Source: a virus. From it: 64,000 nucleotides of DNA. The translations under genes and the position numbers were made by a program. The notes under the pieces were generated by a model. The model did not search any database. It was not told the origin of the DNA and saw only the letters and a list, made by a program, of their open reading frames with translations. The stretch is from IMG/VR virus record IMGVR_UViG_3300032069_000005, positions 22,232 to 86,231 of that record. One strand, 5' to 3'. How positions within the stretch are numbered: position 1 is the first letter of the stretch; each line of letters opens with the position of its first letter. Shown one piece after another: positions 1 through 64,000 of this stretch.

Positions 1-2
1 AT

Positions 3-1610
3 AAGAAATATGGGTGGTATTTATTTGCTATTGCTAAAAATAGTAAAAAACCCCTGAAAGATGAACATTGGAGAGAAAAAGAATATTGTTCCAATGAAAA
101 AGCAAGGTGGATACAATGGCTGGAAAATGGATGCAATATAGCCATTAATTGTGAATTTAGTAATACAATGTTAGTTGATTTTGATGATAAAGAAGTTTCT
201 CCAGCATTACAGCCGCTAAGAAATGAATTGAAGAAAATGCTGGAAGATAGCAAAACATTAATGCAAAATACCCCCAGGGGAGGAAAACATTATGTTTTTG
301 TATTTGACTCTGAACTTTGTTTTAAACAACAAGTAGATTTGGGCGAAGGATTAAAAATAGATACAAGAACACATAAGGGATATTTCCTTCTTGCTCCTTC
401 TAAAGTATATGATAAATCCTATAATTGGATTAATCTTGGTGCGGAAATTAAAACAGTTCCGGCAGAATTGAAATCTAAACTATTGGAAATAATCAAGGTA
501 GATTCAGGTAGAAAATTAGAAACCCCCCCAGAAATGTCTCAAGAAATGAAAGAAATAATAGATAATCCCATTGAGCTAAAAGGCAATGATTTATCCGGTT
601 GTAGGAATAACACCTTTATTCAAACTGGCGGAGCACTCCTAAAAATGGGTATTCCCCCAGATAAAATAAAAGTTATATTACATTATCTCAATAAAAATTG
701 GTTAGCAACACCAAGAGCAGCACACGAAATAGAAGCAATGATGGGAAGTTTGGAAGGATATAAAGAAACTGAAGAACAGACCCAGGAAAATTCTATATAT
801 GAATGTTGTAAATTACTTAGTTCTGACATATCCGCAAAAGATATTATGGAGCACGTTTTTCCTGGAGAAAGAAATAAAAGAGCTATCGTTGATAAATATT
901 TAGCAAAATTTCACAAAGAAGGAAAATTATCAAGAAGAGGCAGAGGAAAATATGATTGTAAACAGGTAGTAGAATGGATTAATGAAGAACAAGAGCAATC
1001 TAAGGAAATAAATTATAAAATTCCTTATTTTGATGATGTGGCGTATTTTAGGAATGGAGATATTATTTTGATTGGTGCACCAACCGGACACGGAAAGACC
1101 ACAATAGCAATTAATTTTATTAAACAAATGAAAGAACAAGGAATTAGACCCTATTATTTATCATTAGAGGCGGGGTCTCGCCACGAAAAAACTGCCAATG
1201 CTCTGGGATTAACCCAAGCCGATTATTATATTCCAAAAGAAACCGTAGTTAATCCGCTTGCAATAGAAATAGAGCCAAATTCATTTACTATTGTTGACTG
1301 GCTTTATACAGGAGACGATTTTTCTCAGACCCAGGCGGTCTTCAAACATCTTAATGATGAAATGGTTAGAAAGGGGGGAATATTAATAGCTTTTACGCAA
1401 CTCAAAGAATCATACGAATATTTTGCTATAAATCTTGTGAAATCGTTTCCTCGTTTCTCTGCTCGATATATTTATGACGATGAAACGGGAATTATCGGTC
1501 ATTTTCAAGTTGATAAGATTACAGACCCACGTGGGCACTATCAGAATTATATAATTCCTTGTGAATTTAATTTTTCTACAAAAGAAATTTTAAAGAAAAA
1601 TAATATATAA
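3..1610 (+). CDS. Prim-Pol (bifunctional primase/polymerase) fused to a RecA/DnaB-like helicase; 5'-truncated by the window edge
   Basis: Frame is open from base 3 (KKYGWYLFAIAKNSKKP...), upstream of the listed 168 start. Prim-Pol motifs LVDFD and TPRGGKHYVF; PriCT-like GCRNNT; C-terminal Walker A GAPTGHGKT and Walker B IVD. Confidence 0.8.
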   Translation, partial: KKYGWYLFAIAKNSKKPLKDEHWREKEYCSNEKARWIQWLENGCNIAINCEFSNTMLVDFDDKEVSPALQPLRNELKKMLEDSKTLMQNTPRGGKHYVFVFDSELCFKQQVDLGEGLKIDTRTHKGYFLLAPSKVYDKSYNWINLGAEIKTVPAELKSKLLEIIKVDSGRKLETPPEMSQEMKEIIDNPIELKGNDLSGCRNNTFIQTGGALLKMGIPPDKIKVILHYLNKNWLATPRAAHEIEAMMGSLEGYKETEEQTQENSIYECCKLLSSDISAKDIMEHVFPGERNKRAIVDKYLAKFHKEGKLSRRGRGKYDCKQVVEWINEEQEQSKEINYKIPYFDDVAYFRNGDIILIGAPTGHGKTTIAINFIKQMKEQGIRPYYLSLEAGSRHEKTANALGLTQADYYIPKETVVNPLAIEIEPNSFTIVDWLYTGDDFSQTQAVFKHLNDEMVRKGGILIAFTQLKESYEYFAINLVKSFPRFSARYIYDDETGIIGHFQVDKITDPRGHYQNYIIPCEFNFSTKEILKKNNI

Positions 1611-1743
1611 TGAAAAGAAAAATATTTATATCTGTTCGTAATTTTATACTTAAAATAAAATATCCTAATCGAGATATTATTTGGAAAAGCAGAAAATGGA
1701 ATCGAAAATATACTGATTATGTTGATTTATCTGGATAAAGATA

Positions 1744-2076
1744 ATGGATAATAAAAAAAAGGGAATCCAGTTAGAATTAATGGCAGCGAGTAAACTTCAA
1801 GAAATCTTCCAAGAAACTCCGCCAATTCGTCCCTCAAAAGCATCCTCTGGCGGGTCGCATAATACTGAACTCGCCGATATTCAATCTCAGAATATATTTG
1901 TTGAGTGTAAGAACGATGGCAATTGGTTTAGAAGAAAGATTTGGGTGAAATTGCTTAATTCACTTCCATTCGGAACTACCAAACTGCCTATGTATATAAT
2001 CAATGACCCGATTGAAGGTGTTTTAGTTATGTTATCTTTTAATGATTTGTGTAGATTATTGAAGGAGAAAAGATGA
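1744..2076 (+). CDS. Hjc-like PD-(D/E)xK Holliday junction resolvase
   Basis: KKKGIQLE...ADI...FVECK pattern, 110 aa. Confidence 0.65.
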   Translation: MDNKKKGIQLELMAASKLQEIFQETPPIRPSKASSGGSHNTELADIQSQNIFVECKNDGNWFRRKIWVKLLNSLPFGTTKLPMYIINDPIEGVLVMLSFNDLCRLLKEKR

Positions 2077-2233
2077 AAAAAATTACTCAAAAATCACTTA
2101 AAAAAAATTTAATTAAAATAATAAATCAAAGCAAAATTGAAGAAGTGATTTATGAACCAAGATATTATGAAGGATATGAATTACAAAAAACACTTATCGG
2201 TAGCACTATTACTATAAGAACAAGGCTATTAAA

Positions 2234-2620
2234 ATGACTAATTTTTTTAATAATATAAAATATTTTATTCAAAGAGGTAAACGAGGTTACGCTGATTGCG
2301 ACCTATGGGATTTTGATGTTTATCTTGCAAAAACATTAACAAATGCGTTAAAAGATTTTAAAAAAATAAATCAAGGAATTGCCCCAAATATCTACAGGAA
2401 ATATATTAATAGAAAAGATTTAACACAGAAACAAAAAGACGAATTAGCAAAAAAAGAATGGAATACAATATTAGATATAATGATTAGAGGATTTAGTATT
2501 GTTCCTAAATTATTTGAAGGAAAAGTATTAAACAATAAAATATTAAAAGAAGGTTATATGTATGAATTAGGAATAGCTTTTGATTTTCTTAAAAAATATT
2601 ATTTTGATTTATGGGATTAG
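2234..2620 (+). CDS. hypothetical phage protein
   Basis: 128-aa ORF in a tightly packed operon. Confidence 0.6.
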   Translation: MTNFFNNIKYFIQRGKRGYADCDLWDFDVYLAKTLTNALKDFKKINQGIAPNIYRKYINRKDLTQKQKDELAKKEWNTILDIMIRGFSIVPKLFEGKVLNNKILKEGYMYELGIAFDFLKKYYFDLWD

Positions 2621-2628
2621 GAGATAAT

Positions 2629-2919
2629 ATGATTAAGATTTTTTGTTTTGACCCAGGTAAAAAGAAGACCATATTGGCGGGATTTTATAATAAAGAACTT
2701 AAAACTTTTTTTAAAAAAGTTAAATCATCTCATTGGATGCGAATAGAAAAATCCTATGGAATACAGGACATTGTATTACAACAATTAAATAATTTAGGCT
2801 GTAAAAGCATTTGCATAGAAACTAAAACGTCGATAATACAATCTAATTTAGAAGATTGGCTAAAACAGCCAACAAAAAATTATGGGAATGGTAATCAAAG
2901 ATTTTTAGGAGGTAAATAA
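2629..2919 (+). CDS. hypothetical protein
   Basis: AGGAG SD before ATG 2629; stop overlaps the next start. Confidence 0.55.
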   Translation: MIKIFCFDPGKKKTILAGFYNKELKTFFKKVKSSHWMRIEKSYGIQDIVLQQLNNLGCKSICIETKTSIIQSNLEDWLKQPTKNYGNGNQRFLGGK

Positions 2920-3962
2920 TGGGTAGAGGCAGACCGAAAGGAAGCAAAAATAAAAAAATAACAACTCCCAAAACAGTTACAGAACATATTCAGGAGCAAT
3001 CACCAAAAGTCAAGGAAATGATTAAAGAAGAAAAAGAGAAATTATCTAAAAAAAATGAGATTAACTCCGCACTCAGAAACTCGGTAAATGAACTTACAAA
3101 AAAATTTGGGCACGAAATCATTCACTTTGCTTCTGAAGAGCCGGAAAGAGAGAGAATTCCCACTGGAATACCTGAATTAGACAAGATGATTACTGGATTC
3201 CCTTCTGGTGCATTTTCAGTAATTTGGGGAAATAAAGGAAGCACAAAATCAACCACAGTATTGAATTTGATTGCTCAAGCACAGAAACTTGGAAAACAAT
3301 GCCTTTATTTAGATTTAGAAACCTCCTTTGATAATAAATGGGCGGATAAATGCGGAGTAGATAGAAATAAATTATTAATTGGTCATTTTGACAATGCTGA
3401 GCAAGCATTAGATACTGCAATAAAAATGAGCAAAGAGAAAGTTATAGATATAATTATATTAGACAGCGTCCAATCTCTTTCTCCCGAAGGAGAACAAGAA
3501 ACTAAGAAAGGCGAAACCAAAAGCACTGGCGACGACACTGTGGCTTTATTGGCGAGGAGATTAAGTCAATTTTTTAGAATGGATGCAGCAGGAAATTATA
3601 GAGGTAATATAACATTTATTTTAATCGGGCAAAGTAGGATGGATTTAAGCGGATATATTAAATTGGAAAAATTAAGTGGAGGAAAAGCAATCGCACATTG
3701 GGCTACTTTAATTATAAAGGCATATCGGTCAACTAAGGCAGATGCACCAAGATTTAAATTTGAAATCAAAGGTAAGAAAAAAGAAATCCCAATTGGATTT
3801 GAGATTTGTTATCGTTTAGAAAAAAAGAAGATTAGTGGAACTGCTCCTGAAGAAACAGAAGTAAGAGCAAATTTTTATAATGAATTTGGTTTTGTAGAAC
3901 CTACAGAAAAACAGATAAAAGAATTATATTCGGATTGGATTTCTTTTGAAGAAAATTCTTGA
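2919..3962 (+). CDS. RecA/UvsX-like recombinase
   Basis: IPTGIPELD, Walker A variant WGNKGSTKST, YLDLE, IILDSV, LLARRLSQFFR, SGGKAIAHWA. Confidence 0.9.
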   Translation: MGRGRPKGSKNKKITTPKTVTEHIQEQSPKVKEMIKEEKEKLSKKNEINSALRNSVNELTKKFGHEIIHFASEEPERERIPTGIPELDKMITGFPSGAFSVIWGNKGSTKSTTVLNLIAQAQKLGKQCLYLDLETSFDNKWADKCGVDRNKLLIGHFDNAEQALDTAIKMSKEKVIDIIILDSVQSLSPEGEQETKKGETKSTGDDTVALLARRLSQFFRMDAAGNYRGNITFILIGQSRMDLSGYIKLEKLSGGKAIAHWATLIIKAYRSTKADAPRFKFEIKGKKKEIPIGFEICYRLEKKKISGTAPEETEVRANFYNEFGFVEPTEKQIKELYSDWISFEENS

Positions 3963-4201
3963 TGAAAACTAAATATAAATATATTCAATTTGATTTGGTA
4001 GAACAAGATGAAACAAAGAAGACTCAAGCATATACCGTAAGAAATATAAGTCTTCAGATAATATTAGGTTATATAAAATGGTATGGTGCTTGGAGACAAT
4101 ATTGTTTCTTTCCAATGATAGGAACAATCTATAGCGAAGGATGTTTAAAAGATGTTGCAGATTTTATAAAACAATTAATGGAAGATAGGAAGAAGGGGTA
4201 A
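3959..4201 (+). CDS. hypothetical phage protein
   Basis: 80-aa coupled ORF containing LGYIKWYGAWRQYCFFP. Confidence 0.6.
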   Translation: MMKTKYKYIQFDLVEQDETKKTQAYTVRNISLQIILGYIKWYGAWRQYCFFPMIGTIYSEGCLKDVADFIKQLMEDRKKG

Positions 4202-4204
4202 TAA

Positions 4205-4519
4205 ATGTTTAAAGATATTATATATCAGATTTATTCGGATATAGAAATAAGAATTTATGAATTAGCAGACAAAAAAATACTTATTTTTATTATAGCTGCT
4301 TGGTTATTTAATTTACAAGATAAATTAATATTTAAATGGCTAAGATTGCAGTGTTGGTTATTTGGATGTGAAGAAAGGGGCGGATATGGGGGATTTAATC
4401 TTCCTTGTGATGCTTATTGCTTTTATTGTAATAGATGCGGAGCAACTTATAGTAATTATGAAGGAAACACCAATTATCATTTATTAAAAGGGATTTTTAA
4501 AAGAAAATATAATGCTTAA
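4205..4519 (+). CDS. hypothetical Cys-rich protein
   Basis: ORF with CxxC; overlaps the PolB start. Confidence 0.5.
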   Translation: MFKDIIYQIYSDIEIRIYELADKKILIFIIAAWLFNLQDKLIFKWLRLQCWLFGCEERGGYGGFNLPCDAYCFYCNRCGATYSNYEGNTNYHLLKGIFKRKYNA

Positions 4520-6752
4520 TCTTCCAATCCAAAATATATCCTCAATTGGTCGTGAAATAATTCTCTTTAATCGACAACAAAGCGGAGAGCTTACAATAAT
4601 GAGAGATTTATTGTTCAGTCCCTATTATTATGTTCCTTCTCCTACTGGAATATTTAGAGGATACTTTGGCGGAAAATATGATAAAGTTACTTGTAAAAAT
4701 CCCCGGGAAATAAAAGATAAACGAAATGTAAAAACAGATGGGGAAAGTGATGTTCCATATGTTCGTCGTTATCTACTTGATAAAGTAAATATAATTAAAT
4801 CTCCTACGAGATGGATTATGTTTGATATTGAGACTCTTAGTAAAATTGTTCCTAATCCATTGGTTGCCCCAGACCCAATTACTTCAATAACCGCATATGA
4901 TAATTATGAAAAAAAGTATATTCAATTTTGGTGCGAAAATTATCCATCTGAATATGAACTTATAGATGCGTTTATCAATTATATTAAGGAAAGGAAGCCA
5001 GATTTACTCCTGGCGTATAATATAAATGGATTTGATATGCCTTATTTGGTTACTCGTTTTTCTGACTTCGGAGAAAAGGTTAGCCCCATAGGACAAATTA
5101 AAAAAAGAAATGGATACCCAGAAGGAATCAGTATAGTCGACTATTATGAACTCATTAAAAAAGTATATAAATATAAGAGGCATACTTTAGATTTTATTTA
5201 TTCTGATGAATTTAAAGTTCCCCAGAATTTTATAAAATATAGATTTAATGAGATTAGCCCAATCATTAAAGAAAAGAATCTGGAAGATGTAAAAAAAATG
5301 GTCGCCTTAGAAAATAAATTGCATCTCATTGATTATTTTGATGAACAAAGGAGAATTGCAAAAGTTCTTTGGGAAGATTTATGTCATTTTAGTGTATCTA
5401 TCGATGGATTGATTTTGCAAACTGCGAAATCTAAAGGCGTAGTCTTACCGAGTAAACCAGACGAAGAAGAAAAACTTCGTCGAATAGAGGAAGATGAAAT
5501 CGAAGGCGGATATGTATTTGCCCAACCAGGAAAATATGATGACGCTTCTTTACTAGATATTTCTGGGACATACCCGAATCTAATTACTACATTTAATCTT
5601 GACCCTGTAAATAAGAAGAAAATCCCCAATTCGCAGACAGTAACTATCAGAAAAATCCACATAGAACAGAATCCCAACGCCATTGTGCCAACAGTTGCCA
5701 ATAGATTAATCGCTTCTCGTAAACAAATCCAAAAAGAACTCGAAGGAAAAACAGGCGAAGAATATGATTTATTAAAGAAAAAAGATGATGCACATAAATC
5801 GCTTAATAATGTGGTCTACGGGATTTTGCTTTTTAAGAATTCTCGTATATATGATAAAGACATCGCCGATTGCATTACCTATTTAGCGAGGTTCTTAATT
5901 CGATATACCAAATTTGCTTTAAGAAAATTGGGATATTCAGTCATTTCTTCAGACACCGATTCTATTTTTGTTCATTCCAGAGATTATGAGAAAATAGAAA
6001 AATTATGCAATGAAACATTAATTCCTAACTGGCTTAGACACTTTGGCAAAACAGAAGGAACTCTGAGATTTAAATATGAAGGATATTTTGAGAATGTTGT
6101 TTTTGAAGCACCAAAACATTACAGAGGCAATTTTGTTACTGCTAAGGGCGAACATAAAATGATAAATAAAGGCATCGAAATTGTTCGCAAAGATTCTTCT
6201 AAATTTCAAGAAGAATTTTTAGAGGAATTATATAATAGAATTTTAAAAAATGAAAGTGAGCAAACCATCTCTAATTGGATATTAGAACAAATAAAAGAAT
6301 TACCCAATAAACCATTGAAAAATATTGCATTTCCTTTTCAAATAGTCCAAAAAATTTATAATAGTATTCCTATATCTATTCGAGCACTTCAATATACTGA
6401 CGAAATAATTCCCAATTTTAGTCAAGATTATCATAATGAATTATATTATATTTATGTTAAACCATTTGGAACAGCAGAAAGACATTCCAAAAGTATGCGA
6501 AAGAATAAAGATACTGGAAAAAAGGAATTAAAAGAATCACATACTATAATAAATAAGAACGTCCTCGCCTTTGACGAAAATACTGACCACATAAAAGAAG
6601 TAGATTATTCAGAAATGATTAGACGCAATATTTTAGATAAGGCGGAAAAGCTCTTTGATGTTTTGGGATGGAATAAAGAATTGATTGGGATAAAAAAGAA
6701 AATTTCTAAAAAAGATGCAATTGCCGAACTCAAAAAAAGAGGATTATTATAA
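4512..6752 (+). CDS. polB: family B DNA polymerase
   Basis: Exo motifs FDIE and YNINGFD; polymerase motifs DISGTYPN, KSLNNVVYG, SDTDS, KGIEIVRKD. Confidence 0.95.
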   Translation: MLNLPIQNISSIGREIILFNRQQSGELTIMRDLLFSPYYYVPSPTGIFRGYFGGKYDKVTCKNPREIKDKRNVKTDGESDVPYVRRYLLDKVNIIKSPTRWIMFDIETLSKIVPNPLVAPDPITSITAYDNYEKKYIQFWCENYPSEYELIDAFINYIKERKPDLLLAYNINGFDMPYLVTRFSDFGEKVSPIGQIKKRNGYPEGISIVDYYELIKKVYKYKRHTLDFIYSDEFKVPQNFIKYRFNEISPIIKEKNLEDVKKMVALENKLHLIDYFDEQRRIAKVLWEDLCHFSVSIDGLILQTAKSKGVVLPSKPDEEEKLRRIEEDEIEGGYVFAQPGKYDDASLLDISGTYPNLITTFNLDPVNKKKIPNSQTVTIRKIHIEQNPNAIVPTVANRLIASRKQIQKELEGKTGEEYDLLKKKDDAHKSLNNVVYGILLFKNSRIYDKDIADCITYLARFLIRYTKFALRKLGYSVISSDTDSIFVHSRDYEKIEKLCNETLIPNWLRHFGKTEGTLRFKYEGYFENVVFEAPKHYRGNFVTAKGEHKMINKGIEIVRKDSSKFQEEFLEELYNRILKNESEQTISNWILEQIKELPNKPLKNIAFPFQIVQKIYNSIPISIRALQYTDEIIPNFSQDYHNELYYIYVKPFGTAERHSKSMRKNKDTGKKELKESHTIINKNVLAFDENTDHIKEVDYSEMIRRNILDKAEKLFDVLGWNKELIGIKKKISKKDAIAELKKRGLL

Positions 6753-6895
6753 TATGGATTTATCTAAATTATCTAATGAAGAATTAATGAAAATAGCGAA
6801 AATATCTCCTAAATTTGCGGGGGAAGTATCGAAAAAGATACTCCTTGCTTCCAGCGAGGAAGGTGGGGTGCAAGTCCCTAACCCCGCTCCAAATA
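6723..6895 (+). repeat. 173-bp exact direct repeat, copy 1 (end of upstream gene, mom 5' end, tRNA-like element)
   Basis: Identical to 7776-7948 (offset 1053). Confidence 0.95.
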
Positions 6896-7686
6896 AAGAA
6901 TTAATAATTAAAAAAAAAGAAGAATTGATGCACTCTGATTTTGATTCTTCAAATTTTATGATAGAATTAATTGAACCAAAAATGACATATGAGTGGATGA
7001 TGTATAAACATTATGCACATAAAATACCTCCGGTTATTAAATATTGTTACGGTTTATTTAAAAATAAACAACTCGTGGGGGTTTGTGTTTATGGAATATT
7101 GGCAAATAAAGAATATAATAATGGAAAATGTTTGTTTAAAAATTATCGAGTTGATGTTTTAGAATTAAAAAGATTAGTTGTAGATGATGATTTGCCAAAA
7201 AATACATTATCTTATTTTGTTTCAAAAACATTAAAAATGCTTCCACAACCAACGTGCGTTGTTAGTTATGCAGATAGTAATCAAAATCATCACGGATATA
7301 TTTATCAGGCTACCAATTGGTTATATACAGGTATGGGAAGAGGGAAATTAGCAATAATAGACAAATCAACGGGAGAGGAAATTCACGAGAAAACGATATA
7401 TGACAGGTATGGGACAAATAATATAGAAATTTTAAAAACTAAATTTGATTTTGATACAAAAATTTTAAAAGGAAAATATCGTTATTTAAAATTTATTGGA
7501 AATCATAAACAAAAAAAAGAAATGTTACACTCATTAAAATGGAAACTTTTTCCATATCCAAAAGGCGATAATATCAATTATGATGCTTCTTATAAAATTA
7601 AAAATTTAAATATAAATAAAAAAGGAATAATTCAGGAAAAGAGAGAGGAAGATAGACAGACAGAAAAACAGGAGGAAGAGAGATGA
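6754..7686 (+). CDS. mom: Mom-family (GNAT-fold) adenine modification enzyme, paralog 1
   Basis: KHYAH, VGVCVYG, LELKRL, PKNTLSYFVS, VSYADSNQNHHGYIYQATNWLYTG; ATG 6754 follows the PolB stop. Confidence 0.85.
   Translation: MDLSKLSNEELMKIAKISPKFAGEVSKKILLASSEEGGVQVPNPAPNKELIIKKKEELMHSDFDSSNFMIELIEPKMTYEWMMYKHYAHKIPPVIKYCYGLFKNKQLVGVCVYGILANKEYNNGKCLFKNYRVDVLELKRLVVDDDLPKNTLSYFVSKTLKMLPQPTCVVSYADSNQNHHGYIYQATNWLYTGMGRGKLAIIDKSTGEEIHEKTIYDRYGTNNIEILKTKFDFDTKILKGKYRYLKFIGNHKQKKEMLHSLKWKLFPYPKGDNINYDASYKIKNLNINKKGIIQEKREEDRQTEKQEEER
6817..6891 (+). tRNA. non-canonical tRNA-Gly(UCC)-like element within mom-1
   Basis: Cloverleaf: GCGGGGG-AA-GTATC/GAAAAA/GATAC-T-CCTTG/CTTCCAG/CGAGG-AAGG-TGGGG/TGCAAGT/CCCTA-ACCCCGC-T-CCA. 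Confidence 0.8.
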
Positions 7687-7688
7687 TA
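7626..7688 (+). repeat. 63-bp direct repeat at the mom 3' end, copy 1
   Basis: Matches 8643-8705 with one mismatch; encodes IIQEKREEDRQTEKQEEER*. Confidence 0.95.
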
Positions 7689-7805
7689 TTGAAATTTCAA
7701 CAACATAATGGTTGGGTATATGTTTCTGATTTATATAAAGTAGAAACCAGACAAATGTCAAAAAAAGAAGCACTCGCCGAACTCAAAAAAAGAGGATTAT
7801 TATAA
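7683..7805 (+). CDS. 40-aa chimeric ORF between the mom genes (possible remnant)
   Basis: MILKFQQHNGW...SKKEALAELKKRGLL*: N-terminus resembles ORF 8700, C-terminus equals that of PolB; GGAGG SD. Confidence 0.5.
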   Translation: MILKFQQHNGWVYVSDLYKVETRQMSKKEALAELKKRGLL

Positions 7806-7948
7806 TATGGATTTATCTAAATTATCTAATGAAGAATTAATGAAAATAGCGAAAATATCTCCTAAATTTGCGGGGGAAGTATCGAAAAAGATACTCCTTG
7901 CTTCCAGCGAGGAAGGTGGGGTGCAAGTCCCTAACCCCGCTCCAAATA
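7776..7948 (+). repeat. 173-bp exact direct repeat, copy 2
   Basis: Identical to 6723-6895. Confidence 0.95.
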
Positions 7949-8703
7949 TAAATAAAATCATAAAACAAAAATATGATAAAATACAAGACAATAAATCACA
8001 ATCGAAAGAGATAAAAAATTTTAATTTAAAAGATTTAAATATGAAAGAATTGGAATTTCAAATAACTAAAGAATTTATTGTTAAGAATCATTACAGTCAT
8101 ACAATTTCTTCATCTATAAAAGCAAGTATTGGATTTTTTTATAATAATAAATTAGTTACTGCTATTGTTTATGGTCATCCAATTGGAATTAATGTTGGTT
8201 CTTGGTTGCAAGTTCCTGAAGGAAGTTATGCCGAATTAATTAGAGTTTTTAGTGTTGATGAGTTACCAAAAAATACGGAAAGTTATTGTTTGGCAAAGTC
8301 ATTTGAATTTTTGAAGAAAAATAAACCAGAATTAAAATATTTAATTAGTTATGCAGACCCCACTCAAGGGCACGTAGGTTATATTTATCAAGCAACTAAT
8401 TGGTATTATGTTGGTAAACAGATAGGAATGGATAGAATTTTTAAAATTGATGGCAAACAAGTTCATAGAAGAACCGCCAATGCTGCTTATGGAACATCTT
8501 CAGTTAAAAAATTATCAGAATTATTAGGCAAAAGATTTGAAGTATCAATAACATATCCAAAACACATTTATTTAATGTGTTTGGGTTCTCGTAAAGAAAA
8601 AAAAGAATGGTATAATAAATTCAAACAATTACCATATCCTAAAATAATTCAAGAAAAGAGAGAGGAAGATAGACAGACAGAAAAACAGGAGGAAGAGAGA
8701 TGA
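7807..8703 (+). CDS. mom: Mom-family adenine modification enzyme, paralog 2
   Basis: KNHYSH, AIVYG, AELIRV, PKNTESYCL, ISYADPTQGHVGYIYQATNWYYVG. Confidence 0.85.
   Translation: MDLSKLSNEELMKIAKISPKFAGEVSKKILLASSEEGGVQVPNPAPNINKIIKQKYDKIQDNKSQSKEIKNFNLKDLNMKELEFQITKEFIVKNHYSHTISSSIKASIGFFYNNKLVTAIVYGHPIGINVGSWLQVPEGSYAELIRVFSVDELPKNTESYCLAKSFEFLKKNKPELKYLISYADPTQGHVGYIYQATNWYYVGKQIGMDRIFKIDGKQVHRRTANAAYGTSSVKKLSELLGKRFEVSITYPKHIYLMCLGSRKEKKEWYNKFKQLPYPKIIQEKREEDRQTEKQEEER
7870..7944 (+). tRNA. non-canonical tRNA-Gly(UCC)-like element within mom-2
   Basis: Identical to 6817-6891. Confidence 0.8.
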
Positions 8704-8705
8704 TA
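8643..8705 (+). repeat. 63-bp direct repeat, copy 2
   Basis: Matches 7626-7688. Confidence 0.95.
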
Positions 8706-8963
8706 GTAAAAATTATTCAAGAAAATGGAGCATTGTTTTATGATGGATTTGAAAAAATCAGATATGAATATAAAACCAGTGAAGAAATGGAAACCATCGA
8801 TACAAACGCTATGTGGATAAACAGTAAGTTGCCTCTGAGCGGAATTTTGATTATAGGTCGTAGAAAACCGATAATTGGAACTGACCCAGAATTTACTATT
8901 AGAACAAATGGGGAGACATATCTTCTTAATGATGAAGGTAAGACGATAGAAAGGATTAGATAA
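8700..8963 (+). CDS. hypothetical phage protein
   Basis: ATGA-coupled to mom-2; ends YLLNDEGKTIERI. Confidence 0.65.
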   Translation: MIVKIIQENGALFYDGFEKIRYEYKTSEEMETIDTNAMWINSKLPLSGILIIGRRKPIIGTDPEFTIRTNGETYLLNDEGKTIERIR

Positions 8964-8967
8964 AACA

Positions 8968-9546
8968 ATGATTTCTCTTCTTCTCTCTAAACTTGAAAAG
9001 AATCTTGGATTGAAACTTCGTAAGAATGTAATGTGCCTCGGAGTTGATACTGCTTCAACTACTGGACTGGCTCTTATTTCTACTTTTGGGGGAAAAGCAA
9101 TAATCGATTATTCTATTTTTAAATTACCCTCAATTCCCCGAAAAATAGCTGACCAAATGTTAAAGGCGGAAAAATACGAGCAAGCAATGGACAGTGCTCT
9201 TAATTTAATTAGAGATTATAAAAAAGAAATGAAAATTAAATCCCCATCTATTTTGATATTGGAGCAATCTTTTCTTTTAATGAGTCCAGAAACTTTTGGT
9301 TATCTTAGAAGTCTTGGGGGTGTTTTCTATTCTGAACTTTATGATTCGTTTGATGAGATAAAATTTTATCTTCCTGGAGTTGCAAGAAAATTAGTTGGAT
9401 TTCACTCAAATTTAAAAAGAGGAACTCCAACAGACCAAAAGAAAAAAGAAATAGTAGATTGGATTTCTAATGTAGTAGGAGAAAAGATTAAAGACCATAA
9501 TATTGCGGATTCCATCCTATTATCACTTGCGGGGATAAGATTATGA
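8968..9546 (+). CDS. RuvC-like nuclease/resolvase
   Basis: LGVDTASTTGLA, ILEQ, HNIADSILL (RNase H-fold acidic residues). Confidence 0.75.
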   Translation: MISLLLSKLEKNLGLKLRKNVMCLGVDTASTTGLALISTFGGKAIIDYSIFKLPSIPRKIADQMLKAEKYEQAMDSALNLIRDYKKEMKIKSPSILILEQSFLLMSPETFGYLRSLGGVFYSELYDSFDEIKFYLPGVARKLVGFHSNLKRGTPTDQKKKEIVDWISNVVGEKIKDHNIADSILLSLAGIRL

Positions 9547-9609
9547 CAAATTGGAAAGAAGATTTAGAAAAAAAAGCAATTGAACTCAACATTAAAAAGG
9601 AGGAGAAAA

Positions 9610-9708
9610 ATGGTAGTTCTACTCAAGGAAATAGTCGCCTTCGTGATAGGAGTAGTAGCGGGCGGGGGCGGGATGCTGATTTATCAAACATTCGCAAAGA
9701 AAAGTTAA
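9610..9708 (+). CDS. 32-aa single-TM peptide (not in the ORF track)
   Basis: AAGGAGGAG SD; MVVLLKEIVAFVIGVVAGGGGMLIYQTFAKKS*. Confidence 0.6.
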   Translation: MVVLLKEIVAFVIGVVAGGGGMLIYQTFAKKS

Positions 9709-9731
9709 ATAATGTTAGAGGAGGTGAATTA

Positions 9732-9971
9732 ATGATTTCTAAAGAAGGTGCACTTCGGGACATTGATGGTATCGTTAGTAAAGGGGAATATATTGATAGG
9801 GAAACAAAAAAGACAATAACATTAAATAGTGATTTGGAAAAGTTAGGGGCAATCGTTAAAGTTTTGATTGTGTTTTTGAATTCAATGAGGTCAAATCAGT
9901 TGCTTCCTGAAACAGAAAAGGCTCGCATTTACACCGAAAGAAAAAACAGGAAAGAAACAAATAAACAATAA
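9732..9971 (+). CDS. hypothetical protein
   Basis: GGAGGTGA SD before ATG 9732 (MISKEGALRD...), the likely true start of the listed 9543 ORF. Confidence 0.6.
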   Translation: MISKEGALRDIDGIVSKGEYIDRETKKTITLNSDLEKLGAIVKVLIVFLNSMRSNQLLPETEKARIYTERKNRKETNKQ

Positions 9972-9977
9972 CTTAAC

Positions 9978-10008
9978 GAGAGTGATGGTTAATAGCCTCA
10001 CTCTCCCA
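9978..10008 (+). other. intergenic hairpin followed by CCA
   Basis: GAGAGTGA...TCACTCTC-CCA. Confidence 0.6.
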
Positions 10009-10021
10009 AAAAGGAGTTAAA

Positions 10022-10237
10022 ATGAAGAATTATATTCATATTATAATTCCCAAAAATAAAGAGGTCATTAAAGCACAAAGAGCAACAATTTCTATTGGAA
10101 GAAAGAAATATTATGTTCAGGTTGAAGATATTAAGATTGAATATAAAAATTCGTTTTGTGAAATTGGAAATTCCGATATTATCACACAACCCATAGAGCA
10201 TATTAAAATAAATTTTAAATTATTAAAAAATGAATGA
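10022..10237 (+). CDS. hypothetical protein
   Basis: AAGGAG SD, 71 aa. Confidence 0.5.
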   Translation: MKNYIHIIIPKNKEVIKAQRATISIGRKKYYVQVEDIKIEYKNSFCEIGNSDIITQPIEHIKINFKLLKNE

Positions 10238-10379
10238 TTTAATTTGGTGTCCTAAATTTAAAATAAATGTTAATCCCGAAATGGAAGAAAATTGTTTAGG
10301 GTGTATTTTTTGGGATAAAGAAAAAAAGATATGTTTTTTTGATGAATGGCTTCCAGGATTAAAAAAAGAAAATGAATAA
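10230..10379 (+). CDS. small 4-Cys protein (49 aa)
   Basis: MNDLIWCP...CLGC...C; overlaps both neighbours. Confidence 0.45.
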   Translation: MNDLIWCPKFKINVNPEMEENCLGCIFWDKEKKICFFDEWLPGLKKENE

Positions 10380-10734
10380 TTTAAAAGATATTTTTGGTGG
10401 ACTATTAATTTTAACATCTATAGGCGATGCCCTAAAATATACTATCCAGGCAAATAAGATTAGAAAAACACAAACTGCGAAATCAATGTCAAGGAGATTC
10501 ATTAATCTTGCTTTGCTAAATGATTTTGTGAAATTGGGATATGGATTTGTCATTAAAGATTTATTTATCATTACTTCTTCTATGTTGGCATTGGTTTGCA
10601 TGACGGATTTATTTTGGCAGATTTATTGGTGGTATCCGTATCGCAAAAGAGGGTTAATCAACTTTCGCCGACCATCTATTTTTATTTATTTAATAAATAG
10701 TTTAACCCCGAATAACAGAAGAAAGAGGCTTTAG
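10372..10734 (+). CDS. SemiSWEET/PQ-loop-like membrane protein
   Basis: Three hydrophobic segments and IQANKIRKTQTAKSMS (PQ-loop-like, IQ for PQ). Confidence 0.55.
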   Translation: MNNLKDIFGGLLILTSIGDALKYTIQANKIRKTQTAKSMSRRFINLALLNDFVKLGYGFVIKDLFIITSSMLALVCMTDLFWQIYWWYPYRKRGLINFRRPSIFIYLINSLTPNNRRKRL

Positions 10735-11769
10735 ATGAATTTATTATTCGCTTCCGATTTTCATATCGAAGAGCAGAGTTTCGAGGAATTAGAATTGGTT
10801 TTTAATGAAATCCTTGAAATCAAAGAAGCTAATAAAATAGATAAAATTATCATTCCTGGGGATTCATTTGACCGCATTTCGCCCACCTCAAAAGAATTAG
10901 ATTTTCTTTCTACTTTTATAAAAAAATTAAATTGCCAAATAATTCTAATTGCGGCAAACTCACACGAAAGCACGACCCAAGAAGATAGTGTCATAAACCA
11001 CATAGGAATTTTGCGGGATGATATTTTAGTTTGTAAAGAATGGAAGGATGAACACCGTCTTTTCGCTGGGCACTTTATTGTTAAACAATCTACCAAAAAT
11101 AAAGGCGGAACAATCAACCAATCAGAATTAAAGGATTATCGGAATGTGGTTTTGGGGCACGGGCATATTTTCGAGTTGGTAAAACCAAATTTATGCCAAC
11201 TTGGGAGCATTAGATTTATTAGTTTCGGGGAAGACCCCGCTATTAATAAGAAGGTAGCAATCTGCTATAACTATGGTGAAAAAGACCAGGGATGGCAATT
11301 TATTGACCTAAAAACGCCCTATCCATTGATAGATATAGAGTTATGTAAAATGAACATTTCCAAAGACCTTAAAATCGTTCAAAATGACCCCCCAGAGCTT
11401 CGCTCCGGTAAGCAAGGGAAAGCTCCGAAACCCATAAACAAAGCCAAAATCGCCCCTTCAAACCCTATGAATCGCTCTTCATTTGGGGCAGTAGGCGAAC
11501 TTTGTTCCTTTCTGGATAAAACCAGCCCTAAGAGCAAGGTTAGGGTAGTTTTTAAGGATTATTCAAGTTGGGTAAATTTCTTACCTTTCTACCAGAGATA
11601 CAAGGATAAATTCTATGTGATGAGGGATAAGAAGGACTTTTTAGTTACCATAGATAATACTCCAAAAGATAATAAAAAAGAAACAATGAGAGAATCATTA
11701 ATTAAGTGGATGACTACAAATAAGATTGAAGATAAGATACAGAAGATTTTATTAGAGGAAATTAAATGA
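10735..11769 (+). CDS. Mre11/SbcD-like metallophosphoesterase nuclease
   Basis: SDFH, GDSFD, NSHE, LGHGH, GS; partner SbcC-like gene lies downstream. Confidence 0.85.
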   Translation: MNLLFASDFHIEEQSFEELELVFNEILEIKEANKIDKIIIPGDSFDRISPTSKELDFLSTFIKKLNCQIILIAANSHESTTQEDSVINHIGILRDDILVCKEWKDEHRLFAGHFIVKQSTKNKGGTINQSELKDYRNVVLGHGHIFELVKPNLCQLGSIRFISFGEDPAINKKVAICYNYGEKDQGWQFIDLKTPYPLIDIELCKMNISKDLKIVQNDPPELRSGKQGKAPKPINKAKIAPSNPMNRSSFGAVGELCSFLDKTSPKSKVRVVFKDYSSWVNFLPFYQRYKDKFYVMRDKKDFLVTIDNTPKDNKKETMRESLIKWMTTNKIEDKIQKILLEEIK

Positions 11770-11925
11770 ACTTAAATCCTTTTCTTATTATAAGTATTTT
11801 ATTAAATTTTTGTGCATCTGGTTGGTATTTTTATAAATCAGGGATAGTATTAGGTTTATTATTTTTAGGTTATGCTTTCTGTAGTTTTATTAGTTTATTT
11901 TTAAAGGTACAATAAAGGAGACAAT

Positions 11926-12714
11926 ATGGAAATAAAAGAAATGTTAAATAAAATATTTTTAGAAACTAAAAATGGGTTTGAGTATGTAAAAGAAATTCCC
12001 GACAAGAGTATTGATATGATACTTTGCGATTTACCTTATGGCACGACTGCCTGTAAGTGGGATGCCGTTATTCCTTTTGAGCCACTCTGGGAACAGTATA
12101 AACGAATAATAAAAGACAATGGGGCAATAGTTTTAACAGCTTCACAACCTTTTACCAGTGCTTTGGTGATGAGTAATATTAAGATGTTTAAGTATGAGTG
12201 GATATGGGAGAAAAACACAGGAGCAGGATTTATCCACGCAAAAAATAGACCACTAAAAAGACACGAAAATGTATTAGTTTTTAGCAAAGGAAGTATGGGT
12301 CATATAACTTTATTGGGTGAGAAAAGGATGATATACAACCCCCAAAACTTAATAAAACAAAAAACTATCAGAAAAAATGGTGTAAGTGGAACAACTATTG
12401 GCGATAGACCATCACATCACGATAATTTAATTTCAGAATTTATGAATTATCCAACAACAATTCTTAACTATAAAAATGATAAGGGTCTCCACCCAACTCA
12501 AAAACCAGTAGCCCTATTTGAGTATCTTATTAAAACCTACACCAACGAAGGAGATATTGTTCTTGATAATTGTATAGGTAGCGGAACAACTGCTGTAGCG
12601 TGTAAAAGATTAAATAGAAATTTTATAGGTATGGAGATTTATCAAAACTACATAGATATTAGTTATAAAAGATTATCTGAAACAAAACAAGGAGAAGGAT
12701 TATGTTTGAAATAA
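11926..12714 (+). CDS. DNA methyltransferase (N6-A/N4-C, beta class)
   Basis: DLPYG, HPTQKP, VLDNCIGSGTT. Confidence 0.95.
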   Translation: MEIKEMLNKIFLETKNGFEYVKEIPDKSIDMILCDLPYGTTACKWDAVIPFEPLWEQYKRIIKDNGAIVLTASQPFTSALVMSNIKMFKYEWIWEKNTGAGFIHAKNRPLKRHENVLVFSKGSMGHITLLGEKRMIYNPQNLIKQKTIRKNGVSGTTIGDRPSHHDNLISEFMNYPTTILNYKNDKGLHPTQKPVALFEYLIKTYTNEGDIVLDNCIGSGTTAVACKRLNRNFIGMEIYQNYIDISYKRLSETKQGEGLCLK

Positions 12715-13643
12715 TAGAATATAAAAGTCCAGGGCATCCAGATACTTTAACAGATTTGGTGGTTGAGGAGTGTGCTACTTTTTTGGATAAGTATTATCTT
12801 TCTATTTATAATAAAATTCTGCATTATAATGTTGATAAAGCAGTTTTTCTTGCTGGAGATGCCAGAATTGATTTTAAAGATTGGAAAATAATAAAGCAAC
12901 CTTGTTTTATTTTGGCAGGACAAGTTAGTAAAATAACAAAAGATTTAAAATGTGGATTAACTGATATAATAGAAAAAACAATAAAAAAATACTTGCCTAA
13001 TCTTAAACAATTCAAAATAGAAATTAGATGTAATAATGTTGTTGCTAATCTTTCTAACATAGCAGAATCAAAAGAAATACTTGCTAATGATACTTCATTT
13101 GGAGTAGGCTATTATCCTTATTCTAAATCAGAACAAAAAGTTTTTGCTATTAAAAAAGAATTGGATGAAATGATTGCTTTACAACAAATACCCATTGGCG
13201 AACTTTATAAAATAATGTATACCCCTAAAACTATAAGTATTTCTGCTCCGCTTTATGTTCAACGAGTTCATAATAGAAAAGAATACGCCAAATATAAGAA
13301 ACAAATAGAAAAGAAAGTATCTAAGTATGGAAAAATTATTTTTAATCCTGATTTTGAAAATGGATTTCCTTATTTAACAATTACAGGAAGTAGTATTGAA
13401 TGTGGAGACGATGGACAAGTGGGAAGAGGAAATAGATACAATAATTTAATTACTCCCTGCCGACCAATGACCATAGAAGCATATCATGGAAAAAATAATA
13501 AAAATCACGTTGGTAAATTATATAGTAAAATGGCTTTTGAAAGAGCAAAAGAAATCTATGAAAAAACTGGAAAATATACAGAAGTCATTTTAGTTAGTAA
13601 AATAGGCAAAGCGATAGCCGATTATGAAGAATATATAAAATGA
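12702..13643 (+). CDS. S-adenosylmethionine synthetase (archaeal-type MAT family)
   Basis: GHPDTLTD, HYNVDK, ANDTSFGVGY, GDDGQVGRGNR, GKNNKNHVGKLY. Confidence 0.9.
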   Translation: MFEIIEYKSPGHPDTLTDLVVEECATFLDKYYLSIYNKILHYNVDKAVFLAGDARIDFKDWKIIKQPCFILAGQVSKITKDLKCGLTDIIEKTIKKYLPNLKQFKIEIRCNNVVANLSNIAESKEILANDTSFGVGYYPYSKSEQKVFAIKKELDEMIALQQIPIGELYKIMYTPKTISISAPLYVQRVHNRKEYAKYKKQIEKKVSKYGKIIFNPDFENGFPYLTITGSSIECGDDGQVGRGNRYNNLITPCRPMTIEAYHGKNNKNHVGKLYSKMAFERAKEIYEKTGKYTEVILVSKIGKAIADYEEYIK

Positions 13644-15727
13644 AACTCACCAAACTCAAATTAACTAATATTGGACTTTTCAAAGAAGGAACTTTAATTC
13701 CTCAACAAATTAATCTTATTAAAGGAATTAATTGCGATAATCCAAAAAATAGTTCCAATGGATGTGGGAAATCTACTCTTTTTAAAATCGCTTTATTATT
13801 TGGATTATTTGGAGAAACTTGCGGAAGAAAACTTGAACGAATAATTCATTCCGGTGCGAAAACTGCGGAAGTAGAATTGGAAATAACTCACGGCAGCAAC
13901 ATCATTCGCATTATTAGAAAAATCCCAACCAAATTACAGGTCTTTGTTAATGGCATAGATAGGGAATTTAATTCTTCTACAATCGCACAGAATTATCTTA
14001 ATGAGATTTTTGGAGATTTTACTTTCTTTAAGAAGTATTGTTTAGTTGATACTAAATCCATTAACTTATTAGATTCCTTAGATGATAGTAGGTCGATTGT
14101 TTCTTTTAAAAAGGAACTAATGGGTTTCATTGATACCGAATTCGCTCCGCACAGGGAATCATTATTAGGCAAAAAGAATGACCGAGAACTCTATTCAGTC
14201 GATAAGCGACTGTATAAATTTCATCTTTCCAAAAAGAGATTAGAGATACTCGAAAACGGGCTTGAAAGAATTAAAGAAGAACTCAATAATGTTAATCGAG
14301 ATAGAGAAATACAGCAGCAATCAATCAATCAATTGAGTGGGGAGATTACTTCTTCTGAATCTAAAATAGAATTTTTATATAATAAGGAAAGTGAAAATTT
14401 AAATAATATAGAACAGTGCAATGGGTTTGTTGAGGACAACAAAACGATAATAGAAAAATTAAATAATCTTCCGAAGCAAGAAAAAATAGCTGTAATTGAT
14501 TATGATAAAGATTTATCTATAGCAGAAAAAAAATCGGAATCATTAAATCAAGAATTAAAAGAAAACGAAAAGAAGATAGACTTAGTTAAAAAGGATATTG
14601 AAAAAATTAATTTCCAGATTCATTCAGCCGAAAATGATTTAAGCAAGTATAATAATGATAAAGTAAAGTTAAATAAAGAAATCATTGGATTGGATAATGT
14701 TAAAATAGGAACGAAATGTGATAAGTGCGGTTCTCTTGTTTCAATAGAATATCGGGACAGTTATCGAAAAGATAAAACTAATGAAATTGAGGATATAATA
14801 AAAAAAGAAATTCTATTAAAGAATTCTTTAATTGAATTGCAGAATTCGCTTACTACAAAAAATAATGAATTAAAATCATTAATTAATCGGAAATCGCTTG
14901 TGAGTGATAATATTGAAGTCATTAAAAAAGATATTAAAGAATTAAATAACAAAAAATTCGCACAAGCAGAGGCAGTAAAAAAACAGGAAAACTCGGCTAC
15001 CCAGATTACAACTGATATTGAAAAACATCAAAATTCAATAAAAATATCCGAAGAACAGATAAAAAAATATCTTAACCACAATATCGAAATAAAGAAAGAA
15101 ATCTCTGAACTAAAAATTACTATTGAATCTAACAAAACTAAATTATCCGAAGAAAGTAATTGTATAGATTATTACAATGATTTGTATAATGGAATACAAC
15201 ATAAAGAAACCAGGACTAAAGATTGTATAATGAAACTCAAAGAGGCATTTAAATTTTCGGATTATAAATACACTAAAGAAGATATTCGGCTCTATGCCGA
15301 TTCAATTAAGACCCTGGATGCCTTTTCCGGCTACTATATACAGGAATGGATGAATAATTTGTCATTTATTATTAATGACCTTTTAAAAGATTTAAATCTA
15401 TCAATTGAATTAACCGATGAAAAAGAATTCCTAAAAATAAAAGACGGAGAAGAAGAACTTACTTATGCGGATTTAAGTGATGGGCAAAGGATTTTCTTTT
15501 CTGGAATATTTAAATTGGCGATTTTATTGAAAAAAGGCGAATCTGATGGAATAATTATAATGGATGATGGATTGGGATGTTTAGATAAAATTAATTTTAA
15601 AAATTTAATAGATATTTGCCAGAATCTCCCATTTCAGCTTTTTGCGGTTTTTCAGGATTTGCCAATAATCGAAAATGTCAATGAATTTATAATAGAAAGA
15701 AAAAATGGTGAAAGCAAAATCATATAA
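13640..15727 (+). CDS. Rad50/SbcC-like SMC ATPase
   Basis: Walker A NGCGKST, coiled coil with Zn-hook CDKC, signature LSDGQ, Walker B IIMDDG. Confidence 0.9.
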   Translation: MKLTKLKLTNIGLFKEGTLIPQQINLIKGINCDNPKNSSNGCGKSTLFKIALLFGLFGETCGRKLERIIHSGAKTAEVELEITHGSNIIRIIRKIPTKLQVFVNGIDREFNSSTIAQNYLNEIFGDFTFFKKYCLVDTKSINLLDSLDDSRSIVSFKKELMGFIDTEFAPHRESLLGKKNDRELYSVDKRLYKFHLSKKRLEILENGLERIKEELNNVNRDREIQQQSINQLSGEITSSESKIEFLYNKESENLNNIEQCNGFVEDNKTIIEKLNNLPKQEKIAVIDYDKDLSIAEKKSESLNQELKENEKKIDLVKKDIEKINFQIHSAENDLSKYNNDKVKLNKEIIGLDNVKIGTKCDKCGSLVSIEYRDSYRKDKTNEIEDIIKKEILLKNSLIELQNSLTTKNNELKSLINRKSLVSDNIEVIKKDIKELNNKKFAQAEAVKKQENSATQITTDIEKHQNSIKISEEQIKKYLNHNIEIKKEISELKITIESNKTKLSEESNCIDYYNDLYNGIQHKETRTKDCIMKLKEAFKFSDYKYTKEDIRLYADSIKTLDAFSGYYIQEWMNNLSFIINDLLKDLNLSIELTDEKEFLKIKDGEEELTYADLSDGQRIFFSGIFKLAILLKKGESDGIIIMDDGLGCLDKINFKNLIDICQNLPFQLFAVFQDLPIIENVNEFIIERKNGESKII

Positions 15728-16361
15728 CAATAATTCTAATAGAAATTCCCATAGGAAAACAAATCGATGCTGTGATTGTGGGAAAAAAATACTCAAAATA
15801 TCTGTTCGATGTTATAAATGTTTTAGGAAAGGAAAATTAAATCCTATGTTTGGAACTCATAAATTTTATGGTAAAAGATTACCTTCAGAAATATTATTTA
15901 AAATCAGAAAAGTTTTAAAAGGAAAAGACCATCCGAGTTTTGCAGGGGGAAAGCCCAGGTGTATGGTTTGCGGAAAAAGATTGAGTAGTTATGGATGTAT
16001 AAGATGCAGATTTCATAAAGATAAATATTATAGCGGAAAGCGAAGTCCCAGATTTGGGAAAATCGCACATCCCAAATATATTAAATATAAAAACATTTGG
16101 TTTCATTCTTCTTATGAAGTAGCATATGCAAGATATTTGGACTATAATAATATTAAATGGCAATACGAACCCGAAACTTTTAATTTAGGAAACACCACCT
16201 ATACTCCAGATTTTTATTTGCCAAAGTTTAATCTTTATATCGAGATAAAGGGATTTTGGAGAGAAGATTCTAAAAAGAAATATATTAAATTTAAACAAAA
16301 GAATACGATTGTGTTGTTAAATCAATCAAAATTACATAATTTAGGAATAATGGTTAAATAA
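15705..16361 (+). CDS. Zn-ribbon-repeat PD-(D/E)xK endonuclease (free-standing homing-type)
   Basis: CxDCGK...RCxxC repeats; YEPETF...YTPDFYL...IEIKG. Confidence 0.75.
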   Translation: MVKAKSYNNNSNRNSHRKTNRCCDCGKKILKISVRCYKCFRKGKLNPMFGTHKFYGKRLPSEILFKIRKVLKGKDHPSFAGGKPRCMVCGKRLSSYGCIRCRFHKDKYYSGKRSPRFGKIAHPKYIKYKNIWFHSSYEVAYARYLDYNNIKWQYEPETFNLGNTTYTPDFYLPKFNLYIEIKGFWREDSKKKYIKFKQKNTIVLLNQSKLHNLGIMVK

Positions 16362-16808
16362 ATGATTAAAATAGAAAAGATATATAATATTCTTAAAGAA
16401 AATATCCCCAATAGACTAATTATTCCTATTATAATTTTTCCTACAACAGAAGAAATGTTAAAACAAGAAGCAAATGAATTATTTCGTGATTATCAAGAAT
16501 TAGTAGAGTCATATAGTAGACAATATAGGGCAGAGAATTATCTTGATACTCCTTACTGTAGACACATTGTCAATAAACATAAAATAAATGCCTTTAATAT
16601 TAATATGTTAGCGACTAATCCTATAAAAATATCTTTTGAAAATGTAGAATGTAGACCTGAAAGAGAAATTGCATTTCTTTTATTACACGAATTCGGTCAT
16701 TTGGCTATGGCGAAAGCAGGAAAATATCGAGATGAAATATTAGCAGATAAATTTGCTATTGTATGGACTAAAAGATTAATAGATAAAGGATTAATAAAAA
16801 ATGATTAA
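16362..16808 (+). CDS. HExxH zinc metallopeptidase-like protein
   Basis: LLHEFGH...EILADKFA. Confidence 0.6.
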   Translation: MIKIEKIYNILKENIPNRLIIPIIIFPTTEEMLKQEANELFRDYQELVESYSRQYRAENYLDTPYCRHIVNKHKINAFNINMLATNPIKISFENVECRPEREIAFLLLHEFGHLAMAKAGKYRDEILADKFAIVWTKRLIDKGLIKND

Positions 16809-17232
16809 ACAATTCATTTATATGATAATTATGGCAATTATTTATAGCCTACTTGAAATTCAAGTTGAAGGGAGAGATGGCTGGTGCAGAAACCTGCCCA
16901 CATTTCGCATCAATGTGTTCTTTAGAAAAATATTGGGTGGAAAGCCATTAACAGGATACCATCTTTATTTACTTATTTTTATGAGTATTGTATTTCACGG
17001 ATTATTCTTAGGAGAAATATATTCTTATAAGATAAGTTGTAGAGCATTTGGTTTAATGAGTTATTTTTTTGTATTAGAAGATGGATTGTGGTTTATCTTC
17101 AATCCGCATTACTCTATTATAAGATTCAACAAAAAAAATGTAGATTGGCATAAAAGATGGGTCTGGGGCATACCGCTAACCTATTATTGGGGAATAATTA
17201 TAGGAACTGGATTATTAATTCTTGGGAGGTAG
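16801..17232 (+). CDS. membrane protein
   Basis: Several hydrophobic segments; EIQVEG and EDGLWF motifs. Confidence 0.6.
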   Translation: MIKQFIYMIIMAIIYSLLEIQVEGRDGWCRNLPTFRINVFFRKILGGKPLTGYHLYLLIFMSIVFHGLFLGEIYSYKISCRAFGLMSYFFVLEDGLWFIFNPHYSIIRFNKKNVDWHKRWVWGIPLTYYWGIIIGTGLLILGR

Positions 17233-17233
17233 A

Positions 17234-17878
17234 ATGTTAAAAAATAAATTTTATTCACAACTTGAATTTGATATTTATATTGCAGAACAAAAAATAAGAA
17301 AAGATTCTGGTTACTTATCTGTCTCTGAAAGAACTCAATTAGAAGAAATGATTAAAAATCCCAAATCTTATATTACTGAAAAACCAAAAGATAATCCTAA
17401 TGTAAAGAAAATAGTTACTGATATTATCGAACTTCGTGTTCCTTGTCAGAAAGTAGAAAAAGGAGAAGATATAAAACAAATCATAACTGAACTTAAAGAA
17501 ACTTGCCACGCACATAACGGACTTGGATTAAGTGCCAACCAAATTAATTATAGAAAAGCAATTTCATATATTAATGTTCTTAAATCCTTTGACCCTAAGA
17601 CCAAGAAGGTAGATAAGACCGAATTAATCTTAATTAATCCGAGGATTATAGAAAAATCTAATCCCATAAAAATACAAAATGAAAGCTGCCTATCCTTTCC
17701 TGGGATTTCTGTTGCGACTAAAAGATATATTTATTGTATAGTTACTTTCCTATCTGAGGATTTTAAAGAAAAGACAATGGCATTGCAAGATTTGGAATCT
17801 TTTGCCTGTCAGCACGAAATACATCACATACAAGGAAAAACGATTCTTGATTTAGATGTAAAGTGGAAAAGTAAATAA
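17234..17878 (+). CDS. def: peptide deformylase
   Basis: GLGLSANQI, ESCLS, QHEIHHIQG; GGAGG SD. Confidence 0.9.
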   Translation: MLKNKFYSQLEFDIYIAEQKIRKDSGYLSVSERTQLEEMIKNPKSYITEKPKDNPNVKKIVTDIIELRVPCQKVEKGEDIKQIITELKETCHAHNGLGLSANQINYRKAISYINVLKSFDPKTKKVDKTELILINPRIIEKSNPIKIQNESCLSFPGISVATKRYIYCIVTFLSEDFKEKTMALQDLESFACQHEIHHIQGKTILDLDVKWKSK

Positions 17879-17882
17879 TTTA

Positions 17883-18515
17883 ATGATAATCCTCCTAACC
17901 ATAATCTATTCTATCATCATAATCGGGGTTCATGAATTGGCTCATTTATTCGCTGCAAAAGTCGTTGGTTGTTCAGTATCTGTATTTTCAATTGGCTTTG
18001 GGCGACCCTTCTATTCTTTTTATATAGGTAACACCCGATACAATATTGCACCAATTCTTTTAGGCGGTTACTGTGAACTAAAAGGCGAGAATGAACTTAG
18101 TCCAGACAAAGACGCTTTCTGTAATCTAACCTATAGAAAAAAATTCTTTCTAATTTCGGCTGGGTGTATATGTAATATTATTATGGGGGTTATTCCTTAT
18201 TTATTGGGATTGAAATGGGGAATTTTTTGGCTTTATTATTTTGGTTATTTAAGTATTGGATTAGGTGCGAGTAATCTATGCCCCGTTCCGTGTCTTGACG
18301 GAAGTTATTTAATTTTTGTTTGGATTGAAAAATTATTCGGAAAAGAAAAAGGAAATTATTTACTTAATAAGATAATGAAAACTGGATTTGTAGTTTTAAT
18401 CGTTTTAAATATTTTGACTGGATTGTGGTTAGCTTATTACTATAAATCAGAGTTACTATATTGGATTATTTTTTATTGGAAATTAATTATTGATTTTGTT
18501 GGGAGGATATTATGA
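17883..18515 (+). CDS. M50 (RseP/site-2) intramembrane metalloprotease, no PDZ domain
   Basis: HELAH, FSIGFG, LGGY, NLCPVPCLDG. Confidence 0.9.
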   Translation: MIILLTIIYSIIIIGVHELAHLFAAKVVGCSVSVFSIGFGRPFYSFYIGNTRYNIAPILLGGYCELKGENELSPDKDAFCNLTYRKKFFLISAGCICNIIMGVIPYLLGLKWGIFWLYYFGYLSIGLGASNLCPVPCLDGSYLIFVWIEKLFGKEKGNYLLNKIMKTGFVVLIVLNILTGLWLAYYYKSELLYWIIFYWKLIIDFVGRIL

Positions 18516-19669
18516 AAAAAATATATATAAATAAACCAGGAAATACTACATTCGTAATGGTTGCGGTAAATACTGGAGCGTTTAACGAAGTAGATGCCTA
18601 TAAGGGAATTTCTCATTTTGTAGAACATCTTTGTTTTAAAGGAAATCCAAAAAGAAACCAAGAACAAATTTCTTCAGCAATCGACAATATTGGCGGAGTT
18701 TTAAATGCCTTTACCGATTGGGAAATAACTGCATATTGGGCTAAAGTAGGAAATTCATATAAAGATTTGGCTATAGATGTTATTTCTGATTTGGCAACTA
18801 AACCCATATTCCCAGAAAAAGAAATTGATAAAGAGCGAGAAGTAATTATCCAAGAACTAAAAATGTATGAGGATGACCCTAAATCCGCAGTTTATGATTT
18901 ATTTAATAAACAATTATATAGCAAAGAGTCTGGATTTTATCTTCCAATTATAGGAACTAATGAAACTCTCAATAATATTAAGAGAGATAATTTAATTTCC
19001 TATCATAAAGAAAAATACAATAATCCCACATTAATAGTAGTTGGAAATGTAAAAAATTATTCTACTATTAGTTATCCTAATCCAAAATATATGCCATCTT
19101 CATTGGAAAAAGAACCAAAAGATTTATTAGTTGAAAGAAAAAATATAACTCAAGCGAATATTCTCATAGGAAATTCTATTAACTTAACAGATAAATTTGA
19201 CAAAATAGAACAATCGCATTGTTTATTATTGCTCGATGCGGTCTATGGTGATATGTCTGGAAGATTATTTAAAACAATTAGAGAAAAATATAATATGGTC
19301 TATCGAGTTCATTTTAATTGGGATTTATTTAGTAATGGATTTATTCAATGGGAAGTATCTGCGGGATTAGAAAAAGAAAATATTGCCCAGGCAAGAGATT
19401 TAATTATTCAGGAATTAATTCGCCCAATTTCAGAAAAAGATATGGATATTATTTTAAATAAGGCGATTGGGCAAAGAGAAATGACATTCGACAACAATAT
19501 CAACGTAGGCAGCACAATTGCATATTCATTATATAAAGGAATTGATTATAAAGAATATTTAAATAATTATGATGAATATCTCGAAAAAGCAACAGAAGTG
19601 GTAAACGAGTTTATAGAAAAAATGAAATTTAACAATAATATTTTAGTCGGAATTGTGCCCGAAAAATGA
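18512..19669 (+). CDS. M16 family zinc peptidase
   Basis: GISHFVEH (HxxEH), LNAFT, EREVIIQE, RLFKTIREK. Confidence 0.9.
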   Translation: MKKIYINKPGNTTFVMVAVNTGAFNEVDAYKGISHFVEHLCFKGNPKRNQEQISSAIDNIGGVLNAFTDWEITAYWAKVGNSYKDLAIDVISDLATKPIFPEKEIDKEREVIIQELKMYEDDPKSAVYDLFNKQLYSKESGFYLPIIGTNETLNNIKRDNLISYHKEKYNNPTLIVVGNVKNYSTISYPNPKYMPSSLEKEPKDLLVERKNITQANILIGNSINLTDKFDKIEQSHCLLLLDAVYGDMSGRLFKTIREKYNMVYRVHFNWDLFSNGFIQWEVSAGLEKENIAQARDLIIQELIRPISEKDMDIILNKAIGQREMTFDNNINVGSTIAYSLYKGIDYKEYLNNYDEYLEKATEVVNEFIEKMKFNNNILVGIVPEK

Positions 19670-20574
19670 TAAATAAAAAATTATTTTGGTTGTATTTACT
19701 TTCTGCTTCTATTTATGCAACTCAAGGATTAGAAGGGCTTCCTGGATTGCCATTATTCTTTTATCTTAAAGAACATCTTCATTTAACTCCAGAAAAAATA
19801 ATGTGGATTTCGTCGATTATTACTCTCCCTTGGTTAATTAAACCGATATTTGGATTTTTTATCGACAATTTCTTAACTAAGAAAATTTGGATTATTCTTT
19901 CTCTTATTGGAAGTATTTTGGTGTCTTTCTATTTCGGATTATCTCCTTATTTAACTATTCCTATAATTATATTAGTATCGATTTTAGGAAATTTAGCAAC
20001 TGCTTGGAGAGATATTTCAAACGACGGATTGGCGTGTGTAGAAGGCAAAGAAAATAATTGCTGTGATATTTTTCAGAATGTGCAATGGACTTCAATTACT
20101 TTGGCAGGGATTATTACAGGATTAGCTGGAGGATATATTGCCGACCATTTTAATTATAAATTTGCTTATTTATGTTTAATTCCTATTTATTTAATTATTA
20201 TAGGAATTGTATTAAAATATAAAGAACAAAATGCTTTAAAAGAATTAAAAAAACATTATCATAGTTCAATTACCATACATCATAGAAAGAAATCATCTTT
20301 GTTAGGTAACATTCTATCTTATAAAGAACTCTTTGCAAATAAATCATTTTTATTAGGCTGTTTATTTATTTTTCTATTTAATTTTAATCCAAGTTTCGGA
20401 ACACCTTTATTATTTATTGAAAGAAAATGGGGTTGGTCAGGATTTTTTATTGGGTTATTAGGAGCATTAAGTTCAACTATTAGTATTATTGGGGCACTTT
20501 TATATTATAAATTTAGTAAAAAAATTAAAAATAAAGATATGAAAATAATCATTCCAACAATCAAAATAAAATGA
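19666..20574 (+). CDS. BT1/folate-biopterin-like MFS transporter, N-terminal part
   Basis: LPWLIKPIFGFFID, multiple TM helices; ends prematurely. Confidence 0.75.
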   Translation: MINKKLFWLYLLSASIYATQGLEGLPGLPLFFYLKEHLHLTPEKIMWISSIITLPWLIKPIFGFFIDNFLTKKIWIILSLIGSILVSFYFGLSPYLTIPIIILVSILGNLATAWRDISNDGLACVEGKENNCCDIFQNVQWTSITLAGIITGLAGGYIADHFNYKFAYLCLIPIYLIIIGIVLKYKEQNALKELKKHYHSSITIHHRKKSSLLGNILSYKELFANKSFLLGCLFIFLFNFNPSFGTPLLFIERKWGWSGFFIGLLGALSSTISIIGALLYYKFSKKIKNKDMKIIIPTIKIK

Positions 20575-20648
20575 AAAATAAATGTAATTGTGGAGGTTAT
20601 AAATTGGGAAAAAGAATTAATAAGAACAAATGAATTAAAGGAAAAATT

Positions 20649-21035
20649 ATGCGTGTGGTTATCGAATATAAAGAAGTTATTTTAGACCTGAAAAATATTC
20701 TGAAATTAAGTGTTTTTATTTCAGCCGGAATTACTCTTTTTTATATTTATTTTACTCCCGTAAGTGCAATTATTTATAGTTGTTTATTTAGTATTTTTGG
20801 TATGTTTATTTTCCTTACTGTTATGACCTTTATGGCAGAATCAACTATTAAAGGAAAAGAATCTACATCATTTGCATTACTTTGTTCTATTAATAATTTA
20901 GCAGGAACTTTATCGATAATGACCGGAGCATTTTTATTACCTTTGCTCGGACTAAAGTGGCTTATTATTTTATCTGCGGGGACTTCATTTTTGTGCTTCC
21001 CCCTAATTGGCAAATTAGGAATAAAAAATGACTAA
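20649..21035 (+). CDS. MFS transporter, C-terminal part
   Basis: GKESTSFALLCSINNLAG; about four TM helices completing the upstream ORF. Confidence 0.7.
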   Translation: MRVVIEYKEVILDLKNILKLSVFISAGITLFYIYFTPVSAIIYSCLFSIFGMFIFLTVMTFMAESTIKGKESTSFALLCSINNLAGTLSIMTGAFLLPLLGLKWLIILSAGTSFLCFPLIGKLGIKND

Positions 21036-21213
21036 ATTATCTATCGAAGAAAAAACTAAACTAATTGAGAGAATACAGAAATTATTTTCTTTGGGTGATA
21101 GTTCCAGAAATCCCAATGAGGATGAAGTAAAAAGTGCCCTATGAAAAGCCAAACAATTAACGAGACAACATAATTTAAGTTTATCAAAATTAAGGGGAAG
21201 AAATAATGAATAA
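21028..21213 (+). pseudogene. DUF2786-like fragment with an in-frame TGA
   Basis: IERIQKLFSLGDSSRNPNEDEVKSAL*KAKQLTRQHNL; TGA at 21142-21144. Confidence 0.55.
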
Positions 21214-21796
21214 AATTTATCGAAATGACGAAGAACCCATTGAAGATATTATCAAAAAAGATGAGCGATATACCGAAGAATATTATTTTCGAGTATTAAA
21301 TAAAGACCGATATATTCTTTTATATGATATTATTACAAATACATCTACCGATATAACAGTTTCTAAAATAAAAGCAATGAATATATTAGATTCAAAGAAA
21401 CCAATTACAATCGAAATTAACAGCCCTGGTGGAGATGTTAGTTGCGGATTCTCTTTAATTAATGCGATTGAACAAAGTATTGCTCCCATTCATACTATTA
21501 TTAGTGGTCAATGTGCAAGTATGGCTGCGTTGATTAGTATTGTAGGAAAGAAACGAAATATATATTATAATTCGTATTGGATGCAACATCCGCTTTCTGA
21601 GGGGCAAGCAGACTATTTGCAGTTTATCAAAGATAGAACCAAATTCTTAATTCATTTAGATAACATAACCAATAATATATTAAGAAAATATACCAAATTA
21701 ACCAAATTAGATTTACGAAAATGCTCTGTTGGAGAACTTTGGCTGTCAGCAGACGAATGTTTAAAAAAAGGCATAGTCGATAAAATAATAAAATGA
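21206..21796 (+). CDS. clpP: ClpP-family serine protease
   Basis: INSPGG, GQCASMA, MQHP, WLSADECLKKGIVD. Confidence 0.85.
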   Translation: MNKIYRNDEEPIEDIIKKDERYTEEYYFRVLNKDRYILLYDIITNTSTDITVSKIKAMNILDSKKPITIEINSPGGDVSCGFSLINAIEQSIAPIHTIISGQCASMAALISIVGKKRNIYYNSYWMQHPLSEGQADYLQFIKDRTKFLIHLDNITNNILRKYTKLTKLDLRKCSVGELWLSADECLKKGIVDKIIK

Positions 21797-21857
21797 AAAA
21801 ATACAAAGAATGTAAAATCACTAAAAAGAGGCATATAAGACCAGCGGAGGAAAAATA

Positions 21858-22506
21858 ATGAATATTTATTTTTCTGCCGACTGGCATCTTTAACCACGCA
21901 AATATAATAAAATATTGCGGAAGAACTGCGTTTATGAATGATGAAGAACTTTCAATTTATAATAAATTAAAAGATAGACCTCAAGAAGAACAAAAACAAT
22001 TTAAAATAAGTAAAGAATCTACTATTAAAATGAATGAAAGATTAATCAACAATTGCAATGAAAGAGTAAAAGAAGATGATATATTGATTTTTGATGGAGA
22101 TTTAGGGTTTAAATCTGGAACTGGCAGAGGGGAAGGAGAACCAGAAAAATTACAAAAATATGTCGAACAAATCAAATGTAAGCATATATATTGGATAGAA
22201 GGCAATCACGATGCAAAAGGCAAAAATAGTTTTAAAACTCCCCTCCAAAAAATGATTATCAAATGTGGGGGGAAAAGAATTTGTATAGTGCATAACCCCG
22301 AATTCGCAGATGTAAACTATGAAATCAACTTAACCGCCCACGTTCATAATAATTGGGAAATGAGGAGAATTCGCAAAGGATTTTCTTACACAGATGCTAT
22401 AAACATAGGCGTAGATGTGTGGAACTTTTATCCCGTAAACTGGCAAGAAATTTGGCAAAGATATTCGCATTACTTAAAGGAATTAAAATGCACCGAATCT
22501 GTATAG
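21858..22506 (+). CDS. calcineurin-like phosphoesterase, needs a +1 frameshift at CTT-TAA (21888-21893)
   Basis: MNIYFSADWHL then +1 frame NHANIIKYCGR..., GD, GNHD, AHVH, NIGVD. Confidence 0.75.
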
Positions 22507-22591
22507 GAATAATTATTGGAATGTTGATTACTTTCTTTATTTTAATAGATGAATTATTTGGATGGTTAACAATTAAGAAATTAAAAAAATT

Positions 22592-23884
22592 ATGGAAAAT
22601 ATTAAACCAATAAATACTGCAATTATTTTAGCTGGCGGTCTGGGCACTCGATATGGCAGCGAAATACCGAAGCAATTCTGTAAGATTAATGGGAAACCAG
22701 CTATTCATTATGTATTAGATGAATATATTGCATCTAATCTATTTCCCAAAATTATCATTGCGATAAATGACCTAAGATACAAATACTTGTTTAAGAATTA
22801 TGATAAAAATACAATCAAAGTAATAAAAGGCGGAGATACTCGCACAAAAACTCTTTATAATGCAGTTCATTATGCCAAGCGGTTTAATCCTGAGAATGTA
22901 TTTATTCAAGATTCTGTTCGCCCATTAATTAAAAAAGAAGACCTACTGCAATATTTAGAAGCCATAAAAGGATTTGATTGTGTTGTTACCTATGAACCAA
23001 TAACAGATGCCCTCTTTGACGATGACCGAGATAAATTTAAATTAATTCAATCTCCTGATGTAGTGAAATTTAAGAAACTCTATCAGGAAATAAATCCCAA
23101 TAATCATACCTCAGCAATCTACCAACAATTAAAAACCCCCAAAATAAACTTCATAAAATTGAACCACGCAAACAATAAAATTACCTATCCTTATGACCTT
23201 TTTATATTAGAACATCTAATAAAATATAATGAGTATTTCCCTCATTCTCCCATTCTAAATGGTCGAACAATATTATTATTGGGTTATTCGGGAGGAATTG
23301 GATATTCAGTTTATGAAAACTTATTACAACGCAATGTTAAACAAATTTGGATTCCTTCTCATAAAGAACTAAATCTGGCGGAAAATTTTGAAGATTCTTT
23401 ATTGAGTAAATATTATGATGTTGATGTGATTATAAATTGTGCAGGAATTCCTTATAAAAATGAAAACTCATTATTATCTCATTATGAAGAAATGATGAAT
23501 GTAAACTTTAGAGCCAATGTCCTATTAATAGAATTTACTAAAAAAATAAGAAAGACATTTCACGATAGACCCATTAATATAGTTACTATTAGTTCTTCTT
23601 CTGCGACAAAAGGTAGACCTGGATTTACTATTTATTCAGCTTCTAAAAGTGCCTTGCATAGCCTGGTCGAAAGTCAGGCAGAAGAACTCGCAAAACAAGA
23701 AATCTATCTCAATTGCGTTTGCCCAGAGAAAGTGAATACTCCTTTTTGGAAAAAATTACATACCCCAATCAATAAATTAGAAACGCTTACTCCACGAGAA
23801 GTGTCTCAAATAGTGGTATCATTTTGCGACACCAAAGAATATGGAAAAATAATTCATATTAGAAAAGGATTGGTTTATGAATAA
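22592..23884 (+). CDS. IspD/TarI cytidylyltransferase fused to an SDR reductase (Bcs1-like CDP-alditol synthase)
   Basis: LAGGLGTR, PKQF, QDSVRP, NNKITYPYD; then GYSGGIG, INCAG, YSASK. Confidence 0.85.
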   Translation: MENIKPINTAIILAGGLGTRYGSEIPKQFCKINGKPAIHYVLDEYIASNLFPKIIIAINDLRYKYLFKNYDKNTIKVIKGGDTRTKTLYNAVHYAKRFNPENVFIQDSVRPLIKKEDLLQYLEAIKGFDCVVTYEPITDALFDDDRDKFKLIQSPDVVKFKKLYQEINPNNHTSAIYQQLKTPKINFIKLNHANNKITYPYDLFILEHLIKYNEYFPHSPILNGRTILLLGYSGGIGYSVYENLLQRNVKQIWIPSHKELNLAENFEDSLLSKYYDVDVIINCAGIPYKNENSLLSHYEEMMNVNFRANVLLIEFTKKIRKTFHDRPINIVTISSSSATKGRPGFTIYSASKSALHSLVESQAEELAKQEIYLNCVCPEKVNTPFWKKLHTPINKLETLTPREVSQIVVSFCDTKEYGKIIHIRKGLVYE

Positions 23885-24602
23885 TATTGCAGTAATAATA
23901 ACTACAATAAAAAAAGACCAAATGATGTTAAAGTGCCTCCCTTCTTTTGACAAACCTGGAATAACAATCTATCTTTTAGACCAGGGGAAAATAACTCCCG
24001 AAAAAGAAACATTCTATAATTCACTTACTGATAAGGGGCATTGTATTTATCATATAGAAAAAGACATTGGATTATCTGCTGCAAGGAATTTTCTGTTAAC
24101 AAAAGTTACTGAACCATATATTATGGTCGCAGACGATGATGTAGAATTATTATCTAATCCCTATGATGTCTTGCATCATTTTGAAGAAAATCCAAATATG
24201 GGTCTCGTTGGCGGATGCCTATTTAATGTAGCTAAAAATAAAGAGCATCATTATGAATATGCCCTGGAAATAAGTAAAAAAATGCTCTGGCTAAAAAATT
24301 CCAATAAAATAGATTTAGTATTAAATTTTTTTATTGCAAGAAAAGAACTTTTTGGGGATATTCAATGGGACGAACAACTTCAGGTCATCGAGCATACGGA
24401 CTTTTTTCTGCGTCTAAAGCAATTAAATAAATGGATTATTGTATATGATAAAGTATTATTTGGAAATCATTATTCTTATGAATTTAGAACAAATGATTAT
24501 ACTACTTTTAGAAAAACTAAATTTGCCAAATGTATGCGAATATTTCATCAAAAATGGGGGATTAATGGAACTAAAAGAGACCTATGGAGGGAGATAAAAT
24601 GA
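23877..24602 (+). CDS. GT2 glycosyltransferase
   Basis: GLSAARN, VADDD, EHTDFF. Confidence 0.8.
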   Translation: MNNIAVIITTIKKDQMMLKCLPSFDKPGITIYLLDQGKITPEKETFYNSLTDKGHCIYHIEKDIGLSAARNFLLTKVTEPYIMVADDDVELLSNPYDVLHHFEENPNMGLVGGCLFNVAKNKEHHYEYALEISKKMLWLKNSNKIDLVLNFFIARKELFGDIQWDEQLQVIEHTDFFLRLKQLNKWIIVYDKVLFGNHYSYEFRTNDYTTFRKTKFAKCMRIFHQKWGINGTKRDLWREIK

Positions 24603-25171
24603 CTAATCCAAATGTAATTAAAGATTTTGACCTTATTCTAAAAGTTACTAAAGAATTAAATGTAAGAATTTTTTTAGAAGGAGGGGTTCTTCTGGGTGCA
24701 ATCAGAAATAAAGATTTCCTTTATCACGATAACGATTTTGATTTTGGAATATATAGGTCTGAATTCCCATCAGAAAGAAAAGATGGTTTTATAAAAGCAT
24801 TGACGAGCAAAGAAATGATATTCAAAGGATTTGAAGCTCCCTGCTTTGCAGAACGAGTAGAATTTGCCCCCAGGGAACATATGATGAAGTTCTGGTCGAA
24901 GTATGCTAAATGGAATGTTGATTTCTTTATCTTTGAAAAAACAGATAATGAATATTATCATAAAGGGTGGGGGGGATATTTTCATTTCCCACTGGAATGT
25001 TTAGACACTTTAGACGAAATTGATTTTTTAGGATATAAAGTATTAGTTCCTCATAATCCAGAATTATACTTAGAAACTTTATATGGAAAAACTTGGAGAA
25101 TTCCCAATCCAGGATTCAAAAAAAATGGGATTAAAAAAGATTATTGTAATTGGACAAAAGAGTTGAGATGA
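24599..25171 (+). CDS. LicD/fukutin-family phosphotransferase
   Basis: GGVLLGAIR, HDNDFDFG, VDFF, VPHNPELYLETLYGKTWRIP. Confidence 0.85.
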   Translation: MTNPNVIKDFDLILKVTKELNVRIFLEGGVLLGAIRNKDFLYHDNDFDFGIYRSEFPSERKDGFIKALTSKEMIFKGFEAPCFAERVEFAPREHMMKFWSKYAKWNVDFFIFEKTDNEYYHKGWGGYFHFPLECLDTLDEIDFLGYKVLVPHNPELYLETLYGKTWRIPNPGFKKNGIKKDYCNWTKELR

Positions 25172-26226
25172 ATAATGCCGAATTTAATAAACAATTAAAA
25201 TCCACAATAAAAAATAAAACAGTTCTTATTACTGGAGGAACTGGTTCTTTAGGACGAACTTTAATAAAAAGATTATTAAACTTTAATCCAAAAAAGATAA
25301 AGATTCTTAGCAGAACAGAAGATAAACGAGCAAAGGCAAAAAAAGAGTTTGAAAAAATATCCATAATCGAATATATTCCTGGCGACATATTGGACAGAGA
25401 CAAACTTAAATTTGCATTAGAAAATGTAGATATTGTCTTTCATTTGGCAGCAATGAAACGAATTGAAGAATGTCAACAACATCCTGAAGAAGCAATCAGA
25501 ATCAATCAAGGAGGAGCATCTAATCTAACCGAATTAATTTTGCAGAATAAAAATATACAATATGTAATCGGAGCGAGTTCGGATAAAGCCTGTAATCCTA
25601 CCAATATTTATGGAAACACTAAAAGGGCAATGGAAGATATATTTATTGGTGCTCAAAGAGGAGCAGAAGGAAGAGGAATTAAAACAAAATTCTCATTAAT
25701 TAGGGGAGGGAATTTTCTTGGAAGTGATGGTTCAGTTCTACCTACCTGGATTAATGCAGCCAAAGCGGGAAAATCATTGGAAATTACCGACCCCGAAATG
25801 AAACGATATACCCTATTATTATCTGAGGCGGCAGATTTATTTCTTTGGGCATTATTGAATTCAAGAGGCGGAGAAATTATTACCAGAGAAATGCCGATGT
25901 TTCGTTTAGGCGATTTAGCAGAAATAATTTCAGATATTTATAAAATAAAAATAAAGAAAATTGGAATAAGAATCGATGGCAGAGAAAAAATTAAAGAAGA
26001 ATTAATTTCAGACACAGAAATTCCATTTACAGAAGAAATATACTATCCTTTCAAAACTAAATATTTAAATAGACCAATAAAATTCAGAATTCTTATATTT
26101 ACTCCTGGGAAAAAGGTAGAGCAAACCCCCGATATTAAATATTCTATCTGTTTATCAAAAAAAGAATTATATAAAATGCTCAAAATCGGAGAGCCTTCTC
26201 CTGGAGAATGGTTTCCTAAAAAATAA
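25168..26226 (+). CDS. UDP-GlcNAc 4,6-dehydratase (PseB/FnlA/CapD-like)
   Basis: ITGGTGSLG, VFHLAAMK, SSDKACNPTNIYGNTK, GNFLGSDGSV, ITDPEMKR. Confidence 0.9.
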   Translation: MNNAEFNKQLKSTIKNKTVLITGGTGSLGRTLIKRLLNFNPKKIKILSRTEDKRAKAKKEFEKISIIEYIPGDILDRDKLKFALENVDIVFHLAAMKRIEECQQHPEEAIRINQGGASNLTELILQNKNIQYVIGASSDKACNPTNIYGNTKRAMEDIFIGAQRGAEGRGIKTKFSLIRGGNFLGSDGSVLPTWINAAKAGKSLEITDPEMKRYTLLLSEAADLFLWALLNSRGGEIITREMPMFRLGDLAEIISDIYKIKIKKIGIRIDGREKIKEELISDTEIPFTEEIYYPFKTKYLNRPIKFRILIFTPGKKVEQTPDIKYSICLSKKELYKMLKIGEPSPGEWFPKK

Positions 26227-26228
26227 CT

Positions 26229-26891
26229 ATGAATGAAATATTAACTGTATTTGTAATTTCTACTCAAAGAAAAGAAAATTATCGAGAATGTATTAATTCA
26301 TTAAAATCTCAGACTATGAATTTTAACTTAATTGAAATAAAAGATATTTCTCCAATGCCAGTCGCTTTTAATAGAATGATTGAATTATATAATCATTCTT
26401 ATTACCATCTTCTAAATAACAATACTGCTGAATTTACTTATACCTCTTATAAATATCAATTAGAAAGTATAAATAAAACTCAAGAAATCATACAAAAACA
26501 TTTAAATTATAAAATTCGCGTATTTGGAGCAGTAGCAAATTCAATAAGTAAAAAAACAATGAGAATTATAGAGCATAATAAAGATTTAACTCATCTTTAT
26601 TATTATCTAAATTATAAAGAAAAAATTCCCAAAATACCTAACAAAAAAGCAATATCAGTAAATGGATATGGTTATTTAGAATTAAACATCGATAATTTTT
26701 CAAATGAAAACCAAAAAATATTAGACTTGCAATCATTTATATTTAATTTTGAAAAGTTTCAAGAAAATCCAATCATTTATCAATTACATCCTCAAATGTG
26801 GAATAACAGAGACTTTTTGCTTTTTGAACAAATATTGAATTATTTAATCTCAATTAATACAAACTTTATTTTCCCAACGGAGATTTTATGA
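26229..26891 (+). CDS. chimera of a glycosyltransferase-like N-terminal fragment and a polysaccharide deacetylase-like domain
   Basis: LTVFVI...ECINSLKSQT; then NHSYYH...FGA...QLHP. Confidence 0.5.
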   Translation: MNEILTVFVISTQRKENYRECINSLKSQTMNFNLIEIKDISPMPVAFNRMIELYNHSYYHLLNNNTAEFTYTSYKYQLESINKTQEIIQKHLNYKIRVFGAVANSISKKTMRIIEHNKDLTHLYYYLNYKEKIPKIPNKKAISVNGYGYLELNIDNFSNENQKILDLQSFIFNFEKFQENPIIYQLHPQMWNNRDFLLFEQILNYLISINTNFIFPTEIL

Positions 26892-29449
26892 TAGACAAAA
26901 ATCTATTATATAAGAGATATTATGATACAATGGAAAAATACAAAGAAAATTCTATTATTGAACTTCCCAAACAATTATTCAGAATTTATTTAAATAATCC
27001 CAATGAATCTAATTTTATTGCCTTAATGGGATGCCTGGATAATTTACTTAGTAAAAATCCAGACATTAATTTCTTTTATGTAGATAAATTATACGGAAAG
27101 TTTCTTAATGAAAAACAAAAAGAAATGATTAATCCAAAGAAAAAACTTGTCGTTCAATTGGCTCGTATCCCCTGTGCTAATTGTGGATATGAATTACGAA
27201 ATTTAATAAATACCTATTCAGATAATTTTATTTCTGTATATATTTTGGGACAAGAATACCATGCCAGTTATAAATGGTCTCTTTTTAGAAAATTTCCATA
27301 TGAATTTTTTTGGAAAACGCAAAAAGAACAGTGTATTGAACTTATAAAAAAAGCAGATATAATTCACGCTCATCATCTTTGGGACTTTGAAGAAATACCA
27401 GACTTAATAAAAGATAAAATAATAATCACTACTTTATATGATATTTCGTCTTCGGGTCAGAAAAAATACCAAGAAAGGGTTAAAAAATATAGTTCATTTA
27501 TTACAGTTGCCGACCAGCCATTACAAAAGGAAATATTCAAAGAATTAACCACTTATAGTCTTCCTATAGTTAGATTTCTCTTTAATGAATCAATAATTAA
27601 AAATAATCCAGTTCCCGTTGTTGTATTCGCCCCAACTATAAAAAATTTGGGAAATGATTTACCATTATGCTCTAAAAGAAGAGAAGAAGTATTAGAAATT
27701 ATTGAAAGATTAAAAAAAGAAATGAATTTTGAATTTGACTTAATTGAAGGAATTCCGTATGAAGAAAATCTTGATAGAAAAAGAAAAGCGGATATTATAA
27801 TTGACGATATGAATGATAAGTTTGAGGAATTTCATTGCACTTGTTTTTCAGATGATACCAAAGTTCTTACTGAATCTGGATGGAAATATTTTAAAGATTT
27901 AAAAATGTCAGACAAAATATATTCATTAAATGAAAAGAAAAAAATTATAGAATTATCTAAGATTAAAAGAATTATTAAACAAAATTACAATGGAAAATTA
28001 ATCAATCTCAAAAAACAAAATATTGATTTATTAATTACTCCTAATCATAGAGTAGTATATCATAATGGCTATAAAGATAAAAAATTAAAAATAAAACCAA
28101 TTAAAGATTTAATTTCGAGGTGCAGAATAGATATTCCTACGTCTGGTTTTTTATATGAAAAGTTAAATAGCAAAACATATAATAAAACCGATGCTCATTG
28201 GGCAAAATTCCTGGGATTGTTTTTATCTGATGGATATAGTCATAAAAATCATATCGGATTCCATATAAGAAAAAAATCAACTATTAAAATGTTAAAAAAA
28301 TGTTTACGAAAATTGCATACTCCTTATACAGAATATACATATAATAGAAATAATGTATTAGATACAATAATAAAAATAAGAAAACCCGACACAATTCATT
28401 ATGATGAACTCAGAAAATATGGGAAAACTCACGATAAATTTATTCCCTCTTATCTTTTTAAATCACATCCAAATATCATCAAGGAATTTCTGAATGGATT
28501 TATAGAAGGAGATGGAAGTATCAATAAAAATAATCAAATTACAATATATAATTCCAATAAAAATTTATTAGAAGATATTCAACAATTATATGTTTTAATA
28601 GGAGTATGCACAAATATCATTAGAACATATAATAAACAATTCAAAAAATATTTATTCAGAATCGTAATTAGAAAAAGTAAAAATATAGGAATCGAAATAA
28701 AAAAACATATTAAATTTAAAAAATATAAAGGAAAAGTAGTATGTATTGAATTAAAAACCAATTCTTTAATATATGTAAAAAGAAAAGAAAAATGTTGTTG
28801 GAGTGGAAATTCCTTAGAGGCTGCGTGTTTCGGGGCAATTCCCTTAACCAGTTATAGCGGGGAAGATTATCCATTCACAAAAACAAACATTAAAACTCTG
28901 GAATCTACTTTACGGTTCTATATAAATAATCCAAAAAAACTAAAAGAAGAACAACGAAGAATCGTGGAGTGGAGAAAAACATATTATACTCCAAAAAAAT
29001 TATTACTTCCTTATGAAACATTATACCAAAATCTATTAGAAAATAAACAGATAAAAAAATCTAAAATCATTGAAATAATACCTATAGAACCCCAAACTGA
29101 AGAAAAAAAAGAAATAGTAGTTAAATCAAGCCCCGAAAAAAGAATTGAGGAAATATTTAATATATTAAATGAAAATAAAATTTATTATTGGGCTGCAAAA
29201 GATACTTTATTATCTATTTTCAAAAATATGCCAATAGATACTAACATAATAAAAATAGGAACGACCAATAATACTATTAAACAAAATATTTTAATTTTGC
29301 TCAAGGATATAGATTTAAAAATTGAAATTGAAATAAGACCAAATCAAGAAATTAAAAAATATAGATTTTTGGATATGGATATTAATGTTCCAAAACCATT
29401 AATAAAATATTTGGAGTATTTTACAAAAAAATCATTCAAAAAAATATAA
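26888..29449 (+). CDS. GT-B glycosyltransferase with an intein and a degenerate LicD-like C-terminus
   Basis: KADIIHAH, VFAPT, RKADIIID...SLEAACFGAIP; C-terminal YYWAAKDTLL...FLDMDINVPKPLIKYL. Confidence 0.7.
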   Translation: MIDKNLLYKRYYDTMEKYKENSIIELPKQLFRIYLNNPNESNFIALMGCLDNLLSKNPDINFFYVDKLYGKFLNEKQKEMINPKKKLVVQLARIPCANCGYELRNLINTYSDNFISVYILGQEYHASYKWSLFRKFPYEFFWKTQKEQCIELIKKADIIHAHHLWDFEEIPDLIKDKIIITTLYDISSSGQKKYQERVKKYSSFITVADQPLQKEIFKELTTYSLPIVRFLFNESIIKNNPVPVVVFAPTIKNLGNDLPLCSKRREEVLEIIERLKKEMNFEFDLIEGIPYEENLDRKRKADIIIDDMNDKFEEFHCTCFSDDTKVLTESGWKYFKDLKMSDKIYSLNEKKKIIELSKIKRIIKQNYNGKLINLKKQNIDLLITPNHRVVYHNGYKDKKLKIKPIKDLISRCRIDIPTSGFLYEKLNSKTYNKTDAHWAKFLGLFLSDGYSHKNHIGFHIRKKSTIKMLKKCLRKLHTPYTEYTYNRNNVLDTIIKIRKPDTIHYDELRKYGKTHDKFIPSYLFKSHPNIIKEFLNGFIEGDGSINKNNQITIYNSNKNLLEDIQQLYVLIGVCTNIIRTYNKQFKKYLFRIVIRKSKNIGIEIKKHIKFKKYKGKVVCIELKTNSLIYVKRKEKCCWSGNSLEAACFGAIPLTSYSGEDYPFTKTNIKTLESTLRFYINNPKKLKEEQRRIVEWRKTYYTPKKLLLPYETLYQNLLENKQIKKSKIIEIIPIEPQTEEKKEIVVKSSPEKRIEEIFNILNENKIYYWAAKDTLLSIFKNMPIDTNIIKIGTTNNTIKQNILILLKDIDLKIEIEIRPNQEIKKYRFLDMDINVPKPLIKYLEYFTKKSFKKI
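27842..28810 (+). mobile_element. intein with LAGLIDADG endonuclease (323 aa)
   Basis: Starts CFSDDTKVLT; block B ITPNHR; FLGLFLSDG and FLNGFIEGDG; ends WSGN|S. Confidence 0.9.
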
Positions 29450-29610
29450 TGTATCTCTCTCAAACAGTATTAATCAAATATAATGAAAAGATAGTTGAAG
29501 GAAAAGTAGTAAAAATTTATGATGAAGAATTGGATATTAAATTGGATGATGGTGAAATTGTTAGAAAAAAATATTGGGAAATAAGGAGCGTGCCCATTGA
29601 AAAAGAATAA
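29449..29610 (+). CDS. 53-aa hypothetical protein
   Basis: TAATG-coupled; MYLSQTVLIKYNEKIVEGKVVKI... Confidence 0.5.
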   Translation: MYLSQTVLIKYNEKIVEGKVVKIYDEELDIKLDDGEIVRKKYWEIRSVPIEKE

Positions 29611-30280
29611 AAAGAAAGAAATAGAATTAATTGATATTACCAAAATCCGGTTTGCTCCAGAATTAGAAATCGAACTCCCTGCCAAAAAGGATTCTCAACG
29701 ATTAATTGATAGAGGAAAGACCCTAAAAGGATGGGAAATTAAAGCGGATGGTAGTTTGGATAATGGCATTGAATTATCTCCAGAAAATAGCAATCATTTA
29801 TATTGGAATGAAGAATCTCTTATGCAAATAAAAGAAATCCTTGCTTTGGTTAGAGTATATAGAGGAAAAATAAATCCAAAGACTTGCGGATTTCATCTGC
29901 ATATCAATATAAAAAATTTAACTGATGCCCAAATCCTAACAATAATCAAAGAATTTATCCACAAACAAAGATATATTATAAAAAGATTTAATGTTCATCC
30001 TGATAGATTAAAAGAAACCTGTAAACTATTACCAAAAGGGGAAATAAATAAATTAACAGAAAAACAAATTCACAAATTTAGGAATCAGAAAGAATATTCT
30101 TTTAGAAATTATGAGTATCTTGATGAAAAATATTATTCTTTAAATGTCTGCCATCTACCCAAGAGTGATTATCAGACCATAGAATTTAGACTATTTGGCG
30201 GTAGTGTTAATTTCAGGGAAATAAAAGAAAGGATTTATTGGACACTCTGTTTTGTTCGTGATTCACTTGAAAGAGAATAG
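29597..30280 (+). CDS. putative amidoligase (COOH-NH2 ligase type 2)
   Basis: ELEIE, WEIKADGSL, IELSP, TCGFHLHI, KYYSLN, TIEFR. Confidence 0.8.
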   Translation: MKKNKKKEIELIDITKIRFAPELEIELPAKKDSQRLIDRGKTLKGWEIKADGSLDNGIELSPENSNHLYWNEESLMQIKEILALVRVYRGKINPKTCGFHLHINIKNLTDAQILTIIKEFIHKQRYIIKRFNVHPDRLKETCKLLPKGEINKLTEKQIHKFRNQKEYSFRNYEYLDEKYYSLNVCHLPKSDYQTIEFRLFGGSVNFREIKERIYWTLCFVRDSLERE

Positions 30281-30281
30281 A

Positions 30282-30512
30282 ATGAAAAATAATCGCCTAA
30301 AAGCGTGGTCTAAATTAATAGGTATATTATGTAGTTTTGGGTATAATAAGAGTAAAGAAAGCGGTATCTTGGGGGTAAACCAGCCTATTTTGAGGGGGTT
30401 AGCGTGCCCTAATTGCCTAAGACCATTGCCTAATAAAAAATTTCGTAGAAAATGGGGATGTAAATACTGTATCCCAAAAAAAACAACGGGGTATTGTAAT
30501 GGAAAATATTAA
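30282..30512 (+). CDS. small Zn-finger protein
   Basis: CPNC...GCKYC. Confidence 0.4.
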   Translation: MKNNRLKAWSKLIGILCSFGYNKSKESGILGVNQPILRGLACPNCLRPLPNKKFRRKWGCKYCIPKKTTGYCNGKY

Positions 30513-31245
30513 AGACTGTGTAATAATTGGGAGCGGGAAATCAATTGAACCATATCGAATTGAATTGATAGAAAAACTCAAAGACCGATTTGTAATCGTT
30601 ATAAATTATTCCTATAAGCATTTCCCACATACCTGTATGTGTTTCGGAGATAATGAATTTTATATTCCTCAAAATGCAAAAAAATATCCAGAAAAACATC
30701 CAGATATTTATGAAGAGTTAAAAAAAGAACCTCTTATTATCTATAATAATCATAAAAATGATATTATCAAATATCAGTTACCCAATACAATATTCGTCAA
30801 AAGTGGAAGCGGATACAATATTAATCCGCTTAAATCGGGATTCTATTGCCACGTTATTACAGGCATTTTTGCTCTATCACTGGCTCAGTTCTTATTGAAT
30901 TATGATGGCATTATTTATATATGTGGGTTCGATTGGAATAGAACCCCGCCCAATCCTAAAATTGATATACATTATTATTCCGACCAAGAATTAAATCATA
31001 AAGGCAAACATAAAACCGACTATTATAAAAATAATAATCCTGATAATTTCTTTGGGCATTTCAAAGAACCCAAAATAAAAATATATAATGTATCCCAGCT
31101 TTCTTCAATCCAGAGTTTTGAAAAAATAGCTTATGAGCAAATGTTTAGTTCACTATCTAATGAACATTATGACCAAAGTGAACTGAGACAGGAAATAAGA
31201 AAAAAATTAATTAATACCGATGGGATTATAAATTTGAATCATTAA
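30499..31245 (+). CDS. DUF115/Maf/MptE-like Rossmann-fold transferase
   Basis: CVIIGSGKS, VINYS, IYICGFD, KIYNVS. Confidence 0.6.
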   Translation: MENIKDCVIIGSGKSIEPYRIELIEKLKDRFVIVINYSYKHFPHTCMCFGDNEFYIPQNAKKYPEKHPDIYEELKKEPLIIYNNHKNDIIKYQLPNTIFVKSGSGYNINPLKSGFYCHVITGIFALSLAQFLLNYDGIIYICGFDWNRTPPNPKIDIHYYSDQELNHKGKHKTDYYKNNNPDNFFGHFKEPKIKIYNVSQLSSIQSFEKIAYEQMFSSLSNEHYDQSELRQEIRKKLINTDGIINLNH

Positions 31246-31704
31246 TTTTAAATCTACATCTAAACTCGGAGAAATAGAAAAGCACTGAATCGTATTGTTC
31301 ATTCTAACTTCCGCAAATTGATTATGAGAGTCCAAATCCATATCAATGCCATAGACCGTAAAAAACCTACTATAAACTAAACTTAAATCCCCTTGATACT
31401 GATAAAAAACCGCAGTTTTGATAAAAGGTAGCCAAGCTATTTTCAAATTCTTAAAAAGATTATCAAATACATAAATTCCTCTATTTCTCGTATTGGAAAT
31501 CTCTCTATAAAAAGGTTCGTAATAATGAAATTTCACCCAATCATATTCTATTGTTATTATTCGATTATTTATTTGTAAAATAGAACAATCAATTTCATTA
31601 TCAATTTTTTCTTGTTTCAATTTCAAATCATATAAATCATTTCCTGAAGTAATTAAATCATTGTAGAGGGTTCTTATTTTATGTTTTTCTTGTTCGTAAC
31701 CCAT
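31207..31704 (-). CDS. tail-distal protein (YEQEKHKIR N-terminal family)
   Basis: Last gene of the structural arm; shared N-terminal motif. Confidence 0.55.
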   Translation of the reverse strand: MGYEQEKHKIRTLYNDLITSGNDLYDLKLKQEKIDNEIDCSILQINNRIITIEYDWVKFHYYEPFYREISNTRNRGIYVFDNLFKNLKIAWLPFIKTAVFYQYQGDLSLVYSRFFTVYGIDMDLDSHNQFAEVRMNNTIQCFSISPSLDVDLKLMIQIYNPIGIN

Positions 31705-32594
31705 TATATTTTTCTCTCTTTGGAATCTATTCCTGACTTTATGGTTATTATTTCTTTCATTTGAGTTTGGTGTTGAGGAATATCTGCTTTATATTTGTTC
31801 TTAGTAATAATTTGCCCATAGGCAGAACCCAAATGAAAATGCCAAGTTCCATCTCCCACATCGTGCCTCGTTAACTGTTGTGAATATTGAGTAAACCGCA
31901 ATGAAATATCTGGTATAGCATCAACCACTTCCTGTAATTCATATAAAGATTTCATCATTATTTTTCTATCGCTTAACTTTATATAGAATTTTCCTTTAGC
32001 AGTTATAAAAAATTTAGGAACATTTAATGTTTCCATTTCGCCTAAATAAAAAGCATCTGGATAATTTCCCTTAATTTCTAAAATTTCTCCAGGAGGAAGT
32101 GGGTCAACTCCATATGTTCCGTGTAAATCTCCGTGATATAAATGAGGTCTCAATCCCATTGAATTTTCTTCCATTCCTCCGCCAATTACCCGCAGAGTAG
32201 TTACTTGTATCCGCCAATCTTTTAAAGAATCATAATAAATATATCTGGCATAAGAAGGAGATGTATCATAATATAATGCTACATTAGAATCGAGATAAGA
32301 ATTATATATTACTCCGTGATTGGGATACTGGTAATAAGGTAAAGAAGTTTTTTGGCATACCAAAACTCCATCTACAAAAATACTATAATAATCCATCCAC
32401 GATGGAGAAATACGATAAATTGGATATATTTCTTCTTCTAATTCCCTATCATAATTTATTAATAAATCAGAGTTAATATTTTTTATCATTTCTTCTGTAA
32501 TATCCAAAGATGTAGAAAATCTTTTTGTATAAGAAATTAATTTATACTGTTCTTCCGCCTGGTCTTTAAAATTAGGAATAATGAGTTCTGACAT
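31704..32594 (-). CDS. putative tail-associated protein
   Basis: 296-aa ORF in the tail cluster. Confidence 0.5.
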   Translation of the reverse strand: MSELIIPNFKDQAEEQYKLISYTKRFSTSLDITEEMIKNINSDLLINYDRELEEEIYPIYRISPSWMDYYSIFVDGVLVCQKTSLPYYQYPNHGVIYNSYLDSNVALYYDTSPSYARYIYYDSLKDWRIQVTTLRVIGGGMEENSMGLRPHLYHGDLHGTYGVDPLPPGEILEIKGNYPDAFYLGEMETLNVPKFFITAKGKFYIKLSDRKIMMKSLYELQEVVDAIPDISLRFTQYSQQLTRHDVGDGTWHFHLGSAYGQIITKNKYKADIPQHQTQMKEIITIKSGIDSKERKI

Positions 32595-32759
32595 TTATAT
32601 AATATTCTCCCAAGCCGATTCCAAATAAATTATTCTCTTAATAGAATTTCCAGAAGGATATTTTTCTCCACTATAATTTATGTGTTTTATATCATTCTTT
32701 AATTCTTTATTTTTATTATAGATTGTTCTTATTTTATGTTTTTCTTGTTCGTAATTCAT
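32595..32759 (-). CDS. short paralog/remnant (MNYEQEKHKIR...)
   Basis: 5' end nearly identical to that of ORF 31207-31704. Confidence 0.45.
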   Translation of the reverse strand: MNYEQEKHKIRTIYNKNKELKNDIKHINYSGEKYPSGNSIKRIIYLESAWENII

Positions 32760-33213
32760 CATAGTATTTGGGATAATCAATAAATAATTTAATTTTTAAT
32801 CTAATTGTGCTCACAGGAACATCATCTGGTAATGCTCCCAAAAATCCAAAATTAATCTGTAACATATATATAATCTCATCCGTAGATTCATTGAGAATTG
32901 TTTTAAAATATTCATAAGTAAAAATATTAAAATCATAATCGTCAAAACATTCATCATATGCTTCTAAAGGATAATAAATATAATTTATTTTTAAATAGGG
33001 AAGGATTTTTTTTGGAAAATTCTTTAATAATAATTCAAGTGTATATACTGGTTCTCCGATTGTATCTTCCAAAACATATTCCGCCTGTTTCTTTATATAA
33101 TTAATACTTTTCCGTTCAATAATTTCTTTTTTTAATTTATCATATTCAGTATATTTTTCTTCAATTTTATTATAGAGTATTCTTATTTTATGTTTTGTTA
33201 AATCATAATTCAT
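32734..33213 (-). CDS. tail-distal protein (YDLTKHKIR N-terminus)
   Basis: Shared N-terminal motif. Confidence 0.55.
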   Translation of the reverse strand: MNYDLTKHKIRILYNKIEEKYTEYDKLKKEIIERKSINYIKKQAEYVLEDTIGEPVYTLELLLKNFPKKILPYLKINYIYYPLEAYDECFDDYDFNIFTYEYFKTILNESTDEIIYMLQINFGFLGALPDDVPVSTIRLKIKLFIDYPKYYDELRTRKT

Positions 33214-33214
33214 A

Positions 33215-36200
33215 TTATTCTTCTTCTTCTTTTTCATCTACATATTCTTCGTTTGCCAAATCAAATTTTCCGCTGACTTTCTGAAATTCTCCCGCAATCA
33301 CCAAGGGCTCTATGGGATATTCCCCATCTAATAATTCTATTTCATAATTTGATTTTATATTATCACAAGTCAGATTTACTTTCATTGTGCCAGAATCAAT
33401 TGATATTTGTTTAATACTTACCGGAAATCCATTAGAATTTTTATAGATATTTTTATGAGTTGTGTTTATGATGTTTACTCTATTCAACAATTTTAATTTA
33501 TAATATAAATAAGCATCAATATGTAAGTCTAAATTAACTGATGTTATAGGAAGAATATTCCCATTGATATTTTTTAATTTTTTATATTCAATTGCAGCAA
33601 CATCTTCAACATATTGAAGATAATCATAAGTTTCTCCATCTGTGCCCCAATAGAGCCCATCTACTTTATCTATATATCTTTGGCAGGATATTCTTTTCCC
33701 ATTTTTACAAGATACTTCTTTATAAGGAGCTTCACCAACTAAATAATATCCTAATTCAACTTCTAAATCATCAAATATTTCTTGCTCTATGTAATTTGCC
33801 CATAAAACTTCATATAAATCTCCACTTAAAGGAGCTAAATTCGTTCCTATATAAAGATGAGGTTCATCGCTTGGGGAGAATATATACCCTCCCCAACTCG
33901 TTTCACCAATCAAACCATAGACCTGTATTGTTACATACCAAAAATAGCTATATCCTGGTTTAAATTTAAAAGTTCCTTCTTCCATCTGCTCTGCGAGTTT
34001 TTTTTCGTCCATATAATTAAAACCCATTATTACACGTTCTGTTATTTTTGTTCCTTTATTTATTTTTATCCCTTTATAATATTTTGGACTTTCTTCTTTG
34101 TTATCTACTCTTGGAGTAGCTTTCGTAAAATTATCATTGCTTTTATTTGCTTCAATATAGCCATAAGCCCCTTGAAAACTACCAAATATTAGTGCATTTG
34201 CTCTTTTACTAGTCCATTTAAATCCATTCCAAAACATTCCGGCTTCTGAAATAATTATAATTTGATTATCAATATAAGGATTGTCAATAGAAACATCATT
34301 AATCAAAACATCATATAAATGCAATTGCTCATTCGGGGCAGTTAGAGGCAAATCTATCGTCCTTAAACCATAATTCGAATTTATTTCATCTGATTCACAA
34401 GAAACTTCTACTGATTCTGATTCGCTTGATGCCTGTAATGCGATTATTTTTCCTATAAATTCGGGGTTACTTTCTCTATTTGTAAAATAAATTTTTACTA
34501 TATTATTATCAGTTATTCTCGTCGGATTATTCAAATCATCGTGTTTACGAGTCAATGTAAAAGTCGCAGTGCTCTTATTATCCGCAGTATGCGTTATTTT
34601 TATACTATTTAATTTTAAATCATTATCCGCTAATTCTGTTCCATTTATCTTAATATGGAAATCTTCTATCCCTAATGGAGATAAAGAAACATCTTTATAT
34701 ATTATTTTATTAACTCGCAAATCTGTTTCAATTATTGATTGTGATAATTTTTTTGCTCTCAAATCAGTATTTATCAATGCCCCGAATCCGGCGGATAAAT
34801 AAGTATTTATTAATTCTTGTTCTGACCTTCTTACTCTTAAATCCATATTTATGATGGATTTTTCAGATTCATCTAAAACAAATAAACTCTCATCTGCTTC
34901 TAAATCAGAAGCAAATGTAATTAAATAATCTTCACTATGAGATATTGAGTATAATTGTTTATTTTCTCCTAAATAAAATGATGTATATGAAGATGGGTCA
35001 ATCAAACTAACTTTTATAATATATCCATTATTAGAAGATAAGTATAAATATTCTCTATCGTGATTAATTACCAAATCTTTTGCATTTAATTTCCCAGTTA
35101 AAGTATATATAGTATAAATACTTGGGTCATATAAATATACCTTAATTACTTTTATGGGGTTAGTATCAGTTACTATATAAATATGGCTATTATGTATAAA
35201 TTTATTATGACAAACTTCTACTATATTTGCATTGGAAATAATAGTTTGCTTTGTATTATCTATATAAGCGGAGGATGTAATATTCTGAGTTATATTTCCT
35301 TTAATATGTGCAACTGATGTAATTGTTTTTGTAATAAAATGGCTTTCTTCCGCACCGGCCGAGGAATAGGTAGGTTCTGTGGCAACATATTTTTTTACAA
35401 TAAAATCATCAAATATTGCGTTTATTTGCGGTGCACCTGAAGAAGTATCAAATACCAATAATCCAAGATATTCATTGGTTATTGTATTTGTTCCAGCATT
35501 AGAAACTGAAAGAGTAAAAGAATCTGTTCCATAAAGACCATTATATGTAGTAGAAACTTTACGCAAACCAATCCAAAAATTAGTTCCGGTATAATTTATT
35601 GTTTGTATAGTAGTTGCAGTATTTTTAGCGAAACCGATGTGTTGCCCACCACCATATTGCCTTAAAAAGTATACCCAATTAGTATCACTACTATAATTTA
35701 TCATTCCAGCGTTATGATAATTTGTCGTTGGAGAAAATTTTAAATGAACTAATGCTTCGTGGTCTACTGTTATTGCGGTCTTTCTTTTCAATATTGGTGC
35801 AGTCCAAGTCCCATTCCAAAATTCCGTATCAGTGGTTTTTATATTAAGTTCATCTGGGCTGGTTACTCCTTCGTCCCAATTTCCAACTGACTCTCTAACC
35901 CATTCCCATTTATCAGTATTTAAACTTTCATCATCAAACCCATCATAAAATAAAAAAGTGTTTTCCCCATTACTTACATTATCTGCTCCAGATTTCCCAT
36001 AATAACAATATACATCTTGATTGGTTTCAAGACTATCGGCGACTTCCAACCAAATATAAGCAATCCTATTTGGAGTAGTTCCAGTAACTTGTTCTACCCA
36101 AAAATCTAATAAAGTAGTGCCATCAGAAGAAGTAAATCTCAAATCTCCAGAATCATTTTTATCGGATGGAAAATCTGAAGAATTTCCCTCTGTGTGAAAA

Positions 36201-36319
36201 TTAACTCCCGCAGAACCAGAACTTTCGCCAACCTTTAATCTAACTTGATAGTTAGTCCCTGCTCCAGCCTGTCCTGTAATAGTTACTTTTTTTCTATAAG
36301 TCCAACTATCTAACCACAT
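33215..36319 (-). CDS. large tail tip/hub protein with N-terminal DUF2341 and lectin-like domains
   Basis: WLDSWTYRKKVTI...DLRFT...LDFWVE...YYG (DUF2341 pattern); C-terminal hub-like region; downstream of the tape measure. Confidence 0.7.
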   Translation of the reverse strand: MWLDSWTYRKKVTITGQAGAGTNYQVRLKVGESSGSAGVNFHTEGNSSDFPSDKNDSGDLRFTSSDGTTLLDFWVEQVTGTTPNRIAYIWLEVADSLETNQDVYCYYGKSGADNVSNGENTFLFYDGFDDESLNTDKWEWVRESVGNWDEGVTSPDELNIKTTDTEFWNGTWTAPILKRKTAITVDHEALVHLKFSPTTNYHNAGMINYSSDTNWVYFLRQYGGGQHIGFAKNTATTIQTINYTGTNFWIGLRKVSTTYNGLYGTDSFTLSVSNAGTNTITNEYLGLLVFDTSSGAPQINAIFDDFIVKKYVATEPTYSSAGAEESHFITKTITSVAHIKGNITQNITSSAYIDNTKQTIISNANIVEVCHNKFIHNSHIYIVTDTNPIKVIKVYLYDPSIYTIYTLTGKLNAKDLVINHDREYLYLSSNNGYIIKVSLIDPSSYTSFYLGENKQLYSISHSEDYLITFASDLEADESLFVLDESEKSIINMDLRVRRSEQELINTYLSAGFGALINTDLRAKKLSQSIIETDLRVNKIIYKDVSLSPLGIEDFHIKINGTELADNDLKLNSIKITHTADNKSTATFTLTRKHDDLNNPTRITDNNIVKIYFTNRESNPEFIGKIIALQASSESESVEVSCESDEINSNYGLRTIDLPLTAPNEQLHLYDVLINDVSIDNPYIDNQIIIISEAGMFWNGFKWTSKRANALIFGSFQGAYGYIEANKSNDNFTKATPRVDNKEESPKYYKGIKINKGTKITERVIMGFNYMDEKKLAEQMEEGTFKFKPGYSYFWYVTIQVYGLIGETSWGGYIFSPSDEPHLYIGTNLAPLSGDLYEVLWANYIEQEIFDDLEVELGYYLVGEAPYKEVSCKNGKRISCQRYIDKVDGLYWGTDGETYDYLQYVEDVAAIEYKKLKNINGNILPITSVNLDLHIDAYLYYKLKLLNRVNIINTTHKNIYKNSNGFPVSIKQISIDSGTMKVNLTCDNIKSNYEIELLDGEYPIEPLVIAGEFQKVSGKFDLANEEYVDEKEEEE

Positions 36320-36320
36320 T

Positions 36321-36779
36321 TTATTCCTCTATAATGAAATTACCGCTTTCATCAATTTGTAATACTATTTTTTTATTGAATCCGTGATTATCTAAATATT
36401 GATAGCCCAAATGGTATATTATTTCTACTTTCTTTTGTTTTAAATCTTGTAATCCAAAAGTCATATAAACTCTTCTAAAATAAATAAGACGTATGTTATT
36501 TTTTTTAACTTCGGGGTTTCTATAAGGTATAATGAGGTCATTAAATCCTATAATTCCTTCTTGTAAATTTACTGTAAATAATTTGCCTTGCTTATTTGTC
36601 AAATTGAAATAAATTAAATCATTAAATTTATTTAACACTTCTCGAAATTCGTGTATAGTTCCATCTTCATCAAGTTGATTTATTTTTGTTCCATCGGAAA
36701 ATATGGCAAACCAAAAAAAAGTAAGGTCAGATATTGAATTACCGACCTCTGAATTTTTTTTGCCAATTGAATTCGACAT
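36321..36779 (-). CDS. hypothetical virion-cluster protein
   Basis: FWFAIFSDG...RLIYFRR...YHLGYQ. Confidence 0.55.
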   Translation of the reverse strand: MSNSIGKKNSEVGNSISDLTFFWFAIFSDGTKINQLDEDGTIHEFREVLNKFNDLIYFNLTNKQGKLFTVNLQEGIIGFNDLIIPYRNPEVKKNNIRLIYFRRVYMTFGLQDLKQKKVEIIYHLGYQYLDNHGFNKKIVLQIDESGNFIIEE

Positions 36780-36794
36780 TTTTTATTCTCCAAA

Positions 36795-37283
36795 TTAGAT
36801 TACATCGTATGACATATTAAAAAGTTTCTGATTAACTACTCCGATAGGAGAAGTTATTAAAGTTTGCATTTGCAGACGCAAATAATCCGTAAATCCCGAA
36901 ACTCCAGTTGCACCATATATAATTGTTGGGTCTCCTTCATAAGAATTAACCGAAAGAGCAGAACCATATTCAGTAGGAATCGGGTCATCTCCAGTATCAA
37001 TCTGAGAAGGAGTTGCATAAACTACATTAGCTGCCGCTTTTATCACTTCATCAGTAACATAATTTCCTTCCAATTTCCAAAATTTAATATTTGAAATTTC
37101 AGTCCAAGTCCCAGTAAATTTTCCTCTAATATATTTGGCAAAAGAATTAGTTCCTCTTATCACTGGATTACTTGCGGGAACAATGTTTGGGGCATCTACA
37201 GACCCAAAATTTATATTCTCTATGTCATCGGTAATATCTTCTCCCACTCCATTGCTCTCCGAAAAAACAAACGAAGCACTCAT
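36795..37283 (-). CDS. putative virion structural protein
   Basis: Beta-rich acidic protein with AAGGAG SD. Confidence 0.55.
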   Translation of the reverse strand: MSASFVFSESNGVGEDITDDIENINFGSVDAPNIVPASNPVIRGTNSFAKYIRGKFTGTWTEISNIKFWKLEGNYVTDEVIKAAANVVYATPSQIDTGDDPIPTEYGSALSVNSYEGDPTIIYGATGVSGFTDYLRLQMQTLITSPIGVVNQKLFNMSYDVI

Positions 37284-37296
37284 AAATTTTCTCCTT

Positions 37297-37872
37297 TTAA
37301 CTTAATTCTTGATTATTATGTTCCCAACCAGTATCTTTCCATACTTTTGTCAAGATTGGGATTGAATCTAAATTAGAAACTACCCATAAATTTCCATCAT
37401 TGTCAATATCTATTTTTTGTGCATTACTTACATCTGCCAAATCTATGGTCTCAATAAATGCTCTTGTTGATTTATTATATTTACATATTTTGGTATTTTC
37501 TCCAGTTCCCTCAGTTCCAGAAATTAAAAAATATACATAAGTAGTATCTTCAACTAAATCAATTGCTTCTTCGGTTATTCCCATCTCTTTAGTAAAATAA
37601 GTTATACTTGATGGATTAGATTTATTTACTTTTGCTCCTATATAAACAGAATGGTCTAATGCCAAATAAAGATAAGTAGTATCATCGACCATATAATTTA
37701 TTGCATCGGCTATAATGTCAACATCCCAGTAGCGAAAATTAACATTAAAAACACTACTTTTATAAAGTGAGCATACAGAATCTTCGCCAAAGAAAGCGAG
37801 CCAAATAAACTCGCCATTCACTAATTGGGCGGTAACTGCCTGTTTTCCTGCGAATGTATATTTATTTTTCAT
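37297..37872 (-). CDS. putative tail protein (beta-propeller-like)
   Basis: Repeated beta blades (DDTTYLY, EDTTYVY, DNDGNLW). Confidence 0.5.
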   Translation of the reverse strand: MKNKYTFAGKQAVTAQLVNGEFIWLAFFGEDSVCSLYKSSVFNVNFRYWDVDIIADAINYMVDDTTYLYLALDHSVYIGAKVNKSNPSSITYFTKEMGITEEAIDLVEDTTYVYFLISGTEGTGENTKICKYNKSTRAFIETIDLADVSNAQKIDIDNDGNLWVVSNLDSIPILTKVWKDTGWEHNNQELS

Positions 37873-37873
37873 T

Positions 37874-38497
37874 TTACGTATATTTTATTGCCATTACTGG
37901 AACTTCGGCAAAGCCATATGGAAAATTCGCTGGAAGAGTAATTCGCAAATTAAAATAAAGGTCTTTCGCTGCTTCCAATGAACCCTCTCCCCCACCATTG
38001 TTTAACCATAGAAAATGCCCTGGAGAACTGCCCGCTAATCTACTTCCTACCCAGGGATAGCCTGGCAGACCATCTGTAGTGACTATTCCTCTAAAAAAAC
38101 TATTATTCGCCACTCCCTGACCTAAAGCATAACTCGCCACACTATCCAAACCACTGTCATCCCATAATTCTAATGCGGGTTCAGAAAAAGTCTCAGCATC
38201 AAATGAAGCACAAAAGACATATCTTTTATTCTGATGTCCTGCCAAATGTATTTCTCTTAAAATCCCCTCAGAAGCATCTGCTAAAAATAAATGAGCATAT
38301 TCAACATCACTTCCAATAATTAAAGGTGCAGCAGAGCCGAGTTCGTGTGGAGATGGAATTAGTTCTCCATCCTTTACTATATCCGAACCTGCGGAAAAAA
38401 TTAATCGGTCATTCGTTAGATTAATTTCTACATAATCCGCCCCAGTCTCTCCCCTTGCAACATCATCTGTTCCAACATTTACATATAATTTAAGCAT
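37874..38497 (-). CDS. putative tail protein
   Basis: Position after the distal-tail-like gene; SD present. Confidence 0.5.
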   Translation of the reverse strand: MLKLYVNVGTDDVARGETGADYVEINLTNDRLIFSAGSDIVKDGELIPSPHELGSAAPLIIGSDVEYAHLFLADASEGILREIHLAGHQNKRYVFCASFDAETFSEPALELWDDSGLDSVASYALGQGVANNSFFRGIVTTDGLPGYPWVGSRLAGSSPGHFLWLNNGGGEGSLEAAKDLYFNLRITLPANFPYGFAEVPVMAIKYT

Positions 38498-38499
38498 TT

Positions 38500-39237
38500 T
38501 TATTTTTCTCCTTTAAGAAACTTTTTGCCTTTTGATAAATTCTCTTCAGCCCATAAGGGCTGGAGATTAGTATAATGAAAACACTTGCGTTGTTCACTTA
38601 GTTTTCGTAAATCAAATGAAGCACAAGGTCTTATGTGGTCTATATGCCACTCTTTCATTCCTCTACCATTCCAACCACTGCCATAGTTAGACCAACTCAT
38701 TCCTGGTTTAAATTGAGATTCTAAATGAATTTTAAGTTGTTTAACAGAACATCCTATCAATTTAATAGTAGATTCCAACTTAGAATTTCGTTTCAACACC
38801 GCTCTCAATCTATTGGATAAATATAATCTAATTTTAAAAAGTATGTCTTTTTTTAGTTTCAACATTAATTTTTTGTGTATTGTTGTTTTATTTTTTAATC
38901 TATATAATATACTATATTTTATAAGTTTTTCTCTATTTTTATAATAATATTTATGCCGATATTTTTTAATGTCTTTATTTATTGGATTGTGCCTTCCTTT
39001 ATTCCAAGCATAATGTGTTTTAAAATAATTAAAAATTGCTTTGCTCAAATCTCGTCTGTATTTTTTGGATTTGCTTCTATCTTTCATTGTTCCATATTTT
39101 CTTTTAATTAATTTAGTCCTCCCGTCTTTATAATTTCCATTATTTTCTGGTATTCTAACCCATTGGCAATAACATTTCCAACATCTTTTATTTGGATAAT
39201 ATATTTCTTTTCCACAGTCAAGACAATGATTTTTCAT
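38500..39237 (-). CDS. HNH endonuclease
   Basis: WHIDHIRPC...FHYTNLQPLWAEENLSKG; N-terminal CLDCGK...RCWKC. Confidence 0.85.
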   Translation of the reverse strand: MKNHCLDCGKEIYYPNKRCWKCYCQWVRIPENNGNYKDGRTKLIKRKYGTMKDRSKSKKYRRDLSKAIFNYFKTHYAWNKGRHNPINKDIKKYRHKYYYKNREKLIKYSILYRLKNKTTIHKKLMLKLKKDILFKIRLYLSNRLRAVLKRNSKLESTIKLIGCSVKQLKIHLESQFKPGMSWSNYGSGWNGRGMKEWHIDHIRPCASFDLRKLSEQRKCFHYTNLQPLWAEENLSKGKKFLKGEK

Positions 39238-39244
39238 TTTTTAA

Positions 39245-39658
39245 TTACCAAGAATTCACCCGCATAATACAGGTATACTCAATTTGGTCTACTCGTAAAT
39301 TATCTTCTGGATACTCAATTGGAGATATTCTTTTACATTTATAAGAATATTCGGGAACTCCAGTTTCATCTGATTCAATTTTTAAATAATAAGGTGTATT
39401 AAGAACTATTGATGATTCCATTGTATCTATTAAAGCCATTAAAGAACCATAGGTTTCATTCCCAGAACCAAGAACACCTTTAAGAGTTAAATCCCAAACT
39501 TCTTCCCCGCCTCCAATTATAATCGAACCCTTAGAACGAACATTTTCGTGTTCGATAAATTTCTTTCCACTATGAGGATAATTAGCAGAAAAAACCACTG
39601 GAAAAGTATATACTGGAGTAGTTCCATCACTTGCATATAAAGTGAATATAATTGACAT
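39245..39658 (-). CDS. distal tail (Dit)-like protein
   Basis: Immediately after the tape measure; GGAGG SD. Confidence 0.5.
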   Translation of the reverse strand: MSIIFTLYASDGTTPVYTFPVVFSANYPHSGKKFIEHENVRSKGSIIIGGGEEVWDLTLKGVLGSGNETYGSLMALIDTMESSIVLNTPYYLKIESDETGVPEYSYKCKRISPIEYPEDNLRVDQIEYTCIMRVNSW

Positions 39659-39673
39659 TATTTATTCCTCCGA

Positions 39674-42466
39674 TTACCAATCGTCTATTTTACCATAAAT
39701 ATTTAAACTCATTTTTGACTTTACATTGTCTAATTCTTTATTTATGGCATCTTTGACTTTTTGAGTTATTTTTTCCGAATCTATATTAACATTTATAGTC
39801 ATTGGTTCAACTAAAACTGATTGTAATACTTCGAGATTTCGTATTTTCTTTCTCTCTCTTTCAACTTCTTCTGGAAATACAAACCCAGGTGCTTTTTGAG
39901 CAAAGAATTTTTCTGCTGTGGCCTCTTCAAATGTCCCACCACTAAATTTCTTCAATGCTTTCATTGCAGAAGTAGAAAGTTGGGGAGCGGTTAATTCTCC
40001 TCCAAGATACCTCGATATTTCGTTGGCAACTGCACTGCCATATTTTTGATAAATTTTAAATAATTCAACTATATGAGAAGATTTCTTTTCTTGTTCATCA
40101 ATTTCTTTCGTAATTCCCGCAGCCAATTTAAGTCTATCTTCAAAACTATTTTTTAAATATTCTTCTCCTTGTATTAACGCCTTTGTCTTCATTTCTTGAT
40201 ATATAATAAGATATGATTCCTGACCAAGATAATCAAGAACAGAATTTTGTAATTTTAATCTTTCTTCAATATCTTTATTTATCGCACCCACTCTTTCTTC
40301 TTCTAATTCCTGCTTTTTAATTGCCCTTTCGTGAATATTATTAAATTCATATAAACTATCCATCATTTGAATTTCTAAATCCAATAATTGTTCATTAGTA
40401 TATAGCCCACTTGCTTTTGCACGATTTAATTTTTCTGTTGCCGATATTTTATCTTTTTCATAATCGAGTAATTTTGTTGACCCATCTAATTCCTTTTCTA
40501 AATCAGATATAGTTTTCGGTGTTTTTTCTACTTCATATTTGCTCATTCGTTCATCTATTAATTTATTTTGTTTTTCTTCTAATTTTATGAGTGCCTCTTT
40601 GGCTGATTTTAATTCTGCCAATTTCGCTGGGGCACGAAATAATGTCAATCCAACCTTTATGGGTGATAGTGTATTGGATGTTAATTCGTTTGTTATTTTT
40701 TTTATTTGTGCCTCAAGAACTTCTTTATCAGTCTTAATTTCTAAATCTACTTCTTGCTTTATACTAAATTTAGCAATATCATCTATTAACAATTCCAATT
40801 TCTGCACTGCATCATCAGTATCTATATTTATGGCAGATGGTATTGAACTATTTTTTCTTATTCTATCGATTGAAGAATTTATCTTTTCGAGTATTTTAGT
40901 ATTTATATCTGATGCGGGTCTATTTAAATATTCATTTCTTAATTCTATTAATTCTTTCAAACTATTAATTTGTGCGATTTGAGAATCAGTTCCTTTTTGC
41001 ACTTCGGCTCGGTATTTTGCTCCTTCGGCTTTTATCGATTGTGTTGTATTCAATAATCTTGTCCATCCGCCAATTAATTCTGCTAATACATCTAAAGAAA
41101 CTTTAAATCCTTCAGTATCTGCTACAGCAGTTGTTAAACTATTCCAAGAAGCCGATAACCTATCTATTTTAATTTTAGTAGTTTCTTGTATAATGCCAAA
41201 TGCTTGTTCTGCTGCACCCGCCGAATCTAATGCAATAATGCGTGCATTTAATGAAGCATTATAATTCTGCATCAACGCCATAAAAATAGTAAGTTGTCGT
41301 TTAGATGCTACGCTTGCTGCTATAGACATTTTCTCTGTATTAGCCAATCCATTCCATTTAGAAGCTAAGTCATCCAAAACTGAAGTAGCACTCCTATATG
41401 TATTTGTTAATGCAAAGGTCGCCTTGTTTTGTTTGTCTAAATAAATAGGTATTTTTGCTATCTGGGTTATTGTTTTTGCTCCGGTAGTTAATAATCTTGC
41501 ATAAATAAACTGCAATCCCCGTGCTGCTTCTGAACCGCTTTTACGAGTTACTTCTACGACAGCAGCAACATCTCCAAGAAAAGCATTAATAGTAATTCCT
41601 AACTGATTGGCGGTAGCTCCAGCAGCTTTGGTTGCGTCGGCTAAATCTTTTGAAGTAACTGCAAAATTTTTAGCCACACTAATCCATTTATCTATGATAG
41701 ATATACTATTTGCTACTGGTATATTAAAACTTTCTACACCAGCAGTTAAATCATCTACAGTAGTTTTCATATCCGAACCCAAAATCTGAGAAGCCTTCAT
41801 TGCTATCGTCGTCAAGGCGATAACTTCACTTACCGTTTTCCCTTGTTGAGCAAAAATTACAGCAGCATCTAACGCCACAGAAGCAACAGAACCATAAGCC
41901 ACAGAAAGAGCAACTAAAGAAGTTTGTAACCTATCATATTCTTCGACAGTTCCTTTACCCACTATCTTTATTTTTGCCATTGCGGTTTCTAAATCTATTA
42001 GAAATTTAACTTGTTCTCTTAGTAATTGGCCTACTGATTGAAGAATAAATCTAAAAGCCATCCATACTGGTGCAACTATCATAACTCTTCTCAATGCCTT
42101 TTCAAAATCCCCCATTTCTTTTACTGGAATCATTCCTTTCGCATCAAGAGATTTCATCAATCCATTTATCTGAGGTTGGGTTGCCCCCACTTTTATTAAT
42201 GACTGATTAAGCAAATTCATCTGGTCGGCGGTTAATTTTATATTTCCAGCGTCTACCTCAGAAAAAATACTCCTAATCTGACCTGGACTGAAATTAAGCC
42301 CCTGCATTGATTCAGCTAATTTTTCATATCTCGCAGATACTTCGGGTGCATTTTTTCCTGCTTTAGTTACTGCTTTATCAATGCCTTCGAGTTGAGCACG
42401 AACATTTCCTTCTTCTTTGTATTTAGATGCTATATCAATTAAAAAATTAAAGTGTCCTTCTTTCAT
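39674..42466 (-). CDS. tail tape measure protein (TP901-like core)
   Basis: 930 aa, Ala-rich helical; LETAMAKI, NFAVTSKDLADA, SGSEAARGLQFIYARL. Confidence 0.9.
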   Translation of the reverse strand: MKEGHFNFLIDIASKYKEEGNVRAQLEGIDKAVTKAGKNAPEVSARYEKLAESMQGLNFSPGQIRSIFSEVDAGNIKLTADQMNLLNQSLIKVGATQPQINGLMKSLDAKGMIPVKEMGDFEKALRRVMIVAPVWMAFRFILQSVGQLLREQVKFLIDLETAMAKIKIVGKGTVEEYDRLQTSLVALSVAYGSVASVALDAAVIFAQQGKTVSEVIALTTIAMKASQILGSDMKTTVDDLTAGVESFNIPVANSISIIDKWISVAKNFAVTSKDLADATKAAGATANQLGITINAFLGDVAAVVEVTRKSGSEAARGLQFIYARLLTTGAKTITQIAKIPIYLDKQNKATFALTNTYRSATSVLDDLASKWNGLANTEKMSIAASVASKRQLTIFMALMQNYNASLNARIIALDSAGAAEQAFGIIQETTKIKIDRLSASWNSLTTAVADTEGFKVSLDVLAELIGGWTRLLNTTQSIKAEGAKYRAEVQKGTDSQIAQINSLKELIELRNEYLNRPASDINTKILEKINSSIDRIRKNSSIPSAINIDTDDAVQKLELLIDDIAKFSIKQEVDLEIKTDKEVLEAQIKKITNELTSNTLSPIKVGLTLFRAPAKLAELKSAKEALIKLEEKQNKLIDERMSKYEVEKTPKTISDLEKELDGSTKLLDYEKDKISATEKLNRAKASGLYTNEQLLDLEIQMMDSLYEFNNIHERAIKKQELEEERVGAINKDIEERLKLQNSVLDYLGQESYLIIYQEMKTKALIQGEEYLKNSFEDRLKLAAGITKEIDEQEKKSSHIVELFKIYQKYGSAVANEISRYLGGELTAPQLSTSAMKALKKFSGGTFEEATAEKFFAQKAPGFVFPEEVERERKKIRNLEVLQSVLVEPMTINVNIDSEKITQKVKDAINKELDNVKSKMSLNIYGKIDDW

Positions 42467-42797
42467 TTTTCTTTTTCCTTTTATGGAATACTACGTGCAA
42501 TTCTTTTTGTGTTTCTGGTTTATCTTTTTCTTCTTTTGCATCATCGTGTTTTTTCCATTCCATATAAGCATCTTCATATATCTCGTCTTTTAATACAATA
42601 TCTTTTATTTTGTTTAAATGAATATCAGTATAGATATTATGATAAAAATAAAGATATGATAAATAAATCTGCTGCAATAAAGATAAATCGACATCATTGT
42701 GAAATAATTTAATACTCGAAATCTCTTTTACCGTAGAAAAAAGATTTTGATTTCTTATTGATTTAGCTATTTTTCTTAATATAGTTGATTCATTCAT
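42447..42797 (-). CDS. putative tail assembly chaperone
   Basis: Position directly upstream of the tape measure. Confidence 0.45.
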   Translation of the reverse strand: MNESTILRKIAKSIRNQNLFSTVKEISSIKLFHNDVDLSLLQQIYLSYLYFYHNIYTDIHLNKIKDIVLKDEIYEDAYMEWKKHDDAKEEKDKPETQKELHVVFHKRKKKNERRTL

Positions 42798-43441
42798 TTT
42801 ATCTGAACCAGTGAATTTAAATGAGTTGCTTTAATGAGTAAAACATCATCATCAAATTTTCTAAACTCTTCAAGTGTAGCAAATACTCTCGTCCATTCAT
42901 CATTTACTTTTTTTTCTAACGCCAACCAAACCTTTAATTCCATTTCATATGCTTCGAGTATTTTCTCTAATGAATGTGCCAATAGGTTTTCTTTTTGCCT
43001 TTTAATTTCGTCGATTGCTTCATTTATTTCTTCAATTTGTTTTCTATATTCCACAAGACCAGATTCTTCAACTTTTTTTGAAATCGCTTCGCCCAACTTC
43101 AACTGAATTGATAATCCTTCTCCAATTAATTTTCTAATCTGCTTATCAATATCTTCTATATCAATACCTCGAACTTCTTTGTATATTTTTATTAACTCAG
43201 ATTCTTTTTTTATTTCTTTATCTTCGAGTAAACTATTGTATTTTTTTACCAAAAACATATATAAAGTATCTTTATCTTCCCGATTTAATAACCTAACTCG
43301 ATATTCAATGTCTCCATATTTAAAAGAAATATAATTATTTTTTATCATTTCTTCTAAATTAGAAATTTCGGCGTTTTCTTTAATAATATCGATAATTTTT
43401 CTCGCATCGTCCTTACTAATCAATTCTTTTTCCATTTTCAC
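42794..43441 (-). CDS. putative tail assembly chaperone
   Basis: Helical protein between the tail tube and tape measure genes. Confidence 0.45.
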   Translation of the reverse strand: MKMEKELISKDDARKIIDIIKENAEISNLEEMIKNNYISFKYGDIEYRVRLLNREDKDTLYMFLVKKYNSLLEDKEIKKESELIKIYKEVRGIDIEDIDKQIRKLIGEGLSIQLKLGEAISKKVEESGLVEYRKQIEEINEAIDEIKRQKENLLAHSLEKILEAYEMELKVWLALEKKVNDEWTRVFATLEEFRKFDDDVLLIKATHLNSLVQIK

Positions 43442-43677
43442 TCCTTATTTTTTTGACGAAATTTAACATATAAAGAATCTTCGTCCATACATATATTTAA
43501 AATTTGGTCTCGTAAATCTCTCGTCCATTCGTGAAGAACTTCTTTGACATTAGATTTTATAGAAGAAATGTCTCCAGAGCAATCGAACCTTTTCATTACT
43601 TTACCCACAATCTTATCCGATTCTTTGCTTAAGATAGTTTTTAAAAGTCCCAAATCGATGTTGGTATTTTTTTCCAT
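43438..43677 (-). CDS. hypothetical protein
   Basis: GGAG SD, 79 aa. Confidence 0.5.
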   Translation of the reverse strand: MEKNTNIDLGLLKTILSKESDKIVGKVMKRFDCSGDISSIKSNVKEVLHEWTRDLRDQILNICMDEDSLYVKFRQKNKE

Positions 43678-43816
43678 TTTTACTCCAGTATAATTTTTTC
43701 CCAGAATTCCAATTCATTTCCTATTTCAGCAATAATATATAATTTATCATTTTCTTGCCAGAAATCCCATATATATATTGTAACAAAAGGTTCTTGTGCC
43801 ATTTTAATATTTTAGC

Positions 43817-43850
43817 AAAAAAGCCAATCTTATAAGGTATAGGATTGGCT
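43817..43850 (-). terminator. intrinsic terminator after the tail tube gene
   Basis: 13-bp stem AGCCAATCCTATA/TATAAGATTGGCT (one mismatch) followed by a U-tract on the - strand. Confidence 0.7.
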
Positions 43851-43904
43851 CTGCGAGTTTAATTAAATATTTTACCCTACCTTACGTATTAATAGTTAAT
43901 CTTT

Positions 43905-43939
43905 TGGGAGGAGTGTCAGGCAAACCTGAGCAACTCCTC
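43905..43939 (-). other. intergenic hairpin followed by CCA
   Basis: GAGGAGT...ACTCCTC-CCA on the - strand. Confidence 0.6.
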
Positions 43940-43953
43940 TTTTTAACTATTAC

Positions 43954-45168
43954 TTAAAATACTGTTTCTTCTAATGAAACTGAGAAACTTGAACCTATTA
44001 ATGAATTATTTGCTGACTGATAATCTTCAACTGCCTGTGAATCAGATAAAGCTGATGGAGCTAAACCAACCATCTTATATTCCATCATAAAAGTAGTCTT
44101 GGTATTATCAGTGTATATTTTTACAATTATAGTTACATCATCAGAAAGTTCACTGGTGTCAATATATTTGGGATTGGATTCTCCAGATAATACTTCTTCG
44201 ATAGTAAAATCTTCCAAAATTCTCCCAAGAGTAACAGTAACTGTTTTTTCGCTAACTCCAGTCTGAACTACATTTTTATTTCCTAATTCTTTATAATCCT
44301 TTCTTGTAAAAGCAATATCAATGCCTATACTCTGTAACTTAAATAACTGAGCACCAGTTCCACTACCAATTTGTGCATAGATAGTAATCTGGTCAGCATA
44401 ATAAGCATCTGCGTCATCTTCATTATCTTCCCAGAGGTCAGTATATGCACTGGCAGAAACATAATAAACTTTAATTAAATCAGATGCCAAACATCCAGTT
44501 ACTGTTAATTCCTGAGTTCCATCATTATAGCTATATGAAGATGATGTTAATTCAGTTACAACACCCGCCCTGACTCTTAAAACCATTAACATATATGTAG
44601 CTGTCTTATATTCTATTGGTGTTGGGGGTTCGCTTGTTCCACCAAAAGAAATTACTTCTGATGCCCCTGAAGCAACTTGTTCCGCATAAGCAACATAATA
44701 ACCAGGAAGAATACAATATTTTTCTCCAATTAAATCAAAATTTCTTTCTATAGCAGAATCGGGGTCTCCTATATTAATAGTAATTTTATTAACTCTCATA
44801 TTGGGATACCAAACAGAACCAATAAAAGTTCCTGTATCATCAGTATAATCGTGGCTAAGATTGAAACGAGTAGATTTCAAATCATCTAAATCAATTTCAG
44901 TAGACTCTCCGGTTGATGGGTCTACCAGATTAGCCAAATCTCTAAAAAATGCCATTGCACCATTCTCATATTGTCTTAATGAATAGGCATTTGCTGGATT
45001 TCCTTTTCTCGTTCCTAATTGTCCGACACGACCAATTTCAAATAATTTGGTAGTGTTAAGAGTTAAATCTTTCCCAATATCAATTGCCCTGTCGATTTGT
45101 TCAGGTTGCCTTGCTGAATTCCAGGGATAAATCCTTGCGTGATTTGAATCAGCGTGTAACATTCCCAT
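43954..45168 (-). CDS. probable major tail tube protein
   Basis: 404 aa, acidic and beta-rich; AGGAGG SD; after neck genes and before chaperones/tape measure; followed by a terminator. Confidence 0.65.
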   Translation of the reverse strand: MGMLHADSNHARIYPWNSARQPEQIDRAIDIGKDLTLNTTKLFEIGRVGQLGTRKGNPANAYSLRQYENGAMAFFRDLANLVDPSTGESTEIDLDDLKSTRFNLSHDYTDDTGTFIGSVWYPNMRVNKITINIGDPDSAIERNFDLIGEKYCILPGYYVAYAEQVASGASEVISFGGTSEPPTPIEYKTATYMLMVLRVRAGVVTELTSSSYSYNDGTQELTVTGCLASDLIKVYYVSASAYTDLWEDNEDDADAYYADQITIYAQIGSGTGAQLFKLQSIGIDIAFTRKDYKELGNKNVVQTGVSEKTVTVTLGRILEDFTIEEVLSGESNPKYIDTSELSDDVTIIVKIYTDNTKTTFMMEYKMVGLAPSALSDSQAVEDYQSANNSLIGSSFSVSLEETVF

Positions 45169-45335
45169 TTTTAAATCCTCCTATCTTTCAATTTGTTGTT
45201 ATGATATTTATGTCCTCTATGACTGTCAATTTTGGGTTAATTTCTTCTCCATAAGAAATCAATTGACTATCATAACAAAATCATACGAATATTAAATTGC
45301 TTGTATATCTATCAAGCGACCATACGAGTTATCTT

Positions 45336-45551
45336 TTATCCATGATTGGCTTTGCATTTTCCTTGTATTTCACCAATCTCTGCTGCATTTTCATATAATT
45401 TTTTTTCAATACATTTAATGGAATCTTTTATTTCTTTAACCGCAGTTTCCAAATGATGTAAATCATTGAATTTTATTACACAGAAAATCGCAGCATTAAA
45501 TCCAGTAAGTAATAAAGTTATTCCAATTCCAATTAAGCCAGTGGTTTCCAT
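45336..45551 (-). CDS. small TM plus coiled-coil protein (possible holin-like)
   Basis: One TM helix then a coiled coil. Confidence 0.4.
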   Translation of the reverse strand: METTGLIGIGITLLLTGFNAAIFCVIKFNDLHHLETAVKEIKDSIKCIEKKLYENAAEIGEIQGKCKANHG

Positions 45552-45562
45552 AATATTTCCCC

Positions 45563-46048
45563 TTAACTTGATAACGCTACTTTTACTTCTGCCCGAATCA
45601 GATGCCGATATTTATCCGCTAAATTTTGAGTTTCTATATTGACCAATTCTTTTCGGTTAGCAGTTATTTTTGTGGTCTTTATTCTTCCTTTTAAATCTTT
45701 AGCACTAATAATTCCCTCGCTAACTTCGTATTCATAATAAGGCAATCCTAATTTAATTTTTTCTGCTAAATAATCTGCTAAAAATAGGCGAAATCCATCG
45801 TCTTTACAAAATAAGCGAACTTCTATTATAAATTCTTTTTTATCAACAGTAGAACCAATTTCCCTGGAATTCATTGGTCGTTCTGAAAGATTAGCAACTA
45901 CACAAGGAAGCGTTCCTATATAAGCATCTGAAAATGATTTTTCTAAACGAACATCAGTTATTTCATCCTCAGAAAAAAGGTCAGAAAAATAATCTAAAAA
46001 ACTTCTTTCCACATTACGACTAATAGTATTATTTATGGATAATGGCAT
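45563..46048 (-). CDS. tail terminator-like protein
   Basis: Size, position and LPCVV motif. Confidence 0.5.
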   Translation of the reverse strand: MPLSINNTISRNVERSFLDYFSDLFSEDEITDVRLEKSFSDAYIGTLPCVVANLSERPMNSREIGSTVDKKEFIIEVRLFCKDDGFRLFLADYLAEKIKLGLPYYEYEVSEGIISAKDLKGRIKTTKITANRKELVNIETQNLADKYRHLIRAEVKVALSS

Positions 46049-46059
46049 TTCTTATTCCT

Positions 46060-46599
46060 TTATTTTGCATTATTTTCCAAATTTTTACTAAATTTATCAA
46101 TTTCTTTTTCAATATGTTTAGTTAGTGCGTCATATCCTTTATCAACAAAATTCAAAGGCGAAATTACTTTATGCGGTGTCATAAGAAAAAATCCAGAACC
46201 TTTTCCAGTATGATGCCACTTTTCCCCAGAACCATCTGCTTCTGGGGCACGAAAATTATCCCCAAAATAACCTATATTGGGTTGTGTTATTTCACATCCC
46301 TGGTCAAAATAATACCAGTAATGTTCTCCTTTAAAAGATTTTGGAAATCCATCTACCAAACCAATTCCAATATCAACTCCACCAGTAGAATTAAGAACCA
46401 TTACATTAATAGCATTAGCCAGTTTATCAAGTTTATATCCAGCACCTTTTATTATTTCTTGCATTATTTCAGCAGTAGCATCGGCTGATATTTTTATTTG
46501 ATTTTGTAATTCTGGATAAATACTCGCTTTAACTTCTCGATACCATTGAGCTGGATTTTTTCCAGATTTTGTTATAGTAACTGAAAATATTTTAGACAT
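46060..46599 (-). CDS. neck/tail completion protein
   Basis: Position; YWYYFDQG...PLNFVDKG resembles the HK97 gp10-like pattern. Confidence 0.5.
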   Translation of the reverse strand: MSKIFSVTITKSGKNPAQWYREVKASIYPELQNQIKISADATAEIMQEIIKGAGYKLDKLANAINVMVLNSTGGVDIGIGLVDGFPKSFKGEHYWYYFDQGCEITQPNIGYFGDNFRAPEADGSGEKWHHTGKGSGFFLMTPHKVISPLNFVDKGYDALTKHIEKEIDKFSKNLENNAK

Positions 46600-46972
46600 T
46601 TTTCCTAATTAATATACAAATTAAATAAGATTCTCTTTTTTGTATTGAAAATCCTTTTTGGTCGTCCCAAATTGTTTGATATTCTATATCATCTATAACA
46701 ATTTTCTTAGCCGATTTAAGTGTTTCATAAAATCGCAATTCGGCGAGTATCATCAAAGAATCAAGTGGAATCCTACCATAATACTGCCATTTTATCATTT
46801 CTGGTGAAGCCTGACGAATATAAGCATCTATGGGAATCGGATTTCCGAATAGATTTTCTTTTGTATGCTCAGTTGGGTCGTTCTCCACAGATTGTGCAGG
46901 ATATACTAAAATTTTCTGCAATTTTCTCTCATCACGAAGAATTTGGAATATATTAAATCTATTATCTACCAT
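46592..46972 (-). CDS. head closure-like protein
   Basis: Position and size. Confidence 0.45.
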   Translation of the reverse strand: MVDNRFNIFQILRDERKLQKILVYPAQSVENDPTEHTKENLFGNPIPIDAYIRQASPEMIKWQYYGRIPLDSLMILAELRFYETLKSAKKIVIDDIEYQTIWDDQKGFSIQKRESYLICILIRKNV

Positions 46973-47133
46973 CTTTTTGCCCTTTTCGCTAATCTTTTTT
47001 TATCACTCGGTTTTGTGTAGTATCTACGAGCACGAATCTCCTCCAGCACTCCTGATTTTTTTACATCATTCGTAAATCGTTTAAGCATCGCTTCAAATAT
47101 TGGGTCAAATGTAGTATCAATTTTATTTTCCAT
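46966..47133 (-). CDS. rpsU: ribosomal protein bS21 homolog (55 aa, not in the ORF track)
   Basis: MENKIDTTFDPIFEAMLKRFTNDVKKSGVLEEIRARRYYTKPSDKKRLAKRAKRW* fits the bS21 pattern F.....RF...V.K.G.L.E.R.R.YY.KPS. Confidence 0.85.
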   Translation of the reverse strand: MENKIDTTFDPIFEAMLKRFTNDVKKSGVLEEIRARRYYTKPSDKKRLAKRAKRW

Positions 47134-47736
47134 TTAATCCTCTTCGGCTGCACTTTCTGATAAATCAATATAATCTAATCTTCCATAACAAGGAGAGAAA
47201 TTATCCACCAATTTTTGTATTTTATCTTCGATTGATAAATTATCTCCAAATACGATGGTAAATTCCGGTGTCCTATAAGATTTTATTGTTCCTTTTGCTA
47301 AGATACCAGCAACTATTACTATCAAATTTTCTTGAACTTCTTCTGGAGTTGGAGATATTTCTTCTCCAGTTCCTAAAGTAAATGTTTCATAGTTAAATAT
47401 TGATAAATAATATAAGGCATTTTTAATATAAGATTCCAATTCACTATCAGAATATTTCTCATAACAACTATAATAAAATCCTAAAGTATCAGTTCCAGAT
47501 ATTAATTCTTCCCCAGTAGTTTCGTGAACTGTTAATTTTCCAGTAATAGAACTATAAGAATAATTATCAGAATCCCATTCCACGCCATTTTTTTCAACAA
47601 TTAATGTGGCTTCCGAAATATTTGCATCTTCAAGAATAAATGTTCTACTTCCTAAAAATGAACGAGTATAGAAGCGTGGTTTTAGATTGTCCTGTAAAAG
47701 ATTCCTTAACTTTGCGATTAGGTCATTGGGGGTCAT
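47134..47736 (-). CDS. head-tail adaptor-like protein
   Basis: Start MTPNDLIAKLRNLLQD; YSDSELESYI motif; follows the capsid region. Confidence 0.55.
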   Translation of the reverse strand: MTPNDLIAKLRNLLQDNLKPRFYTRSFLGSRTFILEDANISEATLIVEKNGVEWDSDNYSYSSITGKLTVHETTGEELISGTDTLGFYYSCYEKYSDSELESYIKNALYYLSIFNYETFTLGTGEEISPTPEEVQENLIVIVAGILAKGTIKSYRTPEFTIVFGDNLSIEDKIQKLVDNFSPCYGRLDYIDLSESAAEED

Positions 47737-48181
47737 TTTCGCTATCTCCCTTGAAAAAGTGTTTAGGTTGTCGGGGTCTATAAAGAAGAATCTCCTTCCC
47801 CCGATTTCCTTTCTCGATAAAACCAATTTTTTGTAAACTTCTTAATATTGGATTTCCTACCTTTAATTTAGCATATGTCTCATCAAAGAAATTCCAAGAA
47901 AAAAATCTACATAATGCCCAAGTAACATTCCGGTCATTGGTTAAAATTCGTAAGTAACGGCGAAATCCTTTTTCGATAAATATTAATAGAAGTCCTTTTA
48001 TTTCGCCATCATAAAGAGCGTATATTTTTTGATTTTTAAGTAATCGTCTTATAGTATTTATATTATTTAGAAAAACTCTTTCTTTATTTATCGTTATGTA
48101 AAAATCAAAAAATTTATCATTTGTTTTTAAAACAAAGTAATATACATCATTGACATTTTTAGGTGAAAGTTTTTTTATCAC
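47723..48181 (-). CDS. hypothetical protein, possible GNAT-like fold
   Basis: GTG start with SD; IKGLLLI and NPILRSLQKIGF resemble GNAT strands/motif B. Confidence 0.4.
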   Translation of the reverse strand: MIKKLSPKNVNDVYYFVLKTNDKFFDFYITINKERVFLNNINTIRRLLKNQKIYALYDGEIKGLLLIFIEKGFRRYLRILTNDRNVTWALCRFFSWNFFDETYAKLKVGNPILRSLQKIGFIEKGNRGKEILLYRPRQPKHFFKGDSENDPQ

Positions 48182-48207
48182 TTCTTTTCCTTTTTTGATA
48201 TTGGTTG

Positions 48208-48233
48208 TGGGGAAGGGGTTATTAGCCCCTTCC
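48208..48233 (-). other. intergenic hairpin followed by CCA after the capsid gene
   Basis: GGAAGGGG-CTAATAA-CCCCTTCC-CCA on the - strand. Confidence 0.55.
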
Positions 48234-48246
48234 GTTATATCAAAAA

Positions 48247-49206
48247 TTAACTAAGAATTGCGTCCATATCACAGTAACAAATATCTTTATAACGAGTTAT
48301 AGCCAATGTAATTGCTTCGTAACCAATAACGCCGTATCCTAAAATATTGGTAGTAGAAACTACCTGTAACCCACCGAGATTACTGATTAATCTTTCGGCT
48401 GCATCGGGAGCAATGCCCATTTCTTTTGCAACTCCTGGGTCTATTAAACGTCTCACAAAAAGAATAGGTTTTCCGCCAACGCCTTTTATTTTAGAATTTC
48501 TTGCAACCAATATAGCTGTCTTAGAATCTAAAACTGCAAGAGAAGAACCGCTATCAGTTTTTATCTCGCCGATAACTTTAACTAATTCTACTTTATTCTT
48601 AGCCAATAAATCTTCTGCAATCGTAAGTTTATAATGGAAATTATCTACATTATCCCTATCATATTTATTTATTGCGGTTACAACATCAGCACCAGCTAAT
48701 AAAATAAAATTATCGCCATAATCAGCAACCCGTTCAATCATTTTCTGTATTACTGTCCAAATATCGTCGCCAGTTTCAGTGCAACTAACACTTAAATCAG
48801 GTTCGCCAGTGTCACCATCAAGTGCCAAAATAGCGTCGCAAATCATCTTTACTTCTTTCTTATCCATAGAGCGACCTATTGAAACTTTCTTTCTTGCTAA
48901 AGCGGTATTGTCCGTAGAATCCTGTAACGAATGAAGAGAAACATAAGAAAGTTCTGACTGTAAACCGACAAACGTAAGTTCAGTAGAACCGGAAGGGCTT
49001 TTGCGATTTGCTGTTACTTGTCCGTCTAATCCGGCAGAATAAACTGTATCAGTATTGTCATCATAATCAAATACATAAACTTTTTCCCCAAAAGGAACTC
49101 TATCAATATCCGCTATTTCCAGTAGTTCCACTGGAACTGGAAACGCACTGTCAATAGGCTGACCGATAGTTTTTGCTAACTCTAAGGTAATGTCATTAGG
49201 TTTCAT
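48247..49206 (-). CDS. major capsid protein
   Basis: 319 aa directly after the protease/scaffold gene; AAGGAG SD; followed by a hairpin. Confidence 0.7.
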   Translation of the reverse strand: MKPNDITLELAKTIGQPIDSAFPVPVELLEIADIDRVPFGEKVYVFDYDDNTDTVYSAGLDGQVTANRKSPSGSTELTFVGLQSELSYVSLHSLQDSTDNTALARKKVSIGRSMDKKEVKMICDAILALDGDTGEPDLSVSCTETGDDIWTVIQKMIERVADYGDNFILLAGADVVTAINKYDRDNVDNFHYKLTIAEDLLAKNKVELVKVIGEIKTDSGSSLAVLDSKTAILVARNSKIKGVGGKPILFVRRLIDPGVAKEMGIAPDAAERLISNLGGLQVVSTTNILGYGVIGYEAITLAITRYKDICYCDMDAILS

Positions 49207-49226
49207 TTAAATTTTTCTCCTTGAAT

Positions 49227-51140
49227 TTAATCGTGCCCGTAGGCTATCCTGTTTATCTTTTTTTGTCTTTTCCGTGAAGGGTCGGTATCTGGTTGTGTAG
49301 TATCGCCAATCTCAAGGCTCGCTTTAGTTTCTTCTGGTTTTACTTCGGCTGCCTGTTCTTGAGATTTCTTCTCAAGTTCTTTTCTGAGATTCGCAATTTC
49401 TGTTTCTTTATCAGTTATCTTTTTTTCTAAATCAACTTTTACTTCGTTAGTTTTGGCTTCTAAGTCAGCAACGTGAAGAGTTATTAATTCTTCTTTAGCT
49501 TTCTTTACTGCCTCTTCTAACTCCGCAAAACTGTATTTCTTTACATATTGCATTTCGCCTTCAACTACATCTTCAGTTCCATCGGAATATTCGGTTATTG
49601 TTTTATAAGAACTTTTTCCTTCCGATGTTCCTGACAAAGTTCCATCTTTATAAGTATCAACATAAATATCACTACTTATACGAGTAACCTTAACTATAAT
49701 CTTCGGTGTTATTGTTTCTACCGGAGTTTGAGCTTTTACTTCCTTCGTTTCTTCGCCTTTAATCTCCGCAGGATTCGTTTCATCGCCCTTAACGGGCTTG
49801 GTTTCCTCTGGGATAATTTCTGGCTTGGTTTCCTCGGAAGATTTCTCTAAAGCATCCTTATGTCTTTCCAAATGTGCACCTGCTTTTTTCTGCAAATCTT
49901 CAGCAGAAATAGAATCAGATATTGGTTTCACCTGACTAACTCTCGCCAAAGCATTTTTATAATGAGGCAAATCTAAATTTGCATTAGATTTTTCTTTCCC
50001 TAAATCTCCTTCGCCATTATGGTGAGGAAGATGCCTTGCATTTTTATCCTGAGTTTTTTCTGGATATGCTGGTTCGATTGCAGCAAACGCTGAATCTGGT
50101 AATCCATTAATGAACTTTCTCGTCCATTTGGTAGCATCTTCGGTTAATTTGGCTCTTTCCTCATCAGTGGCATAATAAAATGCCATAGCAATATCAAAAG
50201 TTATTTCTTCTTCTTTTGTAACATTAGCATATAATTTTTCTAATTCCACTTTTCTTTCCTCCTTTTTGTTATTTTCTTTTGGTAGAATTATTTCTCCCTT
50301 ATCCTGACAAGGGCGATGATACCATTTTTGGTTTTCATCACAGAATAATTCTTTTTCCCCTATTTCTTTTTCACAGTGGGGGCAAATCCATTGTTCAGAA
50401 TCTATCTTTTTTATTACTATTTTTACTTCTTTTCCATGATTACAATTTCCACAATTTACGCAGATTGGTTCTTCTGTAACCAAAGTTGCAAAAACTAAGT
50501 CTTGATTAAAGACTTCATTTGCTATTTTTTCTGCTTCATCTATTATTTTTTTATTGGCTGTAGCCAGTAATTTCTCTGCATACGCTTCTTTACATGCTGG
50601 AGTTTCGCCTTCAATAAGAATACCCACTCCATGATAAATTATCGGGTCGATTGATTTAATACCATTTCCTAAATCATGTAAAACAGAATTACCATTTTCA
50701 TCTTTATTCCATATCTCAAAGGAGACTGCCATTTTATTTTCCTTTACCATTTCTTTCATTTTTTCAAATTCTTCTGGAAATAAAGATTTATATATTGCTA
50801 TATAAGTAACAATTAAATCTTTTTCTAACTTTGCATCTAAAATCCACCCACATATATAATTCTTTCCTAAATGCGACCAGTTGGCTTGCTTCCCCACAAG
50901 TGTAGGAAGTGCTTTTTTAGCTGCTTCTTTAGGCAATACAATATTATTTCTATTTGGAACATCTGTTCTTGCGTAAATTGTTTTTAGTATAGCTATATCT
51001 GGGTTGGGAACAACCAAATTCATTTTTTCTGCTATTTTTATAAGTTCAGAATCTTTTGATATTTCAATAAATTCACTTTTTGATTCTTTTGCTAAATCAT
51101 AAAGATATTGAGCCAATATTTTCTTATTACAATTTTTCAT
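49227..51140 (-). CDS. prohead protease/scaffold fusion
   Basis: PNRNNI, ANWSH, MAVSFEI, GVGIL...PA protease-like region; charged coiled-coil C-terminus; between portal and capsid. Confidence 0.7.
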   Translation of the reverse strand: MKNCNKKILAQYLYDLAKESKSEFIEISKDSELIKIAEKMNLVVPNPDIAILKTIYARTDVPNRNNIVLPKEAAKKALPTLVGKQANWSHLGKNYICGWILDAKLEKDLIVTYIAIYKSLFPEEFEKMKEMVKENKMAVSFEIWNKDENGNSVLHDLGNGIKSIDPIIYHGVGILIEGETPACKEAYAEKLLATANKKIIDEAEKIANEVFNQDLVFATLVTEEPICVNCGNCNHGKEVKIVIKKIDSEQWICPHCEKEIGEKELFCDENQKWYHRPCQDKGEIILPKENNKKEERKVELEKLYANVTKEEEITFDIAMAFYYATDEERAKLTEDATKWTRKFINGLPDSAFAAIEPAYPEKTQDKNARHLPHHNGEGDLGKEKSNANLDLPHYKNALARVSQVKPISDSISAEDLQKKAGAHLERHKDALEKSSEETKPEIIPEETKPVKGDETNPAEIKGEETKEVKAQTPVETITPKIIVKVTRISSDIYVDTYKDGTLSGTSEGKSSYKTITEYSDGTEDVVEGEMQYVKKYSFAELEEAVKKAKEELITLHVADLEAKTNEVKVDLEKKITDKETEIANLRKELEKKSQEQAAEVKPEETKASLEIGDTTQPDTDPSRKRQKKINRIAYGHD

Positions 51141-51759
51141 TTTTATAAACCTCCAATTTTTGTATATAATATTTTTGCCAATAATCTCTATTATAATTGG
51201 CTCGAACATTGCAAAAATTACATAAAGTAATCAAATTTTCTTTTTCACAGTTCTTTTTATCGTAATCGATATGATGAATATCTAAAACTCTACCTCTAAC
51301 TATCAAATGCTCTTCTTCGGTCATACTACAATTCTGGCACTCATGATTGTCTCTATCACGAATTAATTCTTTAAGTTCGGAATTAAATTCTTTTGTATAA
51401 GGTTCAAAAGAACGACCATCTATCCATGTAGGAGCTTTTTCTCCAAATCGATGAATTCCAAACATCGGATTGCCTTCACCTTTTAATGTTTTATAATAAC
51501 AAGATTTACATCTTTTATCTTTTCTATAATGTGCACTTTCATTTAATTCTTTATTACAGTCTATACAATAACATTTTCTCGAATCTTTGCCACCCTTCCA
51601 TTGATAATGATTTTTGCCTTTTTTATCAAACAATGGATTTGTTTCTGGTCTTGTAGCATATTGATATTTTCTTGCACAAGACTTGCATCGTATAGAACCT
51701 TGATATTTTGATAGTGGATGTAAATTTTTGTTACAATCTATACATTTGTTATATTTCAT
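51127..51759 (-). CDS. HNH endonuclease with Zn-ribbon repeats
   Basis: IRDRDNHECQNC...IHHIDYDKKN...NLITLCNFCN. Confidence 0.9.
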   Translation of the reverse strand: MKYNKCIDCNKNLHPLSKYQGSIRCKSCARKYQYATRPETNPLFDKKGKNHYQWKGGKDSRKCYCIDCNKELNESAHYRKDKRCKSCYYKTLKGEGNPMFGIHRFGEKAPTWIDGRSFEPYTKEFNSELKELIRDRDNHECQNCSMTEEEHLIVRGRVLDIHHIDYDKKNCEKENLITLCNFCNVRANYNRDYWQKYYIQKLEVYKNEKL

Positions 51760-53427
51760 TTATTCTTTCTTTTTCCAAGTTTTTGTTTCTTTATCATAAG
51801 TATAACCTTGCTTATTCATACATCTTTTAGCAGCATTGATGGCTATCGCCATCGCTTTTCCATCATCTCCCGTATCTTCATAAACAGAATTAAAAGTTGC
51901 CATAAAGACCTCTTGACAGTGCTTTGTCATCTTTTTTATATACTTTGGTAGTTCATCTAAATTTTTATATGGTGCTATCTCAAGGTCATCGATTATTTCA
52001 GCTTTCTTAAAATTCTTTGATTCAGGCGAATTTGGATTTTTATTTTCATCTTCTAAATTTTCCTGTTTATTCGTTTTTGGCTGCTTTTTTACTATGTCAA
52101 TGGCTTTTTCTTCTTGATTAACAATTATCCTGGGATAAAAAATTTCTTGTTCATCGTCTACAACTTCTTTCATTCTTCTTTCTTTTTCGGTTGAATAATC
52201 AAATCCCAAAGAACTAATATAAGATTCATAACTCAAATTTCCTCTATCATAAGCAGACCTAATATCAGATAATATCTGTTCAGTATTAATTTTTATTGAA
52301 CTGCTAACTATTTTTAGTGATATATTTTCACTAAAAAATTTCGTATGATATTCTTTATTTTCTTTGATGATAAGGTAAATTACTTCTTTTAAAATACTTT
52401 TAAATCCTTCAACATCAGAATTTATTTCAGCAATAAATGGTTTAGGATTTAGTCTTGTTTCCTGGCGGGATTGAGCAATCTCCAATAAATCAACAAAACC
52501 TAAGCCAGCCAACAATGCTCTATAACCCTGCCTAAATAATTCTTCTCTTAATAAAGGCAAAAGGTCAGGAATAATGTGTTTAAACTCTTCATCAAATGGT
52601 GTAGTAGATAATGGAACTTCCGCCTTTTCATTTTTATATTTTTTAAATGCTGTTTTTATAGCAGCAGAAATTTTAAGCATATCACTATCAGTATATTTTA
52701 ATCCTTTAAAAAATGCACCTTCGGTTCCTTTTATTAGTTGTAGTATATATGGTAACGCTTTTTGAACTGCTTCGTCTCCCTTTGATTGCAATACTTCGAT
52801 TGCTAAATAATTTTTAAGAATCCCTTTTCTTATACAATAAGGAGAGGGATATTTGGTTATCCATCTTGTTCCTGCTTTTTGAACTATTATGTCTTCGTTG
52901 CCCTTTTTTATTATATTTTTAAACTCACTATCATTATAATATTCTTCAGTTCCAAGTTTATAATTTTTTTCATTTGGGCGTTTTATATAAACAGAAGCTC
53001 CATTATGAAACCATAAGGTCGTAGGAACATTTATTTCATTATTTCCTATTTTGGTAGGTTTCCAATCACCAATTTTTAGTAGACATAATGAAGAACCTTT
53101 TTTTACTTCCTGATAATATTCTTTCGCTAACTCTTGCAATCCAGTGGGGACTCCATCAATATTTATATTTATTTTTTCTAACCAAAGATTTAGTAAATCC
53201 TCTAAAGTTTGATTAGAACATTCTATTTTAAATTTGGCTTCAGAAGAGGAATTAATGGAATACTCTAATAATGTATTCACTATTCCCGTAACATCATCAT
53301 CGAGCATTTGCGATATTGCTGCACATCTTCCGTGAAAATCTTCAGGAATAGATATTCCTCCAGAAGAAAACATTGCGGAAATAAATTTCTGCCACAAAGC
53401 ATCTGTTATATTAAAATCATTTGCCAT
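51760..53427 (-). CDS. portal protein with a C-terminal ChaB-like domain
   Basis: Position after the terminase; C-terminus PYKNLDELP...QEVFMATFNSVY...AMAIAINAAKR...Y...W. Confidence 0.7.
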   Translation of the reverse strand: MANDFNITDALWQKFISAMFSSGGISIPEDFHGRCAAISQMLDDDVTGIVNTLLEYSINSSSEAKFKIECSNQTLEDLLNLWLEKININIDGVPTGLQELAKEYYQEVKKGSSLCLLKIGDWKPTKIGNNEINVPTTLWFHNGASVYIKRPNEKNYKLGTEEYYNDSEFKNIIKKGNEDIIVQKAGTRWITKYPSPYCIRKGILKNYLAIEVLQSKGDEAVQKALPYILQLIKGTEGAFFKGLKYTDSDMLKISAAIKTAFKKYKNEKAEVPLSTTPFDEEFKHIIPDLLPLLREELFRQGYRALLAGLGFVDLLEIAQSRQETRLNPKPFIAEINSDVEGFKSILKEVIYLIIKENKEYHTKFFSENISLKIVSSSIKINTEQILSDIRSAYDRGNLSYESYISSLGFDYSTEKERRMKEVVDDEQEIFYPRIIVNQEEKAIDIVKKQPKTNKQENLEDENKNPNSPESKNFKKAEIIDDLEIAPYKNLDELPKYIKKMTKHCQEVFMATFNSVYEDTGDDGKAMAIAINAAKRCMNKQGYTYDKETKTWKKKE

Positions 53428-53440
53428 TTATAACTCCTTT

Positions 53441-56179
53441 TTAATAAACTCCCATTCCTGGTTTTTCATTTTCTTCTACAGGATTTATATTTTTAAATTC
53501 AAAATTCCATTGACAAATACTGAAAACCTGAAATGCCTGATGCAAATGGTCAGCTCCCTTATTTCCATAAACAATTCTTTTATCACTTCTTAAAACTACT
53601 TCATTATCAAACTGAACATCTAATTTACTATCAAAATGAGCGAGAATTTTTTGATTATAGAATAAGTGTTTTATTCTCTGAATACTCCAATCTACGATAT
53701 ATTCTTCCTTATAGGTTGGTGTTCCTGATTTATCTCTTAAAATTTCATTTGTTTTTTCGTCTCTTTCAAAATCTATAGAAATTTTCTCATTAAAACTAAC
53801 TCCAAAAATATGTTCGCCATTTGCTGTATTATATTTTTTTGCCAAATAACTGAACATTGCTTTTCCACCGCCGGAAGTAACATCAATTCCTACAATATTG
53901 GCTCGCAATATTCCAATAATAAAATCAACAATTTCATTATCTTCATCTGGAGAAAGTTTATAAGTCGTAATATTAAGTTCGTATTTATAAAGTTCTTTTG
54001 TTTCAAATAGCACTATTATTTCTGTGGGTGCTGAACCTTCTCCTTTATCTACCGCAATCCAAATTCGTTCTGCATTATTGGGTCTAATTAAAATTAAATT
54101 TTCTTTATAACGATGAAAATTATTTTTATTTATTTCAAACGCTTTTATAGGTATTGGTTCGCCATCTTTATCTCGTTTATAACATAAACGAACTCTCTCA
54201 ATATCATAGACACTTTCACCATCGTCTACTATTTGTCCCAAAATCTGCGTCCTGTAGCCAGGAGAGTTTCCAGACCACATACATTTTTTATTTCTTCTAA
54301 TATATATGGTATGATTTGGCTCGGTTTCAATGCACCAAATGTTTCCTTCATAATATATTTCTTTTATTCGATTTACATAAATATACGGTTCTCTTATACT
54401 CTTCCTTTCACTAATTAAATATTGGTCTCTATCTTTGCGATAGCTAATAGTAGCATAATTTCCTGATTTAATAATTAATTCTTGTAAATCATTCGACAAT
54501 TGTTTAGATGAAGTATAATAGTTTTTCCTTTTTCCATCTCCATCGCCTTTATTAAAAGCATCTAAAAATAAATTAATCTGTCTTTTACTTAAATTCCTTA
54601 TAAAATTAGGAACTTTTTTGTTTCTGGCATATTTCAAACAATTTTTCAATAAATATTTTCCTAAAACTTTATTTGTAATACTAAAACCACCATAAGAAAA
54701 CTTATCTCTTAGATTTAAATTATATAATATGTTCTGTATTTCTTGAATGTATTCTTGGGATTTTGATTGAGAAATTTGAATCCTATAATGAATCCATTCA
54801 AATATTCCTCTTTTTTCTTTATACTCATAGACACACCCCTCACTAACAAACCATCCAAGAAACTGCAAAAAGAAATCCATATTATATTTTATTTTGCCGA
54901 TTTTTATAGATTTTTTTTCATTTCCAATCCAATTCATATTCTGATTTAGTTGAAGTTTATTTACAGGATAAAATTCATATTGGGAAGTATATTTATTTTT
55001 GCATCCATAAGAGCAAAAATACTTTTGTTTTTTCTTATATGACTTATCTAATTTTAATCCACATTCTAAACAAAAATCAGTATCATATAATTGATAATTT
55101 TTCTTAATCGCTTTATGAGAAAGAATGGTTTCTAAATCTATTAATCTAAAATCTTTTTTTGGTGTTTTAAATGGAATTTTGTGATTAGAAGTAACCAAAA
55201 AATCTATTACCAAATTATTATATTCGTATAATTTCCCTTCGTAATCATATTTAAAAATGCTTTTAATTCTTTGATATTTTGTAATATTTTTTCCTATATT
55301 CCAACTAACTACTAAATCTTTATTGTTAATATTAAAAATGTTTTTCCATCCATTGTTAGTTAAAATTTCAGTATTAGAATCAAAACATTGTTTTCCGCCG
55401 AACTCTTTTTGGGCTGCTTCATCTTTTTCAGAATCCCAAGAAGGATTGGCGTAACTCGGAAGATTTACAATAATATTCTCGTTTTTTATATCAAGAAATT
55501 TTCTTCCAATCGGAGATTGCTTTTTGAAATTGGTCATTCCAGATAATCTTTCCACCATTCCCATTTCTGATTGTGCCATTAATTTTTTATTAGAAATTGC
55601 ATCTGTAAGAAAACTTCCTTCTTCTTCCCAATTCTTATCGGCATGTTTTTGATACCAATTTTTTCCTGGAGCTTTTCCTGCAAAAGTATTATTTACAGAT
55701 TCTATTCTGACCCCATTTTTAAAATTTAATAAATATGGATTCGCTCTTGATTTTATTCCTAAAGATTTAAGAATTGGATGATTTTCAAAAGCAGGAATTA
55801 TTATTTGCATTATTCCACTTATTTTAGCAGCATCACAACTGGAAAGAATTCCCCATTTACATATTTTATGCCACACCGAAAGAAGTATATCGACATTAAT
55901 TCCTATCCAGCTTTTTCCAGTAAGTCTTCCACCAAAATTAAGACAATCACCTAATCCTTTCTTTATTCTAAAATTTTCTTTTTTTGTTAGTTCTGGATTT
56001 TCAAAGAACTGACTTTCAAAACTTAACATTGGATATTGGTATTTTCTTACTTCTGCAAATTTATTTTCTTCAAAAGAACTTAAATCATCTAAATTACTAA
56101 ACATCACCTCAGTGCAACTAATTGGATTTGCTAAAATTTCAAATACTGCCAGCTCTTCTGGTGATATTTTACTCAGCAT
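53441..56179 (-). CDS. terL: terminase large subunit with intein
   Basis: Walker A GGRLTGKS; PSYANP; nuclease IAVDKG, GIDVT, DHLHQAF. Confidence 0.85.
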   Translation of the reverse strand: MLSKISPEELAVFEILANPISCTEVMFSNLDDLSSFEENKFAEVRKYQYPMLSFESQFFENPELTKKENFRIKKGLGDCLNFGGRLTGKSWIGINVDILLSVWHKICKWGILSSCDAAKISGIMQIIIPAFENHPILKSLGIKSRANPYLLNFKNGVRIESVNNTFAGKAPGKNWYQKHADKNWEEEGSFLTDAISNKKLMAQSEMGMVERLSGMTNFKKQSPIGRKFLDIKNENIIVNLPSYANPSWDSEKDEAAQKEFGGKQCFDSNTEILTNNGWKNIFNINNKDLVVSWNIGKNITKYQRIKSIFKYDYEGKLYEYNNLVIDFLVTSNHKIPFKTPKKDFRLIDLETILSHKAIKKNYQLYDTDFCLECGLKLDKSYKKKQKYFCSYGCKNKYTSQYEFYPVNKLQLNQNMNWIGNEKKSIKIGKIKYNMDFFLQFLGWFVSEGCVYEYKEKRGIFEWIHYRIQISQSKSQEYIQEIQNILYNLNLRDKFSYGGFSITNKVLGKYLLKNCLKYARNKKVPNFIRNLSKRQINLFLDAFNKGDGDGKRKNYYTSSKQLSNDLQELIIKSGNYATISYRKDRDQYLISERKSIREPYIYVNRIKEIYYEGNIWCIETEPNHTIYIRRNKKCMWSGNSPGYRTQILGQIVDDGESVYDIERVRLCYKRDKDGEPIPIKAFEINKNNFHRYKENLILIRPNNAERIWIAVDKGEGSAPTEIIVLFETKELYKYELNITTYKLSPDEDNEIVDFIIGILRANIVGIDVTSGGGKAMFSYLAKKYNTANGEHIFGVSFNEKISIDFERDEKTNEILRDKSGTPTYKEEYIVDWSIQRIKHLFYNQKILAHFDSKLDVQFDNEVVLRSDKRIVYGNKGADHLHQAFQVFSICQWNFEFKNINPVEENEKPGMGVY
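54266..55387 (-). mobile_element. intein with LAGLIDADG endonuclease and Zn-finger insert (374 aa)
   Basis: Starts CFDSNTEILT; VTSNHK; CLECG...FCSYGC; FLGWFVSEG and FLDAFNKGDG; ends WSGN|S. Confidence 0.9.
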
Positions 56180-56891
56180 TTATAATCTCCTGAACTTTAT
56201 CATTTTTATATATATCTTCGTATATTAAATCGATAAATTCTGGAGCGACCCCAAAAGCTGTAGCCATTTCTTCTCTGGTAACTTTTTGTTCTTCATACCA
56301 TCTATACATTTCTTTATTATAAAGTATTGTCTTTTTAAAAAAAGTAACTTTTTCTGTGGTGTGCCCTCGCATATCCTTCATAATTAAATATAGTCGTTTA
56401 CAATAGGGGCATTTTGCGACATTACATCCGGCATTTTCTTTGTAATAAGTTAATGCTTTTTTATAAAGAAGATTCCATTCTTCTAATGTATTCGATTGTT
56501 CTCTTTTTGATAAACCTAAAGAATCCTTTAATTCCAAAATTTGTTTTTCAGTCTCTCTGAGTTGTTCTACATCATCTTTTGGGATTGCTGGATTAGTTTT
56601 TTCATATTCCTTTCTTAGAATAGTTTTATATCGTTCCGCCAGAATTTCCAAATCAATTAACTGGCGAAGTGTATCTTTTTCGGCTGCACTCTCAAGAGAA
56701 GATTCCTCAAGATACCTATCTAATAAACTTTGTGCAAATTTTCTTTCTTCTGAATTTATAGCAAAATTCAAAGAGCCAAGTAATTCGTCTTTCTGAAGAT
56801 ATTCATCTACTTTTTTGTAGAGTTCTTCTTCAGTCAGCGATTTATATTGTGGTAAATTTCTATATTTATTAAAAAGTTTTTCTCGCTCCAT
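56169..56891 (-). CDS. possible terminase small subunit
   Basis: Helical 240-aa protein immediately upstream of terL; CPYC. Confidence 0.4.
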   Translation of the reverse strand: MEREKLFNKYRNLPQYKSLTEEELYKKVDEYLQKDELLGSLNFAINSEERKFAQSLLDRYLEESSLESAAEKDTLRQLIDLEILAERYKTILRKEYEKTNPAIPKDDVEQLRETEKQILELKDSLGLSKREQSNTLEEWNLLYKKALTYYKENAGCNVAKCPYCKRLYLIMKDMRGHTTEKVTFFKKTILYNKEMYRWYEEQKVTREEMATAFGVAPEFIDLIYEDIYKNDKVQEIINAE

Positions 56892-56910
56892 CCTACCCTA
56901 CTTTTTTATT

Positions 56911-56935
56911 TGGGAGGGGAAGAATTCTTCCCCTC
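56911..56935 (-). other. intergenic hairpin followed by CCA
   Basis: GAGGGGAAG-AATT-CTTCCCCTC-CCA on the - strand. Confidence 0.6.
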
Positions 56936-56941
56936 AAAAAA

Positions 56942-58948
56942 TTACCAATTTACTCCCACACAATGAAGTTTTAAATCTTTATTATTGTGAGTTGTAATTT
57001 TCCATTTCATTTGTGTTCCAGAAGGTTGTCCAGAAATGTCTACCGCATCCGATACTAAAATCCTTTTTCCAGTATCATAATCTCCCTCATCTGTCAAAGT
57101 ATGCTGTGTCCAATTAGAACCATTATTTCTTGAAATATACGCCTTTAAATCTGTATTAAGAGTAATGGAATCTACATCTTCTTCCATAATTACTATACGA
57201 GATTGTGTTGGTGCTTCTTCTGCTATTGTTGCCAAAGAAATAAGAGTCATATTATTAAAAATTGTATTATAAGTTTTAAAATTAAAATTAACATCGTTCC
57301 AATACGACCAAACCGCATCGTCGTAATAATGCCCCCTAGCAGTTAATACTTCCACATTTCCGCACCATTCAATATAATTAGTATTATCTACTCCTCTATC
57401 ATCATTTAAAACTATCCAATATTTTGTTCCTAAAGTCAATGATATTGGTGTAGTAAAAGTAAAAGTATAATAAGTATCACTTGTTGATATTCCCGAAACA
57501 TCTAATGCAGAGCTATCTATTCCTATCTGAGTAAGCGGGTCGCCGCTTCCATTATCAGAATAAATTTCTACCCACATATTTCCCGTAGGAGAATTTACTT
57601 TTCTTAATTGAACAGCTATTTTAGATAAATCGTAATTTTCAGTAGGAGTAAAAGGATAAGCTAACAAACTTTGACCGGTCTTACTTAAACCTACTCTATT
57701 ATCTACCACCACATCTCTGCTATCTTTTAGATTATCAGTAGCTGTTGGTTTGTATAAATCATTTGAAGAATCATAATCTTGATTTTCCGATGTATCTGTG
57801 TCTACTCCGGTTTCATCTTCAAATTCATCCATTAATCCATCTAATAAATTAAATTTTATTAAACTTCCTTGAACTGCTAATTTAAAAAATCCTAACATTA
57901 AATTATAAAATAATTTATTTATAGTTCCTGCCAAGCCAGCCAATTGGCTGTGGTCATAAGTTCCTTCGTGAGTAGAAACTGCTCCGAGAGGTTCTTTATT
58001 ATCTAAACTTTCTTGAACAGTTATGCCTGTCTCATCAGTAGGAATTTCCGATGCGACTTGGTCTGCCGTAGCTCCATCTTCTATCCCATCAAGTTTAGTT
58101 CCATCTACAGATAAATCTCTGCCATCTATTTTTATACCAGAAGCAACATCTAAATCCGATTTTAATAAGCCATTATTTATCAATTCTGTTTCATTAATAG
58201 TTACATAAGTCTCAAAATAATAATCTTCAGCAACTTTACTCCAACTTCCTGCTCCACCAGTTACCCTGCTTCCTCCACTATAAACATTTGTGTTATTTTT
58301 TATTAATTCTACTTCACCAGATGAACTAAAAGTAACTGCATACATTACCCCAGATATTACTGAAGCTGGAATATTAAAAATTACATCAAATTCTCCACTT
58401 TCTGAGGGAATGTTATCACTTGAAATATTAACTGTAGCCAAAACATTCCCATTTGGTAATTCATTGGTAACTTCTTCTATATTTACTGTGAGAGTATCTG
58501 GATTTTGGCAATACCCTTTCAAAATTATTTTACTCAATAAACCTGTTCGTTCAACAGTAAAAGTCTGCCCTTCATTCTGTGCTTCCTTGGCTGATGTTCC
58601 TGTAGTTTGCTGCTGGTCTAAAATTTCCTCATTTGCCTGTATCAAAGTGTTATCTGTATTTTGGTCGTGTAATTGAGCAAAATCAGGTTTTCCACTTATA
58701 TTATTCCAATCTACTTCAGAAGCATTTCCAACATTTATCCAATCAGTCAATTCCCCCGAAGAAGATGAACTATTCCAAGTATACATACTATCATTGGATT
58801 TTACAACATAACAATCATTCTCGGAATTTCCTGTCAAAGGTAAGTCATTGACAGTAGGCACAGTTCCTTTTAATTTTAATAAAGCAGTATCCAATATTAA
58901 ATTAAACTGTCCGGTGCGGGGGTTGATTTTTTGTTTAAAAATACTCAT
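56942..58948 (-). CDS. virion fibre/decoration protein with two beta-sandwich repeats
   Basis: Start MSIFKQKINP at 58948 (GGAGG SD); two GQTF/AYPF...P...L...Y domains; DGTKLDGIE fibre motif. Confidence 0.6.
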   Translation of the reverse strand: MSIFKQKINPRTGQFNLILDTALLKLKGTVPTVNDLPLTGNSENDCYVVKSNDSMYTWNSSSSSGELTDWINVGNASEVDWNNISGKPDFAQLHDQNTDNTLIQANEEILDQQQTTGTSAKEAQNEGQTFTVERTGLLSKIILKGYCQNPDTLTVNIEEVTNELPNGNVLATVNISSDNIPSESGEFDVIFNIPASVISGVMYAVTFSSSGEVELIKNNTNVYSGGSRVTGGAGSWSKVAEDYYFETYVTINETELINNGLLKSDLDVASGIKIDGRDLSVDGTKLDGIEDGATADQVASEIPTDETGITVQESLDNKEPLGAVSTHEGTYDHSQLAGLAGTINKLFYNLMLGFFKLAVQGSLIKFNLLDGLMDEFEDETGVDTDTSENQDYDSSNDLYKPTATDNLKDSRDVVVDNRVGLSKTGQSLLAYPFTPTENYDLSKIAVQLRKVNSPTGNMWVEIYSDNGSGDPLTQIGIDSSALDVSGISTSDTYYTFTFTTPISLTLGTKYWIVLNDDRGVDNTNYIEWCGNVEVLTARGHYYDDAVWSYWNDVNFNFKTYNTIFNNMTLISLATIAEEAPTQSRIVIMEEDVDSITLNTDLKAYISRNNGSNWTQHTLTDEGDYDTGKRILVSDAVDISGQPSGTQMKWKITTHNNKDLKLHCVGVNW

Positions 58949-59661
58949 TATAAAATTCCTCCATTTTTGGTTAGAATATTTTGTATTTTTTCTTGATAAA
59001 TCTTTTGCCAATAATTTCTGTTATGATTGGCTCTCGTGTTACATTGTTGGCAAGTAGTAATCAAATTATATTCCTGGCAATTCTTTTTATCATAATCAAT
59101 ATGATGAACTTCTAAAACTCTACCCATAACTATCAAGTGTTCTTCTTCAGTCATTCCGCAATTCTGACATTCGTAGTTGTCTCGTTTGCGGATAGAATCT
59201 TTGAGGGTTTTATTAAATTCTTGTGGATAAAGTTCATAACTTCTTCCATCTATAAAACAATGATTTTTACTTCCTAATTGAAAACATTTCAAACAGTATT
59301 TTGATTGTGGTCTAATAATTTTCTTACAATTTAAACATTTATTCTTGGGTTTTCTTCTAAATATTCCCGAACAATGCTGACATCTCGTCGAATAAATATT
59401 TATCACTTTTCCGCAATCGATACATTTTTTATTTTTAATATTGTTTCCGTGTTTATAATTTGAATTTCTAATACCTTTACTTGCACAAGAATGGCAATAA
59501 TTGGCGTAAAAATTATTTAATTCTTTACCACAATCTTTGCACTTATGCTCTTTTTTGTGCCGCGTTCTATATTTTTTATTACATAAATTGCATCTTTTAT
59601 ATTTTGGTTTGCTAATTTCTTTATTACAGTCTATACAATAAAATTTAGTTTTATATGACAT
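58948..59661 (-). CDS. HNH endonuclease with Zn-ribbon repeats
   Basis: Four CxDC/RCxxC repeats; IRKRDNYECQNC...VHHIDYDKKN. Confidence 0.9.
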   Translation of the reverse strand: MSYKTKFYCIDCNKEISKPKYKRCNLCNKKYRTRHKKEHKCKDCGKELNNFYANYCHSCASKGIRNSNYKHGNNIKNKKCIDCGKVINIYSTRCQHCSGIFRRKPKNKCLNCKKIIRPQSKYCLKCFQLGSKNHCFIDGRSYELYPQEFNKTLKDSIRKRDNYECQNCGMTEEEHLIVMGRVLEVHHIDYDKKNCQEYNLITTCQQCNTRANHNRNYWQKIYQEKIQNILTKNGGIL

Positions 59662-59663
59662 TT

Positions 59664-59945
59664 TTATTTTATTGATTCACTCATTATCTCTTTTAATTGT
59701 GCTGGTAAAACATAATTATATCCACCACGTCCAGCGACTACAGTATCATATTCACCTGCTTTAACACAGTAACGACCTTCATTGCCATCTGAATTGTAGC
59801 GAGCAATTAAAATAAGACCTTTATTGTCCATAAAAATAATATATTCATTATCGTCCCCAGTTACATTTGAACCAGTATAAGAATTGCAAAAGAAAAAATT
59901 ACTCATTCCAAAACTAATACTTTTACTTACTCTTTTCTCAGACAT
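59664..59945 (-). CDS. hypothetical protein
   Basis: AAGGAG SD, 93 aa. Confidence 0.55.
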   Translation of the reverse strand: MSEKRVSKSISFGMSNFFFCNSYTGSNVTGDDNEYIIFMDNKGLILIARYNSDGNEGRYCVKAGEYDTVVAGRGGYNYVLPAQLKEIMSESIK

Positions 59946-59995
59946 TTTTTATTTACTCCTTTGTAGTTAATAAATTTTTTTATTTTATCCCAAAA

Positions 59996-60700
59996 TTATG
60001 GGGTATATTCTTCCCAAGTTAAATTTAAAATAATTTTTCTTGTATCAGAAGATGTTCCTGCGTCTGGTTGTCTACAAACAATACCTTCGCCTGGGGCTAA
60101 TATTATTTCTCCATCTTCTGATAATATTAATTCTTGCTGATGGGAAACTCCCACTCCAACTGCGGTCAATACCGAAGTAACTATAAAAGCACATATAGTT
60201 GCTCCTGCCGTTAAACTTAATCCTGTAGACGCGGTTAATACTAATCCGCTGGGATTAGGTTCTGAACTTTCTATTTTCGCTGGTGTTAATTGTGCTCCTG
60301 AAGCTGTTCCAGTAAATGTTACTCTTTCTATACTAATTCTCGGTGCAGTAACACATACAAGTGCGGTAGTAGGAGCTACTCTAAATAAAATTTTTCTTAT
60401 TTTCAAATTTTTAGTATTACCTACTGGATTGATTATCCAAAAAAATCCAGCAGTTGCGGCGTGAGCTGATACTTGAACTGTTAAATTACCTGAATGAACT
60501 GCAAATTTTGGACATAATGAATTTGGTGCAGCAACTTCTTTACCATCTGAATCATATAAAGTTGCTCTCAATGCTTTACTTATAGGGTCTATTTTTAATT
60601 GGTCGGAAGAATCACCACTTTTAAGTATAGCCCCTCTTTCTGATTTTAAAGTTTGTTTTAAATGATTTAAAAAATATTTAATCATTTTTATTTTCCTCAA
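59996..60700 (-). CDS. putative virion protein
   Basis: Ala/Thr/Gly-rich beta protein ending NLTWEEY. Confidence 0.55.
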   Translation of the reverse strand: MRKIKMIKYFLNHLKQTLKSERGAILKSGDSSDQLKIDPISKALRATLYDSDGKEVAAPNSLCPKFAVHSGNLTVQVSAHAATAGFFWIINPVGNTKNLKIRKILFRVAPTTALVCVTAPRISIERVTFTGTASGAQLTPAKIESSEPNPSGLVLTASTGLSLTAGATICAFIVTSVLTAVGVGVSHQQELILSEDGEIILAPGEGIVCRQPDAGTSSDTRKIILNLTWEEYTP

Positions 60701-61095
60701 CCTATTAAATAATTAATTTTAAATTTGTCGCTGATATAGCCTTCAAGTGATTTTGCATAAATTTTAAATTCCCCATTTCCTGGAGCAAATTTTAAATCTA
60801 TTGAATCACATTCTAATTCGTCAAGTTCCTTCCCAGTTGGTGCTTCGTATGCGAGGTTACCTGTAATTTGAGAAGTAATTAAAACATCTGAATCAGTTAT
60901 AATAAATTCTTTTTCTGAAACAGGAACTGTTCCAAAATCTATTTCACATTGTTTAATATTGGTAGAACCTGCTCCTGGAACTTTCCAAGTTTTATCTCCA
61001 AATAAACATTTAGTTCCATCAGCACCAGTTCCTCCCAAGTCAGTTGTTTTTATTTTATTGTCAATATCTAATATTGGAACTTTTCGTAATGTCAT
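60697..61095 (-). CDS. putative virion fibre protein
   Basis: LGGTGADGTKCLFGDKTW fibre-like motif. Confidence 0.55.
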   Translation of the reverse strand: MTLRKVPILDIDNKIKTTDLGGTGADGTKCLFGDKTWKVPGAGSTNIKQCEIDFGTVPVSEKEFIITDSDVLITSQITGNLAYEAPTGKELDELECDSIDLKFAPGNGEFKIYAKSLEGYISDKFKINYLIG

Positions 61096-61106
61096 TATTT
61101 TAATTC

Positions 61107-61759
61107 CTAAATTTCAAAAGTTAAGCAACCTAAATCAGAATCGTATTGTGCTCTTCTATTATAGGCTTCATCATAATTTGATTTTAATGCTGTAGTAAAT
61201 GCAACTTCTATAGCATCTAAAATTGTTTTATTAGAATGTGTATGAGAATTGGTTACTGCTCCATCATAAGATGCTTTTAGAGCAGTTGTAAATTCCTGTT
61301 CTATTGCATCAAGAGTTGCTTTATTTGAATGTTCGTGTTTCTTTGTAACCGCATCTTTTAAATCCGCAGCCGATGCGGTATTTCCAGCCCCATCATCTAT
61401 CGATTCTGCTTTATCAACTATGTCATTTGCATTGGCATCATAAGTTGATTTTAACATATCGCCTAAACCCAATTCTTCAAAAAGAACAGCCCAAGAACTT
61501 CCATTGTATTGATAAAATTTATTTTCATCAACAACATAGGTAAGTGTGCCAATTTTGGGTGCATCAAATTTCCAAATAGCACCATCATACCAAGCGATGT
61601 TTTTTTCTTTGCCTGACCAATCTCCCGATGCCCCCTCCTCCCTACTATATATCTATTGCCTTTGGCTGGAGAACCTGGAGGAGTTGATAAATCTTTATCT
61701 AATACTGCTGGCTGAAATTCATAAGACTCAAGAACAGGAACTCTGTATGGTATAGTCAT
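61107..61759 (-). CDS. DUF2793-like virion protein, frameshifted at 61631-61642
   Basis: STPPGSPAKGNRYIVG then shifted frame GASGDWSGKEKNIAWYDG.W.F..P..G, continuing into ORF 61107-61472. Confidence 0.7.
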
Positions 61760-61762
61760 TTT

Positions 61763-61987
61763 TTATTCTCCAATTATTAAAAAATTTTTTAGTTGATTAT
61801 CAAAATAAATACTATCTAATATTTCTTTATTTGAATGAATGTGCCCCGATTCCCCTTTTAGCCCACCTTCTATAGTAATATTTATTAATGGAATTTCAGT
61901 AAAAGAAAAATTAAAAGATTCTTTGATTAATAATACATTTATGGGTTGAGATTTTTCAAGTGTTATTTTAATTATTTCTCCAACCAT
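61763..61987 (-). CDS. hypothetical protein
   Basis: Coupled ORF; HIHSNKEILD echoes the HxHSNK repeats of the downstream gene. Confidence 0.5.
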   Translation of the reverse strand: MVGEIIKITLEKSQPINVLLIKESFNFSFTEIPLINITIEGGLKGESGHIHSNKEILDSIYFDNQLKNFLIIGE

Positions 61988-62322
61988 TAAACATTCCCCG
62001 TTACATTTAATTCAAATAAAATAGTTCCCATTAAAATAGTAACATACTCCTCATTTTTTACAGTAATATCATAAAAATAAGAACCTAATAAATTAGTGTC
62101 GTTAGAAGTTAGCATTATAACAGTTTGACCTTTTAATGGATTAGTGTGTTGAGTAATGATTTTTTTTATTTTAGCATTAGCATAAGAATCACTGAGTTTT
62201 TCTTTAACTGTAAAATAAATAGTCCAATTAGTTATGTTTGGAAATGTTTTATCTTTATTCTGAAAAATTAATGTAAAATTTTTGGTATTTCCTTTTATAA
62301 TTTTTAAATCTAATTTTCTCAT
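61987..62322 (-). CDS. BppU-N-like virion protein; first gene of the late operon
   Basis: Start MRKLDLKIIKGNT at 62322 (GAGG SD); ITNWTIYFTVK...YFYDI. Confidence 0.55.
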   Translation of the reverse strand: MRKLDLKIIKGNTKNFTLIFQNKDKTFPNITNWTIYFTVKEKLSDSYANAKIKKIITQHTNPLKGQTVIMLTSNDTNLLGSYFYDITVKNEEYVTILMGTILFELNVTGNV

Positions 62323-62338
62323 TCTTTCCTCATAAAAT

Positions 62339-62384
62339 AAAAAAAGCCCAAAACAAAGTCTAAAACATAACTTTATCTTGAGCT
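62339..62384 (-). terminator. intrinsic terminator ending the leader RNA
   Basis: 15-bp stem AGCTCAAGATAAAGT/ACTTTGTTTTGGGCT (G-U pairs valid only on the - strand) followed by a U-tract. Confidence 0.75.
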
Positions 62385-62756
62385 TTAACTTTTGGGAGTG
62401 GTTCTTGGGAGACGCTTGGCGACTCCTGTTACCACTCTGAAATTCCGACAATAAAAGAAGTCGGATATAATAACATTAAGAGTAGCTACTCAGTTGAAGA
62501 GCGACTTCAACTTATCCTATTCGCTACCCTGTATCCTTTTCTACTCAATTTGCCCTGCTTGCAAACAGATAGGAATGGCTCACCTTTCGAGTGTATACAT
62601 AACCTTTTCCGAGCCAAAGTCGACCAGGCATCCCCAATCCAATTACCTTTGAAAGTCAGAAAAGGAATAAGTATCAAATTTAATAAGCGATTTTCGTATT
62701 TTATGGCACGCACTCTATCGCTTGAAACGTCGCCAATGCTCTACAACGAGCTTACA
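62339..62756 (-). ncRNA. candidate ~420-nt structured ncRNA / late leader
   Basis: Bounded by a promoter and a terminator; at least seven helices; more GC-rich than its flanks. Confidence 0.55.
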
Positions 62757-62762
62757 CTACTA

Positions 62763-62790
62763 AGTATATATCAAAAATCGATTTTGTCAA
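62763..62790 (-). promoter_or_regulatory. sigma70-type promoter
   Basis: TTGACA-N16-TATACT on the - strand with AT-rich upstream DNA. Confidence 0.7.
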
Positions 62791-63114
62791 GTAATATTTT
62801 TTATTTTTTACTTAATAATATAAATACTTAATACTATTGTATTTATATAATCAGTTTTATGCCAAATTTATAATCTCTCTCTTCCCCCCCTAATACCCCT
62901 CTATCTTACTCTTATTATAATATTGTTACTGTAACTGTTACTATAATACTATTAATTGACTAACTTACTCTCGTAAGTTAGTAGAACTCGAATGTTGAAA
63001 AGCACATTCTCGTTCTCTATTTTTTTATCAATTTATGTTCTTTTCTTCTCTGCTGGGGCTACTCAGGGAAGAAAAAACTTAAATAAACCCAAACATTGAT
63101 TAAATTATCCTGGG

Positions 63115-63482
63115 GGTAGGGGGAAGCTTCCGGTGCGACATCTACCTTCTTCTACCTATGTATAGGTAGGAAATAGGTAGAAACCCAAATAAATGATACA
63201 ACTTCATTATTTCTAACGAGGTAGATATGAGGTAGAAACTCATCTACTAAAATGGTAGATAATAGTAGAAAGGCAGTATTTGCCTCCGGCAACCACTAAA
63301 TTAGCTAAATTGCTAATTTAATCACAACTCTTTTATTTTCAATTAGGTAGATATAGGTAGATTACAAAAATAATCTAACTGTATTATTATTTTCTGTGGT
63401 AGAAGTGAGGTAGAAACAAAGGTAGATAGATTACCCATTGAAATATATAGAGTTAAATAAGGTAGAAACTCCAACTTCTACC
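63115..63482. repeat. array of GGTAG(A) motifs in both orientations
   Basis: About 17 copies, many in pairs 10-12 bp apart, in non-coding DNA. Confidence 0.75.
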
Positions 63483-64000
63483 TATAATAAAGATAAATGT
63501 CCGATATGTCCCATAAATGCCCCATAATGAAAAAAGAAGGTAATTTCTATTATCCTATAGTATCTTTGCTAAAAAAACTATCCCCCCTATACCATAAATA
63601 ATGTAGTTCTTATTAATTCGCCGAACAGCTCCGACCAGGGGCGATTTATTCTCCGAAGATATTTTAATTAATATTGATATAAGTCCAATAGATTATGAAA
63701 GTTACGATTAAAATAATTAAATATTAAATTAGCCCGAAGAAGTCCAGATGAAGAAATAATAAATATTTATTCTAAGTGCTTGCAGTAAAGGTAATTAAAT
63801 TGGGCAAAGCGATAGAAAGGTATAGTCGTATAGTTTCCGAAGAATTTTCGGCTTTTTGCTAAACTGAACTCCCCCTAGGTTGGCATAACTCATTGTATTA
63901 TAATAGGATAGAATAAAAACAAGGCAGGGCATATTATAATTTACTTATAGAGTAAGTCAAAATCAACTTACCTAAACTTACTTCTTTTATTATTCTTTCC

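Follow-up and report, generated by a model that had tools for sequence, protein, structure and literature searches.

Both mom genes in the 64,000-nt stretch of phage DNA analysed here (the window) carry within their reading frame the same 75-nt tRNA-Gly(UCC)-like element, which selection conserves for its structure rather than for the peptide that it encodes (Table 1). Related elements accompany Mom genes in other lineages, where they retain the nucleotides that specify glycylation and lose features used in decoding. From these sequence comparisons we lean towards the element being a co-transcribed glycyl carrier, which would be charged by the host glycyl-tRNA synthetase (GlyRS), be poorly used by the ribosome and feed Mom.

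The two copies are identical in sequence and occupy nucleotides 64–138 of both mom ORFs. The minimum free energy (MFE) fold of the element is a cloverleaf (−33.9 kcal/mol, z = −3.37), with none of 200 shuffled sequences folding as well, and both this fold and the ARAGORN drawing contain the four tRNA arms: the acceptor stem has 7 bp, with a G·A mismatch at pair 7-66, and the anticodon and T loops have 7 nt each. The anticodon UCC lies in a canonical 7-nt loop, CUUCCAG, which keeps U33 and A37, and the acceptor end has G1-C72, C2-G71, G3-C70, U73 and an encoded CCA. The bacterial glycine identity set, given as U73, G1-C72, C2-G71, C35 and C36 in the account of Giege & Eriani (2023, PMC9976931), is thus complete in the window element. 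The canonical tertiary nucleotides U8, G18-G19 and U54-U55-C56, in turn, are disrupted: position 8 is an A, the D-loop CGAAAAAG lacks GG, and the T-loop UGCAAGU gives G53-U54-G55-C56. The G+C content is 57% in the element vs 27% in the 500-nt flanks. The sequence and the ARAGORN drawing therefore bear out the original prediction, which had described one such cloverleaf per mom gene, with the UCC anticodon, the GlyRS identity set and an encoded CCA, as well as A8, the missing D-loop GG, GUGC and the G7-A66 mismatch; both ORFs belong to PF25680.

The element escapes standard tRNA finders, as had been anticipated. ARAGORN with default settings reported 0 tRNAs in the whole window, and Rfam RF00005 gave no match at E ≤ 10, either on positions 6500–8300 or on a 101-nt slice; nor did it match anywhere in the 86-kb record, although it matched 14/14 control genomes. 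The low-threshold search and folding proposed as a check agreed with the cloverleaf, since ARAGORN -ps90 on positions 6001–9000 found exactly two tRNA-Gly(tcc), corresponding to these two copies. Each copy scores 97.9 bits with model R1 and 84.1 bits with model R2, and the 86-kb record contains exactly two R2 matches, each in a mom gene, and no canonical tRNAs. We interpret the element as a genuine gene for a structured RNA, derived from tRNA-Gly and written within the frame of mom.

Table 1. Features of the mom locus, with positions numbered from the first nucleotide of the window.
Feature	Position	Strand	Remarks
Family-B DNA polymerase (PolB)	4512..6752	+	Pfam DNA_pol_B, E 1e-31
Exact 173-nt repeat, copy 1	6723..6895	+	PolB end, GAGGA, ATG, 21-codon leader, element
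GAGGA	6739..6743	+	10 nt upstream of mom1 ATG; mom2 counterpart at 7792-7796
mom1	6754..7686	+	310 aa, Mom-family GNAT; Mom domain from residue 68; PF25680 E 2.1e-38
tRNA-Gly(UCC)-like element, copy 1	6817..6891	+	Exactly 25 codons (22-46) of mom1
Exact 53-nt repeat, mom1 3' end	7636..7688	+	Copy 2 at 8653-8705; shared acidic tail and start of next ORF
40-codon junction ORF	7684..7805	+	Start like that of the ORF at 8700, end like the PolB C-terminus
Exact 173-nt repeat, copy 2	7776..7948	+	Same sequence as 6723-6895
mom2	7807..8703	+	298 aa, Mom-family GNAT; Mom domain from residue 77; PF25680 E 3e-41
tRNA-Gly(UCC)-like element, copy 2	7870..7944	+	Codons 22-46 of mom2; identical to copy 1

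The products of mom1 and mom2 score 132.5 and 141.8 bits, respectively, against a curated PF25680 cut-off of 27.1, and match Mu Mom (PDB 8bv8), a member of that family, with E values of 5e-14 and 1.3e-17. They show 45% identity to each other, shared ends counted in, and identity is 54% between mom1 and the Mom of locus L003 and 76.5% between mom2 and that of L047; relative to Mu Mom, both have an N-terminal extension of 60–75 residues. As reported by Silva et al. (2026, Nat Commun, PMC13219725), the activity of Mu Mom involves R111, S124, D149 and R151 together with H58, Y59 and Y159, R151 being essential. With the Mu numbering transferred via H58/Y59/W48 and the S124A residue of 8bv8, six of these seven residues (H58, Y59, R111, S124, D149 and Y159), which belong to the GNAT active site, are kept in both window Moms, and the position of R151 is occupied by N in mom1 and by T in mom2. 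Judging from the six kept residues, both window Moms may be active.

A single base separates the PolB stop from the mom1 ATG, which makes co-transcription of polB and mom1 probable. In positions 6300–9100 there are no terminator-like sites on the + strand and one on the minus strand, and 22 promoter-like sites vs 15.8 ± 3.2 expected, an uninformative result. GAGGA is also conserved in L003, 8 nt upstream of the ATG. The best phage matches of PolB are just 23% identical (T4-like cyanophage gp43); blastn of positions 6700–7700 against the phage GenBank collection gave no match, and an exact 30-mer covering the T arm and acceptor end was absent from viral_contigs, a collection that may omit the window's own record. 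The resemblances of the junction ORF, at its start and at its end, mark a tandem duplication. The Logan unitig for 6723–6895 has a depth of 58.5, with flanks of 17.7–22.7. The junction 7659–7805 is present in run X1 as a unitig of its own, with a sequence found in neither flank; we thus rejected an assembly artefact, with two strains merged, as the sole cause of the tandem. This unitig probably derives from the source sample and does not support the tandem independently, and in the unitig layout no single piece spans the whole tandem, with 8691–9500 uncovered. The only run containing this DNA is a DNA sediment metagenome, with none recorded as RNA.

In the window's own family (5 sequences), 94.3% of 105 cells are paired and 8/21 pairs are changed on both sides. 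None of 500 shuffles did as well on four of five measures, 9/500 did so on the fifth, and slid controls were 35–51% paired. Likewise, when 20 distinct elements of several lineages are compared, pairing holds in 97.6% of 419 cells and 18/21 pairs are changed on both sides; 0/500 shuffles do as well, and slid controls are 28–50% paired. A caveat is that alignment A5 was fitted to the model and that its loops were set by the search pattern. The acceptor stem has a compensatory A3-U70 in L047 and L053, and A3·C70 together with G5·U68 in L003 and L004. The 22 variable positions of the element are distributed 9/5/8 over codon positions 1/2/3, with no third-position bias; the distribution in the Mom domain, in the comparison of mom2 with that of L047, is 24/16/75. 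The anticodon loop is read as GCT-TCC-AGC in the window's family and as GGC-TTC-CAG in two families with the element at the 3' end, and loops and identity nucleotides are invariant across lineages whose Moms share 24–38% identity.

Relatives were searched with a pattern of the two loop sequences alone, which yielded 127 loci in 97 distinct places, 36 of them matching the cloverleaf model R1. A Mom ORF overlapped the element, or lay at most 64 nt from it on the same strand, in 23 of the 36 cloverleaf places and in 0/61 of the others. At 2/36 places the element adjoins a gene that is DAM-like and GNAT-phage-like; one locus with such a protein and a linked tRNA is that of Streptomyces hokutonensis. 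The GNAT-phage-like part was not classed as Mom, since its BLASTP similarity to Mom is not significant (E 0.03, 17 residues). Conversely, we collected 80 Mom loci of the other clade by protein alone, and in 42 of them an R2 match lay on the same strand, at most 200 nt past the 3' side of the Mom domain; in 3/80 the element is on the opposite strand, just downstream of Mom, in 4/80 it is ~470 nt from Mom, and 21/80 showed no match inside 1.5 kb. Of the 24 loci whose Mom is closest to mom1, 22 likewise gave no match. The covarying glycine cloverleaf that had been suggested as a test of mom homologues was thus found, and the element follows Mom across unrelated lineages, including elements of 63–71% G+C (L153, L136, L096 and L133). 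Its placement varies among the 5' coding region, the 5' UTR (L037), the 3' coding region and an overlap with the stop codon (L112), and in L089 PolB, the element and Mom form one open frame; so varied a placement is more in keeping with a product that acts in trans than with a positional operator. Similar elements also occur free-standing in phage tRNA arrays; no Mom was found in one such record, which is 27% complete, and 14 control genomes were likewise without a match.

Among the 29 distinct sequences of the protein-defined set, the GC start, GC-U73 and CC at positions 35–36 are present in 29/29, and the identity set U73, G1-C72, C2-G71, C35 and C36 is also invariant in 20/20 distinct elements. 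The D-loop GG is absent in 19/29, and 18/29 have a G at position 55; of the 10/29 with a canonical TTC T loop, eight have a non-U at position 33 (7 A, 1 C). In many of the relatives linked to Mom, this position is A, G or C, or the anticodon loop counts 6 or 8 nt. What the window element keeps (G1-C72, C2-G71, U73, C35, C36 and CCA) corresponds to the needs of GlyRS and of a transferase that reads the acceptor end, and what it has lost corresponds to the needs of decoding, namely U8 and the G18-G19/U55 elbow contacts, together with the G7·A66 at the acceptor/T-stem junction. The deviations that may have disabled decoding in different lineages comprise G55 without the D-loop GG, a non-U at position 33 and a bulged T stem.

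According to Silva et al. (2026, PMC13219725), Mu Mom takes glycine from Gly-tRNAGly, places it on N6 of dA and accepts all three Escherichia coli tRNAGly isoacceptors; the glycyl donor named in the original prediction is thereby confirmed. Because Mom enzymes use charged tRNA-Gly as their source of glycine, the element would most likely be Mom's private carrier. Mu, which encodes no tRNA, makes do with any host isoacceptor; the window phage has an element in each mom. The main text of Silva et al. mentions neither tRNA-like elements, nor Dehalococcoides, nor linked tRNA genes, and our literature search, which included this paper, found no link between Mom-linked tRNAs and glycyl donation.

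As an object, the mom-embedded tRNA-Gly-like element is already known since 2011, when McMurdie et al. (BMC Genomics 12:287, PMC3146451) described a 76-bp tRNA-Gly-like locus in the first 150 bp of a Dehalococcoides mom homologue. This locus belongs to ssrA genomic islands, has an anticodon reported as DCC and recurs in conserved form across 16 islands and in a marine fosmid. Mom was at that time taken for a methylating enzyme, and the article assigns the RNA no function. By this description, it shares with the window element a complete tRNA-Gly-like fold, an NCC anticodon and the location in the first 150 bp of a Mom ORF, but it lies in a bacterial integrative island, unlike the element of the window's lytic-type phage with PolB.

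A further parallel, drawn in the original prediction and found to hold for the T loop and position 19, is with the Staphylococcus non-proteogenic NP1–NP3 tRNAGly(UCC). As described by Rietmeyer et al. (2020, PMC7826273), their T loop has TGC or TGT for TTC, position 19 is a dihydrouridine, and they bind EF-Tu weakly, are charged by the normal GlyRS and, away from the ribosome, donate to a tRNA-dependent aminoacyl transferase. They have in common with our element the UCC anticodon, the TGC T loop (hence no pseudouridine-55) and the lack of G19. However, they are free-standing chromosomal genes that serve the Fem peptidyl transferases in cell-wall synthesis, and only the window element is inside the frame of its presumed user enzyme and has A8 and G7·A66. 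By these features, the resemblance looks convergent.

In the proposed mechanism, a transcript of the element would be made together with polB and mom, host tRNA-processing enzymes would excise the element from part of the transcripts, and host GlyRS would glycylate it; the glycyl-element would then donate to both Moms, placing glycine on N6 of adenine in phage DNA. Poor binding to EF-Tu and the ribosome would keep the glycyl-element available to Mom. To call the cassette 'self-contained', as originally proposed, is too strong, for GlyRS and the processing enzymes would have to come from the host. Overall, the original interpretation is partly supported.

Several observations count against a carrier. 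Excision would detach the start codon of mom from the part that encodes its catalytic domain, a point not raised in the original prediction, and a transcript would thus yield carrier or enzyme, not both; in L089, after release of the element, the polB message would end up lacking a stop codon. Releasing a tRNA from the mom mRNA would therefore be a heavy price for a carrier. A TCT to AGT change (Ser/Ser), the conserved GAGGA and the absence in L003 of any in-frame ATG, GTG or TTG from the element to the Mom domain are evidence that the leader is translated, so that some transcripts at least must remain uncut. Additionally, A8, the missing elbow and G7·A66 could likewise interfere with RNase P or GlyRS, and L003 and L004 have the further A3·C70 and G5·U68 in their acceptor stems. 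The use of GGA as the main glycine codon implies that a UCC anticodon would suit translation too, and the analogy with Mu Mom, which needs no private tRNA, would also weigh against a carrier, as do the Mom loci without an element (22/24 near mom1 and 21/80 in the other clade).

Alternatively, the element could be a cis-acting tRNA mimic that remains part of the mRNA and regulates the expression of mom, with no free carrier or an immaterial one, an explanation that we consider unlikely. Control could take the form of RNase P cleavage, which would put most transcripts of a toxic enzyme out of action, or of a feedback operator, with Mom or GlyRS bound to its own message. In phage Mu, translation of mom is tightly controlled. 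In the window's family, where the element follows the start codon and precedes the part for the catalytic domain, cleavage or binding must affect translation, and in the 3' families and L112 cleavage would take away the stop codon. A protein reading U73 and G71, comparable to the GNAT TacT as treated by Giege & Eriani (PMC9976931), could also explain the conservation of the acceptor end. Nevertheless, a single positional mechanism hardly suits placements in 5' coding, 5' UTR, 3' coding and post-stop positions, nor the elements on the opposite strand (3/80) or ~470 nt away (4/80), and similar elements are also free in phage tRNA arrays. Moreover, C35 and C36 are invariant in 29/29 while positions 33 and 34 drift, which suggests that a synthetase reads the anticodon, something that an acceptor-end binder does not need.

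More improbable still is a phage tRNA-Gly(UCC) of the usual kind, albeit an odd one, which would aid the translation of GGA-rich genes and whose proximity to mom would result from genome compaction. GGA is indeed the main glycine codon of the phage (451/823, in 37 ORFs of at least 200 aa), U33 and A37 are kept in the window element within a canonical anticodon loop of 7 nt, and phage tRNAs are often deviant. Yet G18-G19, U55 and U8 are missing, the RF00005 score is under the reporting level, and this is the sole tRNA-like gene of the 86-kb record, where it occurs twice, each time inside mom. The linkage to Mom persists in the elements of 63–71% G+C, and many relatives lack U33 or have 6- or 8-nt anticodon loops.

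Least probable of all, and by our estimate highly so, is a DNA-level feature or relic, whether a captured piece of a tRNA gene at which mom cassettes are exchanged by recombination or integration, or a pseudo-tRNA in decay that has no RNA function: exact 173-nt repeats do flank two different Mom cores, inviting cassette exchange by homologous recombination, and annotation pipelines labelled the Dehalococcoides counterpart 'pseudo-tRNA', as described in PMC3146451, but a DNA site would conserve sequence, whereas 18/21 pairs change on both sides with pairing kept, loops and identity nucleotides are invariant in spite of the divergence of the Moms (24–38% identity), and 97.6% paired cells are not expected of a relic.

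Returning to the glycyl carrier, a generalization is possible though doubtful. From the sequences compared, the Moms of many phages and mobile islands might carry, in or against their own reading frame, dedicated, GlyRS-chargeable carriers whose decoding was disabled lineage by lineage, the carrier-to-enzyme ratio might be set by one dual-coding transcript, as tRNA maturation would cut the enzyme message, and the DAM-like and GNAT-phage-like proteins might be a second, uncharacterised tRNA-dependent family of enzymes that modify DNA. If the carrier role is true, this would be the first DNA-modifying enzyme to bring its own aminoacyl carrier, and the second, independent invention of a ribosome-avoiding tRNA-Gly after the staphylococcal cell-wall tRNAs; it would also give a function to a 'pseudo-tRNA' annotation that has stood functionless since 2011. 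The element is a clear natural instance of dual coding, with 25 codons selected at the RNA rather than the protein level. A linked deviant tRNA could mark uncharacterised GNATs that use aminoacyl-tRNA, the DAM-like and GNAT-phage-like fusions being the first candidate, and metagenomic Mom homologues expressed or assayed with host tRNA alone may miss their natural co-substrate.

The only tRNA-related Rfam match of the element is to the tymovirus family RF00233, at 15.5–15.7 bits vs a gathering score of 40. This match arises from the T-arm GGGUGCAA.UCCC, which is common to the element and to the tymovirus tRNA-like 3' element, also a tRNA mimic of viral origin inside an mRNA, which can be aminoacylated as the window element is predicted to be. 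The tymovirus element, however, is 3'-terminal, pseudoknotted and valine-specific, whereas that of the window is internal and folds as a standard four-arm cloverleaf.

The virus record is 86,231 bp long, with ca. 30% G+C and an estimated completeness of 86%, and the window covers its bases 22232-86231. A family-B DNA polymerase (PolB) gene is followed by two tandem genes of the Mom DNA-modification family, mom1 and mom2, with a single base separating the PolB stop codon from mom1 (see table). Codons 22-46 of both mom genes are an identical stretch of 75 nt, whose G+C content is 57% versus 27% in the flanks and which folds at minimum free energy into a cloverleaf structure (-33.9 kcal/mol, z = -3.37; 0 of 200 shuffles equally stable). 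All the glycine features listed in the original prediction (anticodon UCC, G1-C72, C2-G71, G3-C70, U73 and an encoded CCA) were found in the sequence and in the ARAGORN drawing, together with all the deviant ones (A8, a D loop without GG, the T loop UGCAAGU and G7.A66). It was also right in expecting standard tRNA finders to miss the element: ARAGORN with default settings retrieved no tRNA in the window, and at 90% of its thresholds it made exactly two calls in positions 6001-9000, both elements, as tRNA-Gly(tcc). The Rfam tRNA model gave no match at E ≤ 10, including on a slice of 101 nt, nor any in the whole record, with positive controls in 14 of 14 genomes. No further tRNA-like genes appeared in the whole record, where the two elements are the only matches of R2, which, like R1, is a search model of the element made in this analysis.

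Coordinates of genes, tRNA-like elements and repeats around the tandem mom genes
Feature	Positions	Description
PolB gene	4512-6752	
mom1	6754-7686	310 aa; Pfam PF25680, E 2e-38
mom2	7807-8703	298 aa; Pfam PF25680, E 3e-41
tRNA-like element in mom1	6817-6891	75 nt
tRNA-like element in mom2	7870-7944	75 nt
Exact 173-nt repeat	6723-6895 = 7776-7948	Spans PolB C-terminus, GAGGA, ATG, 21-codon leader and element
Exact 53-nt repeat	7636-7688 = 8653-8705	End of both mom genes
Junction ORF	7684-7805	40 codons; chimeric, beginning as the downstream gene does and ending as PolB does

Three loop-pattern scans retrieved 127 loci, corresponding to 97 distinct places, of which 36 match R1. A Mom ORF, as called with a home-built HMM whose seeds include element-encoded peptides, overlaps or lies at most 64 nt from 23 of these 36, on the same strand; two others (loci L096 and L123) are next to a DAM-like-phage1 + GNAT-phage-like gene, of a second GNAT family, and the remaining 11, mostly in tRNA arrays of large phages, have no Mom in the fetched locus. 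Mom was found in 0 of the loci of the 61 places not matching R1. Pfam confirms the Mom calls for the window genes and for three of the fetched loci (L133, L136 and L147), while a Mom fragment at the contig end of L112 reaches 26.9 bits versus a cut-off of 27.1. To remove the loop bias, we also searched with R2 a protein-only set, the best 80 of 125 loci similar to L031-type Mom, which was not de-duplicated and includes many loci from one sample. Among these best 80 of 125, an R2 match was located on the 3' side of the Mom domain, at up to 200 nt and on the same strand, in 42 (16 fully within the open frame), just downstream on the opposite strand in three, and ca. 420-470 nt downstream on the same strand in four; ten had a near-canonical tRNA-Gly ca. 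1.2 kb upstream, and 21 had no R2 match within 1.5 kb. In contrast, among the 24 loci closest to mom1, 22 gave no R1 match and no ARAGORN tRNA. Beside Mom genes, the element is frequent yet facultative.

The protein-defined set yielded 29 distinct sequences, after removal of four rows of a different tRNA type lying further upstream. The D-loop GG is absent in 19 of the 29, and the T loop starts with TGC in 12, CGC in five, GGC in one, AGA in one and TTC in ten; position 33 is not U in eight of these ten (seven with the loop CAUCCUG and one with C33). Several have an anticodon loop of 6 or 8 nt, and in many a base bulges out of the T stem. The features altered in Mom-linked elements are, to our knowledge, universal in decoding or in the tRNA elbow. 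The initial GC, GC-U73 on the 3' side and CC at positions 35-36 are invariant in all 29, and these nucleotides make up the set that defines glycine identity in bacteria (U73, G1-C72, C2-G71, C35 and C36, as given in the available text of PMC9976931). With the identity set invariant and the decoding and elbow features variously altered, separate lineages would thus have disabled decoding by different routes while keeping chargeability. In L172:1926-2000, and in about 20 loci like it, the tRNA-Gly linked to Mom is a variant with an intact D-loop GG, a TTC T loop, A33 (loop CAUCCUG) and a bulged T-stem base, probably another route to a tRNA unable to decode.

According to the available text of PMC13219725, Mu Mom moves glycine from Gly-tRNAGly, the donor named in the original prediction, onto N6 of adenine in double-stranded DNA, and is thought to read chiefly the tRNA acceptor end. 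The prediction's parallel with staphylococcal non-proteinogenic tRNA-Gly also fits what is available of PMC7826273: Staphylococcus tRNAGly(UCC) species that lack G19 and have TGC in the T loop escape EF-Tu and supply Fem transferases. By analogy with these tRNAs, the element would be excised from the polB-mom transcript, glycylated by the host GlyRS and left alone by EF-Tu, and Mom would take glycine from it. Because excision severs the mom message, only a fraction of the transcripts could be processed, which would tie carrier supply inversely to enzyme supply. This interpretation, of a dedicated glycyl carrier excluded from the ribosome, passed the comparative tests and is partly supported. 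A 76-bp tRNA-Gly-like 'pseudo-tRNA' had been described in the first 150 bp of mom homologues carried by Dehalococcoides islands and by a marine fosmid, with no function proposed in the available text (McMurdie et al. 2011; PMC3146451). Our literature search, covering available main texts and including Silva 2023/2026, Iyer 2021 on jumbo phages and a 2025 meeting report, retrieved no statement connecting an RNA of this kind with the donation of glycine.

A mimic acting in cis, or a processing switch, would agree with the 5' in-frame position of the element, but we consider it rather unlikely, because positions and strands are too varied among loci, C35/C36 are invariant and like RNAs occur free in tRNA arrays. 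The element has lost core nucleotides and pairs exclusively with mom, and its Mom linkage also holds for elements of 63-71% G+C; these points make an ordinary translational tRNA improbable, despite a codon use in which GGA represents 451 of 823 glycine codons.

Among 24 viral loci with mom1 relatives, the N-terminal extension is common to only two, L003 and L004, whose alignment shows the same cloverleaf with rewritten stems (e.g., anticodon stem CCUUG/CGAGG to CGGAA/UUCCG). A scan of viral contigs with a pattern of just the two loop sequences gave 94 stretches; members added to the family of the window element were L047, L053 and L089, from viral contigs, and L135, from a metagenome scan. In five family members, 94.3% of 105 cells are paired and 8 of 21 pairs changed on both sides; the observed value was reached by 0 of 500 shuffles on four of five measures and by 9 of 500 on the fifth, and slid controls gave 35-51% pairing and at most three pairs changed on both sides. 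With 20 distinct elements from several lineages, in an alignment fitted to R1, where the search patterns had fixed the loops and some of the 3' end, 97.6% of 419 cells are paired (28-50% in slid controls) and 18 of 21 pairs changed on both sides; a covarying Gly cloverleaf, as anticipated for homologous mom loci, was found. Such compensatory change contradicts a DNA site or relic, which is hardly credible.

Variable positions in the element, 22 in all, distribute as 9/5/8 among codon positions 1/2/3, the values for the Mom domain being 24/16/75 (mom2 versus L047) and 68/54/95 (mom1 versus L003). Two families with the element at the mom 3' end use another frame (GGC-TTC-CAG versus GCT-TCC-AGC), so that the encoded peptide differs among lineages with the fold unchanged. 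The codon-position spread, the alternate frame and the changing peptide point to selection on the element at the RNA level. The leader keeps GAGGA 8-10 nt 5' of the ATG, a TCT to AGT change encodes serine on both sides and a 9-nt indel is in frame; L003 has no in-frame ATG, GTG or TTG from the element up to the Mom domain. Judging from these sequences, the leader is translated and, given the RNA-level conservation, the stretch is dual-coding.

The mom1 and mom2 proteins show 45% identity overall, counting their shared ends, and their cores between the repeats differ. The mom1 protein is similar to the single Mom of L003 (54%), and mom2 to that of L047 (76.5%); the Moms of these two loci lack the acidic C-terminal tail shared by mom1 and mom2. 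The only public run with this DNA is a sediment metagenome, probably the source sample, where the 173-nt repeat is a separate unitig with a depth of 58.5 versus 17.7-22.7 in the flanks, and the junction 7659-7805 is likewise present as a unitig; no unitig of this run spans the whole tandem stretch. We read the tandem as real and its identical flanks as places of concerted evolution or cassette exchange; the layout of 6723-8705, two Mom cores between exact repeats, would permit swapping or homogenising of Mom cassettes by recombination.

Of the seven residues listed in the available text of PMC13219725 as lining the Mu Mom active site, six are retained in the window Moms, R111 and S124 among them. 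The position of Mu R151, reported there as essential, is N in mom1, T in mom2 and G, C or T in the other Mom lineages examined; since it varies among lineages, R151 is not a family-wide catalytic residue.

The closest matches of the window PolB in the phage GenBank collection are gp43 of T4-like cyanophages, with just 23% identity, which would place the phage outside every lineage represented in that collection. The PolB of its relative L003 (17-3001, +) has 994 aa versus 746 aa in the window, and the ca. 250 extra mid-protein residues resemble an intein or an inserted homing endonuclease. In the viral contig L089, a single open frame of 1074 codons (oriented coordinates 2952-6176) runs through PolB, the tRNA-like element and Mom, and mom has neither a leader nor a start of its own. 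Release of the tRNA there would leave a polB message without a stop codon.

Deviant tRNA-Gly(UCC) also occur at, or ca. 100 nt before, fusions of DAM-like-phage1 and GNAT-phage-like domains (Pfam PF22555 + PF22559), in L096:4756-4830 (-) and L123:4499-4574 (-). One of these loci is in a viral contig of 71% G+C and the other in the genome of Streptomyces hokutonensis, where the fusion gene adjoins a PAPS-reductase-like gene. BLASTP comparisons of GNAT-phage-like with Mom gave no similarity, and the fusions may represent a second tRNA-dependent DNA-modifying family. In tRNA arrays of large phages, we found paired deviant Gly-like tRNAs with anticodons UCC and ACC (L036:5073-5229 (-), and the same pair in L059, L061, L078, L085, L095, L108, L118, L126, L129, L139 and L140). 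The fetched loci of these phages contain no Mom gene, and both tRNAs of the pair terminate in GCUCCA, with T loops other than TTC.

Follow-up and report, generated by a model that had tools for sequence, protein, structure and literature searches.

Near their 5′ ends, two open reading frames (ORFs) of the Mom family in a viral genome contain the same 75-nt stretch, which folds as a tRNA-Gly-like cloverleaf and ends in an encoded CCA. The locus raises the question of whether such a stretch serves as protein code, as an RNA, or as both. This question was addressed in a window of 64,000 nt (positions 22,232–86,231 of IMG/VR record IMGVR_UViG_3300032069_000005; coordinates below are those of the window) and in related loci. 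As a whole, the explanation that fits best, to which we give about an even chance, is that the element is dual-use, encoding part of the protein and also yielding an RNA that would provide Mom with a private glycine donor.

Two Mom ORFs and their start context

The features of the locus are as follows.

4512–6752, + strand: family B DNA polymerase gene (polB; Pfam DNA_pol_B, E 1e-31; exonuclease domain, E 1.5e-14)
6738–6743, + strand: Shine-Dalgarno-like AGAGGA, 10 nt 5′ of ATG 6754
6754–7686, + strand: Mom paralog 1 ORF, 310 aa, L001-related type (Pfam PF25680)
6754–6816, + strand: leader of 21 codons, beginning MDLSKLSNEEL, the conserved Mom ORF start
6817–6891, + strand: tRNA-Gly(UCC)-like cloverleaf, copy 1, with U73 and encoded CCA, codons 22–46 of paralog 1 (fold, covariation, model R1)
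6892–7008, + strand: AT-rich linker and ordinary Mom N-terminal region up to the HY motif, paralog 1
7683–7805, + strand: 40-aa chimeric ORF at the tandem-duplication junction (repeats D1 and D2, translations, Logan junction contig)
7791–7796, + strand: Shine-Dalgarno-like AGAGGA, second copy, 5′ of ATG 7807
7807–8703, + strand: Mom paralog 2 ORF, 298 aa, L025-related type (Pfam PF25680)
7807–7869, + strand: leader, copy 2, with the same letters as copy 1
7870–7944, + strand: tRNA-Gly(UCC)-like cloverleaf, copy 2, identical to copy 1, codons 22–46 of paralog 2
7945–8089, + strand: linker and N-terminal region, paralog 2
8700–8963, + strand: downstream ORF, 87 aa

Both ORFs match Pfam family PF25680, scoring 132.5 and 141.8 bits where the cut-off is 27.1 (aa 68–270 of paralog 1, E 2e-38; aa 77–279 of paralog 2, E 3e-41). 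Paralog 1 shares 54% identity with the product of locus L001 over residues 1–294, and paralog 2 shares 77% identity with that of locus L025 over residues 1–298.

The use of glycyl-tRNA by Mom for DNA modification was shown only in 2023–2026. According to the main text on the phage Mu enzyme (Silva et al. 2026, PMC13219725; PDB 8bv8), which belongs to the same family PF25680, its co-substrate is glycyl-tRNA-Gly; the terminal adenosine is needed and Gly-tRNA-Ala is rejected, and H58, Y59, R111, S124, D149, R151 and Y159 are named as active-site residues. The Mom profile matched the solved Mu structure with an E-value of 3.2e-38. With an offset of 9 between the numbering of the PDB chain and that of the paper, which we infer here, the equivalents of H58, Y59, R111, S124, D149 and Y159 show little or no variation across 11 sequences. 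The column of R151, which is essential in Mu, is variable in the same 11 sequences, and the Mom proteins studied here have no conserved equivalent of this residue.

The sequence facts in an earlier note on this DNA, which described the tRNA-like element as lying inside two Mom-family ORFs, were all confirmed. ATG 6754 and ATG 7807 directly follow an upstream stop (TAA 6750–6752, the polB stop, and TAA 7803–7805), with one base between, so that each ATG begins at the second base after the stop. Both ORFs read the 75-mer as codons 22–46 and then continue without a stop into PF25680, and the linkers after the repeat differ in sequence and in length (75 vs 102 nt to about the Pfam start). The last codons of polB (K-R-G-L-L) form the Shine-Dalgarno sequence of the next ORF, and this tail motif is kept in relatives; in four of them (L001, L025, L028 and L037) the same motif (GAGGA) lies 8 nt before a TAATG overlap of the polB stop with the Mom ORF start.

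The two copies lie in an exact repeat (6723–6895 = 7776–7948), and a second repeat, D2, pairs 7626–7711 with 8643–8728. In Logan assemblies the exact repeat is merged into one 173-nt contig; contigs from two DNA runs break at the repeat, and a junction-specific contig covers 7659–7805. The 40-aa ORF at the junction starts like the ORF at 8700 and ends like the polB tail. The Shine-Dalgarno sequence of the ORF at 8700 (AGGAGG) lies within an acidic C-terminal tail common to both Mom paralogs. A promoter scan was uninformative (43 promoter-like sites vs 31.9 ± 6.1 expected), and a terminator scan found none on the + strand.

The 75-nt cloverleaf

The 75-mer folds into a clean cloverleaf of −33.9 kcal/mol (z −3.4), and none of 200 shuffled sequences was equally stable; copy 1 scores 97.7 bits against model R1. 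Six distinct DNA variants of the fold were available from related sediment phages. Over 21 base pairs, 99.2% of the cells are paired, and both sides have changed in 8 of the 21 pairs. The pairing score of the six variants was reached by 0/500 shuffles, and slid controls were only 32–46% paired. While the four helices covary, the anticodon loop, the discriminator and the CCA stay constant. Invariant sites are spread over the first, second and third codon positions of the fold (16/25, 20/25 and 17/25 respectively); the lack of third-position relaxation indicates that the constraint acts on RNA. An attP-like DNA site was considered for the element and rejected, as the compensatory changes argue for RNA.

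G1-C72, C2-G71, U73, C35, C36 and the CCA are invariant in 6/6 variants, and apart from the CCA these fit the bacterial tRNA-Gly identity set, which additionally includes G3-C70 (PMC9976931, Table 1). The third acceptor pair is G-C in two of the six variants (the window and L029), A-U in three and an A/C mismatch in one. In canonical tRNA the elbow is built from U8, G18-G19 and T54-Ψ55-C56. The elbow is non-canonical in all six variants, with A8, a D loop of GAAAAA and a T loop of TGCAAGT. Judged from its sequence, the element is a deformed tRNA-Gly, in which the features read by a bacterial glycyl-tRNA synthetase (GlyRS) are kept and the elbow features of a decoding tRNA are absent. Recognition by RNase P could be weaker as a result of this elbow.

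Standard tools did not detect the element. ARAGORN with default settings reported no tRNA gene in the window or in 25 loci, and Rfam RF00005 gave no match up to an E-value of 10 in 3.5 kb or in 111 nt; ARAGORN called a tRNA-Gly(tcc) only when its threshold was set to 90% or its mitochondrial mode was used. ARAGORN found no other tRNA in the 86-kb record or in a related genome, G004.

Further copies were sought by several routes. An exact 30-mer from the 3′ half of the fold had no match in viral contigs. Gapped loop patterns matched 5 viral stretches, 12 metagenome stretches (5 with the element, 7 chance or coding look-alikes) and 5 genome stretches, none of the last being real, and a pattern for the 5′ half gave nothing new. 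With model R1, none of 22 other Mom loci yielded a copy. Relaxed ARAGORN detected none in these loci and also missed the copies of L001 and L025, so it is insensitive. At the protein level, no shorter form (30–162 aa) with the shared N-terminus was found; a search for longer, fused forms likewise returned none, which counts for little since it did not recover the known L029 fusion.

Reading frame through the fold

The phase of the fold within the Mom ORF is the same in 7/7 DNA contexts, in which the polB tails and C-termini are 38–82% identical. Leaders of 54, 63 and 66 nt occur, and the stretch from CCA to the HY motif varies from 114 to 159 nt; in both cases all length differences are multiples of three. 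In the linkers, frame 0 has no stop in any of the seven contexts, whereas each other frame has 1–9; the chance of an open linker frame after shuffling is 0.006–0.06 per context. Selection for openness within the 75-mer alone was dropped as an argument, because in each of the six variants two of its three frames are free of stops, which makes the openness of the fold by itself non-significant. The fused N-terminus is also kept in six database proteins (five new contexts and one near-copy of L001), besides the two in the window and the L025 product, so that the fold lies inside a conserved open frame in 7/7 DNA contexts and in 12/12 when protein contexts are included.

The encoded peptide itself is poorly constrained. 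The dN/dS ratio is 0.32–1.20 in the linker vs 0.12–0.53 in the Mom domain; the protein sequence of the linker is thus barely constrained, and the case for translation rests on the open frames and the missing starts described below. AlphaFold2 (AF2) gave pLDDT values below 50 for residues 18–46. The 25 codons of the fold encode a spacer, poorly conserved and probably disordered, that belongs to an N-terminal extension of Mom. That ribosomes hop over the fold was also considered and rejected: the sequence has neither a stop nor matching codons for take-off and landing.

In G004, a complete 101.6-kb genome with terminal repeats, polB, a single copy of the cloverleaf and Mom form one ORF of 1066 aa. 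Cutting at the fold would leave its polB mRNA without a stop codon, which argues that cutting is rare or late.

The constant phase, the gaps in multiples of three, the Shine-Dalgarno sequence with the overlap of ATG and polB stop, and the loss of the canonical Mom start in 5/7 contexts indicate that selection very likely maintains reading through the fold. The interpretation in the earlier note is thus partly supported: selection on the frame, which it had proposed, stands up.

Proposed mechanism and alternative explanations

From the observed fold, its covariation, the conserved frame, the disappearance of other starts and the fusion to polB, we infer a scheme that comprises translation, cutting, charging, use by Mom and a regulatory balance. 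Translation would begin at the conserved ATG, which is coupled to the 3′ end of polB, and run across the fold to the Mom domain. From some transcripts or decay remnants, host RNase P and 3′ exonucleases would produce an RNA of 75 nt with CCA at its end; this RNA would receive glycine from host GlyRS and then serve Mom as a private donor for DNA adenine modification. As a cut transcript no longer makes Mom, enzyme and donor would be drawn from one RNA pool. A more far-reaching possibility, which we put forward tentatively and consider clearly less probable than dual use as such, is that embedding the donor in translated mom is a design principle: ribosome traffic would gate RNase P, so that each transcript yields enzyme first and, when its translation has ceased, becomes one long-lived glycine carrier that escapes EF-Tu.

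One objection to dual use is that, in the window, the tRNA-like gene merely lies upstream and Mom is made from internal starts at 6928 and 8041, the long ORF being an unused by-product. The earlier note had named a start downstream of the CCA as the finding that would contradict its proposal. Mom genes without the fold start 21–27 codons before the HY motif in 24/24 cases. Of the three in-frame ATGs between 6892 and 7008 (6928, 6958 and 6982), 6928 falls in this range, 27 codons before HY, and has an A/G-rich upstream context like that of some ordinary Mom genes (L003 and L007); a linker dN/dS near 1 would also suit internal initiation, and L029 has a TTG 25 codons before HY. Across the family, however, a start at the usual position is found in only 2/7 contexts with the fold and is absent there in 5/7. 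L001 and L028 have no in-frame ATG, GTG or TTG between CCA and the HY motif or Mom core, and no Met occurs between CCA and HY in 8 of the 12 contexts. Most family members have no other usable start. In paralog 2, the sole in-frame ATG between 7945 and 8089 is 8041; it lies only 16 codons before HY, a shorter distance than in all 24 ordinary Mom genes, and is ATT in L025. Additionally, a Shine-Dalgarno sequence is present before the upstream ATG and absent before 6928, 6958 and 8041, the linkers are open in every DNA context, and a truncation of 20 residues already lowers the activity of Mu Mom (PMC13219725, main text). A start after the CCA is therefore contradicted for the family and possible for paralog 1, which might also start at ATG 6928; as an account of the window, exclusive internal initiation is improbable.

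Two further alternatives were considered. The fold could act in cis, without ever being released, as a tRNA-Gly decoy, bound by Mom, GlyRS or another tRNA-binding protein, which slows ribosomes and limits a toxic enzyme. Mom recognizes the tRNA-Gly body, as Gly-tRNA-Ala is not used (PMC13219725, main text), Mu Mom is described as highly toxic and tightly regulated (PMC7261163), the fold is always inside the ORF, and the G004 fusion tolerates a fold from whose cutting it would suffer. On the other hand, the fold begins 63 nt after the ATG (54–66 nt in relatives) and does not overlap the ribosome-binding site, which makes a classical operator role unlikely. Moreover, U73 and the terminal A of the CCA occupy synonymous codon positions yet are invariant in 6/6 variants, which is more in keeping with a free 3′ end that can be charged than with a decoy inside the mRNA, and Mu Mom is sensitive to the terminal adenosine (PMC13219725, main text). 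We regard the decoy as unlikely, albeit less so than either internal initiation or a purely structural role. An alternative hairpin between leader and acceptor can form in the window and is absent from relatives lacking those codons. The structural role would make the fold a pause site, a stabilizer or a recombination arm for Mom cassettes, its likeness to tRNA-Gly being ancestral with no part as a donor. Conservation is far higher in the leader and fold than in the adjacent polB tails, three different Mom types follow the same 5′ module, as cassette exchange predicts, and the window contains a tandem junction. Nevertheless, covarying helices around a fixed anticodon loop, discriminator and CCA are the pattern of a synthetase substrate and not of a generic hairpin, and a recombination arm needs no base-pair compensation; this role therefore seems very doubtful. 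The preferred reading remains a translated element that would also be released as a glycine donor.

Comparison with known systems

A tRNA-Gly-like locus inside mom homologues was already published in 2011: Dehalococcoides ssrA-specific genomic islands carry a tRNA-Gly-like "pseudo-tRNA" inside a mom homologue (McMurdie et al. 2011, PMC3146451). The conserved locus of ~76 bp described there lies within the first 150 bp of a ~270-aa Mom homologue, and here 75 nt lie at nt 64–138 of Mom ORFs of 298–310 aa, a likeness of position, size and tRNA-Gly type as described rather than of compared RNA sequences. The Dehalococcoides element belongs to a bacterial integrative island, whereas the present one is part of a lytic-type phage replication module coupled to polB; the main text of PMC3146451 gives no function, calls Mom a methylation-type protein and contains no frame analysis.

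Mu mom is controlled by Com and other factors, and is not known to be controlled by a fold within its ORF. Mu uses host tRNAs and carries no tRNA itself. The main text of PMC13219725 makes no mention of embedded or phage-encoded tRNAs, and a literature search, at the level of main texts, for an in-frame tRNA in a phage ORF found nothing relevant.

As described in PMC7826273, non-proteogenic tRNA-Gly isoacceptors of Staphylococcus serve FmhB, FemA and FemB. Like the RNA proposed here, they are dedicated glycine donors for a GNAT-fold aminoacyl-transferase and have a UCC anticodon; their T loop has TGC or TGT instead of TTC (TGC here), and charging by GlyRS is retained while EF-Tu is thought to be avoided. 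Unlike the present element, they are free-standing chromosomal genes outside ORFs, are confined to staphylococci and act in peptidoglycan synthesis (PMC7826273).

Two further classes of RNA bear some resemblance to the proposed scheme. In bacterial tRNA-tufB-type operons and in MALAT1, the source of mascRNA, RNase P releases a tRNA-shaped RNA from a transcript that also gives another functional RNA. There the tRNA lies outside the translated region, whereas here it is in frame, so that cutting and translation would exclude each other. The thrS leader exemplifies tRNA-mimic translational operators, in which part of the mRNA folds like the tRNA that the encoded protein, or one related to it, binds; such operators overlap with the ribosome-binding site and have no complete cloverleaf with CCA, in contrast to the present fold, which lies 63 nt inside the ORF.

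Implications

For annotation, the locus indicates that default tRNA finders overlook such RNAs and that the length of these Mom ORFs does not stem from mis-called starts. L001 and L028, which have no alternative start, paralog 1, with an internal start at the usual position, and G004, with its natural polB fusion, are useful members of the family for further study. An in-frame tRNA-Gly mimic in mom would be a natural system for the co-expression of an enzyme and its RNA co-substrate from one sequence, and it raises the questions of how such a tRNA stays off the ribosome and whether processing of the RNA competes with translation on a single transcript. If the more tentative gating idea is true, the gate would determine in what order, and in what ratio, a toxic DNA-modifying enzyme and its private co-substrate are made, and the fusion of polB, fold and Mom would extend this ribosome gate to the replicase.

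Organization of the locus

The 86,231-nt virus record to which the window belongs comes from a sediment metagenome. Both of its Mom-family ORFs open with an identical 21-codon leader and then an identical 75-nt tRNA-Gly-like element (the fold; 6817–6891 and 7870–7944), and the linkers that follow the repeat are unrelated between the paralogs. Comparison with the sequence and translations showed the earlier note's description of both ORFs, their starts, the fold and the frame to be right in every detail.

Features of the locus (window coordinates)
4512–6752, + strand: family B DNA polymerase gene (polB), upstream of both Mom ORFs
6754–7686, + strand: Mom-family ORF, paralog 1; 310 aa, Pfam PF25680 from residue 68 onward only
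7807–8703, + strand: Mom-family ORF, paralog 2; 298 aa, PF25680 from residue 77 onward only
6723–6895 = 7776–7948: exact repeat spanning the leader and 75-mer copies
7683–7805, + strand: 40-aa chimeric ORF; start like ORF 8700–8963, end like the polB tail
7626–7805 and 8643–8728: tandem-duplication junction; the two Mom paralogs have a common acidic C-terminal tail

The two paralogs are a tandem duplication whose junction created the chimeric ORF; their shared acidic tail contains AGGAGG for the next gene. A contig specific to the junction, and equal depth of the two Mom gene bodies in an independent assembly of the probable source run, fit a real tandem duplication. Paired Mom paralogs seem to recur among related loci: L004 and L011 have two tandem Mom genes, yet lack the fold. 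Three different Mom types in relatives are all preceded by the same leader-plus-fold module, an arrangement that suggests cassette exchange.

Mu Mom is reported to move glycine from Gly-tRNA-Gly onto adenine N6 of double-stranded DNA, with a requirement for the terminal adenosine and without accepting Gly-tRNA-Ala (PMC13219725). Both paralogs retain equivalents of H58, Y59, R111, S124, D149 and Y159, but not of R151. In the Mom protein alignment, the column of Mu R151 (reported essential in Mu Mom) has no conserved counterpart in the clade; three positions further on there is an almost invariant His. Elsewhere in the window (11926–13643), the genes for an N6/N4 DNA methylase (PF01555, E 2e-33) and an archaeal-type S-adenosylmethionine synthetase (PF01941, E 6e-69) overlap; the two look like another module in which an enzyme is encoded together with the producer of its co-substrate.

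The tRNA-like element

The 75-mer forms a clean cloverleaf that has a UCC anticodon and U as its discriminator base and ends in an encoded CCA (−33.9 kcal/mol, z −3.4). It is missed by ARAGORN at default settings and by the Rfam tRNA model, and is named tRNA-Gly(tcc) by ARAGORN only at a 90% threshold; ARAGORN found no further tRNA anywhere in the 86-kb record, nor in G004, a relative whose 101.6-kb genome is complete. Searching viral, metagenome and genome collections by sequence pattern yielded five more distinct variants on seven other records; bacterial genomes gave only chance matches. When the six sequences are aligned, 99.2% of cells are paired and both sides have changed in 8 of 21 pairs, among them four of the five anticodon-stem pairs, a level of pairing reached by none of 500 shuffles. 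The CCA is invariant, as are G1-C72, C2-G71, U73, C35 and C36, which match bacterial glycine identity elements (Table 1, PMC9976931); the third acceptor pair, G3-C70, is retained in just two of the six variants. The fold differs from decoding tRNAs in having A8, GAAAAA as its D loop and TGCAAGT as its T loop; TGC for TTC in the T loop is a reported feature of staphylococcal non-proteogenic tRNA-Gly (PMC7826273). The cloverleaf RNA is real, but it is no ordinary tRNA.

The best Rfam match (6823–6884) is the tymovirus tRNA-like 3′ element, which scores 15.5 bits (gathering score 40; E 0.2 in 111 nt); the two have a GGGUGCAA..CCC T arm in common, and this sub-threshold likeness is probably convergent. 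Over 6876–6926, record 4 of sequencing run X1 is a low-depth contig (3.4x) with 4 differences in 51 nt and GTTCGAGC right before 6876. It looks like a co-occurring relative with an ordinary TTCGA T loop, to which P0003, a database Mom protein with a fused N-terminus (VRD replacing VQV), may be similar.

Conservation of the reading frame

The proposal that the frame is kept through the fold into Mom is borne out: fold position 1 is codon position 1 in all seven DNA contexts, and the frame continues into Mom. These lineages are old, as the C-terminal 250 residues of polB in fold-bearing phages are only 38–82% identical. Leader lengths (54, 63 and 66 nt) and distances from the CCA to the HY motif of Mom (114, 129, 150, 156 or 159 nt), differ in every case by multiples of three. 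The linkers are very AT-rich (12–22% GC) and open in frame 0 only, each other frame having 1–9 stops; the probability of an open frame after linker shuffling is 0.006–0.06 per context. Among proteins of 30–162 aa in the protein collection, none bears the leader and fold peptide alone. Nucleotides 1–18 of the leader (6754–6771) are identical in four of five variants, with one change in L037, although polB tails are only ~40–80% identical.

G004 is a complete genome with terminal repeats (101,595 nt). Its leader is absent, and polB, its only fold copy and Mom form a single ORF with no stop between them. Ribosomes on this polB must traverse the fold, because the first stop codon lies beyond it.

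L029 4186–7405 = L059 12451–15651, − strand: G004 polB-fold-Mom ORF, 1066 aa

Other measures weaken the case for translation. The linker peptide is nearly unconstrained (dN/dS 0.32–1.20 vs 0.12–0.53 for the Mom domain). Two of the three frames through the 75-mer are open regardless, and conservation is much the same at codon positions 1, 2 and 3 (16, 20 and 17 of 25 sites invariant), so the fold peptide follows the RNA. AF2 pLDDT is below 50 for residues 18–46, consistent with a passenger spacer.

Predicted translation starts

In the window, AGAGGA lies 10 nt before the upstream ATG; in L001, L025, L028 and L037 the motif is 8 nt before an ATG that overlaps the polB stop as TAATG. Many genes of the window's phage use similar AGAGGA-type motifs. 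All 24 Mom genes of 22 fold-less related loci start 21–27 codons before HY. Such a start exists in only two of seven fold-bearing contexts, ATG 6928 in paralog 1 (27 codons) and a TTG in L029 (25 codons), and Met is absent between CCA and HY in 8 of 12 contexts (seven DNA and five further database proteins). The context of ATG 6928 is A/G-rich, resembling some ordinary Mom genes, so that, given its normal position, paralog 1 may start internally too, or instead. ATG 8041 of paralog 2 is 16 codons before HY, below all 24 ordinary genes, and is ATT in L025.

Possible function and alternatives

The reading we favor, held at about even confidence, is that the frame is read through the fold and that the fold is also cut out, charged and used as glycine donor for Mom; everything beyond frame conservation we infer. 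The invariant synthetase identity elements and CCA, which lie partly at synonymous codon positions, point to an RNA that needs a free, chargeable 3′ end, for which the fold would have to be excised. Translation and release would be mutually exclusive per molecule, in that cutting would remove the sole Mom start codon in most members. The G004 fusion suggests that cutting would be slow, or would act on decaying mRNA.

An uncut cis decoy would leave the fold in the mRNA; the invariant U73 and CCA suit a free, chargeable 3′ end better, and we regard the decoy as rather unlikely. Improbable, and for this window only, is a plain upstream gene: the start downstream of the CCA raised in the earlier note fits the position of ATG 6928, but fails for L001 and L028, which have no ATG, GTG or TTG between CCA and HY. 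We give equally little credence to a structural or recombination element with no donor role.

The arrangement has a published precedent. A 2011 paper on ssrA islands of Dehalococcoides, which also covers a single marine fosmid, describes a conserved 76-bp tRNA-Gly-like 'pseudo-tRNA' inside the first 150 bp of a mom homologue and proposes no function for it (PMC3146451). The 2026 Mom paper says nothing in its main text about embedded or phage-encoded tRNAs (PMC13219725), and full-text literature searching found no account of a tRNA read in frame within a phage ORF. What is new for this clade is a frame conserved across deep divergence, the loss of the canonical Mom start, the coupling to polB, and a natural polB fusion in G004.
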